A stretch of DNA of 64,000 bases from Ascoidea asiatica JCM 7603 (taxonomy: Eukaryota > Fungi > Ascomycota): contig BCKQ01000002.1 in the NCBI GenBank assembly GCA_001600695.1, forward strand, positions 1,261,184 to 1,325,183. Reading direction: 5' to 3'. The translations under genes were made by a program, and so were the position numbers. Position 1 is the first letter of the stretch, and each line of letters starts with the position of its first letter. The notes beneath the pieces are model-generated. The model ran no database searches and had not been told where the DNA came from. It worked only from the letters and a program-made list of their open reading frames with translations. This document shows, piece after piece, positions 1 through 64,000 of this stretch.

Positions 1-1170
1 TCTGAAACTACTGGTGATATATTGACTTCTAATGATAATGATGAATATATACAAAAATCTTCTCCAAATTTAAATTCAAATACTGAAATTCAGCAAAATA
101 TAGAAAATGAAGAAAGTATAGAAAATGAAAAGAGGAATCAAGAATTAGAAAATGAAGAAAATGAAGAAAATGAAGTAAATCAAGAACATCAAGAATCTCC
201 GAAGACTCCTACGGCTCCAGATACTTCTGAAGATCAAATAAATCAAAAAATTCTAGAAAATAAAGAGAGCCAAGAAAATCAAGAACCCTTAGAAATCCAA
301 AAGGATCAAGAAGATCAAGAAATGACTGATGTAAATAATGAAGAATTTAATAATAATAATAATTCTAAATCAAATTCAAAAAAAACTTTATTTCCCTCAA
401 AATCTTTAGAAGAAACTGTTTTAAATTTAGTTAAAACTTTTGAACCAAAAAGAAAATCAGTAAGTTTGAAAATAAATGATAATGAAAATGAAAATGAAAA
501 TATAAATGAAAACTCAAAAGAAAATAATACTTTAATAGTAAGTGATATTATTGATAATACATTAAATTCTTCATTTAAAAGAAAATTCTCGGATACCGAA
601 GAAAATAATGAAAAAATTGATAATAATATTGATAATGAGAATGGAAATACTACTATTAATGAAAATGACAATGGTAATGATGGCGAAAATGAAACTATTA
701 ATCAAACTATTTTAGAAAGTAATAATGATTCAAATGAACAAGATTATGATAATGACAATAATAATAATAACGATGACAATCAAGATGATAGTATAGATGA
801 TAATAATAAAAATAAAATGAGAAAAATATCTAAAACAACTGTTAAAAAAGAGAAAAAAGATAAAAAAATTAAATTAGTTAAAGAAAAAATAGGTACAATT
901 GATGTTAGAGTTTCTGATGGTACAAAACAACTTTTATTTAGAGTTAAAGCAAATACAAAATTTAAAAAATTATTTGGTCATTATTGTAATAGATCAAATA
1001 AAGATATTAATGAAATTTTATTTTATTTCAATGATAATATTATTAATGAACAAGATACTCCTGCAGAAACAAAAATGATTGTTGGTAAAAATTATATCAT
1101 TACTTGTGTTCCAAATATTAAAAAATTGAATGATGAAATTATAGATGAAAATGCTGAAACTAAAACTTAG
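1..1170 (+). CDS. Acidic/Asn-rich protein with a C-terminal SUMO-like (Smt3/Rad60-SLD type) domain; 5' end lies upstream of the window
   Basis: Frame is open from base 1 (the track start is a TTG). C-terminal TIDVRVSDGTKQLLFRVKANTKFKKLFGHYCNR...ILFYFNDNIINEQDTPAETKM aligns by eye with Smt3 [20 protein letters not shown]...LRFLYDG.RI...QTPEDLDM. No terminal GG; a Lys-rich NLS-like stretch precedes the domain. Confidence 0.75.
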   Translation, partial: SETTGDILTSNDNDEYIQKSSPNLNSNTEIQQNIENEESIENEKRNQELENEENEENEVNQEHQESPKTPTAPDTSEDQINQKILENKESQENQEPLEIQKDQEDQEMTDVNNEEFNNNNNSKSNSKKTLFPSKSLEETVLNLVKTFEPKRKSVSLKINDNENENENINENSKENNTLIVSDIIDNTLNSSFKRKFSDTEENNEKIDNNIDNENGNTTINENDNGNDGENETINQTILESNNDSNEQDYDNDNNNNNDDNQDDSIDDNNKNKMRKISKTTVKKEKKDKKIKLVKEKIGTIDVRVSDGTKQLLFRVKANTKFKKLFGHYCNRSNKDINEILFYFNDNIINEQDTPAETKMIVGKNYIITCVPNIKKLNDEIIDENAETKT

Positions 1171-1511
1171 TTAGTAATATTTACATATATTCAATATACA
1201 TACAATATAACACAATATAGCGCGATATAGCCATATAATATAATATAATATAATATATATATATTGGCCAGGATTGCTCGTCCAATCAAAAGCAGCCCCA
1301 GAGGTATATTTTTGTTCCTTTGTTTTCGGTATAAAAAGTACCAATACAAAGGGAAAGCTCTGCTTAAATATGAAAACCAGATTAGAATTGTAGTGGTAAG
1401 ATTCATTTATAATTCTTATAACCTTCATAATTTTCATATAATATTTTCAATAATCATTCAATTTTAATTTAATTTTTATTATTCTAACATACAAATCTTT
1501 GTTTATTAGCA

Positions 1512-2177
1512 TTGTTGGTGGTGGCAAAAATAGAAGAAATACTAAAAAATAGAATACTTATATTAATATTATTACATATAATAATTTTGCATTCATATGC
1601 TAAATTTAATCCAGCTTTTTGGACTTATACTAATAGAATTGGTACAACTCTTACCATGTTTGACACTGCTAATGGTGGAGATGCATTAAGAAGTTGTATG
1701 AAATTATTTCCTTTTCCTGGGTTTAGTTTTTTCTTATTGCACAATCAATTAGGTGCTATTTTTGCAGATATGATAATACTGCTTCTTCTTTATTTAGCAT
1801 CATTTAGCTGGGTAGGTGATAATCTTTATCAAAAATCAAAGAATGAGACTTTTAATATAATTTTAAGAGGTACCCGAGAAAGAGAACCGAATAGTTATAC
1901 TGATGTTTTAGAAATGGGTCCTTTCATTTATACAATTCAAAATAACAAATATGTTTTTATTCTTCCATTATTCACCCATCAATTGTTTATACTATTGGTA
2001 ACTGTTTTAAATACTTTTGTATTTGCTTTTAGTCAACTTGAAATCTTGGAAAAATTTTTCCTTATTGTTTTCAATTTAGGATTTTATATTCTTCCTAAGG
2101 AATTTAATTCAACATTGTTAAGGCAAATGAGAGAAAACTTGACTGAAGATTATGGTTTTGATGAAAATGAAATATGA
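1512..2177 (+). CDS. Hypothetical multi-pass membrane protein; start uncertain (first in-frame ATG at 1656, possible upstream intron ending at TAG 1509)
   Basis: 221-codon ORF in very AT-rich DNA with several hydrophobic segments. TTCTAAC (1482-1488) plus TAG (1507-1509) resemble a 3' splice region. No family recognised. Confidence 0.5.
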   Translation: MLVVAKIEEILKNRILILILLHIIILHSYAKFNPAFWTYTNRIGTTLTMFDTANGGDALRSCMKLFPFPGFSFFLLHNQLGAIFADMIILLLLYLASFSWVGDNLYQKSKNETFNIILRGTREREPNSYTDVLEMGPFIYTIQNNKYVFILPLFTHQLFILLVTVLNTFVFAFSQLEILEKFFLIVFNLGFYILPKEFNSTLLRQMRENLTEDYGFDENEI

Positions 2178-2445
2178 AATTTAAGTATCAAAAGAAGATA
2201 AATATCAAATATTAATAATAATCATAATGCTACTGATATTACTGAAAATAATCAATATAAAATCAAAATTTGAGTGGATAGTGAAAATACGAAATAGCAA
2301 AATAAGTACTAAATAAATGGTAAAATCACAATATTGAAAAACTTTAGTATTTATTACGTTTAAAATCTTAGAAAATTTTAAAAGTAGTAATATCTACTTT
2401 AGAATTTTTCATTAATGATGAAATCTCTTGATATCTAAGCTGTAA

Positions 2446-3765
2446 TTATAAAAATTGATTTTCAGAATCACCTGCTCTTTTTTTCAAAGAAAAGTAAAAT
2501 TGTTTTGGGGGTTCTTCTTTATATCCTTCAAAAATTAAACTTTTAATTGAAATGAAGCCATCTTTTACTTTAACTATAAGTTTGGATTGATCAACAGATA
2601 AAATAAATTGACCCAATTGATTTAATTTATTTAAATTTAGTATATTATTATCGTCTTTGTCATTGTTATTGTCAATACTAAAGGATTCAATGCTTTTGAA
2701 AATAATTCTTGATTTTTTATTAATTAGTTTTTTTTTTTTAATTATATTAACTTCTTTGAAAGAAAATAAAGGACCAAGAATTGAAAATCTTTTAATAATT
2801 TGATCTTTTGAAAGAGTATTGAAATTTAAATATAAATCATCTTTTATAATTTTTTTAGCATATGAAAATTTATATGATTTTTCAATTTTTTGGAAATTTA
2901 ATTCATTTAAAAATAAATTTTTCTCAATTACAAATTTTAATAAATTTGATCCGATTTCAGATAGATAATTAGTTAATGAACTAACTGATTTTAAATTTGA
3001 AGTTATTGGAATTTCATTTGATTGATAAATAATTTTACCTTTATCAAATTTAGATGGATGTAAAGTTTGTATAGTTACACCAGTAATATCATCATTATTT
3101 AATAGTGTATATTGAATTGGAGAAGATCCAGAATATTTAGGTAATAAAGAAGGATGAACATTAATACCACCAAATTTTAATGAATTTAAGAAATTTGAAG
3201 GTATCAAAGATCCATATGATACTGCAATTGCAAAATTATAAACTTTTGCTAAAGAATTAATTTCATCTTTACTATCAGCTTCAATAATTGTAAGTTTTTT
3301 ATCTTTTGAAAATTTATTAATTGGTAATTCTGATTTTCTCTTTAAATTTCTACCAATTGGTTTTGATTTTTTTGTAATTACATGAATTGAATTAATTAAA
3401 TTTATATTTTTTTCTTTTAAATTAATTAATTTATCTAATGACTTTATACTAAATTCATCAGAACCAAAAAATGCTATATTTAAAGGTTCTAAATCTTTTA
3501 AATTTAAATGAAATTGAGATTTTGATTTATCAAGATTATCAAGATTCTCAATGTTTTCAATACTTCCATTTTTTTCAGCTCTTTCAATATTTTTAGTAAT
3601 TGTTAAATCATTTAAATTTTGTGATGTTGAATAGAATCGAGATTTAACTAGAATTTGAAATTGAACTTGAAATTGAAATTGAAGCTGAGATTTTGAATGT
3701 ATTTTGAATGGGTTCCTTATTGGGACAACTATTCTTGCCCACGTCTGCATTCTCTGAATTATCAT
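2446..3765 (-). CDS. FMT1: Mitochondrial methionyl-tRNA formyltransferase
   Basis: IAFFGSDEFS, AVSYGSLIP and GGINVHPSLLPKYSGSSPIQ formyltransferase motifs; Arg/Ser-rich presequence-like N-terminus; first ATG at 3765 (track start at 3783 is TTG). Confidence 0.92.
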   Translation of the reverse strand: MIIQRMQTWARIVVPIRNPFKIHSKSQLQFQFQVQFQILVKSRFYSTSQNLNDLTITKNIERAEKNGSIENIENLDNLDKSKSQFHLNLKDLEPLNIAFFGSDEFSIKSLDKLINLKEKNINLINSIHVITKKSKPIGRNLKRKSELPINKFSKDKKLTIIEADSKDEINSLAKVYNFAIAVSYGSLIPSNFLNSLKFGGINVHPSLLPKYSGSSPIQYTLLNNDDITGVTIQTLHPSKFDKGKIIYQSNEIPITSNLKSVSSLTNYLSEIGSNLLKFVIEKNLFLNELNFQKIEKSYKFSYAKKIIKDDLYLNFNTLSKDQIIKRFSILGPLFSFKEVNIIKKKKLINKKSRIIFKSIESFSIDNNNDKDDNNILNLNKLNQLGQFILSVDQSKLIVKVKDGFISIKSLIFEGYKEEPPKQFYFSLKKRAGDSENQFL

Positions 3766-4173
3766 TTCTAAAGGTATATTCAAATATCCTCTTCTATATT
3801 TTTGTCTATTATTCTATCTATATTCTTGTATCTATATTTTTGTTCTTCTCAACCTTTTTGATCTTCCTGATGAAATAAATGAAATAAAAATCCAAACCTA
3901 TTAAAGACATCAAAAAATAATTCTTTCTCTGTCTGTTTACAGGCTAGGAAAAAGATCCACATACATGGTCTCATTTCCAGTTTCGTTGTTGTTTTTGTTT
4001 ATCGTTTGTTTTGTATTGATTTAATCAATTTAATTTATTTACTTGATTTATTTATTTATTCTTCGAATTCAATGAATTCAATTGCAAGACATAAATTAGA
4101 AATATCATTCAAGTTTTATTCACAATCATTAAAGTCACTTCAGGAATGGAACACTACTGAACTTCAGCATTAA

Positions 4174-4472
4174 ATGACTCCTTTGAATATGAATTTTAAT
4201 CCATCAAGAGATGAAGGTGCAGAATTAATCTTGGAAGCAGAAACTCTTCTACAACAATTATCAATTATAAATATTAATCCAGATCAAGATATGCTAAGAA
4301 TATGTTTTCAGTTATGTGACTTGGGAATTGATCCTGTTTTATTATCAGTATGTAATACTTTTTTATTGTTTATTTCGACAATTATATTCATTATAGAAAT
4401 TAATGATACTAATTATTATTATTGTATTTAATCTTATAGAAAGTTGTTCATAATTTATTGACTCAACAGTGA
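4174..4472 (+). CDS. MZT1: MOZART1 gamma-tubulin complex subunit, 2 exons (4174-4347, 4440-4472)
   Basis: ETLLQQLSIININPDQDMLRICFQLCDLGIDPVLLS|KVVHNLLTQQ* resembles MOZART1 (..[29 protein letters not shown]). Intron 4348-4439 has GTATGT...TACTAAT...TAG and splices in frame. Confidence 0.85.
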
Positions 4473-4512
4473 AAACTATATAAAAAAAAAAACGAGTGAA
4501 GTATTTAATTAT

Positions 4513-5748
4513 TTATTTACTTCTTTTAGACAAAAGTGGTGAATCACTTCCTTCATATAATTTATCAAAATCAAATGCATCAAAACAAGCTTGTCTAGAT
4601 AATTTAACTGCCATAGAACATCTTTCATTTATTGATTTTTTATAATTTTGAACTATATTTCCCCACATTTCATCAACGCTATCTTCTTTATTACTCTCGT
4701 TTATAATTAAATCAATAAATGTTTTAACATCAGAAATACCATGATTACATGCTTCTCCTCTGAACATTGTCATTGCATGACATGAATCTCCCATTAATAT
4801 AATTTTATTATTGAAATCATTCCATTTAACTATATCCCAATCTGCAATTTTCAACTCTAAAAAATCATCTGTAGACTCTTTATTTTCATTAATTTCACAC
4901 ATTTTTTCAATTAGATATTTTAATTTTATATTAATTCCTTTTGTTCTTTCTTCAATTTCTTTCACTAGTTCTCTCCTAGTAATCTTATTCTTACTTTTAT
5001 TCTCATTTTCAATTTTCCAAGCCAACATAATTTGTGCTAAATATTTTCCATTAATTTTTGTATAATTTGGATCTGCTAAAGTTGAATACCAAAAAAATGT
5101 ATTATTTTCTTGAATTGTACCTTGAAATAATAATGGATCAAATTTTTTTGATAATTGAAGATATTCTTCTTCATTTAATTCAATTGTTTTTCCAATAAAT
5201 TTAACTGGTAAATAATTCAATTTATAATTATCAGTATTTGTAAAACTTCTTGTAATTGAATTTGATCCTTCAATTCCAAATAATATATCACCTTGAAAAA
5301 CTTTACCATTCTTACAAATTATATTTATCTTTTCATCTTTAATTTCAATTTTTTTTGTCTCACATCCCCAATTAATTTCAATATCTGTTGATAAAATTTT
5401 TCTAATTTCTTCTCTTCTAACTCTCAATCTATTTCTTGATGGTGGAATTTTAATAATTGATTTACCATTCGTTCCATTGATATAAAGAAAATTTCCATTA
5501 TCTTTTAGATTAAAATCTTTTATAACTTGTGCTTCATAAATTTTTAAATATAAATCCAATGGTAATAAATCTTTTAAATCTTTTAATGACCAATGTAATG
5601 TAATTCCCCATCCTTGACCTCTAGAATTAATTGATTCATCTCTATCTAAAATTTCAAATGGTATTTCAAGTTTTTTTAAGGCTTGTGCTAATGTTAATCC
5701 AACTATACCAGCTCCTGATATTAAAATTTTACCAAATTTCCATTCCAT
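4513..5748 (-). CDS. FAD-dependent monooxygenase (group A flavoprotein hydroxylase)
   Basis: GAGIVG Rossmann motif, GIEG (DG-motif variant), MGDSCHAMTMFRGEACNHGISD GD motif. Confidence 0.9.
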   Translation of the reverse strand: MEWKFGKILISGAGIVGLTLAQALKKLEIPFEILDRDESINSRGQGWGITLHWSLKDLKDLLPLDLYLKIYEAQVIKDFNLKDNGNFLYINGTNGKSIIKIPPSRNRLRVRREEIRKILSTDIEINWGCETKKIEIKDEKINIICKNGKVFQGDILFGIEGSNSITRSFTNTDNYKLNYLPVKFIGKTIELNEEEYLQLSKKFDPLLFQGTIQENNTFFWYSTLADPNYTKINGKYLAQIMLAWKIENENKSKNKITRRELVKEIEERTKGINIKLKYLIEKMCEINENKESTDDFLELKIADWDIVKWNDFNNKIILMGDSCHAMTMFRGEACNHGISDVKTFIDLIINESNKEDSVDEMWGNIVQNYKKSINERCSMAVKLSRQACFDAFDFDKLYEGSDSPLLSKRSK

Positions 5749-6630
5749 TTTTTATTTTCCTAATTAAATTTATTTTATTTTGTTCAATTTCCTTTATATT
5801 CAACAAAATGTATTAATTTGAAAACATTTCTTTATTTAAATACTTTTGAATTGAATTATTTTGATTCTACTCAATATAGATAATTAAAAATCATTAGACA
5901 TTTTATTATTAATTCTATTATTCTGTTAGAAACCTATAACAGAAATCAGTTCTATGAATGTTTTCAATTTTGTTGATTTCATTTAATAACACACTAAAAA
6001 GAAGAATTGATACAAAATGATATTTCAAGTGAATAAAAAATAAAGATAAGGTTGAATAATTCAAGGTCTGGTAAGTTTTTTGATAAGTTGTGGTTGAAAG
6101 TATCAGTTGCCTGTTAAAACGTCGACTTTTAATTTATTTTAATTTTTATTGTTTTTTGATTGTTTTCTTTTGACTTGCAGCTTGTTTTGAGGGAGACCTG
6201 GCTATTTTCGCCTACGGTTAATTAACAGAAGTCCCTAAGGAAAACAAAAATAAGGAAAGTTTCTGAACCCATCTCGAATTCCAAATAACCCATAATCATT
6301 CTCATAAAGAGCATAACCAAATAACGATGAATTGATTCTTTAGACTTGTGATATGAAATTGTTCACCAAGAGCTCTCTATAGAAAAGAATCTTTTCATAG
6401 TAATCACTAATTACGTTCAAAAGTTTTGCTTTATTTATTTTATTTCATCCCCAGATATTTTAAACTCATCTTTAAAAGGAAATCAAAAAAGAAAAGAAAA
6501 AAGGAAGAAAGAAAGAAAGAAAAGTATTTATTAAATCAATTTGTTTATGAAATATAGTATTTATTTGTAATTCAATTAACTCACTTTATCACAATTTACA
6601 TTATAAGTTATATTAGTCAATTCTTACAAA

Positions 6631-7689
6631 ATGTCTATGAAAGAAGGTCATGAAGCCTTAAATCCAATCCATCCATCAATGATTGATAAAATGGATCCAA
6701 AATTTGTTGTATTATATAATGAACATGTTGCAAATGCTCCAATTAAAAAAAAGATAGATTTACCTTTATTGAGAAAAAATTATTCAAAAATTTATTCTTA
6801 TGGTACTGCTCCAGCTCCAGAAATAAAATATATCAAAGATATTTTTTTCAAATCTTTTGATGATTTTGAAGTTAAATTACGTATTTATAAACCAAATGAT
6901 ACAAAAAAAGATGAATTATTACCTGTTCATATTGATTTTCATGGTGGTGGTTGGGGTTTAGGTGATTTAGATACTGAATCCCATGTTTTAAAACATTATG
7001 TTGAAAAAGCAAGAATTGCAGTTGTTGATGTTGATTATAGATTAATTCCTGAATTTGCATTTCCAACAGGTTTAAAAGATTGTTTTGAAGCAACTAAATA
7101 TATTTATAATAATTCAAAATCTTTGGGTTTTAAACAAAATAGTATTTCAATTGGTGGAGTTAGTGCTGGTGGTAATATTTGTTTAGCTGTTAATCATTTA
7201 TGTCGTGATATTAAATTACCTTTAAAATTAGTTTGTGCTGGTACTCCACAAGTTGATGATATTCAACCATATAAAACTACATCTGATTCTCCATATAAAT
7301 CTTGTAAAGAATGTGAATTTGCTCCAACTTTAAATTGGGCAAGATTAAAATGGTTTGATGACTTAAAATGGGCTTCATTATCTCAAGATCCAACAGAAAG
7401 AGCAAAGCAAGAAAAGGAAATTGGGTGGTTTAAATCTATTATAACTGCTCCAAATTGGAAAAATTTATCTAAAACTGTTATTTATACTGCAGGTTGTGAT
7501 CCAATGAGAGATGAAGGTAGAGCTTATGCTAAAAAATTGATTGACACTGGAAATGAATGTGTTTATAAGAATTTTGTTGGTGTTCCTCATCCATTTATGC
7601 ATATGGATAAAGATTTATGGCAAGCAAGTACGTTTATTGATTTGACTGCAAAAGAATTAGCTTTAGCTCATGGTACAATTGGCTGGTAG
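6631..7689 (+). CDS. Alpha/beta hydrolase of the hormone-sensitive-lipase (Abhydrolase_3) esterase family
   Basis: HGGGW oxyanion motif, VDYRLIPE, GVSAGG nucleophile elbow, CDPMRDEG (Asp) and PHPF (His). Confidence 0.92.
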   Translation: MSMKEGHEALNPIHPSMIDKMDPKFVVLYNEHVANAPIKKKIDLPLLRKNYSKIYSYGTAPAPEIKYIKDIFFKSFDDFEVKLRIYKPNDTKKDELLPVHIDFHGGGWGLGDLDTESHVLKHYVEKARIAVVDVDYRLIPEFAFPTGLKDCFEATKYIYNNSKSLGFKQNSISIGGVSAGGNICLAVNHLCRDIKLPLKLVCAGTPQVDDIQPYKTTSDSPYKSCKECEFAPTLNWARLKWFDDLKWASLSQDPTERAKQEKEIGWFKSIITAPNWKNLSKTVIYTAGCDPMRDEGRAYAKKLIDTGNECVYKNFVGVPHPFMHMDKDLWQASTFIDLTAKELALAHGTIGW

Positions 7690-7937
7690 ATTCATATATA
7701 TGTATATATAATTTTTACTTTTTTTAATATAACTATCATTATACTTTCATGGAAACTTAAATATATAAGTATGTTTTTAAATTTAATTTACAATTAAAAT
7801 TTTCGAGTTTATTATGATATTATGATTATTAATATTAAAATCACTATTCAAAAGTAATTTTCCGAAAAAAAAAGTTTATGTATTTAAGAACATAGGATAT
7901 TTATTTCGAATTTCATTAATTATGAGAATATAAAAGT

Positions 7938-8984
7938 TTATTTTTTATCATTAAATTGTAAAAGTTGATTAGCTAAATCTATAACAGTATTTTCAAAATT
8001 ATTGAAAGTGACTCCTAATAAATTTTCGGCTTTTGAAGAATCTGTAGTAAAATGAGATCCAGAAATTCTTTCACCAGGATTACCAATTGGAATTTTACAA
8101 GAAAATTTTTGAGGTAAATTTTTTATTAATATGTCTGCAATTTCTTGATTACAAAAATCTCCAGCACTTACCATAAATCTTTGATTTGAAGCTTCAGGAA
8201 CCATTAAAGCTTTAACATGAGCTTCAGCTAAATTTCGAACATCAACCCAAACAGGACCTTTTGTTGGAGGAACAGGATCTTTATTCGAATAAGAAGATAA
8301 AATTGACCAAATGACAGTATTTGAAAAATTCAAAGAAGATATTGAATCAAGAAGATCGGTTGTTAGTAATGGACCATAAACCATAGGAGGACATAAAACA
8401 CAAATATCAAAAGATGGGTTTTCAGTTTCTATAAAATCCCAAGCTGCTCTTTCAGCTACAATTTTAGAGGCTCTATAAGCTACAGAAGGTTCTTTTGTTG
8501 TTGCACCATCTTCCCAAGTTAAAGGAGAAAAATCCTTTTCAGTTAATACAACCCCAGGCTGTAAACCTTTTGAGGCATCAAAAACAGCAGCAAAACTAGA
8601 AGTTATCACAATTCTTCTTATTTTGGGTTCAGTTTTAGCAGCTTTTAATATTGTTGTTGTTCCTTTAACAGCTGGAGTTAATAATTCATCAACAAAATTA
8701 GTTACATTATAAGTATATGGAGAAGCTAAATGTAAAATTCCAGAACATCCTTTAACTGCATCAATTAAAGAATCAAGATCAGTGATATCTTTAATTATTG
8801 CAAAAGAAATTTTTTCTTGAAGATTTTTTGGAAAACTTTTAATTAATTTATTAACTTTTTCAATTGATCTTGCAGTTGCTTTAACATAATAACCATGATC
8901 TAATAAATTTTTTACACACCAACTACCGATAAATCCAGTTGAACCAGTAACAAGAATAGTTTCTCTATCATCTAAAGTCATCAT
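7938..8984 (-). CDS. NAD(P)H-dependent reductase of the GRE2/dihydroflavonol-reductase (extended SDR) family
   Basis: LVTGSTGFIG, HLASP, VITSSFAA, YRASK (YxxxK), WVDVRNLAEAH. Confidence 0.92.
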   Translation of the reverse strand: MMTLDDRETILVTGSTGFIGSWCVKNLLDHGYYVKATARSIEKVNKLIKSFPKNLQEKISFAIIKDITDLDSLIDAVKGCSGILHLASPYTYNVTNFVDELLTPAVKGTTTILKAAKTEPKIRRIVITSSFAAVFDASKGLQPGVVLTEKDFSPLTWEDGATTKEPSVAYRASKIVAERAAWDFIETENPSFDICVLCPPMVYGPLLTTDLLDSISSLNFSNTVIWSILSSYSNKDPVPPTKGPVWVDVRNLAEAHVKALMVPEASNQRFMVSAGDFCNQEIADILIKNLPQKFSCKIPIGNPGERISGSHFTTDSSKAENLLGVTFNNFENTVIDLANQLLQFNDKK

Positions 8985-11553
8985 TTAAAATATGTTTCTT
9001 TTGAATTAATATAATTTCAATTTGATTTATTTGAGTAATGATTGTTTTTAGTTTAAATGGATTATATCAAAGTTTATGAGAGATTAATCACTTTTTTTAT
9101 ATTATGTCTTATTATATCTCAAAATACTCCATAAATAATCAAATTAAAATATTACTTTTGTTTAGTTGATAAGAAAATTTGGCCAAGTGAAACTAAGAAA
9201 ATATGTAAAACATGTAAAAAAAGTAAAATAAGAAAATTTTGTATAGGTAAGATAATTTGGTAGTTATAAATATATGGAGAAATTTAAAAAAAATAATAAA
9301 AATCAACAACAACAAAGTGAAAACAACAAGATCAATGAGCTCTTTAGACTGATTATACAGTTTTCCTCAATAATACTACCAAATTAATTAAGTTATGTAA
9401 TAAAGAATTTATTTCTATTATTTGTTTAATGATTGTTGGGTGATTTAATGATATTTGTTTGAATTTCTGCTTAATATTTGCTTAAATTTCTGTTTTAATT
9501 TAGTTTGATTTCTTTTTGAAGTGTAATTGAAATTTTGTTTGAATTTAGTTTAGTTTCTTGCTCAAGCTTTTGTTCTTTTGTTCTTTTGTAATTTGCAGAG
9601 TCTTCAAAAAAGAATAAAATGTTGTTGATGTTAGAGTCTAAAGAGATATTGAAAATGGCTGGTGATAAAATATTTGGAATCTTGGTAAAAAATTATTAAA
9701 AATTCTAGGTTTAATTCACCTACGGAAAATAGAACAAGGAAATAGATAAATTTAAGGCAAAAAATAGTAATTTTACAATAATATTATTAAAATGGAATTG
9801 AAAATGGAAATAAAAATGAATATTATTTTTTGTTTATTTATTTATTAACATGCCAGATATTTTCGTCAAGATAAAAGCCAGTAAAATTCAATAGGCAAAT
9901 TGAAAATAATTACAGATTATCACATATACTCAATTACGGATAGATAGATAAATAAATCGAAAGATAATCTGAATTCTATGATTTACTACAAATATTCAAC
10001 GTCAAAAATTTGTTTTTTGAATGTAAAAAAGTCAGTAAAAATAAAAGTTTAAAATTGGAATCAATATGAGACTGAATGACAGTACATATTGAACAAAATT
10101 TGAGGTTATTTACTCTTGAAATTTCTAAGATTTCTAAGGCAAATTCTGATTTTATTTCTTATTGAAAAGCTTTTTTTTGTTTTCAGAAAGTTTTCAATAT
10201 TACTCAAACGTTCATTGATGAAATTATATCTTGAGCCACTTAAAAATTTTCGGAAGATCAATTTGAAACAATAAACTTGAATCCATTTAATCCAATTGAA
10301 TGGAAAAAATCTCAAAAAAATCTAAAATTGAATATTTCCTCTTTCAATATCATTTTTGAAAAAAAATTGGTAATATTCTATGTATTTGTGATTTTATACT
10401 GTATAAATAATAAAATATTTTTCGATTCTCTTAAAATTCTCAGGATTTCTTGATTCAATTGAAAGTTTTCCTGTACTTTCAAACCCCTTTCATGACATTT
10501 CAAAAAGCATTCAAATAAACAGAACCTGAAGAAGTTTCTACTTCAAAATAAAAGTAATTAGAAAAATGGTTTAAGAATTAAAAATTGCAATTTCTGTAGA
10601 TTTTTCATTTAATATTTAACAGTGGTCGGAAATCAAGTTGAATATTTCCTATTTAGCCGTTTTCTATACAGTAACACGTGCTTGATAAATTGGTTGCAGG
10701 CGTTTTGTGATCTTGAGTTTTGTGTTGGCTTTGTGCAACGTTGTTTTGGGCAGTTTATTGCCTTGGGGCAAAAGCGAAGCAGCGAAGAGGTGAGGATGAT
10801 TGGCTCTGACAAAGAAATAGATGAAATCCCCGTCGGCCATATTTTTGTCTTTGAAATCTCTTAAAAGCATGCGACTGCGAATGAAGCTTTCCGAGGATGA
10901 GAAAGATAACAAAAGTGCTTGTTTACATTTGGCCCGATTTGGTGGGCTGAAGTGATTGTAGCAGTTTAAGGTTATCTTAGAAGCCAAACCTGCATTGACA
11001 GACGGATATGTTTGTTAATGTATGAAGCAGCATATCCACTTTTTATTTTCTCACCACCGGTGTTTAATTCAGCATTTGCAATATGAAATTTTAGAATCTT
11101 TTCAAGAAGTTGATAAACTTACTGAGAATCAAACAATCGATGAATGTAAAACTGATTAGAAATAATTTTATTTTAGATTTGAGGAATTGGTTTCAACCTT
11201 AACGAATCACCTGGAATGACTCTAGAGTATCATTTGAGCATTCAATGTATTTTTAATTTCTTTTATTCAACCTATTTTTTTTCATTTTCTTAGACTCTTT
11301 TAATTTCGGTCTCTTTTTTATTTTCTTTATTCTTTTGAAGGTCTTTTAATATATCAGATGTCTTATTGTTTTCAATTGTAGTGTGATTTTTATTTTTCTT
11401 CAATATCATAATTTATCATCGTCATTTTCCTAAATAATCTTTAGAATTTAAGTATATATATAAATAACAATTCATTTGAATTAGTTTTATTTTTAAACAG
11501 GCTAAACTTAACTATAATCTCAAAAAAAAGAACAATAAAAAACAATTAGTAAA

Positions 11554-12780
11554 ATGGTAGAAGAAAATAAAGACTGGAAACCTTTGGATGTGATAGTTCT
11601 TGGTGCTGGATTAGGTGGTTTAGCAGCTGCAATTGCAATGAGAGTCAATGGTCATAAAGTTAGAATTTATGAAAGATATCATTTTGCAGGAGAAGTTGGA
11701 GCATCATTATCTTGTGCCTCTAATGGTGGAAAACTTTTAAATGAATGGGGTGTTCCTATATTAGATTCCAAACCAATAATTTTAAAAAATTTAATAAAAC
11801 ATGATTGGGAAACTGGTAAAATTAATGGAATTTATGATTTAGGTGATTATAAAAAAGCATTTGGTAGTTCATATTATAATTTTCATAGAATTGATATTCA
11901 TAATGTACTTAAAAAATATTCAAAAGATCTTGGTTGTGAATTAATTCTTGATCATAAAGCAATAAAAATTGATTATGAAAATGGTGAAGTAATTTTTGAA
12001 AATAATAATAAAGCAAAAGGTGATTTGATTATTTCTGCGGATGGAATTAATTCAATTTCTAGAAGTCAAATTGGTGTAATTCCAGTTTTTGAAAAATCTG
12101 GTCAATGTTGTTATAGATGTATAATTGAAACTGAAAAAATTCAAGAATTAGGTTTACAAGATTTTTCAAAAAATGAAGCAATTGAATTTTGGGGTGGTTA
12201 TGGTTTTGATAAAATTGTTTTATCACCATGTAGTGATGGTAAAATTATTTCATGTTATTGTTTTTATCCAAGTGAATTAAATGATAAAAGATTAGATGGT
12301 TGGAATTATTCTGCTTCTGTTGAACAATTATTAAATACTTTTCCAAAATTAGATAGTGAATTAAAAAAACTTTTTAAAATTTCTTATGATATTAAACAAT
12401 GGAAATTATATGATTATAAACCACTTGATTATTGGTATAAAGGAAAAGTTGCTTTATTAGGTGATGCAGCTCATCCTTTTGTTCCACATCAATCTCAAGG
12501 TGCTGTAATGGCATTTGAAGATGCTGGTGCTTTAGGTTATATTTTTAGTAAAAAATATGCTTTATCAGTAAAAGAAGGTTTAGAGCTTTATGAAAAAGTA
12601 AGAAAACCAAGAGCTTCCAAAGTTCAATATGCTTCTTTTAGAGCTTCAACTAATCTTAATGAAAGAATTGGCTGGAGTTCTAGTGCAGATGATTTAAACT
12701 CTGATAAATTGACAATTGAAGAAGTTTGTGGTTATGATATGAAAAATCATATTAATGAATTGATCAAGGCTAATGCTTAA
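11554..12780 (+). CDS. Salicylate-hydroxylase-like FAD-dependent monooxygenase
   Basis: GAGLGG, ISADG and LLGDAAHPFVPHQSQGAVMAFEDA motifs; YEKVRKPRASKVQ. Confidence 0.92.
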   Translation: MVEENKDWKPLDVIVLGAGLGGLAAAIAMRVNGHKVRIYERYHFAGEVGASLSCASNGGKLLNEWGVPILDSKPIILKNLIKHDWETGKINGIYDLGDYKKAFGSSYYNFHRIDIHNVLKKYSKDLGCELILDHKAIKIDYENGEVIFENNNKAKGDLIISADGINSISRSQIGVIPVFEKSGQCCYRCIIETEKIQELGLQDFSKNEAIEFWGGYGFDKIVLSPCSDGKIISCYCFYPSELNDKRLDGWNYSASVEQLLNTFPKLDSELKKLFKISYDIKQWKLYDYKPLDYWYKGKVALLGDAAHPFVPHQSQGAVMAFEDAGALGYIFSKKYALSVKEGLELYEKVRKPRASKVQYASFRASTNLNERIGWSSSADDLNSDKLTIEEVCGYDMKNHINELIKANA

Positions 12781-13563
12781 ATGAATATTTTTTTTATTTT
12801 TATTGTTTTTTCTTTTTTATATATTGTTTATACATATTCTTAATTTTCACATAATTCGCTTAAATTTCTTTTTCAAATCTGTGAATATGCTGATACTAAA
12901 TAACATTATTTATGATTATACAATTAACCCCTATTAATCTTTATGAAATAATTAACAACCTCAAACTTGAAAATGAATCTTATTTGAAATCTTTATTAAT
13001 TGATAGTTTTATTTGTATTTCTCGTAGTTTTGAGGTTTCATTTTATGATATTCATACATTTAAATAAATATTTTAATTGGTCTTTAACTGCTTATCTATT
13101 GAAAACTTTAAACCTACTGTTAGATATTAAATTTAATATTTATTTCCACCTTAAATAACACCGAAACTATAAAGTAATTTGTTTATTATAAACTTTTATA
13201 TTCTTATTTTCTATTGTTTAAATCTCATTAAATACAGGTAAACACACTTGCACAACTCAAGCAAATAGTGTTGGCGTCCAAAAGTGCGGTTCCTTACCAT
13301 AGACAACGAAGATAACGCATGTGCCCTTAAGTTCACTCAACAACTAAAAGCATCATAAGAAGATTGATAATGAAAAGAATATTAGTAATATCAAAAAGAA
13401 GTAAAAAGAGTGAAAGAAATCTAATTATAAGCAACACCCTCATCAAAAATTCATTTCAGAAACACTTCTTACTTTGCTGGATTACTGATAATAGCAAGCT
13501 TTCTTTGTTTATAACCAGATAAGTATCAAATAAAAGTTTGCAAAGTTCATTTAAATATTTCAA

Positions 13564-14064
13564 ATGGGTGGACCATCAAAAAAAGGAAGAAAAAGAGCTT
13601 GTGATAAATGTCATTTTATCAAACAGGTTTGTACTGGTGATATTGTTCCATGTAATAGATGCAAAAGAATGAATCTTCCATGTTTATTTGATAGACCGTT
13701 TCGAAAACTTGGTAGACCTAAAGCAAATATTGAATCTTCAATTGGTTCAAAAGGTAATATAACAAAGAAAAATAATATAAAAGATATTCAAAATAAAAAA
13801 AATCCAACAAATATTATGATAGATCCTTTTATTATTGAGAATAGCACTTTTTTGGATTTTGCAATGGAGAATCCACTTTTAACATCTAACAATTCTATTG
13901 AACCCTTTAACAATGATCAACAATTAGAAATAGACCATAACAGCTATAATCATCAAAATAATGAAAACAATAAACAAAATAACTATAAGAATCATCCCAA
14001 TAATCAATTTTATACTGAAACTAACATTTTGAATAATGATCAGCTTCAAAATAACTACCTCAAT

Positions 14065-14142
<78 letters not shown>

Positions 14143-15999
14143 CAATTTGAAGCTAATCAAGTAAACTATTCCAATAATCCAAATTCATTACTCTCATATG
14201 GTCAAAATGAATCTTTCAATAATAATTTGAATTCCTTAGATTCTGATAATATCTTTATTTCCGAAATTAATCCAATTTTTACAAATTATCAAGATGATTT
14301 AACGACAAGCTCGAATTCTACTACACCTTTAGAGTTTCAACCTTTTCAATCAATTAATAATCAATTTACTCAACGTATACCATCTTTAGAATCAATACAA
14401 CCAATACACCCAATACAACCTATACAAATTACACAATCTTTAGAACCAATACTGTCTATACAATCCGCACAATCTAATAATCATATGGAAACTAGGGAGA
14501 TCTTGAATTCAAGTCAACAATTTCAATCAAATCAGCAACTCCAATCAATTGAAGAGATTAATTCTATAAATAATTCTAAGTTAGAAACCAAGAAAAAAAC
14601 ACATTTTCAAGTTCCTAAAATAAATTCAGAAACATTTGAATATTTAAATAATGCAGCTTATAATAATAATTTAAACCTAATAAATAATTTAATCTGTGAG
14701 AAAAGTTTAAATAAAAAAGAAAGATATTATTTACATTATTTTATTTCCGATGTTTCTTCATCAATATTTTCAGATGATTCAACAATAAATTATTTCATGA
14801 ATATAGTAATTCCATTAACACTTAAAGATAACAGAATCAAATATCCAGTATTAGCTATATCGTCATCGTATCTTTCTGGAATTGATAAAAGAAAATATTA
14901 TAGAGATTCAATACTTTTTAAATCATATTCTCAAGCAACATTATTGGGGACAACTTCAAGTTCAGAATTTTATTTTTCTAATGGAATTTTACTTTCAATA
15001 TTATTATTAATAATGATGGAAATTTTAAATGGTACATCACTTTATTGGTATGTTCTTTTGGAAAAAGCTTCAAAAATTGTTCAATTCAGAGGTGGTATAA
15101 AAAAAATATTAGAATCAGAAAATGATTATTCACCATTATTAGCACAACTTTTTTGTTATATGGATTTAATTTCATCTTTAAGTACATGTTCTCAGCCATA
15201 TATTCAAAAATCATTAACAAATAATCGAGATAATAAAAAAGATAATGAAGAGAATGAAGATAGCGGAAATAATAAAGATAATAAAGAGACTTCAATTGAG
15301 AAAATTTCATTCAGTTTGGATGATAATGATAAAGAAAGCACTAAATTAATTAAAATTGAAGGTAATTCAAATGTTTTTGATAATGAATTTGAAAATGAAA
15401 TTGAAAATATATTAAATTCTAAATTTGGATTTAAATTTGGAATTGCAGGAGAAATTTTTCAATTTTTAGGTAATATTTCAACATTATCATCATTAAGAAA
15501 ATATAGATATTTATCAAAAGAAAATGAAGAAAATTTCAAAAAATTAGGAGAAATTTTAGAATTAAAACTTCAAAATTACTCATTTACAATGAATTTAAAA
15601 AATATTGAAGATGTTTATAAATCAGAATATGCAATCGCATTACAATGGGCATCATTTATTAGATTAGAACAAATAACAAATGGATATGATAGAAGAGCAA
15701 TTAGAATGGAAGTTTGTTTACAAACTATTCTAAAAGCTTTAAGTTCAATTCCAGAAGATTCAAATTTGGAAACAGGATTATTATTTCCATTAATTATGGC
15801 AGGATCAGTTGCAATTTTAGATAAAGATAGAAATTTTATCATGTCAAGACTTAAGAATATCAAGAATAAAGTTAGATTTCCATATGTTGGAGAATTTGAA
15901 AATTTATTACTAAAAGTCTGGAGTTCAGATGATAATAGTGATGATGTGAATTGGGCTGCAGTTAGATATTATGAATTTCCAGGTCTAGTAATGTTTTAA
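13564..15999 (+). CDS. Zn(II)2Cys6 transcription factor with poly-Asn linker and a C-terminal fungal-specific TF domain (Fungal_trans_2-like)
   Basis: ACDKCHFIKQVCTGDIVPCNRCKRMNLPC binuclear cluster; C-terminal LLFPLIMAGS...LLKVW pattern. Confidence 0.92.
14067..14142 (+). repeat. (AAT)n microsatellite encoding poly-Asn in the TF
   Basis: About 25 perfect AAT units. Confidence 0.95.
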
Positions 16000-16756
16000 T
16001 TAAATAATTAATATAAGTATAAATCAATGATAATGATAATGAGACTATTTCTACGGGACCCTTTTATACAAGACACAAATTCTAGGACAGTTGACCAATA
16101 TACTTTAACAGTGGATCCTAAAAGTTAAATTGTAATATCATGTACTTTACTGCATTTTCTACCTCTAAGTAGTATATTTTGCATCACCCACTATGCTGGA
16201 TCATTGCCACCCGAAGACCAAACCGACTGACATCCGACTACTTTCTAGCCTATATCCGACCACAAAGTCGCCCAGCATGTCCCGGAAAAGCAGTTGCCCC
16301 CCGGATCAGCACTGGATCACACTGCTGAGCTAGAATTGTGATATGGTCTACAGGCTTGAGCAGTGTTTGTAAGGAGATTACATTTGATAACCCATCTAAA
16401 GCTGCTGGTATAGATATAAGATAGACCATTTCATACAATTCTCTTTTTATTTTCTTCTTTTGAATCTATATCTTAATTTCTTTAACAAATAATTTATTTC
16501 TCACTTATTTCTTTTCTATTATATTTTCAATATTCACCATTATTTTCTATTATATCATCAAGGGTTAAATTTTTTGTATAATTATATTTGACCTTTTAAA
16601 TTCATAATCTGATCAATCTCACCCTTTTATAGAAATCTCAAATTCATTTACAAGGAAATCAAATCAACAAAAAAAAAATAAAACTGTTACTTTAAATATA
16701 AAATTGCTTAGTGTTTATCATATTTTACTCAATTCCCTTTTTTTTTTGATTCAATC

Positions 16757-19318
16757 ATGTCAAAAGATTATTTTTTATTGAAGAATTTAAATGATGAATT
16801 TGAAAAGTTCAAAGAATCTTCTTCTTTAAATTCAAGTTTATTAGATACAAAAGAATTGATTTCATATTTGAAGAACATTAAATCCCAAGTTGAATCAAAA
16901 TCAAAATTACAATCAAAATTAAATTCAAATACAAATTCAAATTTAAATACAAATTCAAGTAATATCAATGTAAATTCAAATAACATCAAAAAAAAGGCTC
17001 ATAATAATAATAATAATAATAATAACACTTATAAAACAAGTAATAATATAACCAATGAAGATCATGATTTTCTTGATATATATAATTTGGATAAATTAAT
17101 CAATTCAAAAATAAACAATTGGAAAAAAACAATAAATTCAAATCTAAAAAAATCTCATAATTCTACTAATAAATTTAGTAAATTTTTTGAAAATAAAGTT
17201 TTTTCTTTTGAATTAGTTGATCAAATTAATAGTTTCAATTCAAATATTTTGAACATTAATAATAATCATATTAATAACAATAACAATAATAATGATTTTG
17301 ATAGTAATGATTACAATAAGGATATGTTATCTTTTAAGAAAAAAAATCTAATCAATCAATTGATTTTGAATCATTTACTTATACATGAATTCAATAATAA
17401 CAATAATAGCAATAATGCAGATAATCAAGACACTATTAGCAATAATGATAACAAGAAAGATAATCAATCAGAAATATCTTCAAATAAATTAATAGAATTA
17501 TTAGAAAATAATTTCAAATATAAAATCAATAATGATTTAAAATTAAAATTAAACAATTTAAATTATATTATATCTAAATTAAACAACGATAAAAAACCAA
17601 ATTTACTACCTGCTTTTAAATGGTGTGAAGATAATTCAATACAATTACAAAAATTAAATTCAGATTTAGAATTTAATTTAAATATTTTAACTTTTTGTCT
17701 TTTATATAAAGGTATATTAAGCTTAAATGATATACAGTTCATACCAAATAATTCTTCAATTAACTCTTTTAATAATATTATTGAAGATCCAAATTGTTTC
17801 AATGCTTATATATATTGTAAAAGTATTTTTGATAAATATATCAATAATTCTAAATTTTCAAAACTACATTTAATTAAGCAGCTATTAACTTTAACTTTTA
17901 TCAATAATAATAGTATTACTAGTATCAATAATAAAAGTAACTCATGTAATTCAAATAATTTAATCAATGAAATTATTGAAAACTTACCTTTAATTGCAAA
18001 TCAATTCATTTGTACTTTTTTCACAATTAATAATTTGAATTTAAATTCAAATTTATATTATGCTTTAATAACTTCTTATATTTCATTACCCTTGGTATTT
18101 AAATTCAACTCAATTAATCAAAAATTATTAGGTATCAAGCCTGCTTCAAAAAGATTTAGTAATTCAACTTCAAGTGCAAATATTAACAATAGTAATAATA
18201 ATAACAATAATAGTAATAATAATAACAATACTATGAGTGGCTCTGATTCAGTACGTCAATTAAGAAATAGAAGTCTTAGTGTCAATTTTGCTTCAAAACC
18301 TATATCCAACTCAAATAATGAAAAAAATTGGACCTCAGAAAATGAATTACCTATTGAAATTGAATTACCTGATTTTATGTCTAAAAGTCATCCAATATTT
18401 ATTTGTCCAGTTTCAAAACAAGAAACAACTAAAAAAAATCCTGCAATTTTATTACCTTGTAATCATATAATTTCTGAAGAAGCTTTAAATCAACTATCTT
18501 CCATTAAAAATAGTAGAAGAAGGTATGGAACAGAATTTAGTTATTCAGAAGATGATGATGACGATGATGAAAATGAAGATAGTGATGAAAATGGAGAAAA
18601 TAATGATGACGACGAAGAAACTGGTATGGATAGTGAAGATACGGAAGAAAATTATCCAGATTTCTCTGATTTTGGTAATTTTATCAATATAAATTCAACT
18701 AATGGTAATAATACAAATAATAATAACATTAATGGTAATCGAGATATTGGAAATAATGAGGATGAAGCAAACGCATTTTCAAGATATGATAGTAATTTAA
18801 CTTCTGCATTATTTGAAGAATATAGAGATGATATTGAGCTTTCATTGAGAATTATATCCCCTGGATATGAAAGGTCAAGAATGGAGAATGATAGTTCAAG
18901 CGATGATGATTTAAGTGAAACTGAAATGAACCCAGAAAGTGGCTCAAATAATTTGAATATTGCAGATGATAATGCAGTACCCTCTAATAGTAGTAATTTA
19001 GCTGATAACAGAACTTCTCGCGGAACTAATTCATCTATTATTTCTAATTTCAATGCATTGATTTCAAATCGAGAAGGGGATACTGTAACTCCAAGGAGTC
19101 GTTTTTTGACACATAGAAGATTTGGTGTTGCTCCAGATGATGCTTTGGAAGGTTTTGCGAGTAGAAATCGGGGTGGTAGATTCTTTTTAAATTCAAGAAG
19201 GCAGACAAGAAATGGGAATTCTTATAATTTTAGTCCTAATACTTCAGTTTCTTTCAAATGTCCATATTGCCCAGTATTATGTAAAAAGGAAAACACAGTT
19301 AAAGTTTTCTTTCGTTAG
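16757..19318 (+). CDS. RMD5: GID/CTLH complex RING E3 subunit Rmd5/Gid2, with low-complexity insertions
   Basis: AFKWCEDN...SDLEFNL (CTLH), WTSENELPIEIELP, HPIFICPVSKQETTKKNPAILLPCNHIISEEAL...FKCPYCP degenerate RING. Confidence 0.88.
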   Translation: MSKDYFLLKNLNDEFEKFKESSSLNSSLLDTKELISYLKNIKSQVESKSKLQSKLNSNTNSNLNTNSSNINVNSNNIKKKAHNNNNNNNNTYKTSNNITNEDHDFLDIYNLDKLINSKINNWKKTINSNLKKSHNSTNKFSKFFENKVFSFELVDQINSFNSNILNINNNHINNNNNNNDFDSNDYNKDMLSFKKKNLINQLILNHLLIHEFNNNNNSNNADNQDTISNNDNKKDNQSEISSNKLIELLENNFKYKINNDLKLKLNNLNYIISKLNNDKKPNLLPAFKWCEDNSIQLQKLNSDLEFNLNILTFCLLYKGILSLNDIQFIPNNSSINSFNNIIEDPNCFNAYIYCKSIFDKYINNSKFSKLHLIKQLLTLTFINNNSITSINNKSNSCNSNNLINEIIENLPLIANQFICTFFTINNLNLNSNLYYALITSYISLPLVFKFNSINQKLLGIKPASKRFSNSTSSANINNSNNNNNNSNNNNNTMSGSDSVRQLRNRSLSVNFASKPISNSNNEKNWTSENELPIEIELPDFMSKSHPIFICPVSKQETTKKNPAILLPCNHIISEEALNQLSSIKNSRRRYGTEFSYSEDDDDDDENEDSDENGENNDDDEETGMDSEDTEENYPDFSDFGNFININSTNGNNTNNNNINGNRDIGNNEDEANAFSRYDSNLTSALFEEYRDDIELSLRIISPGYERSRMENDSSSDDDLSETEMNPESGSNNLNIADDNAVPSNSSNLADNRTSRGTNSSIISNFNALISNREGDTVTPRSRFLTHRRFGVAPDDALEGFASRNRGGRFFLNSRRQTRNGNSYNFSPNTSVSFKCPYCPVLCKKENTVKVFFR

Positions 19319-19703
19319 TTTTTTAACTTATTTTTTTTGAATTCATTTTATTTCACTTTATTTTTATTAAATTTTTTTATTTCTTTAAGGTTAAATTGGA
19401 TTACTTTTATTTCTTGTTAGAATTTTTATTATGATCATTATTACATAACTGTTGATAATTATGAGGGGTTTAATCTTTTGATTTTTTTTTTGAAAATTTA
19501 ATTTTTTGATCATTGTAAATACTTTTACTTTAATTACTAATTTTTTGAAAATAATTAGTTATATACAGTACTTATATATATATTTATATTTATATATTAT
19601 ACAAAAATGGCTAAAAAGTGTTTGGAAAGTATATTAAAATTCTTAAATAATTATGAGAAAAAAACAAACTTCATAAATTTTCAATAAGTTCATTATAAAT
19701 TTA

Positions 19704-20960
19704 TTATAATTCTAATGGAGTACCATTTTCTAATTTTGAAGAACCAAATTTTTTAATTCTAATAGATTGAACAGCAATAAAACCAGTTGCATCTTGTGGT
19801 TCAAAACCAGTTAATTCATCCATTGAAGATTCAGTTGCATTATATAATTTTTCAGTATTTGAATATCTACCACGAATGATTAAAGAACCTTTATAACAAG
19901 AAGCTCTAACGACACCATTAACAGTAATTTGAGAAGGAGCAATCATAGTTCTAACATATTCACATTCTGGGGTAAAATACATACCATTATAAAATAATCT
20001 TGAAAAAGTTGGAGTTACAAAAGTATCTCTAATATTTCTAACTTCTCTATCAAGTACTAAACCTTCTAAATCAATATGAGTAGATCTTAATAAAGTAAAA
20101 CCTGGAGTTTCATAACAACCTCTTGATTTAATACCAATAAATCTATTTTCAACTATATCAATTCTTCCAACACCATTTCTTCTTGCAATTTTATTTGCAG
20201 CTAAAAATAATTTAACAGGATCTGAAACTTCAATTTTTTCACCATTTTCAGTATAAATTAATTTAGATGGTAAACCTTTATTGAAATGAATTTCAAAATC
20301 TTCAGGAATATCAGGAGCATCCATTGGATCAACAGTTAAAGTCCACATATCTTTTGGAGGAGTTGTATTTGGATCTTCTAATATACCAGCTTCAAAAGAA
20401 ATATGAGCTAAATTTTCATCAGTTGACCATGGTTTTGCAGTTGTTTGAGCAACTGGAATACCTTTTTCAGCAGCATAAGCTAATAAATCTTTTCTACCTG
20501 CAAATTTTTTAATAAATTCAGGATCTCTCCATGGAGCAATAACTTTAACTTCTGGATTTAAAGCATAAAAAGATAATTCAAATCTAACTTGATCATTACC
20601 TTTACCAGTTGCACCATGAGAAATACAATCACAACCTTCTTCTAAAGCAGCTTTCATTTGAGCTTTTGCAATTACAGGTCTTGCTAAAGCAGTACCTAAA
20701 AGGTAAACATTTTCATATATAACATTTGCTTGAACAGCTGGATATAAAATTTTTTCAACAAATTCTTTTCTAACATCAGATAAAACAAATTTTGTTGCAC
20801 CAATTTTTAAAGCTTTTTCTCTTGCAGCATCAAAATCTTCTTCTTGACCAATATTAGCTAAAAAACAAACAACTTCATAACCTTGATCTAATAACCAAGC
20901 TAAAATTACAGAAGTATCTAAACCTCCAGAATAAGCAAGACAAACTTTACCTTTTGACAT
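19704..20960 (-). CDS. ARG1: Argininosuccinate synthase
   Basis: LAYSGGLDTS, HGATGKGNDQVRFE, GRIDIVENRFIGIKSRGCYETP. Confidence 0.98.
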   Translation of the reverse strand: MSKGKVCLAYSGGLDTSVILAWLLDQGYEVVCFLANIGQEEDFDAAREKALKIGATKFVLSDVRKEFVEKILYPAVQANVIYENVYLLGTALARPVIAKAQMKAALEEGCDCISHGATGKGNDQVRFELSFYALNPEVKVIAPWRDPEFIKKFAGRKDLLAYAAEKGIPVAQTTAKPWSTDENLAHISFEAGILEDPNTTPPKDMWTLTVDPMDAPDIPEDFEIHFNKGLPSKLIYTENGEKIEVSDPVKLFLAANKIARRNGVGRIDIVENRFIGIKSRGCYETPGFTLLRSTHIDLEGLVLDREVRNIRDTFVTPTFSRLFYNGMYFTPECEYVRTMIAPSQITVNGVVRASCYKGSLIIRGRYSNTEKLYNATESSMDELTGFEPQDATGFIAVQSIRIKKFGSSKLENGTPLEL

Positions 20961-21270
20961 TTTTGAAAAGAATTAAAAGTAAATAATAAAATTTAGAATA
21001 TATTTAATTGTATATAAATTGTTTTTTTAAAAGAGATTAAAAAGAAATTAAAATAACTTTATATAACTTAATTGAATATGGAATAAAATAAAGTTAAAAA
21101 AAAAAAAAAAGATTAAGGGATGAAAAAACAATTTATATTTATATTTAATAATATATAAATATCATTGAGTGAAAATAAAATTTTGTTATCTCGAAATCTG
21201 GAGCTGAAAATTTCATCGTAATTTTTGCTAAGATTGTCTCAAATTGCTAAACAGGCAAAATGAGCCAGTC

Positions 21271-21340
21271 TGAGTCAACCAGAGCATAGCGGATGTTGCC
21301 GGAATGGAACTCAAAATCCGTATTTTCTGCGTGTGAGTCA
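21271..21340. promoter_or_regulatory. Two Gcn4 sites (TGAGTCA at 21271-21277 and 21334-21340) upstream of ARG1
   Basis: Two perfect TGA(C/G)TCA elements 310-380 bp upstream of the ATG in a GC-richer patch; ARG1 is a classic Gcn4 target. Confidence 0.8.
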
Positions 21341-21685
21341 TCGGATAAACGCCACATACTTAATGGGGCTAAATTACTATTATGGTGATTGTTGCCACTT
21401 ACATAAAGTGGCTAATTTATTTGATTCCGAAGTACACAAAAAACATCCGTGAGCAGGAAATCAATGCAGCTCTGGTTAGATTTGATTATATATCTTCCAC
21501 ACAGCGGATATCCGGATTGATATTTGAAACTTTTTGCTAAATTTTGTGATGTTTTTGGTGTTTTTGGTGTTTGTGACAAGAAATTGCACCAATAAAAATT
21601 GAAAAATATGTTACAGGAATGAATAAAACAAAATAAAAAAGAATAAGGAAAGATACGAAATTGAAAGAGGAGTCGGAGAAGAACA

Positions 21686-22447
21686 TCAAAAGGCAGCTTC
21701 ATCATCTCCATTATCATCCTCTTCTTCATCACCATCATCGAAATATTTCTCTGCATTATAATCATTATCATCGTCTTCTTCAAATTCATCATCAACTTCT
21801 TCTTCCTCTTCTTCAGGTTCTTCGACTTTCTTTTTATCATCATCTTCATCATCTGCCATTGTTTTGATTTGTTCTAACATACTCATAGCTCGTAATGCAT
21901 CATCTTCTTCATTTAATCCGAATTCATCATCATCGTCATCATTATAATCATCATCATCCAGATTTTTATTATTATGATGATTTTTATTTTTATTATACAT
22001 ATTTAATGATAAAAGTTTACGTTTTTTATTATTTTTTTTATTTAAACCCATTACAGAATATAATTCATTTGGAAAAAATTCATGAACATAAGGATAATCT
22101 TCAATTGATTTACCAATTTTTCTTTTTTTAGCATATTTATCAGAATATCTTTTAATTCCATCATTTATACCTAAAATTTCTTCATTAATTTTATTTCCAT
22201 TTGATTCATTTACTATTTTATTATTATCATCTTTTAATTTCAGAGATCCTGAATAAAATGGACCATCTTTCATATTTTCTAAAAAATTTATAAATTGTTT
22301 TGAAACTTCTCTATCATATCTATTTATTGGACCATTAACAGGTAATATAAGTTCTGGTTTTTCTTCACCAACTCTAACTTGATGAAAATCAAAATCAAGT
22401 CCAAATGGAAGTTGTAAACCTCCTCTACCTCTTCCTCCTCTACTCAT
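21686..22447 (-). CDS. RPC31: RNA polymerase III subunit C31
   Basis: MSRGGRGRGG.LPFGLD, DGPFYSG, DGIKRYSDKY, FFPNELYSVMG and acidic tail ending DDDNDYNAEKYFDDG...DEAAF. Confidence 0.95.
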   Translation of the reverse strand: MSRGGRGRGGLQLPFGLDFDFHQVRVGEEKPELILPVNGPINRYDREVSKQFINFLENMKDGPFYSGSLKLKDDNNKIVNESNGNKINEEILGINDGIKRYSDKYAKKRKIGKSIEDYPYVHEFFPNELYSVMGLNKKNNKKRKLLSLNMYNKNKNHHNNKNLDDDDYNDDDDDEFGLNEEDDALRAMSMLEQIKTMADDEDDDKKKVEEPEEEEEEVDDEFEEDDDNDYNAEKYFDDGDEEEDDNGDDEAAF

Positions 22448-22500
22448 ATCAAATGAAACATATGAATTATATACAATTATTTAATTGACTTTTTTTTTTG

Positions 22501-22605
22501 AAATTTTTCATTTATCTTTTATTTAAATCATAGTAGTATTATTTTTTTTTTTGAATTTATTTCTTGAATCGGCAGTTAAAAATATTAAAAAAATCCAATC
22601 ACGTG
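22501..22605. promoter_or_regulatory. RRPE (AAATTTTTCA, 22501-22510) and Cbf1-type TCACGTG (22599-22605) upstream of RPC31
   Basis: Consensus matches at promoter distance from a ribosome-biogenesis-regulon gene. Confidence 0.5.
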
Positions 22606-23531
22606 CTTTATATGTAATTTCATTTATTGAAAATATTACTGCTAATAAAAATCTTGATTTTAAATTGATTTGATAGATCAATTGATCATTAATAATATAT
22701 ATTACAATTTCAAATCTTGAAAAAAAAATTGTTAATTTTTTTGCTCTTATTGTTGAATTAAAAAATGTGAAAGAAATATATCAATTAACTGTTGAAGATG
22801 TATGATTTTTTTTGTTATTTTAAAAAAAATACTTTTTTGTAATCAGGAATCCTGTTATTAAAGTTAAATCCTCATTAGTTCCATAATTTCTTAGCTTTTT
22901 AATTTATTAATTCCAAATAGCCGAATTAAGAGCCCTAATGAAATAAAACTTGAAAACATTGGGAATTTTATGGTGGGTTTTGGGTTCGGGAAATTTCAGC
23001 GCTAAAGTATTTGCTAGAGATTGCGTTACTAATAATTATGTGTTGTGTTGGTTGTCTCTTTGCGCGCATTTCTATAGGTAGCGTGAGAATAAACTAAAAT
23101 TACCTGCACGCCTTCATAAATAATTTCTCAAATAATAATCACTTTAAATAATTATTTTTATTTTTCGCGTCTTTTTTATTAAAAATAGTCTTTATTAATT
23201 AATTCTTCCCCTTAAAATTAATCAGAGTAAAATATTTCAGAATATTTCAAATTATTAAACAAGATTGCTGGATTAAAATGAACATTACATCTCAATAAAA
23301 GATAATAATAATAATAATAATAAAGAAGATAATTAATTTGCCTACAGGCTTCTTGAGCAATTAATTCAAAAAAAAATATATTCTTTAAAGAGCTGTAGGA
23401 TATGAAACTGTTTGCTTTTCACTGAAATTTTTTCGAATTTGAAGAAACTTCTTTATTCATTTTTATTTATATTGATAATCTTTTTTCTATAAGTGCTTCT
23501 TTTCTTCTTGTTTGATTGATTGAAAGTGAGG

Positions 23532-23565
<34 letters not shown>

Positions 23566-23717
23566 GACTTTGTGCTGGATTAGAACATGCCAGTTTAGAT
23601 TTAGTGGAATAAAAAGAAACTATTTTTCAGATTCACTGGGATTCCCAAAGTCAATTATTATTGATTATGAATTATATTTTTTTTGCAATATTGAAGATGG
23701 AATTACAGTATGAATTA

Positions 23718-23770
<53 letters not shown>
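23718..23770 (+). repeat. (AAT)n microsatellite, intergenic
   Basis: About 17 AAT units. Confidence 0.9.
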
Positions 23771-23771
<1 letters not shown>

Positions 23772-26700
23772 GAATACAAATTCAAATAATTATTTTACTT
23801 GTATTTAGACTGTTTTATTCAGAAACTTGAATATAAATTGAAAATTTGCGAGTTTTAAGAAGAGAAAAATAGAAATAAAAAAGTATGAAATAATTTTTAG
23901 TACTTCGTTGGAATAGATTTAGTATAAAAGTAAATGAAATTTGAAAATGGTTTAGTTCTTAAACCAGCCTAAGAATACGAATTTTCAATACTTTCAAATA
24001 TTTTCATACAATTCTTGTGACAGATTTTGTTTTTCTTCTATTTGCAAATAAAACGGAAATTTTAGAAAAGTACCAGGTACAGTTCAGTAAAATATAATTG
24101 AATAGAATAAAATAGAATAAATTTGAATTAAATTGAATAAATTAATTAACTAATTGACTAATTTGAATTACCCTTGTAAAGTGAAATTAGTGCATCTTCG
24201 GAGATTAGATCAACTGCTCTTTTTAATTGAAAAGTGCAACTATTTGTACCTGGAAATATCTACGCTATTTTGATATTACAGTTACGTTACAATTAAGCCA
24301 CGCTACGTTTCTTTTACGTTACTATAGCAATAGTATTTCAATAGTATTTCAATAGTATTACAATACAATTCTAGAATTTAAAATTTAAAATCTCAAGATT
24401 TTCATAAACAGGGAATAAAACTCGAAAGTATGCAGAAATGAGTTCCATCGCGCTCTTAGCCCATTTACTTTAAATACGAAAATAATATTTTTTCTTCTCG
24501 ACTTTCATTTTTCAATTTTCATTTCTTTTTAGTTTTGAATTTTATGGATCTGATGGATCAAATTGGTCAAATTGATGATATTTACTACTTTAATGATTTT
24601 GAGAATATTTCATGTCTACGACTGAAAAGATTATCAGTCAAACTTACAAAATCTGATCCGAAAGTGATATTTAGATTGATTGTATTTACAATTATTGAGT
24701 TAAATCTTTTTTTTTAATTCAGAAAATTTCATCTTTAAATGATTATTTACAATTTTTTATTTTAACATTAAGTACGAATCTAGTAATAATATCCAGTAAT
24801 AGTGACCTTACAAAGCAAGATAAAAATAAAAAATAAGAATTTCATTTTGTTAAAGAAATGAATGAATGAAAATACGAGTATATTATAGATTAAATGATAA
24901 ATTATATTATTGCCCCATCTATGCTTTTCAATACTTACGAATTCAAACTGTTGTATACTTTTTTTTTTGTTTTTAGTACTGTGCTTGAAAATTTACGATA
25001 TGAAAAGTTTTATAATTAATAAATAAATAAATAGATAAATGATTAATAAATTAATAAATTAGTAATTTGTGATCTGTGATATTTGATATGTAAGTGAGCG
25101 TGATAATGTTTTACTAACAGTTTTATTTTGAAAAATTGTTTACGAGAATACTAGAGCATTTCCATATTTTGTTTTTAATTTTTCAACATTTTACTAAATT
25201 ATTACCAATAGTTGTCGTTTTAATTGTGATGTTTAGAATAGATTCGAATATTTTCGTAAATTGAAAAAAAAATGAAGCGAAGAACAAGAAGACGTTAACC
25301 TACATACACATGCAACAGATGAAAAGAAACACGCATGAAGGTACATGTTTTGGTTAAACGCATTAACTCCTAGTTTAGTTTTAATATTCTCCTATTTGTC
25401 TCTTGATTTTTAGACCCACAAATATGGGTTTTGCGAAGATATGTTTTTTTTTTTTTTTGTTTTTGAAAAATGTGAAATTTTTATAGAAGTTTATAAAAAC
25501 ATTAATGTTTGCATGTGTTTTCAACTTTTAGCTGCATATCTGCATGATCATAAAATGAATTAAAAAAAATACACAAAAATATATCAATAGAAAAATTTGA
25601 AAGTTAATAAATCACGTGAATTATTGGATAATTTTTTATTCATTAACGGAATAATATTACTATTTGTAATCCAGTAAGGTAATACGTAAATGAATTAAAA
25701 AAAGAAGATGATAAAAAAGGGAATACCATGCACCCGATAAATATAAAATAAGGATAAAATTTTAACTACTAGTAGAGTGGAGCTGCGAGTTGTTAGACAC
25801 GAGGCATAAAGGAATTGTTATTATATGATTGTATGGTAAAGCATAATTTGTGGCGATAGTAAATAAATTAAATACAAATTTACCTGACCATAGGATATCA
25901 TTATTACTAATGGTTAGTAATTGATGAAAAATATTGAATTCCTGTGAAAAACAAAAAAACAAAAGACAACATTTTTGAAGATCTTGAACGGTTTAAATAC
26001 TTATAAAATATTAATACTAAAAGTGGGCAATGTTCTATAAAAAAAGTCAGTTTATCGATCTCATTTTAATAACTCCAACAATTATCATCATAAGTCTGAT
26101 TTTGTTATCAATAAATAATTAAAGGAATCGAAAAACAAATTATAGTCGGCATAATCTTTAGCCTATTCATCCCATATTCATTTCATAATTCACTCATATG
26201 GTTTGGCTATCATCAACAAGCAATAAGGCATATTTGTTATTTGTTACTTATTCTTATCAAAGGGCATGTAGTTTAAGGGAATTTTGGAATCTTTATAAAT
26301 ATTCTCTCACTCAATTGAAGACACTCATAAATTATCTTTGAATATTTTTGATTATCTTTGAAAATTGGCAAGAATTTCTTGTAAGAAGCTGAAGAAATGG
26401 TGAATGTTAACTTCATAAGAACTGATAATGTCATATCATTCCCTTCACAGCCCCACAGCTCCTGTATCATTAAATCCCCGACGCCTGAAAAAACGGTGGT
26501 GGAATTATCTTACACTTTTAAACAAGGTGAAACAACGCATATCCAACATACAATCAGCTGAAAGGCGTTATGTTAGTCAAGTTCCGGTTAATGCTGGTAT
26601 TTCAAAGCGTGTTTAGTTCTTGGAATAGAAGTAAACTGTGCTTAACATACCCATGTGCGCAAAGGGACAACTCAACACAGAGGTGGCCATAGTAACTACA

Positions 26701-28410
26701 AAATTTGAATATCAATAAGAATATGGCGCTTTTTCATTCGTCAAATAAACAAATTTGTATACACTAACTATTTTTAATATATTTTCCAAAACAGGGGTTT
26801 GTATATACTTTCATTTGCACATATTTATACAGCGCTGCACACTACTCCACCTATAACACAATGTTATTCTTGTTTCCATGAGTCGTATATTCTCTTATCT
26901 TGATCTCTTATCGCCCTAAAGGCGCATTTCTTAGTGAAAATAAAGAAAAAAAATATACCACAAAGGTAAAGACCATATCTACAGTTGCTTACGTAATTAA
27001 TATATAACCTTCAACGACAACTTTAATTACCTAGGAATTTGAACAACTAGCGGTAAATACAGTATAAATTTTATGCTTAAGCTACAAACATATTTTTGTT
27101 ACTATTTTCAACAAGGTTAATTTCATCATATTTTGAAATTGAATGAAATCGCGCAAAAAATAGCGAAGTAATTAAATTAAATTAAATTCAATTCAATTCA
27201 ATTCTATTCAATTCAATCCATTAATTAATTGATTAATCAATTGTATAATCAATCTACTAATTAATTAACTAAATAACTAGTTTGTATATAATTGATAATA
27301 TCCAATATAATTTTGAAGAACATAATTTATACACCGTCGCCACAAAACTAAAAAAAAAATACAAAGCTACGCGTTCTGAATTTATATTCATTTTTGCCAT
27401 TTGTTTATTTGTTATAAATTTATAACATTTATTAAAATTGATTGACTCTTGTTACAAAAGATCAATAGAAATGGATCTCAACCGGTCCAAAAGAAAGTAC
27501 AAAACTACAATTCTTGCATATTTCCCATGGGCATGGAAAAAGAATGATCAGCTTATCTAACCGATTCTAGACCTTATTGTACACAGATTTATATGTTTTA
27601 ATTTTGTTTGCTTTTTATTTCCTTTAACAGTGAGTAACAAGCTCAGACGAATATTAACATTAGTGCAGAGAGCATCTAGCGTTACTACGGAATGCCAGCA
27701 CTCCCAGTGCCTGAGTAACCCGGGAAACATCCTGGTGCTGTGTGCACAGACTGGGTGACTGTGCTGCCTGGATGGTGATCCGTTTGTGTTCAGATGTGTT
27801 CAGATGTGTTCACCTGGATTCAGATGGATCTGGGATCTGCGTTATCTGTTGCTGGGTCATTCCCACTCTCTCACTGCCCAGCTGGCCACTAACATTATAC
27901 TTCGGTGTCCTGCTGCACTCGGCTGCTGTTCTTTTGTCCTCTGCTACTTTTCTGCTGTTGCTTTTATCACCGGAGTGAAATCTCATTCATTCATTCAATC
28001 CACTTCCATGCCTTGTTACTTTACTACTGTAGTTAGTTACTGCTGTTTTATATTCTTCTTCTATTTCTCAGTGTCCAGTGGAATTGTCGTAGGCCTGTTT
28101 TATTACTTTCTCTTTCTTCTTCCACTTCTATATAAACTCAGACCTTTTTCCTGTTTCTTTATTTATTTTCATAATTTCACTTCTGTTATTTTAATTAAAA
28201 ACAATAACAACAATTCAAAACTTTTAAAACTATTATATTCTATTTTATCTTATTATTATCCTACTTTTATTATATCATATCATATTATATTATATTATAC
28301 TATATCATATTTTATTATAATCAAATTTAAAATCTTTTTTTGTATTTATCTCTCAATTTACACACTACTATTTCATGAAATAAATAATCAAATCTCTTAC
28401 TTTTAAAAAA

Positions 28411-30270
28411 ATGGATTTTACAAAAGTAAATAAATCTCAATTAAAACTTAAAATTTATTCAACATCAACAAAAGATGAAAATTTAAAATCAATTGATTTT
28501 TTATCAAATTCTCAAACAAAAAATTTAGATTTAATTAATGTTTTATATACAATAAATTTTATTAAAATTATACAAAATAATCCAAATTCAAATTTAAATT
28601 TTAAAACTTTAGCATTTAATGATGAATTTTATAATAATTATCAAAGTTCAAATTTCTTAAATCATTCAAATTTTAATAATCTTTTCATAAATAATTATTC
28701 TCATTTTAATCAATCAATTTCAAATTCAATTATTAAAGATAAATTAAATTTAAGTTATTTTCAAATTAAAAATGAAAATAGAAATAAAAAAAATAAATTT
28801 AATAAATCAAATTTATTTAAATATCAAGATGATAATTTTTTAAATTTAAAAACAAATCATAATATACCTTTAATATTTAATAATAAAGATAATTTAATTT
28901 CTTTTAAAAAAAATATTCATCTTGAAAGAACTAAATATAATTTATTTCGTTTATCAAATAAAAAATTATTTAATTTAAAAATTTTAACTTTAAATAAGAA
29001 TTCAATACAATTCTTTGATAATATTTTAAAAAATTTTAAAATTCATAAATATTTAAATAGAAAATATTCAAATTATTCTTCAACTTATTCTTCTCCAAAA
29101 GATCTTTGGTTTCAAATAACTGCTTTTCCTTCTTTAAATTCTTCTTATTTTCCTTTAATTGAAAATAAAAATCAAATTAATCCCTTTTTAACTAATTTAA
29201 ATTATAATTATTCTATCTATTCAAATATCAACAACAATACTAATAACAATAGTACAAATGATAGCAATGATACTTTAATTCAAACTACTGAGTCTTTTGA
29301 TTCAATTGAATCTAGAAATGATTCTATTTTTGATAATACTTCTATTAACTCATCTAATTCTTCAAATTCTTTATCTTCTATTGAATCTTTAAATTATAAT
29401 CAAAATAAAACTCCAAAATTAAAATCAATACTACGTAACTCTAATTCAAATTCTAATACTAATTCTAATTCAAGCTCAAGTATTGATCAAGATTATAATT
29501 CAATTCAATCTTCATCATATAAAAAAAAATCAGTTTCATTTTTAAAATCTTGTCTTAAAAATAAAACAAAAAATATTAATACTTTAAATTCTTTATCTGA
29601 TGCTAAAAAAGTTATATGTGATTATTATAATGAAATTTCTTCATCTAATTTAAATAAAAAACAAAATAACAAAGTTGTTACTTTTTTTTCTGATGTTGAA
29701 GTTGCAAAAATTTCTACTTACTCTGAAAGACCAGAACAAAAATTTTTAAATAAAAATTTAAGAAATTTATCAAATAATCATCTATCAAATTATAAAGATC
29801 AATTAAAAAATTTGAAATTAAAATTTTTAAATGATAGACAATCTTTAACTGAAAGATATGATATAAGATTAAATAATTTAAATTCAAATTATCATATTAA
29901 AAGATTACCAAATTTAGATTTTAAAACTTATTCTCATTTAAAATCAAATTTAATTAAAAAATTTGATTCAAAATTATTAGTTTTATTTAATCAATATGAA
30001 GATAATAAATTATCAATAAAAATTGAAGTTTCAAAAATGTTATATTTAAAAGAATTAATACAAAGAGAAAAACTTGCAAATTATACTTATTCAATTATTC
30101 AATGTTTACCAGTCAAAGAAAATGATGGTGAACCTTTACAAAAATTTAAATTTGATGAAAATTCAAAAAGATATTTAAATCCTCATTATACTTTTAATGA
30201 TGAATATTATGTTACATATAATGTGGCTAATAAATATTTCAGAGCTCTTGATAGAGAACTTAATCATTAA
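28411..30270 (+). CDS. Hypothetical Asn/Ser/Lys-rich protein with candidate PP1(Glc7)-docking motifs
   Basis: 619-codon ORF with an AAAAAAATG start context; KSILR, KSVSF, KSCLK and KVVTF motifs; no family recognised. Confidence 0.7.
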   Translation: MDFTKVNKSQLKLKIYSTSTKDENLKSIDFLSNSQTKNLDLINVLYTINFIKIIQNNPNSNLNFKTLAFNDEFYNNYQSSNFLNHSNFNNLFINNYSHFNQSISNSIIKDKLNLSYFQIKNENRNKKNKFNKSNLFKYQDDNFLNLKTNHNIPLIFNNKDNLISFKKNIHLERTKYNLFRLSNKKLFNLKILTLNKNSIQFFDNILKNFKIHKYLNRKYSNYSSTYSSPKDLWFQITAFPSLNSSYFPLIENKNQINPFLTNLNYNYSIYSNINNNTNNNSTNDSNDTLIQTTESFDSIESRNDSIFDNTSINSSNSSNSLSSIESLNYNQNKTPKLKSILRNSNSNSNTNSNSSSSIDQDYNSIQSSSYKKKSVSFLKSCLKNKTKNINTLNSLSDAKKVICDYYNEISSSNLNKKQNNKVVTFFSDVEVAKISTYSERPEQKFLNKNLRNLSNNHLSNYKDQLKNLKLKFLNDRQSLTERYDIRLNNLNSNYHIKRLPNLDFKTYSHLKSNLIKKFDSKLLVLFNQYEDNKLSIKIEVSKMLYLKELIQREKLANYTYSIIQCLPVKENDGEPLQKFKFDENSKRYLNPHYTFNDEYYVTYNVANKYFRALDRELNH

Positions 30271-33200
30271 ATTAATTCCTATTTTACTAATAATAATTAG
30301 ACCTAATATTACTCCCTTATTTTGTATTCTACAACTTTTACCTGGATATTATAATTTTTTCTCAATCTCATTTCAATTTCAATTTTTTTTTTTTCACTTT
30401 TTTATTACTACTATATTTTAACATTTTTATATTATTACTCTATTATACTATTATATATTATATGATTTTGCTCTGTCTACCATATATTTTTTTTTCTTTT
30501 TTTTATTATTCAATCTTAATTAATTATCTAGCATTTTTTTCTTCAATTCTTTCAATGATTTTACTAACTATTGCTTAATATTTGTTTTCATTTCCTTATA
30601 TCATTTATGTTTCTTTTGGTTTTCAAGTGTTTCTTTTTTTTTTTTTTGGTGCTTATTATATTACGTGAACAGCTTAATTACTTAATTTTTTATTTCTTTA
30701 TTTCTTTAGATAGTCTTTTTTTTCAAATCTTTTTTCAAGATGTGTGTTGGCAGTGTTTATTTGCCTTGTATTTTATTTTATTTTTTTTTAGTGTCTTTCA
30801 TTAATAAATTTTACTTATGATTTAATTAATTTTTAACATTATGTGTAGAATCTATTTATTAGTTCAATGTAACTTTGTTAAAGATAGATTCTTTACTCTT
30901 TGTTCCAAGATTAGGTTTTTATTTTTAATCTTGAATTATGGCTTTGGCCTCCTTGTGAATATCAGAATCTTGAATTATTTTTTATTAAAAATAAATAATA
31001 AACTTGTTTAATTTTAGTTTGAATTTTCTATAATTGTTATTTTATCTGGTATTGTTTTTTTTTTCTTTGAATAGACTCAGAATTCATTTACAAAAAGAGT
31101 AAAAGAATCTTGAATTTTCAAATTAACGACAATTTCTGAGCACATTTCTCATCAAAGGAATTATGAACTTGTAAATTTTTGTTTTCTTGGTTATTCAAAC
31201 TGTTTTTACTCATTTGTATGTGAACTACTAAAGTAGTAGTCATTAATTATTTAGAAATCATCAAATAATGGATAAATAAATAAACTAGGAAAAATAAACC
31301 AAGTATGTTCTTGATGACTATTTTTCAAGATGAAGACTGTGATTGGGCCAAATAAAAATGGGTGAACCCATAATTACCACCAATCATGCCATTGTTCAAT
31401 TAGTTCTAACTATTGATATATAGTTTTACACTGAGTTTCGGAAGTTAAATAAGAAAACTAAATTCTAAATGGAAAAATACATTGAAAAGCATTTTTTGTT
31501 TTATGTTTTACATGAAAATAATATTGAAAACAATGATAAAAACAATGATGATGTCTTGCAGAAGTTCTTGAACATCAAATAAAAAAAATTCAACAGATTT
31601 TTATCAAATGCTGATTTAACAAAGAAATCGAGTTCACCAATAAAAATGAACTTAAGGGGCCAGTTGCAGTCTGAACAGAATTTTTGTATTTCCTTTTATC
31701 GGTTTTAAAGCTTTAAAAGTTCTAATAAAAATGATAATAATAATAATTACTCAGGTAATATTTATACAAAATAAACAAAACAAATAAAATAACTTAGAGG
31801 ATATCTTAGACTTTCTTTGTTCTTATCGGAGTAAATGGAATTTGGTATAATTTGGTATAATTTTATAAAAAACTGCTTAATTTTATAAATTTATAGTAAA
31901 TTTGTAATAAATAAGAATCATCTTTATGTATAATTTGAATTAGAAAATGCAAAACCAAAAGTAATGCGATATTGCATTTATTTTGTTGAGAAAGCATTGA
32001 TTATGACGATTTCTTAAATATCAATGACTATGTTTTGTAAATGTTTTAACATAGAACCAAATTGATAGAAACAATTTATTCTATTTTATTGTTTTGAAAT
32101 CAACGAAGTCAGATTAAATTCTGGAGTATAAACATAGTTATCGTATTTCTAACAAATTTTATTATTTTATTGAAATCTTGGATTGGAATCTTAGGAAAAG
32201 TTTGCCATTTGCGATAAGAAGAGCTAATATGGAAACAAACCACCAAAATTATACCGAACTATGAATAGAAAAGAATACCAATAAAATATCTAATTTTAAT
32301 ATTACTATGATAAGAAAAAGAAAAAAGGTCTCTCTTTACTAACAAAAAAGCTATTTATGATATTTATTTTAGTTCTTTTGAAGCCCAAACCAGAGATAAT
32401 AAAAAAAGCATTTATCGGCGTATTTGCAATATATAAAAAAAGAACAAAGTGGCAAAACTGTTAATAGTTTCTGATAATCAATAATTTAAACCAAAAAATA
32501 CTTCCGTATGAACCGAATTTACGGTAGAATTATCTCTGAATCCTGTTTAGATTATTCAGGTTGAACATTTGTTTTTTATTTTTCCTTTAGCTTCAAAAAT
32601 AATATTAAGATAATGATCATAAGAAGAGATTTGCAAATCTGTTCAAATTGTTGAAAATAATTATAGATTATTATGGGGTGGCTTTTTTTATACTCCAGAT
32701 AAAATTAAACTGATAAAAAATAGTTAATTTAATTGTTTGTTTACTTATTACTCCGATAAGAAATTATATTTATTGAAAGGAAAAATAATATGTTTTTTTT
32801 AGCTTCGCAGCCTCGTGGTATTTCATTGAACTATTTTAAATGATCATTATTCTTTATCAGTTCTTATGGCTTTTTTTGTTTTCTGATTTTTTTTTTTACT
32901 CGAGAGTTTATTGTAGAAAATCTCGATTATCAAAACATTAATGTACTATACCTCTAGATTATATCATTTTAAATCTTGTTTTGAAAATTTTTGAGAATTT
33001 AAAATTTCCTTGTTTGTGTAATATAAGCTATTTTAATCAAAGATCAACATTAAATATATTTCCAGAGCCATAAAACTTGAATTAAAATTACAATTAAAAG
33101 TAAAATTAAAATTTAAAAGTAAAATTAAAATTTAAAAGTAAAATTAAAACAAATAACTTCAAGAATAAGAATATCAAATACAATTACAATTACAATTTTA

Positions 33201-33913
33201 ACAAAAATGAAAATGCATTTAGTTCTGATAAAGATCCAAATAAACCTCAATAATAATCGACTCTACGTAATTCCTGCACAACCGTATATCAGGTTAAAAT
33301 ATTGTTAAAAATTGTATTATTTCTTGGTGAGGATAATCTTTATCTTCAGAAAATTGAATATGATTTTCATACTTCTCCAGGCCCCTTTATATTCCAATTT
33401 TGGAGTAAAAGTGCTCCTGATCTAAAGTACTCCAGTTTCTGATAAGGTGCTTCGGATTGTTGTTGGGACTCGGCATTCGGCATAAATATGTGCAATATTG
33501 TAAGCATTTGAGCTATGCATATTGCACAGTGAGCTACATTATCTGGAGCTAATAAATTAATGCAAGAACGTTACTGTTGTTAATTGCAACAGTGAATTTT
33601 TCCCCGAAGCTTAGTAATTATTTACATAATACGGAAAAATTAGAAATATTATATGTAATAGGTATGTATTTATTAAATTTATTTATTTATGAGATTTGAA
33701 TAATATTGTACAACAAAAAATAGATATAATAAAGAATAATAAGTAAGAAACAGAACATAGAAAGTAAAGAATGAAAAAAAAAAGAATAGAGAATATAGAA
33801 GGATTTAAAGAAGCTATATAAAATTTTCCTGTTTTGAAAAATTAATTAAATAATTGTAAGTAAGTAAGGAGGTAAATAGATAATGAAAATTATTTTGAAA
33901 ATTTTAAAAAAGT

Positions 33914-34864
33914 TCATAATTCATCTCTAAAGATAACTTTAGAATCTACAACATTTTCTTCTTTTACACCATTATCAATTTTACTAACCCAAGTTTTAGC
34001 TCTTTCAAACCCATTTTTACCATATTGATAATCCATAAAAGCATTTCTTATTTCTGAATTACTTAAAGCTACAAAAGGACCATATTGAACAATTGGTTGA
34101 TCAATTAATTGACCACCAACTAAAATAAATTCAGTATCAACTTTTGAAGAATCAGGAACTTTACCAGAAATAAATTCACCGTCTCTTTTAAAAAAAACAG
34201 CATTATATTGAGAAATTTTAGTTTCTTTTGAATCAGATTCATTTAAAATTAAATTACCATTCATTAAATATAAAAATGAATTATAATCAGTTGGCATATT
34301 TTGTTTAAATTCTCCACCAGGTTTTATAATATAATGATAATAATTAACAGGAGTATAAGCTAATTCATTAATAGATTCAATATCATAAGTTTTTCCACTT
34401 ATTACTTTAACTTGAACTTTATCATTTGGATTTGCAATTGGAATATCAGATTTTCTAAGATCTCTATATCTTGGATCACAATATTTTTTTTCTTTTGGTA
34501 AATCTACCCATAATTGCATTCCAATACATGGTTTATTATCTTTTGATTGAACAGGAATTTCAGAATGAACAACACCTTTACCAGCAGTCATGAATTGTAA
34601 ATCACCAGAATTTAAAACACCTCTAGAACCAGTGAAATCTTCATGAGCCATTTTACCATCAATAACATAAGTAATAGTTTCCATACCTCTATGAGGATGA
34701 GAAGGAAATGAACCATCTGGAGGTTGAGCATTAAAATGATCTAACATTAAAAATGGTGGAAAATTTCTCATTCCCATTGTACCAATTGAACGACGAACTC
34801 TTGCACCTGCACCTTCAGATTGTTCAACAGCTAAAAAGAATTTTAAAATTGATCTTGGATTCAT
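33914..34864 (-). CDS. Pirin-like protein (bicupin, Fe-binding)
   Basis: EGAGARVRRSIG, PFLMLDHF, FPSHPHRGMETITY, AHEDF, MTAGKGVVHSE, QLWVDLP, IVQYGPFV. Confidence 0.95.
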   Translation of the reverse strand: MNPRSILKFFLAVEQSEGAGARVRRSIGTMGMRNFPPFLMLDHFNAQPPDGSFPSHPHRGMETITYVIDGKMAHEDFTGSRGVLNSGDLQFMTAGKGVVHSEIPVQSKDNKPCIGMQLWVDLPKEKKYCDPRYRDLRKSDIPIANPNDKVQVKVISGKTYDIESINELAYTPVNYYHYIIKPGGEFKQNMPTDYNSFLYLMNGNLILNESDSKETKISQYNAVFFKRDGEFISGKVPDSSKVDTEFILVGGQLIDQPIVQYGPFVALSNSEIRNAFMDYQYGKNGFERAKTWVSKIDNGVKEENVVDSKVIFRDEL

Positions 34865-35840
34865 TTTGTTATAATTCAGTTTAGTATTTGTGAAATTGAT
34901 AAGATTTGATTTAATTAGTTTAAAAGTTTTGAAAAATAAATTAAAATAATTGTATAATATAAAAGGATATAAGTTTTTAATTTTATATGTAATAATAATA
35001 AAAGAATATTTTCAAAAATTTGGAAATTTCAATAAATGAGTAAATGAAGACCTTTTTATATCAATTGAAAACAAAAAAAATTCAATCTGAATAAATTTGA
35101 TCTGACAATAGAAGTTTGACATAAACATTAACTTGTATGTAGTTAATAGTGTAGTCAGTAATATTGAAATTAAGCAACTTACTAATTATCGAGTAATACA
35201 CCGCATATTACCAATTACATAACTTTTACATAATGAAAATAATAAATTTAAGCTTGTATTTACAATGCTGGAGATTTAAAAAATCATGAAAAAAGCAAAT
35301 TATTTCCAGATTATCATCTAATTATCATTAAATTCATAAGAATTGATAAATATTTATAAGAATACAGAACATTAAAGAACAATGAAGAATAAAAGACTTT
35401 TAAACCTTCTGTTGAAATTGTTTTCTTTTCTATTGATGATCATTCCTCAAATTCTTCTGAAGCAGCTGCAATTAAAAAAATAAAGAAAAAAACTAAAACA
35501 ACGCCATTTTCATGGGGCTTCTAGAACAAGGCACTATTTATTATATAAAATTTCTGTTTTGGGAAAAAAGGTCAAACAAGAAGGCCTTGGTTTAAAACAC
35601 GTGAGTAAACTTTTATAATTACGTAATTGATTACCAATCTTTCTTTTTTTTTGATTTTCGCATTTTGAAATTTGTGTGGTTTTTTTCATGAGAAGTGAAA
35701 ATTTGATTTTGAAAGTAAGCTGAAGAGAAAAGAACACTGAAATTAAATTGAAAATCAGCAAGTTTTATAGAAAGTTGAGGTTTTAAAAATACTTAAATCA
35801 CAACTGAAGTTTATAATATATATTATTAAAAAGATTTAAA

Positions 35841-37187
35841 ATGACAGAAAATTTTGAAGCAGATGCTCCATTAACTGCAAAAGAACTTGAAATTGCTCGT
35901 AAATATGATTTAACTCCAAAGATTATTCCATTTTTGGATAGACATTTAATTTATCCATTAATTGAATCTTTAGGTTCAGAAGAATTATATGATGAATTAA
36001 CTATAAGAAAATTAATATATGATTTATTAAAAGATACAAATATGGTTAGTTTTGTTAAAGAACAATATGAATTATTAAATCCAAATTCAAATGAATTTCC
36101 AAAAGATTTAAATGAAAGAGAAATTTTTGTTGAAAAGGAATTAACAAGATTAGAAAAAGAAACTAAAGAAACATTAGATATTTTATCACAAAAAGATGTA
36201 CAAGATAATTTAAAACAAGATAAAAATTATAATAGAGAATATTTAGAAAAAAATCATGGTATTACTGAAAAAAATATAAATGCATTATATGAATTTGGTC
36301 AATTTCAATATAATCGTGGTGATTATGTTATGGCTTCAGATTTATTAAATAATTTTAGAGTATTTTCAACAAATAGTGAATTAATTTTATCATCAACTTG
36401 GGGTAGATTTGCTTCTGAAATTATTACTTTACAATGGGATACAGCTTTACAAGAATTAAATAAATTAAAAGAAGTTATTGATTCTCGTTCAATAAAAGAT
36501 CCTTTATTACAATTACATTATAGAACATGGATTATTCATTGGGCTTTATTTCCATTTTTTAATACTGAAAAAGGTCTTGATCAATTATCTGATTTATTTT
36601 TTTCTTCATCATATTTATCAACAATTCAAGCTGCATGTCCATGGTTATTACGTTATTTAGTTGCAGCAGTTGTATCATCATCAACAAAATCAAGAAATTC
36701 ATCAGCTTTTCAAAAAAGATTAAAAGATTTAATTAGAGTTGTAAATCAAGAAGAATATGAATATAATGATCCATTAACAGATTTTATTAAAGCACTTTAT
36801 ATTGATTTTAATTTTGATCAAGCAAGATCAAAATTATCTGAAGCTGCAGCTGTAATTAAAACTGATTTTTTTTTAGTTAATGGTGCAAATAAATTTTTAG
36901 AAAATGCAAGATATTTAATTTCTGAAGTTTATTGTAGAGTTCATAAAACAATTGATTTAAATTTATTATCAAATTCATTAAATTTATCAAGAGAAGAAGG
37001 TGAAAAATGGATTGCAAAATTAATTAAAGATTCAAAAATGGATGCAAAAATTAATGAAAGTGATGGTACAGTAATTATGAATCATCCAATTACTGCAGTT
37101 TATCAAGATGTTATTGAAAAAACAAAAGGTTTATCATTTAGATCAAATCAAGTATTAATTGCAGCTCTACAGAAAACTGATGAATAA
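35841..37187 (+). CDS. INT6: Translation initiation factor eIF3 subunit e (Int6), PCI domain
   Basis: YDLTPKIIPFLDRHLIYPLIE, LHYRTWIIHWALFPFFN, TIQAACPWLLRYL, YEYNDPLTDF, EKWIAKLI. Confidence 0.95.
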   Translation: MTENFEADAPLTAKELEIARKYDLTPKIIPFLDRHLIYPLIESLGSEELYDELTIRKLIYDLLKDTNMVSFVKEQYELLNPNSNEFPKDLNEREIFVEKELTRLEKETKETLDILSQKDVQDNLKQDKNYNREYLEKNHGITEKNINALYEFGQFQYNRGDYVMASDLLNNFRVFSTNSELILSSTWGRFASEIITLQWDTALQELNKLKEVIDSRSIKDPLLQLHYRTWIIHWALFPFFNTEKGLDQLSDLFFSSSYLSTIQAACPWLLRYLVAAVVSSSTKSRNSSAFQKRLKDLIRVVNQEEYEYNDPLTDFIKALYIDFNFDQARSKLSEAAAVIKTDFFLVNGANKFLENARYLISEVYCRVHKTIDLNLLSNSLNLSREEGEKWIAKLIKDSKMDAKINESDGTVIMNHPITAVYQDVIEKTKGLSFRSNQVLIAALQKTDE

Positions 37188-37431
37188 TCTTAAATTTTAC
37201 TTTTATTACCATTGTTATTATTATTATTATTTTTATTATTATGTTAAAACATTTCTTTTCTATTTCCCCCTTTTTTTTTTTGGTCATTTATAAATAAATA
37301 CTTATTTTTTTTTATCTAAAATTTATTAATTTAATTATTTATTTACATGAATATTTATTATTTGAATATTCTAAAAAAAATAGCTTTTATAGCTTTTCTA
37401 TAAAGTATTATTTATAATAATTATTTTTTTC

Positions 37432-38229
37432 TTAAGGCGAAACTTCTTTAACTTTTTCAGTTTCAGTTTCATTTGAAGCTTGATTTTCATTTTCATTAAT
37501 TTTTATAGATGGACGATCTTGAACTAATATTCTTGTATGTTTTCTAGTTTGTGGTTTGATTGAAGAAACAGGATATGAAATTTTTTTCAATGGAGTAGAA
37601 TTTAAATTAGAAATAGAATCTTTTTTAATAGAGTTTAAACTATTATCTAAAATATAATCTATTGGTAAAATTGCAGGTAAATTTTTTAAAGATTCTTCAT
37701 TATTATAAAATTCAATTTTTAATTTTTCAACTAATTCATAAAATTCTTCTTTTGAATTTTTACCTCTAAGTCTTAATAATTTATCAATATTTTTTTGAGT
37801 TAAATCATCTATTGGTAAATTTTGTTTTTGTAATCTTGCAACAATTCTTGCAGTTAACCAATATTTCATTTCTCTTTTACCATCAACAAGTTCTAATAAA
37901 CTTTGTTCTGCACAATCACCAATTCTTGGTTCTAATCTTGTAACTCTTGTATAACCACCATTTCTATCCGAATAACGTATAGCTAAATCATTAAATAATT
38001 TAGGTATGGTTAATTTAAGTTTAAATAAATTTCTACCAGCTTGAATTTTATTTGAATTTGAATTTGATTGTTTTGCTAAAGTTATTAATTTTTCTGTATA
38101 ACTTTGAGCTTCTTTTGCTTTTGCATGAGTAGTTATTAAAGTTTCATTTTGAATTAAATCTGAAGCAAGATTTCGTAATAAAGATCTTCTATGAGAAGCA
38201 GTTCTTGATAAATGTTTGTACAACCCCAT
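37432..38229 (-). CDS. MRPL8: Mitochondrial ribosomal protein bL17m
   Basis: LSRTASHRRSLLRNL, ITTHAKAKEAQ, RNGGYTRVTRLEPRIGDCA..LLELVDG. Confidence 0.95.
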   Translation of the reverse strand: MGLYKHLSRTASHRRSLLRNLASDLIQNETLITTHAKAKEAQSYTEKLITLAKQSNSNSNKIQAGRNLFKLKLTIPKLFNDLAIRYSDRNGGYTRVTRLEPRIGDCAEQSLLELVDGKREMKYWLTARIVARLQKQNLPIDDLTQKNIDKLLRLRGKNSKEEFYELVEKLKIEFYNNEESLKNLPAILPIDYILDNSLNSIKKDSISNLNSTPLKKISYPVSSIKPQTRKHTRILVQDRPSIKINENENQASNETETEKVKEVSP

Positions 38230-38400
38230 TTTAATATATAAGACTTCAATCTATCAATCTCCCAAACTATGAATCAATCAATCAATCCACTGATCTATCT
38301 ATTTCTAAACTTCATCGTTTCCTCATTTATCAATAATCAAATATCCAATAATTATTATTTTTTGACCTTCTTTTTAGAAAATAAATTGAAATTTCCAAAG

Positions 38401-38442
38401 CACGTGACCTGGTTGCAGGGTAAAAGAGGATGAAACACGTGA
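38401..38442. promoter_or_regulatory. Two Cbf1-type E-boxes (CACGTGAC 38401-38408, CACGTGA 38436-38442) in the MRPL8/MIC12 divergent promoter
   Basis: Two RTCACGTG-like sites within 42 bp between two divergent mitochondrial genes. Confidence 0.6.
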
Positions 38443-38685
38443 ATGTCACTAAGTTAAGAAGCACCAAATAGAAACTGAGTAAAAAGAGTGGAAGAAGAGT
38501 GGAAAAAGAGTGTGGAGCAGATTGAAGACTGTAAGAGGATAAGAATAAGAATGAGAATGAAAATGAGAATGAAGTTGTTGATTATATTCGAATAAAGTAA
38601 AATAGAGATTAAAGATAACTTATTCAATTCAATTCAATTCCAGTCAAAAAGAGAAGTAATAGACAAGTAGATATAGAGATAAAAA

Positions 38686-39146
38686 ATGACAGGTAGAATA
38701 CATGGATTTCTTGGAGGTAAGTTTACTTTTATACCAATAGAATAATGAATAATGAATAATGAATAATGAATAATGAATAATGAAATGAAATATGAATAAG
38801 AGAATAATAACTAATCAATAATATTTATATATATTTTGGAATATAATTAGGAGTACTTTTAACATCATCAATAGTTTATGGAACAGTTTTAGAAATACAT
38901 AGAAATGAAAGAATTTTAAGAAATTCATTAGAAACATCAAAGAAAATTATTGATGAAAGAAATTTAATTAAATTACCACCAAAAAGAATAAATGATTATA
39001 TAAATAGACCAAGTTTTAAAGAAAATTTAAAAGATATTTGGAATGAAGAAATTATAATTGGAGTTAATTGGTTGTATTCAATAAATTGGATTAATATTAG
39101 TAATAAATTTGAAAGAAGTTTAAAGAAATTAATTGAAAATAACTAA
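38686..39146 (+). CDS. MIC12: MICOS subunit Mic12 (Aim5), 2 exons (38686-38716, 38851-39146), 108 aa; absent from the ORF track
   Basis: Spliced product MTGRIHGFLG|GVLLTSSIVYGT...RPSFKENLKDIWNEEIIIGVNWLYSINW matches the yeast Mic12 pattern. Intron 38717-38850 is GTAAGT...AACTAAT...TAG and splices in frame. Confidence 0.88.
38740..38783 (+). repeat. (GAATAAT)n heptamer repeat inside the MIC12 intron
   Basis: About 6 tandem copies. Confidence 0.85.
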
Positions 39147-39168
39147 AATAACTAAAGTGAATATATAA

Positions 39169-39710
39169 TTATATAATTTTATTATTATCTTTTTCTTTTT
39201 CTTTATTTTTAATTTTATTATCTTTTTTTGTAAAATAATTATTAATTTGACGATATAAATCCCATTTATAAAAAGGAGCAATAAATAAAAAAATTAAACC
39301 TAATATTAAATCAATAATATAAAATCTTCTTGGACTAAAACCCATCATACCAGAATTTAAAAAAAATCCAATAAAATCAGTATTAATTAATTCAATACCA
39401 TTATTTAATTGATTTAAAATTATATTAAAACAAGATAATAAATCAATTGGATTTGAAGCACCTTCAATAATTTTTGTAATTTCAGGTTTTGATTTATTTT
39501 CTTCAATATAACCTTCAGAATTAAAATTACCTGGTAAAATTGTTGTAATTTTTATATTTTTATAAGGTAAAGCTTCTGTTCTTAATAAATCAGATAAATT
39601 TCTAATTGCAGCTTTTGAAGGTGAATATGATCCATAACCGATAAATGGGAAAAAAGCAACTGAGGAACTAAAAAAAATTATATGATTTATATCTTTTGGT
39701 TCTATATTAC

Positions 39711-39750
<40 letters not shown>

Positions 39751-40194
39751 TTTGATGGATTGATTGATTAAATGTTTAAAAGCAACATGAGAGAAAAATA
39801 AAGAAGTGAAGAAATTTAATTTAGTTTGAGATTCTAATTCATCACCAGAATAATCTTTAAATAATTTAGGTAATGCAGAACCTGCAACACAAAATATTAT
39901 ATTTGGAATTAAATTAAATTTTAATGGATTTAAAATTTTCTCAAAACATTTCTCACATTCTTTATAAATTGAAATATCAGAGACTATATAAAAAAGTTTT
40001 TGAGATTTATTAATTCTATATAATTCAATTTCTTTTATTGCATTTTTTAATTTTATTTCTGTTCTTGCTATAATTATTACATTTGCAGATCTTTTAAATA
40101 ATTGTTTTGCAATTTCTAATCCTAAACCTTGAGAACCACCTGTTATAACTACAGTTCTATCCTTGACTACAAATTTATTTGAATTGAAAAACAT
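39169..40194 (-). CDS. TSC10: 3-ketodihydrosphingosine reductase
   Basis: VITGGSQGLG, CVAGSALPKLF, FIGYGSYSPSKAA (YxxxK), PGNFNSEGYIEENKSKPEITKIIEG, C-terminal hydrophobic segment. Confidence 0.93.
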
Positions 40195-41144
40195 TTGTAT
40201 GATAAAGAATAATAATAAGACAATAAGACTAACTTCGGAAATAGAATATTATCAACAGAATACTTGTGTAACTAATATCTCTTTCAATCAATTAATATCT
40301 GATTATCTTTCATATCATTGATAAATATCATTGATTATATTTCATTGATTTCTCTTGTTCTTCTTGTTACTTTTCATTGACATTCTCACGAAGGTTTTGT
40401 CACTCGGCGGGTATTGCGCTGCAGTACGCAATAATTATAACATTGTACAGCGCGAGACCACTCTTCTGGTACTCTTTATTTTCTGTTCACATGCCATTTT
40501 AAGCAGCCCACGGGAGTCATGTTCAGAGCCCTAGCTCTTGCTTAGAGCCCTGCTCAACACTCAACACTTTTCTCGCTCGCTCACTTCTCTGCAGCACTAT
40601 GCTGCACTCCGCGCCCGTCGACAGCCCATGCACACAGAAAGAACACCCACAGGTCTGGCTTCTTTCTTCTCACCAGATCTGTTTCATTCAATATATTAAT
40701 ACTTCAACTATTACTCAAAGAATTACTCTCATTATTACTTTATACTCTTTTATTTATATAAATATTTTATTTTATTCTTTTATTTCAATCAAATTAACTC
40801 CATTCATCTCTTTTTATATCATTTTATATTATTTTATATCAGTTTATATCAGTTTATATCATTCACATCATTCATATCATTCATATACTTTTTATCACAT
40901 TCAAATCACAACAATTATTCAAAATTCTGTTGGTTATAAACTTGTTTATCAATTTAGGTAATTTAATCAATTTTATCAATCTAAGATTTTTCATTTTCGA
41001 CTATTTTTCTAAAACGTGTATCATATCATATCATACTATATCAAATTAACTTATTTTATATTTTATCTTATATCCTATATTATATTATTTCATATCAAAT
41101 AAATCATTAAATCAATATATTTTTATATAAATATAATTATCAAA

Positions 41145-42884
41145 ATGGAACTGAATATAAATATAAATATTAATAGAAATATATCTCCATCAACTTCAAT
41201 GTCTTCAATAAATAATTATAATAATAATAATAATAACATTAGTACTAATACTAATACCAATACTAATACTATCACTAATAACAATAATACTAATAAAAGT
41301 GAAAGTGATATTGATTTTGATTCAGATTCTGAAGTTTATCTTAATTCAAATAATAATCCAACTTCAATTCCAATTCAATCACCTTTACAATCTCCATTAC
41401 AATCAGATTTGAATTCTCCAAAATTAACGGATTCAAATATTTCTAATTCCAATACTTCTGAAGCTGAGGAATATGAGAATCCAGAAACTGAAGATAATAT
41501 ACAACTTTTTCCAAGATCAACTTCTTCAATTTCTATATCTTCTGCATATTCTTCATCTAATTATTTTAAAACTCCAATTGATAAAATGTCTTTATTAGAA
41601 TTATTAGATCCATTATCAATATCTTATTTAGATATTGGAGGTATTTCAAAAAAAAATAAAAATAAACATAAACATACAAATACAAATACTAAATTGAAAT
41701 TAAAAGATAATTTATTAAATAAAGTTAAAATTAATACAAATAATTTACCATTTAAAGATATAAAAAATATAAAAAATATAAAAAATTTAACAAATATTGA
41801 ATTATCTGAAATTAAAAAAAAATTTTCAAAAAGATTAGATAATTTAGATAAAAATTTAATTAAAAATTTAACAGCTTCAAAAACTGAAAAATTATTTTAT
41901 GCTTTTACTTTATATTCAATTTTTTTTGCAGGTTATTTAATTGGTAAATATCCAAAATATTTTCATCTTTATTATTCATTTTTATTTATAATTTTAATAC
42001 CAATTAGAGCTTATACATATTATAAAAAAAATTTTAATTATTTCTTAGCAGATTTATGTTATTATGTTAATATTTTAACAATGATTTTTATTTGGTTATT
42101 TCCAAATTCTTCTCATCTTTATATGATTTGTTTTTGTTTTTCATTTGGTACATTATCATGGGCTGTAATAACTTGGAGAAATTCTTTAGTTTTACATTCA
42201 ATTGAAAAAATTACTTCTTCTTTTATTCATGTTATACCTCCAGTAACTTTATTTGTTATAACACATGAATTAGATTCTGATTTTAAAAAAAAAAGATTTA
42301 ATGGTGCTTATAAATTTAATTTAAATATTAATAATTGGAGTTTATGGAATGGTATATTATGGACATCATTTTATTATTTAATTTGGCAATTATTTTATCA
42401 TTATTTTATAACTATAAGAAATGCAGAAAGTATAAAAAATGGTAAAGTTAATTCATTTACATGGTTAAGAAAATCATATAGTAAAAAAACAATTGGTAAA
42501 ATTGTTAATAATTTACCAGAACCATTACCTGTGATTGCATTTACTTTAATTCAATATGGTTATCAATTATCAACAATGTTATTATGTCCAATTTGGTTAA
42601 AAAATAAAAGATCTGCATCATTATTTATGACATTTATATTTATTATTGCTTCTTATAATGGTGCATCATATTATGTTGATGTATTTGGTAAAAGATTAGA
42701 AAAAGAAGTTTCAAGATTACAAAAAGAAATTTCTGATTTACAAGCTGAACATTTACAAAATATTAATTCAAATAATAATTCAAGTAGTAATAATTCAAGT
42801 TCAATCTCAATTGATAATAATAATGATAAAGAAAATAATCATTTACAAAAATTAACAATCAAAGAAGATATTTCAACAAATTGA
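41145..42884 (+). CDS. GPC1: Glycerophosphocholine acyltransferase (DUF2838)
   Basis: YFLADLCYYVN, GTLSWAVITWRNSLVLHSIEKITSSFIH, WQLFYHYFI, SFTWLRKS, NGASYYVDVFG. Confidence 0.92.
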   Translation: MELNINININRNISPSTSMSSINNYNNNNNNISTNTNTNTNTITNNNNTNKSESDIDFDSDSEVYLNSNNNPTSIPIQSPLQSPLQSDLNSPKLTDSNISNSNTSEAEEYENPETEDNIQLFPRSTSSISISSAYSSSNYFKTPIDKMSLLELLDPLSISYLDIGGISKKNKNKHKHTNTNTKLKLKDNLLNKVKINTNNLPFKDIKNIKNIKNLTNIELSEIKKKFSKRLDNLDKNLIKNLTASKTEKLFYAFTLYSIFFAGYLIGKYPKYFHLYYSFLFIILIPIRAYTYYKKNFNYFLADLCYYVNILTMIFIWLFPNSSHLYMICFCFSFGTLSWAVITWRNSLVLHSIEKITSSFIHVIPPVTLFVITHELDSDFKKKRFNGAYKFNLNINNWSLWNGILWTSFYYLIWQLFYHYFITIRNAESIKNGKVNSFTWLRKSYSKKTIGKIVNNLPEPLPVIAFTLIQYGYQLSTMLLCPIWLKNKRSASLFMTFIFIIASYNGASYYVDVFGKRLEKEVSRLQKEISDLQAEHLQNINSNNNSSSNNSSSISIDNNNDKENNHLQKLTIKEDISTN

Positions 42885-43921
42885 AACATTACTTATGATT
42901 GATAAATAGTTATTCATTTTCTCCATTTCTCAGTCAATCACTTACTTACTTTCATATTTCATATTTCCTTTTTACTTTTTTATTTCTCTTTCATTCCTTA
43001 GATTCTTTTTTTTCTCTTTATTGAATCAAATCAAACTAAAATTAAATTTTTATTCTATGCCCTATTTTTTGTACTCTTTTTCATTTTCCTTTTCTTTTTG
43101 CTTTTGTTCGATGTTCTGGTTTTCTCTTATTTACTTTCTGGCTGATAGTATCCTCTTTTTTTATATTATATAATGATTTCTCCATCAATAAACATTTCAC
43201 ATAAATATTAAATATTAAATTTTTCTCCTTTAAATGTAAATGAATATACAGTATTTCCTTATGAAATCTAAATTTATTAGCTCAAACACAGAACACCCGT
43301 ACTTCTGGTCTCATGCGTTGTTTAACTATGAATGCTGTATGGTTTCCTTTCCCAGTGGCCAAAGCTGACGGCGTGAATTTCGCTGGTTTGAATCTGGCTC
43401 AGAAAACACAAAAAATCAATGAGCTAAAAAAAAAAGAGTAAAGAAGAAAAAAAGTGAAAGGAGCAAAAGAGAAATAAGAGAAATAAGAGAAATAAAAGAT
43501 TTATATCAGACTTAAAACAAGTAACATAACAACAACAACAACAACAACAACAAGCCAAGTCAAGTAACTGATTCAATCGATTCTTATTGCCATTGATATA
43601 TCAACTTATATAAAAAAGTACTCATTCAAGTCTCATTTCTTCAAGTAATATTATCCATTAAACAAGATCATATTTTGCTAAATTAGGTGCAAAACCTCCA
43701 GAACCTATATAAATAAATTAATAATAGAATTAGAGATTGCTTTGCCACTTGTATTTATATAATACTTTTATCCATTAATATAAAAAATAAAACATATTTT
43801 GATATTCATTTTAATAAATAGGGGCTATTTATATTCAAATTTATATATTCATAAACATATATCAAAGTACTAAATTCCTTCAGTACTAAAATTCAATTAT
43901 TCATAAAACATTATATTCAAA

Positions 43922-45415
43922 ATGGTTGTAGATGAAACTTATTATAAAGTATTAGGAGTTGAAACAAATGCAACTCCACAAATTATTAAAAAATCATATC
44001 GTAAACTTTCTTTAAAATATCATCCTGATAAAAATCCATCTCCTGAAGCAAAAGATAAATTTCAAGAAATTACTGCTGCTTATCAAGTTTTATCTGATCC
44101 TGATTTAAGATCAAAATATGATAAATTTGGTAAAGATAATGCTGTACCTTCTGGTGGTTTTGAAGATGCAACTGAATATTTCGCAATGATTTTTGGTGGT
44201 GAAGCTTTTAATGATTATATTGGTGAATTAACTTTATTAAAAGATTTAACTAAATCTGCTGAATTATCTCAAACTAATGATGAAGAAAATGATAAAAATG
44301 ATAATAAAAATGATAATAAATCAAATGAAAAGAACTCAAATGATAATAATTCAAATAATTTAGATTCTCATTCTCAAAATAAAAAAAATGATAATTCAAT
44401 AAATGAAAAATTAAATCAATCAAAAAATACTTATAATAATTCAACTTCAAATTCATACTCAAGCTCATCCTATAATAATAATTTTAGTAATAATAATATT
44501 AATAATACCAACAACAATAACAATAGCAATAATAATAATAAAAACCCCTCATCATGTTTGGCAATAGAAGAAGATTATAAAAACAAATCAAATACTAATG
44601 AAAAAAATTCAAATGGAAAACTTGATGATAATAAAGATAAAGAAAAAGAAAAAGCAAAATTAACTCCTGAACAACAAGCGGAATTAGATAAATTTGAAGA
44701 AGAATGTAGATTAAAAAGAGAAGAAACTCAAAAACAATTAGCTGAAAAATTAATTTTAAGATTATCTGTTTGGACTGAAAGTCCAAAAGATAAAAATTGT
44801 TTAAAAGCTTTTAAAGCAAAATTTGAAGCTGAAGGTGATTTATTAAAAATTGAATCTTTTGGTCTTGAAATTTTACATACAATTGGTGAAATTTATTATA
44901 CAAAAGGTTCAATTTTTTTAAAATATCAAAAATATTTAGGTATTACTGGTTTTTTTCATTCTGTTAAAGAAAAAGTTGGAATTGTTTCTGATACTTTTAA
45001 AACAATTTCTTCTGCTTTAGATGCTCAAAATACTATGCAAGAATTTACAAAACTTCAAGAAATTGAAAATGAAGAACAAAAATTATCAAAAGAAGAAATA
45101 GCTGATTATGAAAAATTATTAATGGGTAAAGTTTTAGGTGCTGCTTGGGCTGGTTCAAAATTTGAAATTCAAGGTACTTTAAGAAGTGTTTGTAATAAAG
45201 TTTTATATGATAAATCTGTTCCATTACAGAAAAGAATTGAAAGAGCAGAAGGTTTAGTTGAATTAGGTAGAGTTTTCAAACATGCTTCTCGTACTGATGA
45301 TGAAAATGAAGAAGCAAGAATATTTGAAGAATTAGTTGCTGAAGCTCAGAAAGATAGACCAAAAAGAAAAGCCCACACAAAAGATAAAGATCCTGTAGTT
45401 AATAAAACTTCTTAA
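43922..45415 (+). CDS. DJP1: J-domain co-chaperone of the Djp1/Caj1 family (DnaJ plus DnaJ-X)
   Basis: MVVDETYY...HPDKNP; GGFEDA..F..IFGGEAF..YIGEL; [15 protein letters not shown]; [18 protein letters not shown]. The N-terminus is closer to Djp1 than to Caj1. Confidence 0.8.
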
Positions 45416-45858
45416 AAAAAATAAATTTAATTCAATCATTATCTATATTATCCTTTTACGCTACCTTCTTTTTTTTTTTTCTTTTATCTTTTTTATTTAT
45501 TTACCTTATCTTATCTTATTTGGTCCCTTTGTTTGTTTTGTTATTTTGGTCTACTTTTATTTTAAATTTTTTATTTGAAATTCATGCATTTAATTTTAAT
45601 CATATTATATTGATTCATTATCTTATCCTACTAATTCTAATTATTTAACTTTAACTTTAATTTTTTGATTTATTTATTATTCAATTTTTTTTTTTTATTA
45701 ATTAATTTTATGTACGTGTAGATAATCCAGTGCTTTTTTAATTTCTATTTTTTTCTTTCAAATTATTTAGATAACTTTTTAGGTTTTATAGGCACCCTTT
45801 TAATAAATTACTTAAAATAATTTAATTTTTTTATTACATATTTAAAAAAAAATTTCTT

Positions 45859-47089
45859 TTAATTATTTTCTTTTTTAACTCTTTTATTAGAAATTGGTAA
45901 CATATCTAAAATAGACCTTTTTTTACTATTTTTTTCCTTTTTGATATTATCTTTATTATTTTCCTTCTTAACATTTTTCTTGATATCTTTTTTAATATCT
46001 TCTTTCCTATCATTTGTTATATCGGATGAATCAATAATTTGAATATCTTGATTATCTTGATCTAGAATTTCAGTATTATCTTTTTCAAGTTTTAATTTAT
46101 CTTTATTTGATTTATTTTTTAACATATCAAAAATTCCAATTTGAGATTTATTTTCAGAACTTATTGAATTTTCTTTTAAATTTTCATTTAAATCTTCATT
46201 TGAGTCTTTTATTTTTAAAGGTTCAGAAAGATATGGACCATCATTTGAAGGTTTACCAACATCTTTACATACTTTATACCATTGTAAATCATTTTTATTA
46301 TAAATTTTTAAACAATTTGCTAATTTTTCATTCCATTTATTATTTTCAGAAATATTTAACCAAATTTTAAATTCATCTGAATTTGGATCTAAGATTATTG
46401 GCATTCTAGTATGTAACCATTTCATATTTTCTGGAGCTGGACCTGTTATTATTGTAAAAGTATGAAGTTCTTCATTTTCATTCTCATTTTTATGAACTTC
46501 TTTATATTCCTCTTCTTCTTCTTTTTTTTCTTTCTTTTTAATTGAAGAAAATTTAGTTAAAGACCATAATCCTGCTAAAAAAATTAATTTATTATCTTTT
46601 CTTTTAATATAATATGGTATTCTTTCTTTCCCAATTTTTTTCCATTCATAATAACCTTGAACAGGAATAGCACATCTTTTATAAGATTTAACAGATTTCC
46701 AAATTTTTCCATCACCAATTACACTTTCTAATCTTGCATTAAAAGTTTTTGTGAAATTAAAATTTTTAGAAGATTTTCCCCAAGGTGGAATTAAACCCCA
46801 TTTCATATAATTTATAACAAATTGATTATTTAATTGTTGATTTGTAGTGCAATAATAAATTGGAGCTATATTTGTTGGAGCTATATTATAAGAAGGACGT
46901 TGACCAGATTCATATAATAATTGATTAATGAATAGGTTTTGTTGAGCAAAATAACTAGGTAATTCTTCACCAGACTGAATATAAAAGGCAAGTTTAATTC
47001 ATTAGTTAGTTAAGTCTATTAAATATGATTTAAATCTTGTTTTTGAATTTAATTATACTTACAATGGCCATTGAGAATCTTCCACACAT
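45859..47089 (-). CDS. SRAP/HMCES abasic-site-processing protein (YMR114C-like), 2 exons (47089-47063, 46974-45859), 380 aa
   Basis: Exon 1 MCGRFSMAI supplies the catalytic Cys2; intron 47062-46975 is GTAAGT...AACTAAC...CAG; then SYNIAPT, MKWGLIPPW, TFNARLE, GYYEW, FTIIT, WLHTRMPIIL. Confidence 0.93.
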
Positions 47090-47363
47090 CTTGTTTCAGG
47101 AATTTAGCATCATATTAATCAGTTAAGCAGTTTAAATTATTTGTCTAGCTCACCATTGAATTGAATATCTCTTATATTACTTGGGTTCTAACTGGAATAG
47201 TACCAATTGAAGTGATCTTCTTTATTTATCTTCTTTATATTCTTTATCTTCTTTATCATCTTCTGCTGCTTCTTTTTCTTGTTTGCTGAGTGTTTTCCAG
47301 TCGAGGTAAAAACGAGCCAATGAACTTTGCGAACTTTGCGCTGAGGAAATTTGGGGATTTTCT

Positions 47364-47369
47364 ACGCGT
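47364..47369. promoter_or_regulatory. MCB element (ACGCGT) in the SRAP/MGR3 divergent promoter
   Basis: A rare CG-rich hexamer 275 bp upstream of a DNA-repair gene. Confidence 0.45.
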
Positions 47370-47595
47370 GCACGCTTTGAAAGAAGCTTTATTTATTTAT
47401 TTATTGAATTTATTATTTATGTATTGATTATGATTAAATGATTGATGAATTGATTAGTTTATGAATTGATTAGTCTATTCAAGAAGAAAGAATTGAAAGG
47501 GAAGAAGATTGTTGAAGGAAAAAGAAGTGATCTAAATTTGTTCAATTGGTAGAAAGAATAATATATCTTGTAACATACTTGTAAATATCTTAGCA

Positions 47596-49392
47596 ATGAT
47601 TCGAAATCAAGGTTTGTCTTCTTTTAATTTAATATCAAGAAGTTTGAGATCAAGTAAATTTAAATATCCTATTTATTTAAGTTACTCAGGTTATTCATCT
47701 TATTCAAGTATTTTAAATAATTCAAATAAATTATTCAAAAACAATAGAAATAATAAAGATATTAAAGATAATTTACAAAAGAGAAAAATTTCAAGAATTA
47801 ATTATGAAGCATATAATAATTTACATAATCCACCAAAGAAAAATTGGAGTAAAATTTTCATATATACAATTTTAACTATTTCAATATCTGGATATATTGG
47901 ATATTATTTTTATTGGCCAAGAAATAAATATCCTAAGAAAATTGCAGATTTATTAAGAAAAGGATTATGGGCCGAAAGTAATAAAGAAAATTTTAATTAT
48001 TCTAAAGCATTAAAATATTATATTGAAGCACTTAATGAATTACATTTAAATAAAGAAATTTATAATATTGAATTATATTCAGATGAATATACTGGAATTC
48101 AATTAAAAATTGGAGAAATGTATGAATTATTAAATTTAAATGAATTTGCAATAAATATTTATGAAGAAATTTTAAATTTATATTTAATTAAATTAATTAA
48201 TTATGAAATTGAGAATAAAGAAAGACCTCATATAATTCAAAAAGATTTAAGAGTTTTAATTAAATTAATTTCATTATTAAGAGATATTGATCCAAATTAT
48301 TGTCAAACATTAATTTTAACACATTGTGGACAAGCACAATTAGAAGTTGTTAAAAGAGGTGGAGAATTAATTACTAATTTTAAAGATTCAAAACTTGAAA
48401 TTTTAGGTTTCAATACAAAAAATGAATTAAATTCTAATAAAAAATCAGATATAAATAATTTAAGTGATGAATTGGAAAATGAAATTGAAAATGAAAATAA
48501 AATTGAAAATGAGATTGAAAATGAATTAAATAAAATTCCATTGAATAGAGAAGCATGGGAACCATTTAGGGATGAATTTTTTATTTTAAGAGATTTATTT
48601 GTTTCAATATCAATATTAAAAGGAGATTATTCAATTGGATTATCAGTTCAATTAAAAACTATACCATGGATGACAATGGCAGAATTTTTACCAAATGAAG
48701 TTATGATTGCAAATTGTAATTTAGCATCATTATTATTTTTTCAAGCACAAGTTTATCATTCAACAATTTTAACAAATGATTTAAAAAAGAAATTTAATAA
48801 AGAATTGAAATTAAGATTAAAAGAGAATAATGATAATAAAGAAGAAGTAGAAGGAGAATTAAAAGAAAATGAAAATGAAAATGAAAATGAAAATGAAAAA
48901 GAAAAAGAAAAGGAAAGAGTGATAATTGATGATAAAGAGATTTCAAATATAAAATTATATGAAAAAAGAATGATAAAATCATCAAAAGATATATTTCAAA
49001 CGAATATAAATTTTATAAATAAATATTTTTTAAGAAATTCAAAAAATTTAAAAAATTTAAATTTTTTAAATTTTAAACAAAATAAAAATTATAATGAAAT
49101 TTTAGGATTAAGTTTTTATTCATTAGGTGTTATAAATTTACATGAAGGTAATTATCTTGAATCTAAAATTTTATTTAAAGAAAGTATTAAAAGGGGTAAA
49201 ATTTTAAATAATAATGAATTAATTGAAGAAAGTGAGAATGAATTAAAAAAATTGGAGATTGAATTGAATGAAAAAAGAAAAAATGTTAAAAATGGTGATG
49301 ATAATAAATTAATAAATAAAGAAGTTGAGGAACTTAGTGATGATGAATCTAAGATTATGACAATTGATATGATTATTGGAACAATGGACTAG
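47596..49392 (+). CDS. MGR3: Mitochondrial i-AAA protease adaptor subunit Mgr3
   Basis: Presequence-like N-terminus, one TM helix, then YPKKIADLLRKGLWAES...ALKYYIEAL...SDEYTGIQLKIGEMYE and TPR-like helices. Confidence 0.82.
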   Translation: MIRNQGLSSFNLISRSLRSSKFKYPIYLSYSGYSSYSSILNNSNKLFKNNRNNKDIKDNLQKRKISRINYEAYNNLHNPPKKNWSKIFIYTILTISISGYIGYYFYWPRNKYPKKIADLLRKGLWAESNKENFNYSKALKYYIEALNELHLNKEIYNIELYSDEYTGIQLKIGEMYELLNLNEFAINIYEEILNLYLIKLINYEIENKERPHIIQKDLRVLIKLISLLRDIDPNYCQTLILTHCGQAQLEVVKRGGELITNFKDSKLEILGFNTKNELNSNKKSDINNLSDELENEIENENKIENEIENELNKIPLNREAWEPFRDEFFILRDLFVSISILKGDYSIGLSVQLKTIPWMTMAEFLPNEVMIANCNLASLLFFQAQVYHSTILTNDLKKKFNKELKLRLKENNDNKEEVEGELKENENENENENEKEKEKERVIIDDKEISNIKLYEKRMIKSSKDIFQTNINFINKYFLRNSKNLKNLNFLNFKQNKNYNEILGLSFYSLGVINLHEGNYLESKILFKESIKRGKILNNNELIEESENELKKLEIELNEKRKNVKNGDDNKLINKEVEELSDDESKIMTIDMIIGTMD

Positions 49393-49586
49393 TTAGTTAG
49401 TAATTGACTAAGTGACTAGATAAGTAAATAAGCAAATAAGCAAATAAGTAAATAAGTTAATATCTCAGTAAATAGTTGAATAACAAGTATTATAATATAA
49501 ATATACAATATAAATAAAGCTTTTATAACTATTAAAAGCTATTGAAATACATTTATACTGTATATAAATACCAATATAAAAGAAGC

Positions 49587-49592
49587 AAAAAA
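49587..49592 (-). terminator. Pol III terminator (T6) of tRNA-Trp
   Basis: TTTTTT on the minus strand 4 nt after the discriminator base. Confidence 0.8.
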
Positions 49593-49596
49593 GAAT

Positions 49597-49686
49597 TGAA
49601 ACTGACAGGAATTGAACCTGCAGCCCTTCGATTGCAACTCAATCACAGAACTGGAGTCGAAAGCTCTACCATTGAGCCACAGCTTC
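49597..49686 (-). tRNA. tRNA-Trp(CCA) with an 18-nt intron (49633-49650)
   Basis: Minus strand reads GAAGCTGTGGCTCAATGGTAGAGCTTTCGACTCCAG[intron]ATCGAAGGGCTGCAGGTTCAATTCCTGTCAGTTTCA. Cloverleaf, A/B boxes and CCA anticodon (49652-49654) present; near-identical to yeast tRNA-Trp. Confidence 0.97.
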
Positions 49687-50475
49687 ATCTCTTGGAATAA
49701 ACACAGATTTTTCTGCACATAGCTCAAATTAACGCATGTGACTTTGATTTTTATTCCGACCTTACCGAGGGTTCTTTTCAACCAGTCCCACACCAGTGGT
49801 CTCGACGCGTGATTCTTTTTGTGTTTTTGTGTTTTTGTTTGTTGTTGTTTTTGTTTGTTGTTGTTATCTTTTCGATCTTCCTTTGCATCTTCTTCTGTTT
49901 CTTGTGTTTCTTCTGCTGTCTGTGCTTTCTTCTTGACTATCTTTATAACCATCTTCATCTTTATCATCTTCTTTCCACTTCCAATTTCTGAGTGTTCTAC
50001 GACTGTTAAACTTCTTAAAGGCTGAAAATCTCAATTTCCACTGGCTGAATTACTTCTTTGGTTTCTTTTTTTCTCGGTCTTTTGCTTCCTATCGACTTAA
50101 AATTCCAATAATTTCAACTTTAAAATATCGATAATTTTTCAAATTTTAACTTTATTTCTTTCAAAATCTCATTTATCCCACCAATAGCTATTCAATTATC
50201 CATTTAAATAATTCTATTAATGACAATGAAAAAAAGCTTGATTGATTTTTTATAAAGTTAATCAAATTTTTCCAATAGCCGAATTATAAACAATAATAAT
50301 AATAATAATTATAATAATAATAATAATAAAATTTATTCGAAATGGGTATTCCAATTTTATGATTCATTTATGATTCATTTAAATTCAAAATTATTTCATA
50401 TATATAAAATGTTTTATTACTTGTATTTATATCAATCTTTATATTCATATCTATATTGCTTTTCATATTCACATC

Positions 50476-50520
50476 TATATTCATATTCATATTCATATTC
50501 ATATTCATATTCACATTCAC
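50476..50520 (+). repeat. (ATATTC)n hexamer repeat in the 5' leader of the transporter gene
   Basis: About 7 tandem, partly degenerate copies. Confidence 0.8.
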
Positions 50521-50543
50521 ATCCATAAAGAATACAAACTAAA

Positions 50544-52049
50544 ATGACTTCTTCATTACATGATGATATCTCAATTTCAATAAGTTCTGCAATTTGGACT
50601 TCTGTTAAACCAATAATAAAAATTTATTTAATTATAATTTTTGGTTTTTTATTAACAAAAAAAAATATTTTAACAATTTCAACTTGTAAAAATTTATCAA
50701 ATTTAATATTATTTATCTTAATGCCATCTTTAATATTTAATAAAATTGTAACAAATTTATCATATACTGATATTATTTCAATATTATTATTATCTTTAAT
50801 TTCATTATTAATTTTCTCATTTGGTGGTTTAATTTCATTTATTATTATAATTTTAAGTAAAATTAATAAAAATAAATTTATTTATATTCCTGAAAATTTT
50901 AAATCTGGTTTTTTAATTGCTGGTATTTATCCAAATATTGGTGAATTACCAATTGCTTTTTTACAAACTTTACAACAAAGTGGTAATACTTTTACTTCAA
51001 ATCAAATTGATAAAGGTCTTGCTTATATTTGTATATTTATTGCTGTTGAAATGTTTACAACTTTTAATTTAGGTCTTTCTAAATTAATTCAATATGATTT
51101 TAAAGAATCAATAACAAATAATAATAATGATAATAAAAATTTAAATGATATTGAAAGAATTCAAAGTATTATTTCAACTCCAAAAGAAATAAATACAAAC
51201 ATTGATAATATAACTGATAAAAAAAATGATGATATAAGAGCAAATTCAATAGAAAATTCAATTCAAAATTTATCTTCTGATTCAATGTTATCTTTAAATT
51301 CAATAAAAAATAATAATAATAACAATAATATCAATAAAAAGAAATCAAAATTAAATATAATATTTTGGAAAATTTTAAAACCTTTGATTTTTATTATTAA
51401 AAATTTTAAAAATCCAGTTTCTTTATCAATTGTAATTTCAATAACAATTGCTTTAATTCCATGGTTAAAATCTTTATTTGTTTCAACTACTTTTAAATTC
51501 ATTAATATTCCAAATGCTCCTGATAATCAACCTCCATTAAATTTTATAATGGATTTAACTGCATATTTAGCTAATGCTCAAGTTCCATTAGGTTTATTAT
51601 TATTAGGTTCAACTTTATCAAGATTAAAAATTTCAAATAATAATAATGATAATAATGAATCTGAAGATAATAATGATAAACAAAATATTTCAAATCATAG
51701 TAATAATCATTTTATACTTTCTTCAATTTTATTAACAATTGGTAGATTAATAATTTCTCCAATTATTGGAATTATTATAATTAATCAATTTAAAAGAATA
51801 AATTGGTTTAAAGATGATATAAGTATTTTAGTAAGTATAATTGGTTGGGGTTTACCAACTTATACAACTCAATTATATTTAACTGCCTCTTATTCAACTC
51901 ATAAACCAAGTAATGATCCAAATCATAAACCAACTCAAAATATACAATTAGATTCCTTAGGTATTTTATTCCTTTTACAATATCCTGTATTAATTATAAC
52001 TTTACCAACACTTGTAACTTATGCTTTAAAGGTTAACTTAGGTTATTAA
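50544..52049 (+). CDS. Auxin-efflux-carrier (Mem_trans/PILS-like) membrane transporter, ECM3/YNL095C-like
   Basis: AIWTSVKPIIKIY, MPSLIFNKIV, YPNIGELPIAFLQ, PWLKSLFV..IPNAPDNQPPLNFIMD, VPLGLLLLGSTLSRL; about 10 TM segments around a central loop. Confidence 0.9.
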   Translation: MTSSLHDDISISISSAIWTSVKPIIKIYLIIIFGFLLTKKNILTISTCKNLSNLILFILMPSLIFNKIVTNLSYTDIISILLLSLISLLIFSFGGLISFIIIILSKINKNKFIYIPENFKSGFLIAGIYPNIGELPIAFLQTLQQSGNTFTSNQIDKGLAYICIFIAVEMFTTFNLGLSKLIQYDFKESITNNNNDNKNLNDIERIQSIISTPKEINTNIDNITDKKNDDIRANSIENSIQNLSSDSMLSLNSIKNNNNNNNINKKKSKLNIIFWKILKPLIFIIKNFKNPVSLSIVISITIALIPWLKSLFVSTTFKFINIPNAPDNQPPLNFIMDLTAYLANAQVPLGLLLLGSTLSRLKISNNNNDNNESEDNNDKQNISNHSNNHFILSSILLTIGRLIISPIIGIIIINQFKRINWFKDDISILVSIIGWGLPTYTTQLYLTASYSTHKPSNDPNHKPTQNIQLDSLGILFLLQYPVLIITLPTLVTYALKVNLGY

Positions 52050-52467
52050 TAAAACTTATTAAACTCCAATTTTGTTTTTTTTATTTCCTGCTTTTAAAAA
52101 TAATTTTTTTTTTTTTTTCTAACAAATTTTTTTTAACCAAAATATAATAATATACATAATTAATTACTCATAATAGCATTTTTTAACATTTTTAAAAAAA
52201 AAAGAAGAATTTAAAAAGAAAATAGAAAAAAACTTTCTATTTTTATATAATATAGTAGAAAATATAATTGAAAGAAAAGGAAAAAAAAAAAAGAAGATAA
52301 AGATAATGTTATGTAAAGATTTTCAAAGAAAATAAAATGGAAACAATGAGAAATAAAAATGTTAAAGAAATTATAAAATAATATAATAGAATAATATAAT
52401 GATAATAATAAAGGAATTTAATTATAATATAATATAGGTTTAAAAATTCAAATGAAATTAAATAATA

Positions 52468-52839
52468 TCAATAACCATGAGTATAAACATCACCAGTTGT
52501 ATGAAACACATCATTACTTGCTTCTTCAACATCATCATGAGCAAATGCACAAATAAAAAGATAATATCTTGTTCTAACACAAATTAAATGTGGACATCTC
52601 ATAATATATTGATCTTCAAAAGAAATTGGTTTAATAATTTCATTTTTATATAAAAAACCTGTTTGCATTGCAACTGCTGGATAATCAAGTGCTGTAATAA
52701 TATTTCTTGCATCAATAATTGATAAATGTAATCCATTTCTTTGAGTCACAAATTTAACATTACGTAATAAAAAAATTGAAACACTATCAACATATCCATA
52801 ACTAACTATTTCATCAGCTCTTTCTTCAATATTAAGCAT
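52468..52839 (-). CDS. Divergent profilin-like protein A (123 aa)
   Basis: Colinear with yeast Pfy1: DEIVSYGYVDSVSIF~DNLIGTGKVDKAVIY; NGLHLS...ITALDYPA...TGF~GGLSLQ...VQGFDNPA...NGL; LICVRTRYYLFI~VVCVRTKQTVII; ends in Tyr; profilin length. Confidence 0.75.
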   Translation of the reverse strand: MLNIEERADEIVSYGYVDSVSIFLLRNVKFVTQRNGLHLSIIDARNIITALDYPAVAMQTGFLYKNEIIKPISFEDQYIMRCPHLICVRTRYYLFICAFAHDDVEEASNDVFHTTGDVYTHGY

Positions 52840-54512
52840 TTTTTATAAAAGACTAAGATTATTTAAATTTATTATTGTTGATTAAAGAGCAGCAGCAATA
52901 GCAATACTTTTTTTTAATGATTGATGAAGATTAGAATATTGAAAATATAGATAATATACTTTTGGTTATACTTTTTTTTTTTTACTATTTTATTTTACTT
53001 ATGAAAGTGGATAAATGTGAATATTTATATATATAATTTTTTATTTTCTGTTTTTCTATTTTTATTTTATGTTATTGCATACTTAAGAAACTATTTCAAA
53101 GTTGTAATATAAACAAACCTTTAAAAGAGATAAGAGGAAAAAAAACTTTTTTGCTAATTAAATTGAGGTTTTATTTCACAATAGATAAGTTTTAATAATA
53201 AGTTTTAATGATAAGTTCTAATGATAAGAAACTAAATTTTAATGATATTCTTTGTTCTTTTTGATAAACTCTTAATTTTTTTCTAAGTTTTTTAAAAAAA
53301 TTTGATAATTATGAGATAATTATGAGATAATTGAATATTATTATTTGGATAATTAAGGCAAAGAAGTAAATAAAATGAATACAAATTGTTGATTGTTAAG
53401 ATTGTTTCGAATAAAATATACTTTATAATTTACTTTATAATTAGATATTAAATTATAATAATGAAATGCAAAAAAACAAGAAAAAAGTATTTAAATTTGT
53501 CTCAATTTTGTAACAATGCAGAGTACAAATAATTATATTTATTCTTCAATTGAATGTCGTAGTTTAAAACTGATTGAAAACATGTTTTTTTTTTTATAAA
53601 AATAAATGATAATTTGGTGATTGGTGATATAAATTATTTAACTTATTTTAGTTACAATCAAAAAATAAAATCAAGAGGCAAATCAAAAAAGGATTTAAAA
53701 ATAATTTATTTTGGAATTGAGTTAACATGAATCATTAATTCCAGATTTCCATTGATGAATGATTCAAATTTTAATATAGACTCTAATAATTGCAGTGAAG
53801 ATCCTAAATAATAAAATGAAATGAAATTGTTGAGTTAGTTTAAAATACATTTAATTCCATAATTTCTAATTCAATTCATAATTCAATTCATAATTCAATT
53901 TATACTTCAATTCATATTTGAATTAAAAATGGAGATAAAAATTGAAATAAAAATAGTGGTAAAAGTGAAATGAGGTCTTTGAAAGTGATAAAAAGCTCAA
54001 TTTATAGAAAATTTGAAAATATTGTTTTAAAAAAAGGGTTAAATTTTAGAAAAAGATAGCCAAAAAAGAGATTGAAATGATGACATTTTCTGAAATGATT
54101 GGCAAGAAAACATTTTGAATAAAAAATAATTGAAATTGAAATGAAGTTGTAAATTAATCAATTCGTTATTAGTTACTGAAGTTGACTTTAAAATGGTTAT
54201 AAATTTGATAAAGTTTTGAAATTATGATAATTTAAGTAAGTAATTTATTATTTAACTTAAATAAATAAGTAAAAGATATTTAAAATATGTATCAGAGAAA
54301 GAAAATGAATTAAAAAAAGGATTATATAAGAGTATATTATAAAATGTTATAAATTAAATGTAAAAATGACTAAGAAATTATTAAAATTATGATTAAAAAA
54401 ATGAATAAAAAAAAGGTGAGAATTAAAAAGACTATAGTACTTTGAATAATTGAATGATTTAATAATTTAATGATTTAAATAAAGGAGTAAAAGATATAAA
54501 AAATTGAATAAT

Positions 54513-54944
54513 CTAGTGGTTGTTATTATTATTATTTTGATTATTGATTTGATTTTGAAGTTTTAATTCATCAGAAACTATTTGTTCTTGATCAAGAACT
54601 ATATCAATAACTTGTAAAAAAGAATCCATGATTGGATTTGTAAGATAAGCATTAAAAGTAACAACAAAAATTGCAAATTTAGTTTTACTTATACCAAGAC
54701 CATTATTACAAATTAAAACATCATTATTATCATCTTTTTGAATTGTTGAATAATATCTATCTTGAATTTTAAATTCATATGGAACTTCAGCATTAAAACC
54801 TCTTTCAATATTTAAAAAATCTACATAAGATAAAAGAATTCTATTTTTTTGAATTATTAATTCATAATCATTTAATGAATGAATTGCAACTTGATATAAA
54901 TTTGGAATTTGTAAAATTCTATTTGCAAAATCTTCATATGACAT
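54513..54944 (-). CDS. Divergent profilin-like protein B (143 aa, Q/N-rich tail)
   Basis: MSYEDFANRIL~MSWQAYTDNLI; VAIHSL~AVIYSR; IERGFN~IVQGFD; FKIQDRYY~LHIQGQKF; GLGISKTKFAIFV~GVVCVRTKQTVII. Confidence 0.65.
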   Translation of the reverse strand: MSYEDFANRILQIPNLYQVAIHSLNDYELIIQKNRILLSYVDFLNIERGFNAEVPYEFKIQDRYYSTIQKDDNNDVLICNNGLGISKTKFAIFVVTFNAYLTNPIMDSFLQVIDIVLDQEQIVSDELKLQNQINNQNNNNNNH

Positions 54945-56470
54945 TTTGGAATTATAATATAATAAGTTTTAATAAGGGGAAAAAAATGAAATAGAAGAAA
55001 AAAAAAAAAAGGATTAAGTTTCAAAGAAAATACAAAAAAAAAAGATATTTAAATGAATTTTATTAAATTTAATTGAATTTCATTGAAATTTATTGACTTG
55101 AAAAGAATTAAAGAGAATTGTAAGAAATTGAGAGGAATTGAGAATAATTGAGAAGAATTGAAGAACTGAAGGACTGAGAAAAAATTGAGAAGAAAAATAG
55201 ATATAATATTATTTAATTTTACATAGAGTATGAATAAACTAATTTCTTTGATTATTATTTAAATTATTTGAATCAAAGGATTATTTAATTATTAATTAAT
55301 ACTTTCATAATTATATTTTATATTTTTGATAATTTACGTGTTTTAATAGTTAGATTATAGTAGACTCCTTATGATAAGATTGATAATAATTGATAATGGA
55401 TAAATATATTTCAATTTCAAATTCAATTTTAATTTTAATTTAGATATCAATAATAAATGAGAACAAAAAAAAAAAAACCTTGAGAAAAGATACTCTTTCA
55501 ATTTAATGAAATCAAAGTCAATTTCTTCAAATAAATTAATAGAAAAATTACAAATTTAGTATTCACTATTAAAAAAAGAATAAATTATGAATTAAAAATC
55601 TAATATTATGTTATGTTACATTAAGTATTAAATCCAGAATCAAAAAATGAATTGAAGTAAGATAAATAAATGTCTTTTATTTTATTATTTATTTTATTTT
55701 TTAATATTATTTATTATTATTTATTATTATTTATATGTGAAATTTACCAATTAACTATTTGAAATTTGTAATAATTTTTTGTCTGGAACTCCACCAAAGA
55801 ACTGTTTGCCTTACCTACTTTATATCATCAATTTCATCATCAAAATGCCTTTCATCAAAAGATTTTACTTCTCATTTAATTCTAAATTTGATTTTGATTC
55901 TGATTCTGATTTCAATCTTCTAATTCATCTTTTGATTCTGGGGTGAAATGGTCGTTATTGTGAAATATTCACTTTGCTATTTGGTATTCGATACTGAAAA
56001 TGCTTCTGCGGCTATCTCCGAAAACGCGAAAACGCATCACAAAAACGCAAAAACACGAAAAACACGAAAAAAAAAAAGATAAAAAATATTTTTGCAGCTC
56101 AAATTCAAAAATTAATTGGCGCATAAAATAAATCCGCTGGTATTCTTATAGCACGGAACACCCAGTTTAAGTTTATGAAGGTTCCTTGCCGGTTCCGTTT
56201 CTGGATATAAAAATCATTCCAATTTCCTATTTTGGTATTTACGGCCGAAACGCTCGGAAGTGTTTTTAGCCGACCTACAGTTACTTCAATAAGATATAAA
56301 TATGAGGCTGGTGCTTCCTCACAAATATCACAAGAAGCAGAAGAAGCAGAAGAAGCTAGTTCTGTTAATGTTACTTTTGCTCGAAAATTTTTCTTTAAAT
56401 AATCATTTAGTTTTATATTTGTATGTATTCTTTATTCATTCATTTACTTAATTATCTATATATTTTTTTA

Positions 56471-58174
56471 TTAAAAATTTTCAGTACCTAAAATTTCTGC
56501 AATTAATTTACCACAAGCAACAACTTCTTCATCTTCATATCTTCTACCAGATAATTGAAAAGATATTGGAGATCCTTCAAAATCTTCTATATTATCATAT
56601 AAACTATATTCAAGTTCTTCTAATTTATTTCTTGGTTTATAATTTAAATCTAAAATATCAATTTTTGGATCTTGATAAATACCACTTGGAAAAACTAATG
56701 TTGGAAAATCTAAAATATTAAATAATGATGTATATCCCCAATAAAAAATTTTATTTGGTTTTGGTACTGAATTACAATATGTTGGTGATAAAATAAAATC
56801 AATATTATTATCATTTAAAAATTGTGTATATTCTGTTCTTAATGAATTTCTAATACCATTTAATTCTCTATTTTCTTTAACTGATAATGCTTTATCTCCA
56901 TTACCAAATGATAATGCCCATTTAGTTAAATCTAATAATTCTTCTCCACTTTCTTCTAAAAATTTTTTTTGCATATAATTACCATCACATGAATACATTT
57001 TATGTACAGTTTCATAAGCTTCTAAAATTCTTGGAGGTTTAAATTCAATAATTTCAATATTTGAATTTTTAAATTTTTTAATAATTTCTTTTAAAGCTCT
57101 TTCAACTGGTGGTAATGGTTTAACAATACCATCATCATAAATTACACAAATTTTTAAATTTTTTGAAATTGGTTTTTCAATATTTCTCCATTCTATTGGT
57201 AATGTTAAACAATCTAATTTCCATGGTTTTAAATTTATATATGATTTCATAAATAATTCAATATCATAAATTGATTTTGTAATTGGTCCATAAACTCCAA
57301 CAACAGATTCTTGTCCTGCTCCACTACTTAATCCACCAGATGTTGAAATTCTATAACTTGTTGGACGTAAACCATAAATTCCATTAAAAGCTGCTGGAGT
57401 TCTTATACTACCACCAATATCTGAACCTAAACCCATTACTGAAGCTCCTGAACTTACACATGCACCTTCACCACCTGATGAACCACCTGGTGATAATCTT
57501 GAATTATGAGAATTTCTAGTTCTACCAATAATATTATTAACTGTATCTAAATGCATAATAGTTTGCGGTTGAGAAGTTCTAAGTATAAAATTTGCACCAT
57601 TTTGTTTTGATAATTTTGTTGTAATACTATCATCATTTGGTATATTAAATAGTTTAGATACATAACCTGCATGAGTTATATGATTTTTATAATTATAATG
57701 TTCTTTAACAGACATTGGTAAACCATGTAATGGACCAATTAATTTTTTATTATTTTTAATAAAATAATTATCTAAAAATTTTGCATTTTCTAAAGCATCA
57801 TCAATTAAAAATTCACAAGTAAAATTTAATAAATAATTTGATAATATTGATCTTTTTAAAAATGCTTTTGTTAATTCTAATGAAGTTAATTCACCAGTTG
57901 AAATTAATTTAATTAATTTATAAGCTGGTAATGAAGTTAATTTTTTTTCAAAATCTGTTAAAATATTTGAATTTTCAATAAATTTAATTGAATTAAAATT
58001 TGAATTATTTAATTCATTAATACTTGGTAATTGAGTTAAATCAATATCAAATCTTTTCATATCATTTTGAATTTTTAAATTATATTCATCAATTTTTGGT
58101 TTATAAATTTTATTAAATTTTTCTGAATTTGGTTTATAATCAAATTTATAAAATTCTTCTGGTTTTACAGTCAT
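56471..58174 (-). CDS. Amidase-signature family amidase (acetamidase/Amd2-like)
   Basis: GPLHGLPMSVKE (Lys), PGGSSGGEG (cis-Ser), GLGSDIGGSIRTPA (nucleophile Ser). Confidence 0.95.
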   Translation of the reverse strand: MTVKPEEFYKFDYKPNSEKFNKIYKPKIDEYNLKIQNDMKRFDIDLTQLPSINELNNSNFNSIKFIENSNILTDFEKKLTSLPAYKLIKLISTGELTSLELTKAFLKRSILSNYLLNFTCEFLIDDALENAKFLDNYFIKNNKKLIGPLHGLPMSVKEHYNYKNHITHAGYVSKLFNIPNDDSITTKLSKQNGANFILRTSQPQTIMHLDTVNNIIGRTRNSHNSRLSPGGSSGGEGACVSSGASVMGLGSDIGGSIRTPAAFNGIYGLRPTSYRISTSGGLSSGAGQESVVGVYGPITKSIYDIELFMKSYINLKPWKLDCLTLPIEWRNIEKPISKNLKICVIYDDGIVKPLPPVERALKEIIKKFKNSNIEIIEFKPPRILEAYETVHKMYSCDGNYMQKKFLEESGEELLDLTKWALSFGNGDKALSVKENRELNGIRNSLRTEYTQFLNDNNIDFILSPTYCNSVPKPNKIFYWGYTSLFNILDFPTLVFPSGIYQDPKIDILDLNYKPRNKLEELEYSLYDNIEDFEGSPISFQLSGRRYEDEEVVACGKLIAEILGTENF

Positions 58175-58932
58175 CTTGAATTAAATTGAATTAAAAATGA
58201 ATTGAATTATTGAATTATTGAATTATTGAATTATTGAAATGAATTGGAAATGAAATTGAAATTGAGTAGAAATTGAAGTTGAAATCGATTCATTCTATTG
58301 AAAGAACCAAAAGAAAAGGGAGAATTGAACTCCATTTATATAATATTTTTTCTTTCTTTTTCTTGTTTGTAATAACATTTAGCTTCTAAAACACAATAAA
58401 TCTGGATATATTACTAAATATTGATAAAGATATGAATTGGAATTGATTAAAAAGCATTGAAAGAGCTTATCTTCCGCGCAGTGAACAAGCTCTCAGACAC
58501 AATCGAATTCTCGAGGACTGGGGAGATGGCCTAATTGGGAAAATACGGCGCATTGGGAAAGAAGTAGCCAGAGTGTGGCGAGGGAAACAAGAATAAGCGT
58601 GGCGGTGTCTGTGACAAAACATCAAAACAAGCTCCAGCCGCGTTAAAAGCAGTAATTGCCCCATTTGGACTTAGCCGCGATTGACCCACAAAAGAAAGAA
58701 AAACAAGAGCTGTGTAATAATGCATGTACACAAGCAGAAATGTTTTAAAGTTTGTCACGGTTATTTATCCGTGTCTGGGCATTTCCGTGTTTTGCTTTTT
58801 TTCCGAAATTTCTATACCCTCGGATGAGTACTCTTGAGATAACCCTTAAACCTTATATCTCACCGGTAATAACCTTAAAATTATTTCTCTTTTTAGAATG
58901 CAAAATATTTATTATGTATTAGTATTTTATTA

Positions 58933-60480
58933 TTATAATTTAGATGGATTTAAATCCATATTAAGATGAACAGATTTTGTACGAGTATAAGCTTCAAAAC
59001 CAATATCACCTAATTCATTACCAATTCCACTCATTTTAAATCCAGAGAATGGAACTCTAATATCTTCATCATTACTTGAATTTAAATAAATTGAACCTGC
59101 ATCTAAATTACTTGAAAGATAATGAGCAACTTTAATATTACTTGTAAAAACCATGGCAGCTAAACCATAAATTGAATCATTTGCATAATCTAAAACTTCT
59201 TCTAAAGTTTCAAATTTTATAATTCCAACAACTGGACCAAAAATTTCTTCTTTAATTATTCTCATATCTGGTTTACAATCAATAAAAATTGTTGGATCAA
59301 CATAATAACCTTTTTTATTTTCAATATCATTAATTCTTGATTTTTTACCACCAAGAATTAATTTACCACCTTCTTTAATACCAATATCAATATAATTTAA
59401 AACTTTTTCTTTTTGTATTTTACTTATTAATGGACCAACTTTTGAATTTTCATTAAATGGATCTAAAACTTGATAATTTTCAATAATAAATTTTTTAAAA
59501 TTTATAATAAATTTATCATAAATTTTACTTTGTACAAAAATTCTACTATTTTGGGTACAATTTTGTCCAGAATTATAAATAAATCCAAAACTTGACCATT
59601 TTATAGCTTCATTTAAATCACAATCATTAAATACAATCAATGGAGATTTTCCACCACATTCTAAAGTTATTGCTTTTAAATTTTCAGAAGCTAATTTTGA
59701 AATAATTTTACCAACTTTTGTACTACCAGTAAATGCAATTTTATCAATACCTTTATGTTTTGCAATTAATGAACCTGCAATATTACCAATTCCAGAAATT
59801 ATATTAAAAACACCAGGTGGGAAACCTGCTTTGTGAACTAAAGTCGCAAAATATAATAAAGATAATGGTGTAGATTCTGCACTTTTAATAATTATACAAT
59901 TACCAGAAGCTAAAGCAGGACAAAATTTCCATGAAGCCATTGATAAAGGATAATTAAATGGACAAATTGAACCAACTATACCATAAGGTTCTTGTAAAGT
60001 ATAAGCTAATTTTTTTTCATTTAAAATCATTGTTTTACCTCTAATTTTTTCACACATTCCAGAACTATATCTTAATAATTCAATAACTGCAATAATATCA
60101 GATTTTGAATTAAATTCTTTTGGTTTACCAGAATCTATAGATTCTATTGAACTTAAAATTTCTAAATTTTCTTCAGTTAAATCAGCTAATTTATTAAAAA
60201 TTTTACTTTTTTCATAATTTGAAAAATTTTTCCAAGTTTTTTTAAATGCAAATCTTGCACTTTTTACAGCATAATTTATATCATCTTCTTCAGCAGTATA
60301 AAATTTAGTTATAACTTCTTCAGTTGCAGGATTTATTGTTTCAAAAGTTGAACCTGAAGAAGAGTTTTGCCATTTACCATTAATATATAAACCTATTGGT
60401 TGTTTATAAATTTCTCCAGTTGGTAATTTAATATCAACGAATAATTCATTATCTATTTCAGTTTCTGATTGGTTTTCCAT
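58933..60480 (-). CDS. Cytosolic NAD(P)+ aldehyde dehydrogenase, ALD2/ALD3-like
   Basis: CPFNYP, FTGSTKVG, TLECGGKSP, YNSGQNCT (catalytic Cys in the Ald2/3-type context), EEIFGPV; no presequence. Confidence 0.93.
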   Translation of the reverse strand: MENQSETEIDNELFVDIKLPTGEIYKQPIGLYINGKWQNSSSGSTFETINPATEEVITKFYTAEEDDINYAVKSARFAFKKTWKNFSNYEKSKIFNKLADLTEENLEILSSIESIDSGKPKEFNSKSDIIAVIELLRYSSGMCEKIRGKTMILNEKKLAYTLQEPYGIVGSICPFNYPLSMASWKFCPALASGNCIIIKSAESTPLSLLYFATLVHKAGFPPGVFNIISGIGNIAGSLIAKHKGIDKIAFTGSTKVGKIISKLASENLKAITLECGGKSPLIVFNDCDLNEAIKWSSFGFIYNSGQNCTQNSRIFVQSKIYDKFIINFKKFIIENYQVLDPFNENSKVGPLISKIQKEKVLNYIDIGIKEGGKLILGGKKSRINDIENKKGYYVDPTIFIDCKPDMRIIKEEIFGPVVGIIKFETLEEVLDYANDSIYGLAAMVFTSNIKVAHYLSSNLDAGSIYLNSSNDEDIRVPFSGFKMSGIGNELGDIGFEAYTRTKSVHLNMDLNPSKL

Positions 60481-62222
60481 TTTATTTTAAATTCTAATTA
60501 TATCAATACTATATTCTTGATTACTTTAAGAAGAAAATGAAATTAAAAAATGAAATAAATATATATTTATTTAAATATATTTAAATAAAATTAAATTCAA
60601 TTCTTTTCAAATATTTTCTTTAATTCTCCATAATTTTCACTGGCAGATTGATAAGTGATAATTAAGTGATAAAGCGATGCGAGAAGTATCCAAATGAGGA
60701 AACTGATTCCACCAGATCAAAACCCTGAAGAAAGCCCATAGATCTGGGGTTTCACTAGTCACCTGATTGTAAATATTAAAGAACCATACATATGGTCTCG
60801 GCATAGTCCCGTGATGCAATTTTAAAAGTACCGTATATCTGGTCTCTGTTATTTTTTTTAAAAAAAAGAAACCCCACAAAAGTGGTCTCATCCGGATAAA
60901 TAAGCTCACAAAAGCAACTTTTGCAGCAAAGTCAAAATAAAAGAACAAAGAAAACAGACAAAAAAGAAAGAAAGAAGAGAAAAAATAAAAGAATAAAAGA
61001 ATAAAAAAAATACTGCCAGTTATTTCTATTCAATCAAATTAAATTGACTTGAATTCTTTTTTATTTCTTCAGAAAATTGAGGTATCTTTTATTATCTAAA
61101 CATAACTGTAAGTTTAATTCTGAGGGAAAAAAGAATAAAAAACGTTGAATAATTGTAAATTTGCTCTATTTTGACTTGGAAGTTATGCAAACATGCTTTA
61201 AAGCATCATGTTTTTTAGAACTAAATTTCAATATTACGTAGTCATTACCATATTATCGTCTTATTATCATCATAACATCATCACATTATCACCATATTAT
61301 TTATCGATAAATATTAACAATTAACTTCAAAAGTAATCCAATTGAGATTAGCCAATAAAATAAATAAATTGTTGATTAAAATGTTGACTATTGTTGAAAT
61401 GTTGGCTAAGTATTACACTAGTGTGTAAAATAAATATACTCTTGTTATCATAAATACAAATCTTATCAATAATAAGCTTGAATTTGATCAAGTTTAATAA
61501 TCAAATTCCTCAGATGAAATCATAGCCCATTTAGTAAATATCCATAATATCCTTTATTTTGTATCCTTTATTTGAAAATGAAAAGGAAATGGAAATTGAA
61601 ATTAAAACAAAAATACAATTCATGGAATGTTTGTTTATTACTTATAAAATTGGCTTTTTCGGTACTTTTCTCGTATTCATCGTATTCTTAAACCACTTTT
61701 AATGAATAATTGTAAAATAATATTAAAATAATTGTAAAAAATTTGAATTACTGTTTTTTTTTAATCAATTTCAGTCAATTTCAGTCAATTTCGGTATAAA
61801 TTAATGTCAAATTTGATCATATTTTATAAATTTATTTAAAATTTTATTCTTTCTCTTTTAATCGTTTATTCGATTTCTTTAAACTAAACTTTCCTTTGTT
61901 TGAATTGTAAAAAAAAATTATTAAATTTACTCTTAATATTCGAATTTCATTTCTTTTACATAATTATTAAATAAATTAATATTTAAATACATCATGGTCT
62001 CACTTTTATATTAATTATTTATTTCTTCTTATCTACAATTATATCTATATCTCAATTCATTTCATATCATATCTATTCCAATTCAATTCATCTCAATACT
62101 GTTTAATATAAATTAACTCAAATAACTCCAATATATTTTAATCTATTCTATTACTCATTCAATATATCAATATATCAATATAAATATCAATATAAATATA
62201 CATACCAAGATAATATACAAAA

Positions 62223-62669
62223 ATGATTGAAACTTCAATGATTTATGAGGATAATAATATATTCAATCCAGCAATTATTAAAGTATTTGATTCTAATTTT
62301 ATATTTCAAGATAAAAATGAATTATTTAAATGGATTTTAGATCAATTTACAAGTATAAATTATTTAGTTATAATAATTGAAAATAATAGTAATAGTAATG
62401 AAAATTTAAAGAAAAAACAAATAATAATAAATTCAAATTATAAATTTCATGCAAAATTATCAATATTAATTAAAAAAAAAAAATATAGTTTAAATTTAGA
62501 TAAATCAATTAAAAAATTTACTGCTTATGCTTATAATATTAAAACTCCACTTTTAATAAATTTTAATGGTTTAAAATCAAATGAAATTAAAAATTATTAT
62601 AATTTTAATAAATATAGTAAAATTTTTAAACAAAATGATAAAAATTATATTGTTACTTTTAATTCATAA
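62223..62669 (+). CDS. Hypothetical 148-aa protein with a degenerate AFT/FAR1-like (WRKY-GCM1 fold) segment
   Basis: AAAATG start context. FQDKNELFKWILDQF...LVIIIE resembles Aft FEDKS.IKPWLQKIF...IVIERS; YKFHAKLSILIKKKKYSL resembles CPFRVRATYSLKRKRWSI. Confidence 0.5.
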   Translation: MIETSMIYEDNNIFNPAIIKVFDSNFIFQDKNELFKWILDQFTSINYLVIIIENNSNSNENLKKKQIIINSNYKFHAKLSILIKKKKYSLNLDKSIKKFTAYAYNIKTPLLINFNGLKSNEIKNYYNFNKYSKIFKQNDKNYIVTFNS

Positions 62670-63695
62670 TCAAAATTATTAGTTAAATTTATTGGTTATT
62701 TGCTTTCTAGTTTTTTTATTATTATTATTATATATTTACACTCACTATACTGTATTATACTATATTATACTATATTATACTATAATCATATCTTTGATAT
62801 ATTTGGTATTACAACTGCATTTGCTATAAACTTATTCGGATTAAATTCTTCACAATTTTGCTACTAGAAATGTATTTAGACATAGTTACAGATTAAGACA
62901 CAAATTCAGACATATATTTGGATCTCAATTCCAATTTCAACTTTCGTTTCAAATAAGTTCAGTCTCCTGGTTTCTGGTAATTGAAAATTAAAATAGAACC
63001 CTACAACTTCCAAAAATATATTTCTTTTTTAATGATTAATTAATAGTAGGCTGGTTATTTATTAAAAAGTAAATTCGTATTCTATTTTGATTTCCTATTT
63101 GATTAAAATTACAATCAAATTGAACTAAAGTAAAACAACAATATTTATTTTCCTACTTTCATAAATAATAAATAGATAATATTATAAATAAATACTTAAT
63201 ACTTTCTTATAACGTATATTCGTATGTAAAGTAATTTATGCTACACCTTCTTTTGCAACGCCTTGTGAATTAAAGCCAGTACAGTAATGATACTTCAGAT
63301 ACTTCAGAGACTTAAGCTCTGTTTTGCAATTGTTGAGTTCATCGGGGAAATGAAAAAAAAACGAAAAGGGTCCTCTCTCCACCGCCACAAAGCGCCGCAA
63401 CCTGGCTAAAGAACACCCACATATTTGGCGATAAGTGTTAAAATCCACAAGTATGGATGTAATGCTTGTGAACGTACTAAAGTGTACTAAGAACATTTAA
63501 ATACATATAAATTGGGCCCACAGTGCTGGCTTTTTGAGTTTTGCAGATTTCTGAAATATTTTTTTTTTCTGTGGAGTGAAATTTTGAAATGAAAAAAAAG
63601 ATGAAAATAATCAGAATTCACCAACAGAAGAAGATCAACAAGAAAAAGCTTATCAAGAAGACTAGAAAGAAAAAGTTCAATAGAGAAGAGAAATA

Positions 63696-64000
63696 ATGAC
63701 TGAGATTTTAGCTGGAGGTTCTGCTCCTTTAGATGCTTTGCCTTCTGGTTGTGATATTACTTCTACTCAATCCATTACCAAATATTTAAGATCTTCAAAA
63801 CTTAACTCTTCAAAAGAAATTGAAGATGTTATAAATTTATTAAATTTTTTAATCAATGATATAAATATCTACAATTATGATTCAAAATTAGTGTATTTTC
63901 CAAATAAAGATTTATTTATCTTAGAATTCTTAATAGATAGATTAAATGATTCAAATTCAAAAAAATATTCAAATTTTAAAACTAATTCAAAAATTTATTC
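63696..64000 (+). CDS. URB2: Nucleolar ribosome-biogenesis factor Urb2/Npa2, 5' portion (runs off the window); absent from the ORF track
   Basis: Open frame MTEILAGG...ITKYLRS...VYFPNKDLFILEFLIDRLN..NFKT resembles the Urb2 N-terminus (LSKLLRS...YFPKKEIFVLDLLIDRLN...FKT); RRPE-like TGAAATTTT upstream. Confidence 0.78.
   Translation, partial: MTEILAGGSAPLDALPSGCDITSTQSITKYLRSSKLNSSKEIEDVINLLNFLINDINIYNYDSKLVYFPNKDLFILEFLIDRLNDSNSKKYSNFKTNSKIY

Follow-up and report, generated by a model that had tools for sequence, protein, structure and literature searches.

Profilins have a seven-strand antiparallel beta-sheet, with the N- and C-terminal helices packed against one face and a short helix against the opposite face. 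To our knowledge, the budding yeasts examined to date have one profilin gene, which is highly conserved and essential or nearly so; the mean column identity of 27 aligned yeast profilins is 80%. The much more diverged proteins of Asgard archaea, Leishmania and the poxviruses (A42R) are the main profilins of their lineages. In yeast profilin, W2, Y5, W29, Y119 and Y125 make up the poly-proline clamp (PMC2175289; mature numbering), and single or double alanine changes at K66, R71, R80 and H81 lead to conditional or lethal phenotypes (Wolven et al. 2000, PMC2175289). Mammalian PFN4 bound some phosphoinositides in vitro, but not actin or poly-L-proline (PMC2694148).

Two intact reading frames

Two small genes, A and B, lie in the same orientation in the window, by which we mean the whole 64,000-nucleotide stretch of DNA that was analysed. 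The preliminary description had reported them as co-oriented open reading frames 1.7 kb apart, and both were found again, with a gap of 1,673 bp. The features of the region are as follows.

52468..52839, (-) strand: profilin-like gene A, an ORF call; 123 aa, intronless, no Trp, pI 5.2
52840..54512, (-) strand: AT-rich spacer of 1.67 kb, presumed promoter of A, from the sequence
54513..54944, (-) strand: profilin-like gene B, an ORF call; 143 aa, intronless, no Trp, pI 4.5, Q/N tail at the C-terminus
54945..56470, (-) strand: upstream region of B, 1.5 kb, from the sequence, motif counts and short tandem repeats

Both frames are intact and start at the first ATG of the open frame, in an A-rich context. 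In frame, codon scores come to 0.51 bits per codon for A and 0.52 for B, compared with 0.32-0.81 for 19 reference genes, while the off-frame scores are strongly negative; GC content is 4% at third codon positions and 39-44% at first positions. The chance of a frame this long at any one start is about 1.7e-5 for A and 2.9e-6 for B, although in a 20-Mb genome ORF length by itself is not decisive. Because their codon usage matches that of the window's other genes, the coding status of A and B can be regarded as settled. Two further copies, C and D (see below), have the same native codon periodicity (GC3 of 4-12% versus GC1 of 33-44% for A-D), and all four frames are full-length, with no stops or frameshifts, though pairwise identity is only about 20% and approximately 9-11% of random codons in such a composition are stops. 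None of the four contains a CTG codon, so that their reading is independent of CUG reassignment.

The DNA of A and B is identical over 2.8 kb between the contigs of two studies, which probably sequenced the same strain. When sequencing runs were searched with the A/B stretch, two further species from one and the same study matched in low-complexity bits only, and no RNA run contained the stretch. The two genes are set in a 4.4-kb stretch that has few genes and many repeats.

The spacer (52840..54512) contains no ORF that reaches 50 aa, and an Rfam scan between A and B gave no match. Four GATAAG sites are clustered within 100 bp of it (53129-53228), against one per 1.9 kb window-wide; a 13-bp tandem repeat at 53180-53228 creates some of these sites. 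The sequence TATATATAAATA also occurs in the spacer, about 190 bp 5' of A's ATG. Upstream of B, three copies of CRCGAAA (SCB-like) and one of ACGCG are found at about 56018-56072, approximately 1.1 kb 5' of the ATG, and judging by their motifs these are candidate sites that may be regulatory. The upstream regions of A-D have no 8-mer in common that includes two or more G/C.

Likeness to profilin, singly and as a family

The likeness of A and B to profilin is weak when each is taken alone. In Pfam, which the preliminary description had proposed as a check, A matches PF00235 below the curated cut-off of 25 bits (15.5 bits, E=0.019, profile positions 10-116 of 127), and B has no match in a scan up to E 10. 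Aligned by hhalign to 27 yeast profilins, A has E=3.2e-5 and B E=4.9e-3, and both alignments run collinear with profilin for about 100 columns, beginning at residue 1. The likeness exceeds chance: an HMM built from 94 yeast profilins gave A 10.6 bits, a score reached by 0 of 2000 shuffles, and B 7.2 bits, reached by 3 of 2000; among 119 open frames of at least 70 aa in 84 kb, A-D were the four best matches to the yeast-profilin HMM. Profilins are also the nearest ESM neighbours of A (0.92) and B (0.91), with a profilin-4 cluster among the closest to A.

Several other searches came back essentially blank. Phmmer of A or B singly against the PDB gave chance matches only, a profile of A and B together had no PDB match, and word-based homologue searches with either gene returned nothing. 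With A as the query, phmmer yielded 0 matches at E <=0.001 among 1.84 billion representatives, and an exact look-up of A-D in the protein collection found none of them present. The proteome of this organism evidently lies outside the protein sets searched, and these empty results consequently say little about sister species.

The "tandem pair" of the preliminary description proved to be part of a larger set, since contig 2 carries at least four diverged copies. C (144 aa, at 764 kb) and D (139 aa, at 775 kb) lie about 0.5 Mb away from A and B on the same contig. C scores 25.4 bits against PF00235 (E=1.6e-5), just above the 25-bit cut-off, and D scores 16.5 bits (E=0.0095), under it. A profile built from A-D had three matches among 177,635 PDB sequences, and all three are profilins (S. 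cerevisiae 1YPR/1K0K, E=9.4e-5; S. pombe, E=0.0078; a mite profilin, E=0.35). When C was left out of the profile (A+B+D), 1K0K was still the top match (E=0.0011). The hhalign comparison of A-D to the yeast profilin alignment gave a probability of 95.7% (E=1e-8), and without C the values were 96.7% and E=3.4e-10. Leave-one-out family HMMs recognise every member, with 0 of 1000 shuffles reaching the observed score; for example, A scores 26.7 bits, where the best shuffle has 11.1, and B 16.8 bits, where the best shuffle has 8.9. The family profile, hhalign and the leave-one-out HMMs thus back the homology to profilins that had been proposed for A and B. As judged from these sequence comparisons, it is weak for either gene alone and firm for their family.

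Degenerate DNA patterns were used to search the genome. The pattern back-translated from the hairpin motif (described below) recovered 5 of 5 known genes, and one for beta1, derived from the four diverged copies, found these four again. The 13 and 55 further sites returned by the hairpin and beta1 patterns, respectively, do not belong to the family, and one of them, a 132-aa ORF, is an FKBP. Genome searches with the proteins, the Pfam family and the alignments returned the input copies only, this search step being insensitive. A maximum likelihood tree that places A-D among 28 yeast profilins is saturated, its terminal branches being 5.5-10 substitutions per site long. Its pairings of A with C and of B with D are untrustworthy, and pairwise scores disagree with them. 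So far the A-D family has been seen in the present genome alone, and keyword searching of the literature turned up no account of yeasts with diverged profilin paralogues.

A search for a separate canonical PFY1, also suggested in the preliminary description, found one on contig 4 (G000:C4:349824-350189, (-) strand), with 150 bits against PF00235; nothing in the protein collection was above 79% identity to it. This PFY1 has a 5' intron (GTAAGT...TACTAAC) after MSWQ, that is, after codon 4, whereas the diverged copies are intronless, a difference that may be a sign of cDNA-mediated origin or of intron loss. The single intron-containing gene presumably retains the essential profilin role.

Binding-site residues and fold

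The poly-proline clamp positions W2, Y5, W29 and Y119 correspond in A to I, R, V and a gap; Y125 is kept, as the last residue of a C-terminal ...HGY. In B the five positions hold Y, F, I, D and N, and its C-terminus is a Q/N tail (QNQINNQNNNNNNH) with no terminal Tyr. Column mapping bore out the residues given earlier for both genes, namely I, R and V at the W3, Y6 and W30 columns of A together with its terminal Tyr, and in B Y3/F6, the missing Trp (its W30 column holds I), the loss of the terminal Tyr and the Q/N tail. None of A-D contains Trp, and both clamp Trp are replaced in all four. The Y5 column is still aromatic in B and D, and Y119 is gapped or replaced in all four copies, in a C-terminal part of the alignment that is insecure.

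The residues that contact actin have also changed. The columns of K66, R71, R80 and H81 hold I, S, gap and gap in A; Y, Q, L and I in B; I, Q, A and Y in C; and H, I, T and L in D. R80 and H81 fall in an indel-bearing loop that is poorly aligned. The uncoupling from poly-proline proposed for A and B is therefore in keeping with their sequences, from which the clamp residues are gone along with the four actin-contact residues, and A and B would be expected to have lost actin binding as well. Actin binding is preserved, however, in very diverged profilins such as those of parasites and Asgard archaea, and lost contact residues are no proof of lost binding.

Yeast profilins have 58 columns with conservation of at least 90%, and the copies keep 9-13 of these. 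The N-terminal helix, the beta1 strand V[SA]I[YFH] and helix 2 are kept in A-D, and a basic beta6-beta7 hairpin, [RK][ST][KR]xx[ILV][LF][IV], is common to A-D and PFY1.

Structure modelling, another proposed check, gave a profilin-like result for B and an unusable one for A. The AF2 model of B, computed with an alignment as input, has a pLDDT of 83, a pTM of 0.71 and the topology H-E-E-H-E-E-E-E-E-H. Its top Foldseek matches in the PDB are profilins (TM 0.65-0.76), as are the top Atlas matches, but the input alignment held profilins, which makes this model partly circular. Single-sequence AF2 failed for A (pLDDT 33), leaving its fold without an independent model; the secondary-structure elements of that model coincide in position with those of profilin, a match that is given no weight here. 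A would nonetheless be expected to retain the profilin fold.

Origin, role and comparison with known profilins

We consider it probable that A and B are functional native genes that arose from PFY1 and now lie near the limit of recognition, in a family of at least four copies beside the canonical gene. Homology, intact frames, native codon usage and residue replacement are each observed in A-D. If the two genes were instead functionless relics of old PFY1 duplications, decaying or never expressed and with frames left open by luck, the want of RNA support for A/B, the want of homologues in public protein sets and the gene-poor, repeat-rich 4.4-kb setting would be easily understood, and a 20-Mb genome of 20% GC would be expected to contain frames as long as these by chance. 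We regard this as improbable: 4 of 4 copies have full-length frames at about 20% identity and native codon periodicity, and their hydrophobic pattern is still read as profilin by profile methods. Frames still open at such distance disfavour neutral decay, which would have closed them. Far less probable again is a convergent or spurious likeness that hides another small alpha/beta family, such as Roadblock/LC7 or longin/LAMTOR. Roadblock and Gtr-type domains do appear lower in the structure rankings (Foldseek E of about 0.02, Atlas TM 0.54-0.64), and A and B are singly sub-significant in Pfam, but family-profile sequence searches lead to profilins and to nothing else that is significant, the Roadblock (PF03259) and longin families are absent from Pfam scans up to E 10, the collinearity with profilin runs from residue 1 through about 100 columns, and C is above the Pfam profilin cut-off.

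A and B might also be specialised working profilins that hold actin monomers through a rewired interface without docking on poly-proline, serving as formin-independent buffers or as competitors of Pfy1. The conserved fold core and basic hairpin of A-D and PFY1, the pI of the copies (4.5-5.6, near the 5.5 of PFY1) and the presence of actin-complexed Asgard and Leishmania profilins among the B-model matches, at 15-18% identity, all fit this proposal. We think it unlikely, if slightly less so than decay, since K66, R71, R80 and H81, where alanine changes are harmful in yeast (PMC2175289), are replaced or deleted in 4 of 4 copies, and just 9-13 of the 58 highly conserved columns remain.

If A and B are functional genes descended from PFY1, A-D would fold like profilin yet be unable to engage poly-proline tracts, those of formin included, and would probably have no canonical G-actin binding. 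Like mammalian PFN4, they would work through another surface, which might contact lipids or a new protein partner. By analogy, a PFN4-like, poly-proline-independent role appears the most likely one for the copies, and the new function that the preliminary description ascribed to A and B ("neofunctionalised") is only a possibility. The full proposal, of a lineage-made, multi-copy profilin-fold family that is free of poly-proline and actin and has taken on a new role parallel to PFN4, perhaps under condition-specific promoters (a GATA array for A, an SCB/MCB-like array for B), is offered tentatively and is rather doubtful in its entirety.

Pfy1 of S. cerevisiae (PDB 1YPR/1K0K; PF00235) is the best and nearly the sole PDB match of the family profile. 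The copies are similar to it in length (123-144 aa, versus 126 for Pfy1), align collinearly, have the same predicted topology in the case of B, and have VDK/AAIY-like beta1 and VCVRTK-like beta6-beta7 motifs in common with it. They differ in being only about 15-22% identical to Pfy1, with W2, W29, Y119, K66, R71, R80 and H81 replaced. A kept PFY1 beside at least four copies at about 20% identity shows how much drift the profilin fold tolerates once it is freed from its ligands. If expressed, the copies are natural experiments on which residues serve fold and which serve function, and on other ligands of the profilin scaffold. There is also a lesson for methods: a single-sequence search of 1.8 billion proteins was blank, whereas a four-member profile from within one genome identified the family.

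The Asgard archaeal, Leishmania and poxvirus A42R profilins, which are among the structure matches of the B model, have the profilin fold at 11-20% identity. The matched Asgard and Leishmania structures are profilin-actin complexes. Here, moreover, a normal profilin is also present, and the copies form a within-genome family. Because the clamp and actin-contact residues are lost, PFN4 is a fair analogy, as the preliminary description had held (PMC2694148). Mammalian PFN4, which is testis-specific, is likewise a profilin-fold paralogue that exists beside canonical profilins and has lost both sites. It differs in being an old, conserved animal gene with a known expression and knockout phenotype, whereas the yeast copies are multi-copy, much more diverged from one another and have no known orthologues. 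Nothing points to common descent with PFN4, and any likeness would be one of parallel evolution. A-D offer a microbial parallel, open to experiment, for animal PFN4, which is poorly understood.

Two intact genes in a gene-poor stretch

The window lies at positions 1261184-1325183 of contig 2 in a genome of 20.3 Mb and 71 contigs, and its composition (about 16-37% GC per 500 bp) is that of very AT-rich eukaryotic DNA. The two co-oriented profilin-like reading frames of the preliminary description, A and B, are present about 1.7 kb apart (1,673 bp). The start codon of each is the first ATG in its frame and lies in A-rich sequence, and the two are the only ORFs of at least 50 aa that stand out in a 4.4-kb gene-poor stretch between a transporter gene and an amidase gene.

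Features at the A/B locus (window coordinates)
49596-49687, tRNA-Trp, 92 nt, the sole RNA gene near A and B
50544-52049, plus strand, Mem_trans/auxin-efflux-family transporter gene, bordering the gene-poor stretch
52468-52839, minus strand, A, ORF of 123 aa
54513-54944, minus strand, B, ORF of 143 aa
56471-58174, minus strand, amidase gene (PF01425), bordering the gene-poor stretch

With base composition as it is locally, the probability that a random codon is a stop is about 0.09-0.11, and the chance per start of an open frame is about 1.7 × 10-5 for the 123 codons of A and 2.9 × 10-6 for the 143 codons of B, values that are low locally but not decisive over 20 Mb. Better evidence that A and B are genes comes from codon usage. 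Against a codon table derived from 19 of the window's long ORFs, A scores 0.51 and B 0.52 bits per codon in the coding frame (reference genes, 0.32-0.81), and the remaining five frames of each score strongly negative. GC content is 4% at third and 39-44% at first codon positions, with periodicity as in the reference genes. Neither carries a CTG codon, so their reading is independent of yeast CUG reassignments. The 2.8-kb A/B stretch shows zero differences between contigs from two separate studies. These contigs probably derive from the same strain and may be the source of the assembly, so the agreement speaks for a sound assembly and nothing more. Genes A and B are both intact and native.

The surroundings (50544-60480) have a low gene density, and the genes flanking the pair also include an aldehyde dehydrogenase (PF00171). 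The tRNA-Trp probably contains an intron, judging by its length, and Rfam gave no match between A and B. No Pfam family was assigned at E ≤ 0.001 to the frames at 47596-49392 (plus strand, 598 aa), 62223-62669 (plus, 148 aa) and 49539-49967 (minus, 142 aa); the last, probably a spurious frame, lies across the tRNA-Trp on the strand of that gene. Intergenic DNA in 52050-56480 is dense in short tandem repeats (period 5-37 bp, 56 TRF rows per 4.4 kb) and strongly strand-asymmetric, with plus-strand GC skew up to +0.64.

Upstream of A, 290-390 bp from the ATG, a 100-bp segment (53129-53228) contains four GATAAG sites, all antisense to A and partly created by a 13-bp tandem repeat; across the entire window GATAAG is no commoner than expected (33 sites against 35). 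The cluster could be a candidate nitrogen-regulated upstream activating sequence for a GATA factor, a theme with which the adjoining amidase and transporter would agree. Upstream of B, at a distance of about 1.1 kb and just past the 3' end of the amidase gene, three SCB-like CRCGAAA sites and one ACGCG form an array of 8-9-bp periodicity (56018-56072). The array sits within an island of comparatively high GC content (55964-56384, about 32%) that has no Rfam match and is overlapped by a plus-strand 56-aa ORF (56232-56402).

A profilin-like family beside one canonical PFY1

Taken singly, the profilin signals of A and B are weak but consistent. The Pfam profilin family, PF00235, matches A over profile positions 10-116 of 127 at E = 0.019 and 15.5 bits, below its cut-off of 25 bits, and gives no match to B. 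Aligned with 27 yeast profilins by hhalign, A scores E = 3.2 × 10-5 and B E = 4.9 × 10-3, both collinear from the N-terminus. An HMM of 94 yeast profilins gives A 10.6 bits (equalled by 0 of 2000 shuffles) and B 7.2 bits (3 of 2000). The nearest ESM Atlas clusters are profilins (A 0.92, 201 shared features; B 0.91, 189), a family that accounts for 26 of the 30 nearest clusters in each case. Pairwise z-scores are 5.9-6.9 for A against the species' own Pfy1, 2.1 (global) and 5.6 (local) for B against Pfy1, and 3.9-5.5 for A against B.

The preliminary description had taken A and B for a tandem pair. Both copies are real, but they are not merely a pair, and two sister genes elsewhere on the contig extend the family to at least four.

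Sister copies on contig 2
C2:764037-764468 (L006:4034-4468), minus strand, C, 144 aa, PF00235 25.4 bits, E = 1.6 × 10-5
C2:774776-775192 (L007:4773-5192), minus strand, D, 139 aa, PF00235 16.5 bits, E = 0.0095

C thus reaches the Pfam cut-off. C and D lie about 0.49 Mb upstream of A/B, separated from each other by 10.3 kb that includes other genes, and are intronless, Trp-free, diverged profilin-like genes. C, like A and B, sits in a gene-poor stretch, here of 6 kb.

A profile built from A-D only, with no canonical profilin included, was searched against 177,635 distinct PDB sequences. Its three matches at E ≤ 10 are all profilins: S. cerevisiae 1YPR/1K0K (E = 9.4 × 10-5), S. pombe 3D9Y (E = 0.0078) and a mite profilin (E = 0.35). 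This order, budding yeast before fission yeast before animal, fits descent from a fungal profilin and not a foreign source. Against the yeast profilin alignment, hhalign gives the profile 95.7% probability (E = 1 × 10-8). With C, the sole member to pass Pfam alone, left out, yeast profilin is still the top PDB match (E = 0.0011) and hhalign gives 96.7% (E = 3.4 × 10-10). An HMM of the other three copies gives 26.7 bits for A, 16.8 for B, 19.9 for C and 31.4 for D, values equalled by 0 of 1000 shuffles (shuffle maxima 8.9-14.9); recognition by these models places A and B in the family. To check specificity, a canonical yeast-profilin HMM was applied to 119 open frames (frames of at least 70 aa in the window and the two 10-kb loci of C and D): A-D take the first four ranks, and the next frame scores 3.7 bits. 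At the level of sequence profiles, A and B are homologous to profilin.

The canonical PFY1 whose presence was to be checked is the single strong PF00235 match in the genome (C4:349824-350189, minus strand, 150 bits). Its translation is a typical budding-yeast Pfy1, 74-79% identical to Saccharomycotina profilins, and after MSWQ it carries the early intron usual for this gene, ATGTCTTGGCAAG/GTAAGT...TACTAAC. The organism is thus a budding yeast with a normal PFY1, to which A and B are additional; both lack its intron.

A DNA pattern back-translated from the beta6-beta7 hairpin has 18 sites in the genome, and those in long frames are A-D and PFY1 only; degenerate DNA pattern searches of the genome gave no further family member. 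A 132-aa frame on contig 8 (C8:396507-396905, L036:514-912, plus strand) is FKBP-type prolyl isomerase-like by its motifs and unrelated to profilins. Homologue searches with A and B were blank and the exact A-D sequences absent, in protein collections that apparently lack this organism's proteins (its own Pfy1 has no match there above 79% identity), and such blanks give no proof of a species-restricted family. By these searches A and B belong to a family of at least four, so far found only in this genome, beside one PFY1.

Predicted fold and replaced ligand residues

Yeast profilins have 58 columns of at least 90% conservation, and of these 9-10 are retained in A, 11-12 in B and 13 in either of C and D. 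A-D and PFY1 share V/A-S/A-I-Y/F/H in beta1, followed eleven residues on by Q or E, and the beta6-beta7 hairpin [RK][ST][KR]xx[ILV][LF][IV]. Mutations have been made in yeast profilin at its predicted poly-proline-binding (W2, W29, Y119, Y125) and actin-binding (K66, R71, R80, H81) residues; W29A was lethal, several changes gave conditional or lethal growth, and H81A alone looked wild-type (Wolven et al., PMC2175289).

Residues aligned with Pfy1 (mature numbering)
W2: A I, B Y, C E, D gap
W29: A V, B I, C S, D V
K66: A I, B Y, C I, D H
R71: A S, B Q, C Q, D I
R80: A gap, B L, C A, D T (indel loop, less certain)
H81: A gap, B I, C Y, D L (indel loop, less certain)

As aligned, the known poly-proline- and actin-binding residues of A-D are replaced. 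The W2 and W29 columns read as the preliminary description had them, as did the terminal Tyr, present in A and absent from B. None of the four contains Trp, and all are acidic (pI 4.5-5.6; Pfy1, 5.5).

From its single sequence, AF2 gave no usable model of A (pLDDT 33). B, modelled from an alignment with A, the species' Pfy1 and 27 yeast profilins, reached pLDDT 83 and pTM 0.71, with helix, two strands, helix, five strands and helix in the order of profilin and a long C-terminal helix entering the Q/N tail. Foldseek of this model against PDB places profilins at the top (TM 0.65-0.76, rmsd 2.5-3.0 Å), including 1YPR, actin-complexed Asgard profilins and poxvirus A42R, with Roadblock and Gtr domains much lower; an ESM Atlas shape search concurs. 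Since the input contained profilins, the model indicates compatibility with the fold and is no independent proof of it.

Origin and possible function

That the PFY1 intron is missing from all copies would fit a single cDNA-mediated copying event with later DNA duplications; loss of the intron would explain the intronless copies equally well. The A-D phylogeny is saturated and uninformative. We infer that the four genes are maintained by selection, because all four frames have stayed open and compatible with the fold although the copies share only about 20% identity, a state that neutral decay in so stop-rich a composition would have prevented.

A-D probably no longer serve as profilins in formin-driven assembly, and probably use a different surface, in the manner of PFN4. 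Retained actin binding by way of an altered interface is unlikely, though actin binding does persist in very diverged profilins of other lineages. If expressed, A-D would be a clean system for study of a case argued here from sequence. A parallel is mammalian profilin-4, PFN4, which bound some phosphoinositides and neither actin nor poly-proline (PMC2694148). A-D, too, appear to be diverged profilin paralogues without the ligand sites; they differ in that they would have arisen independently, in a fungus, and number several copies.
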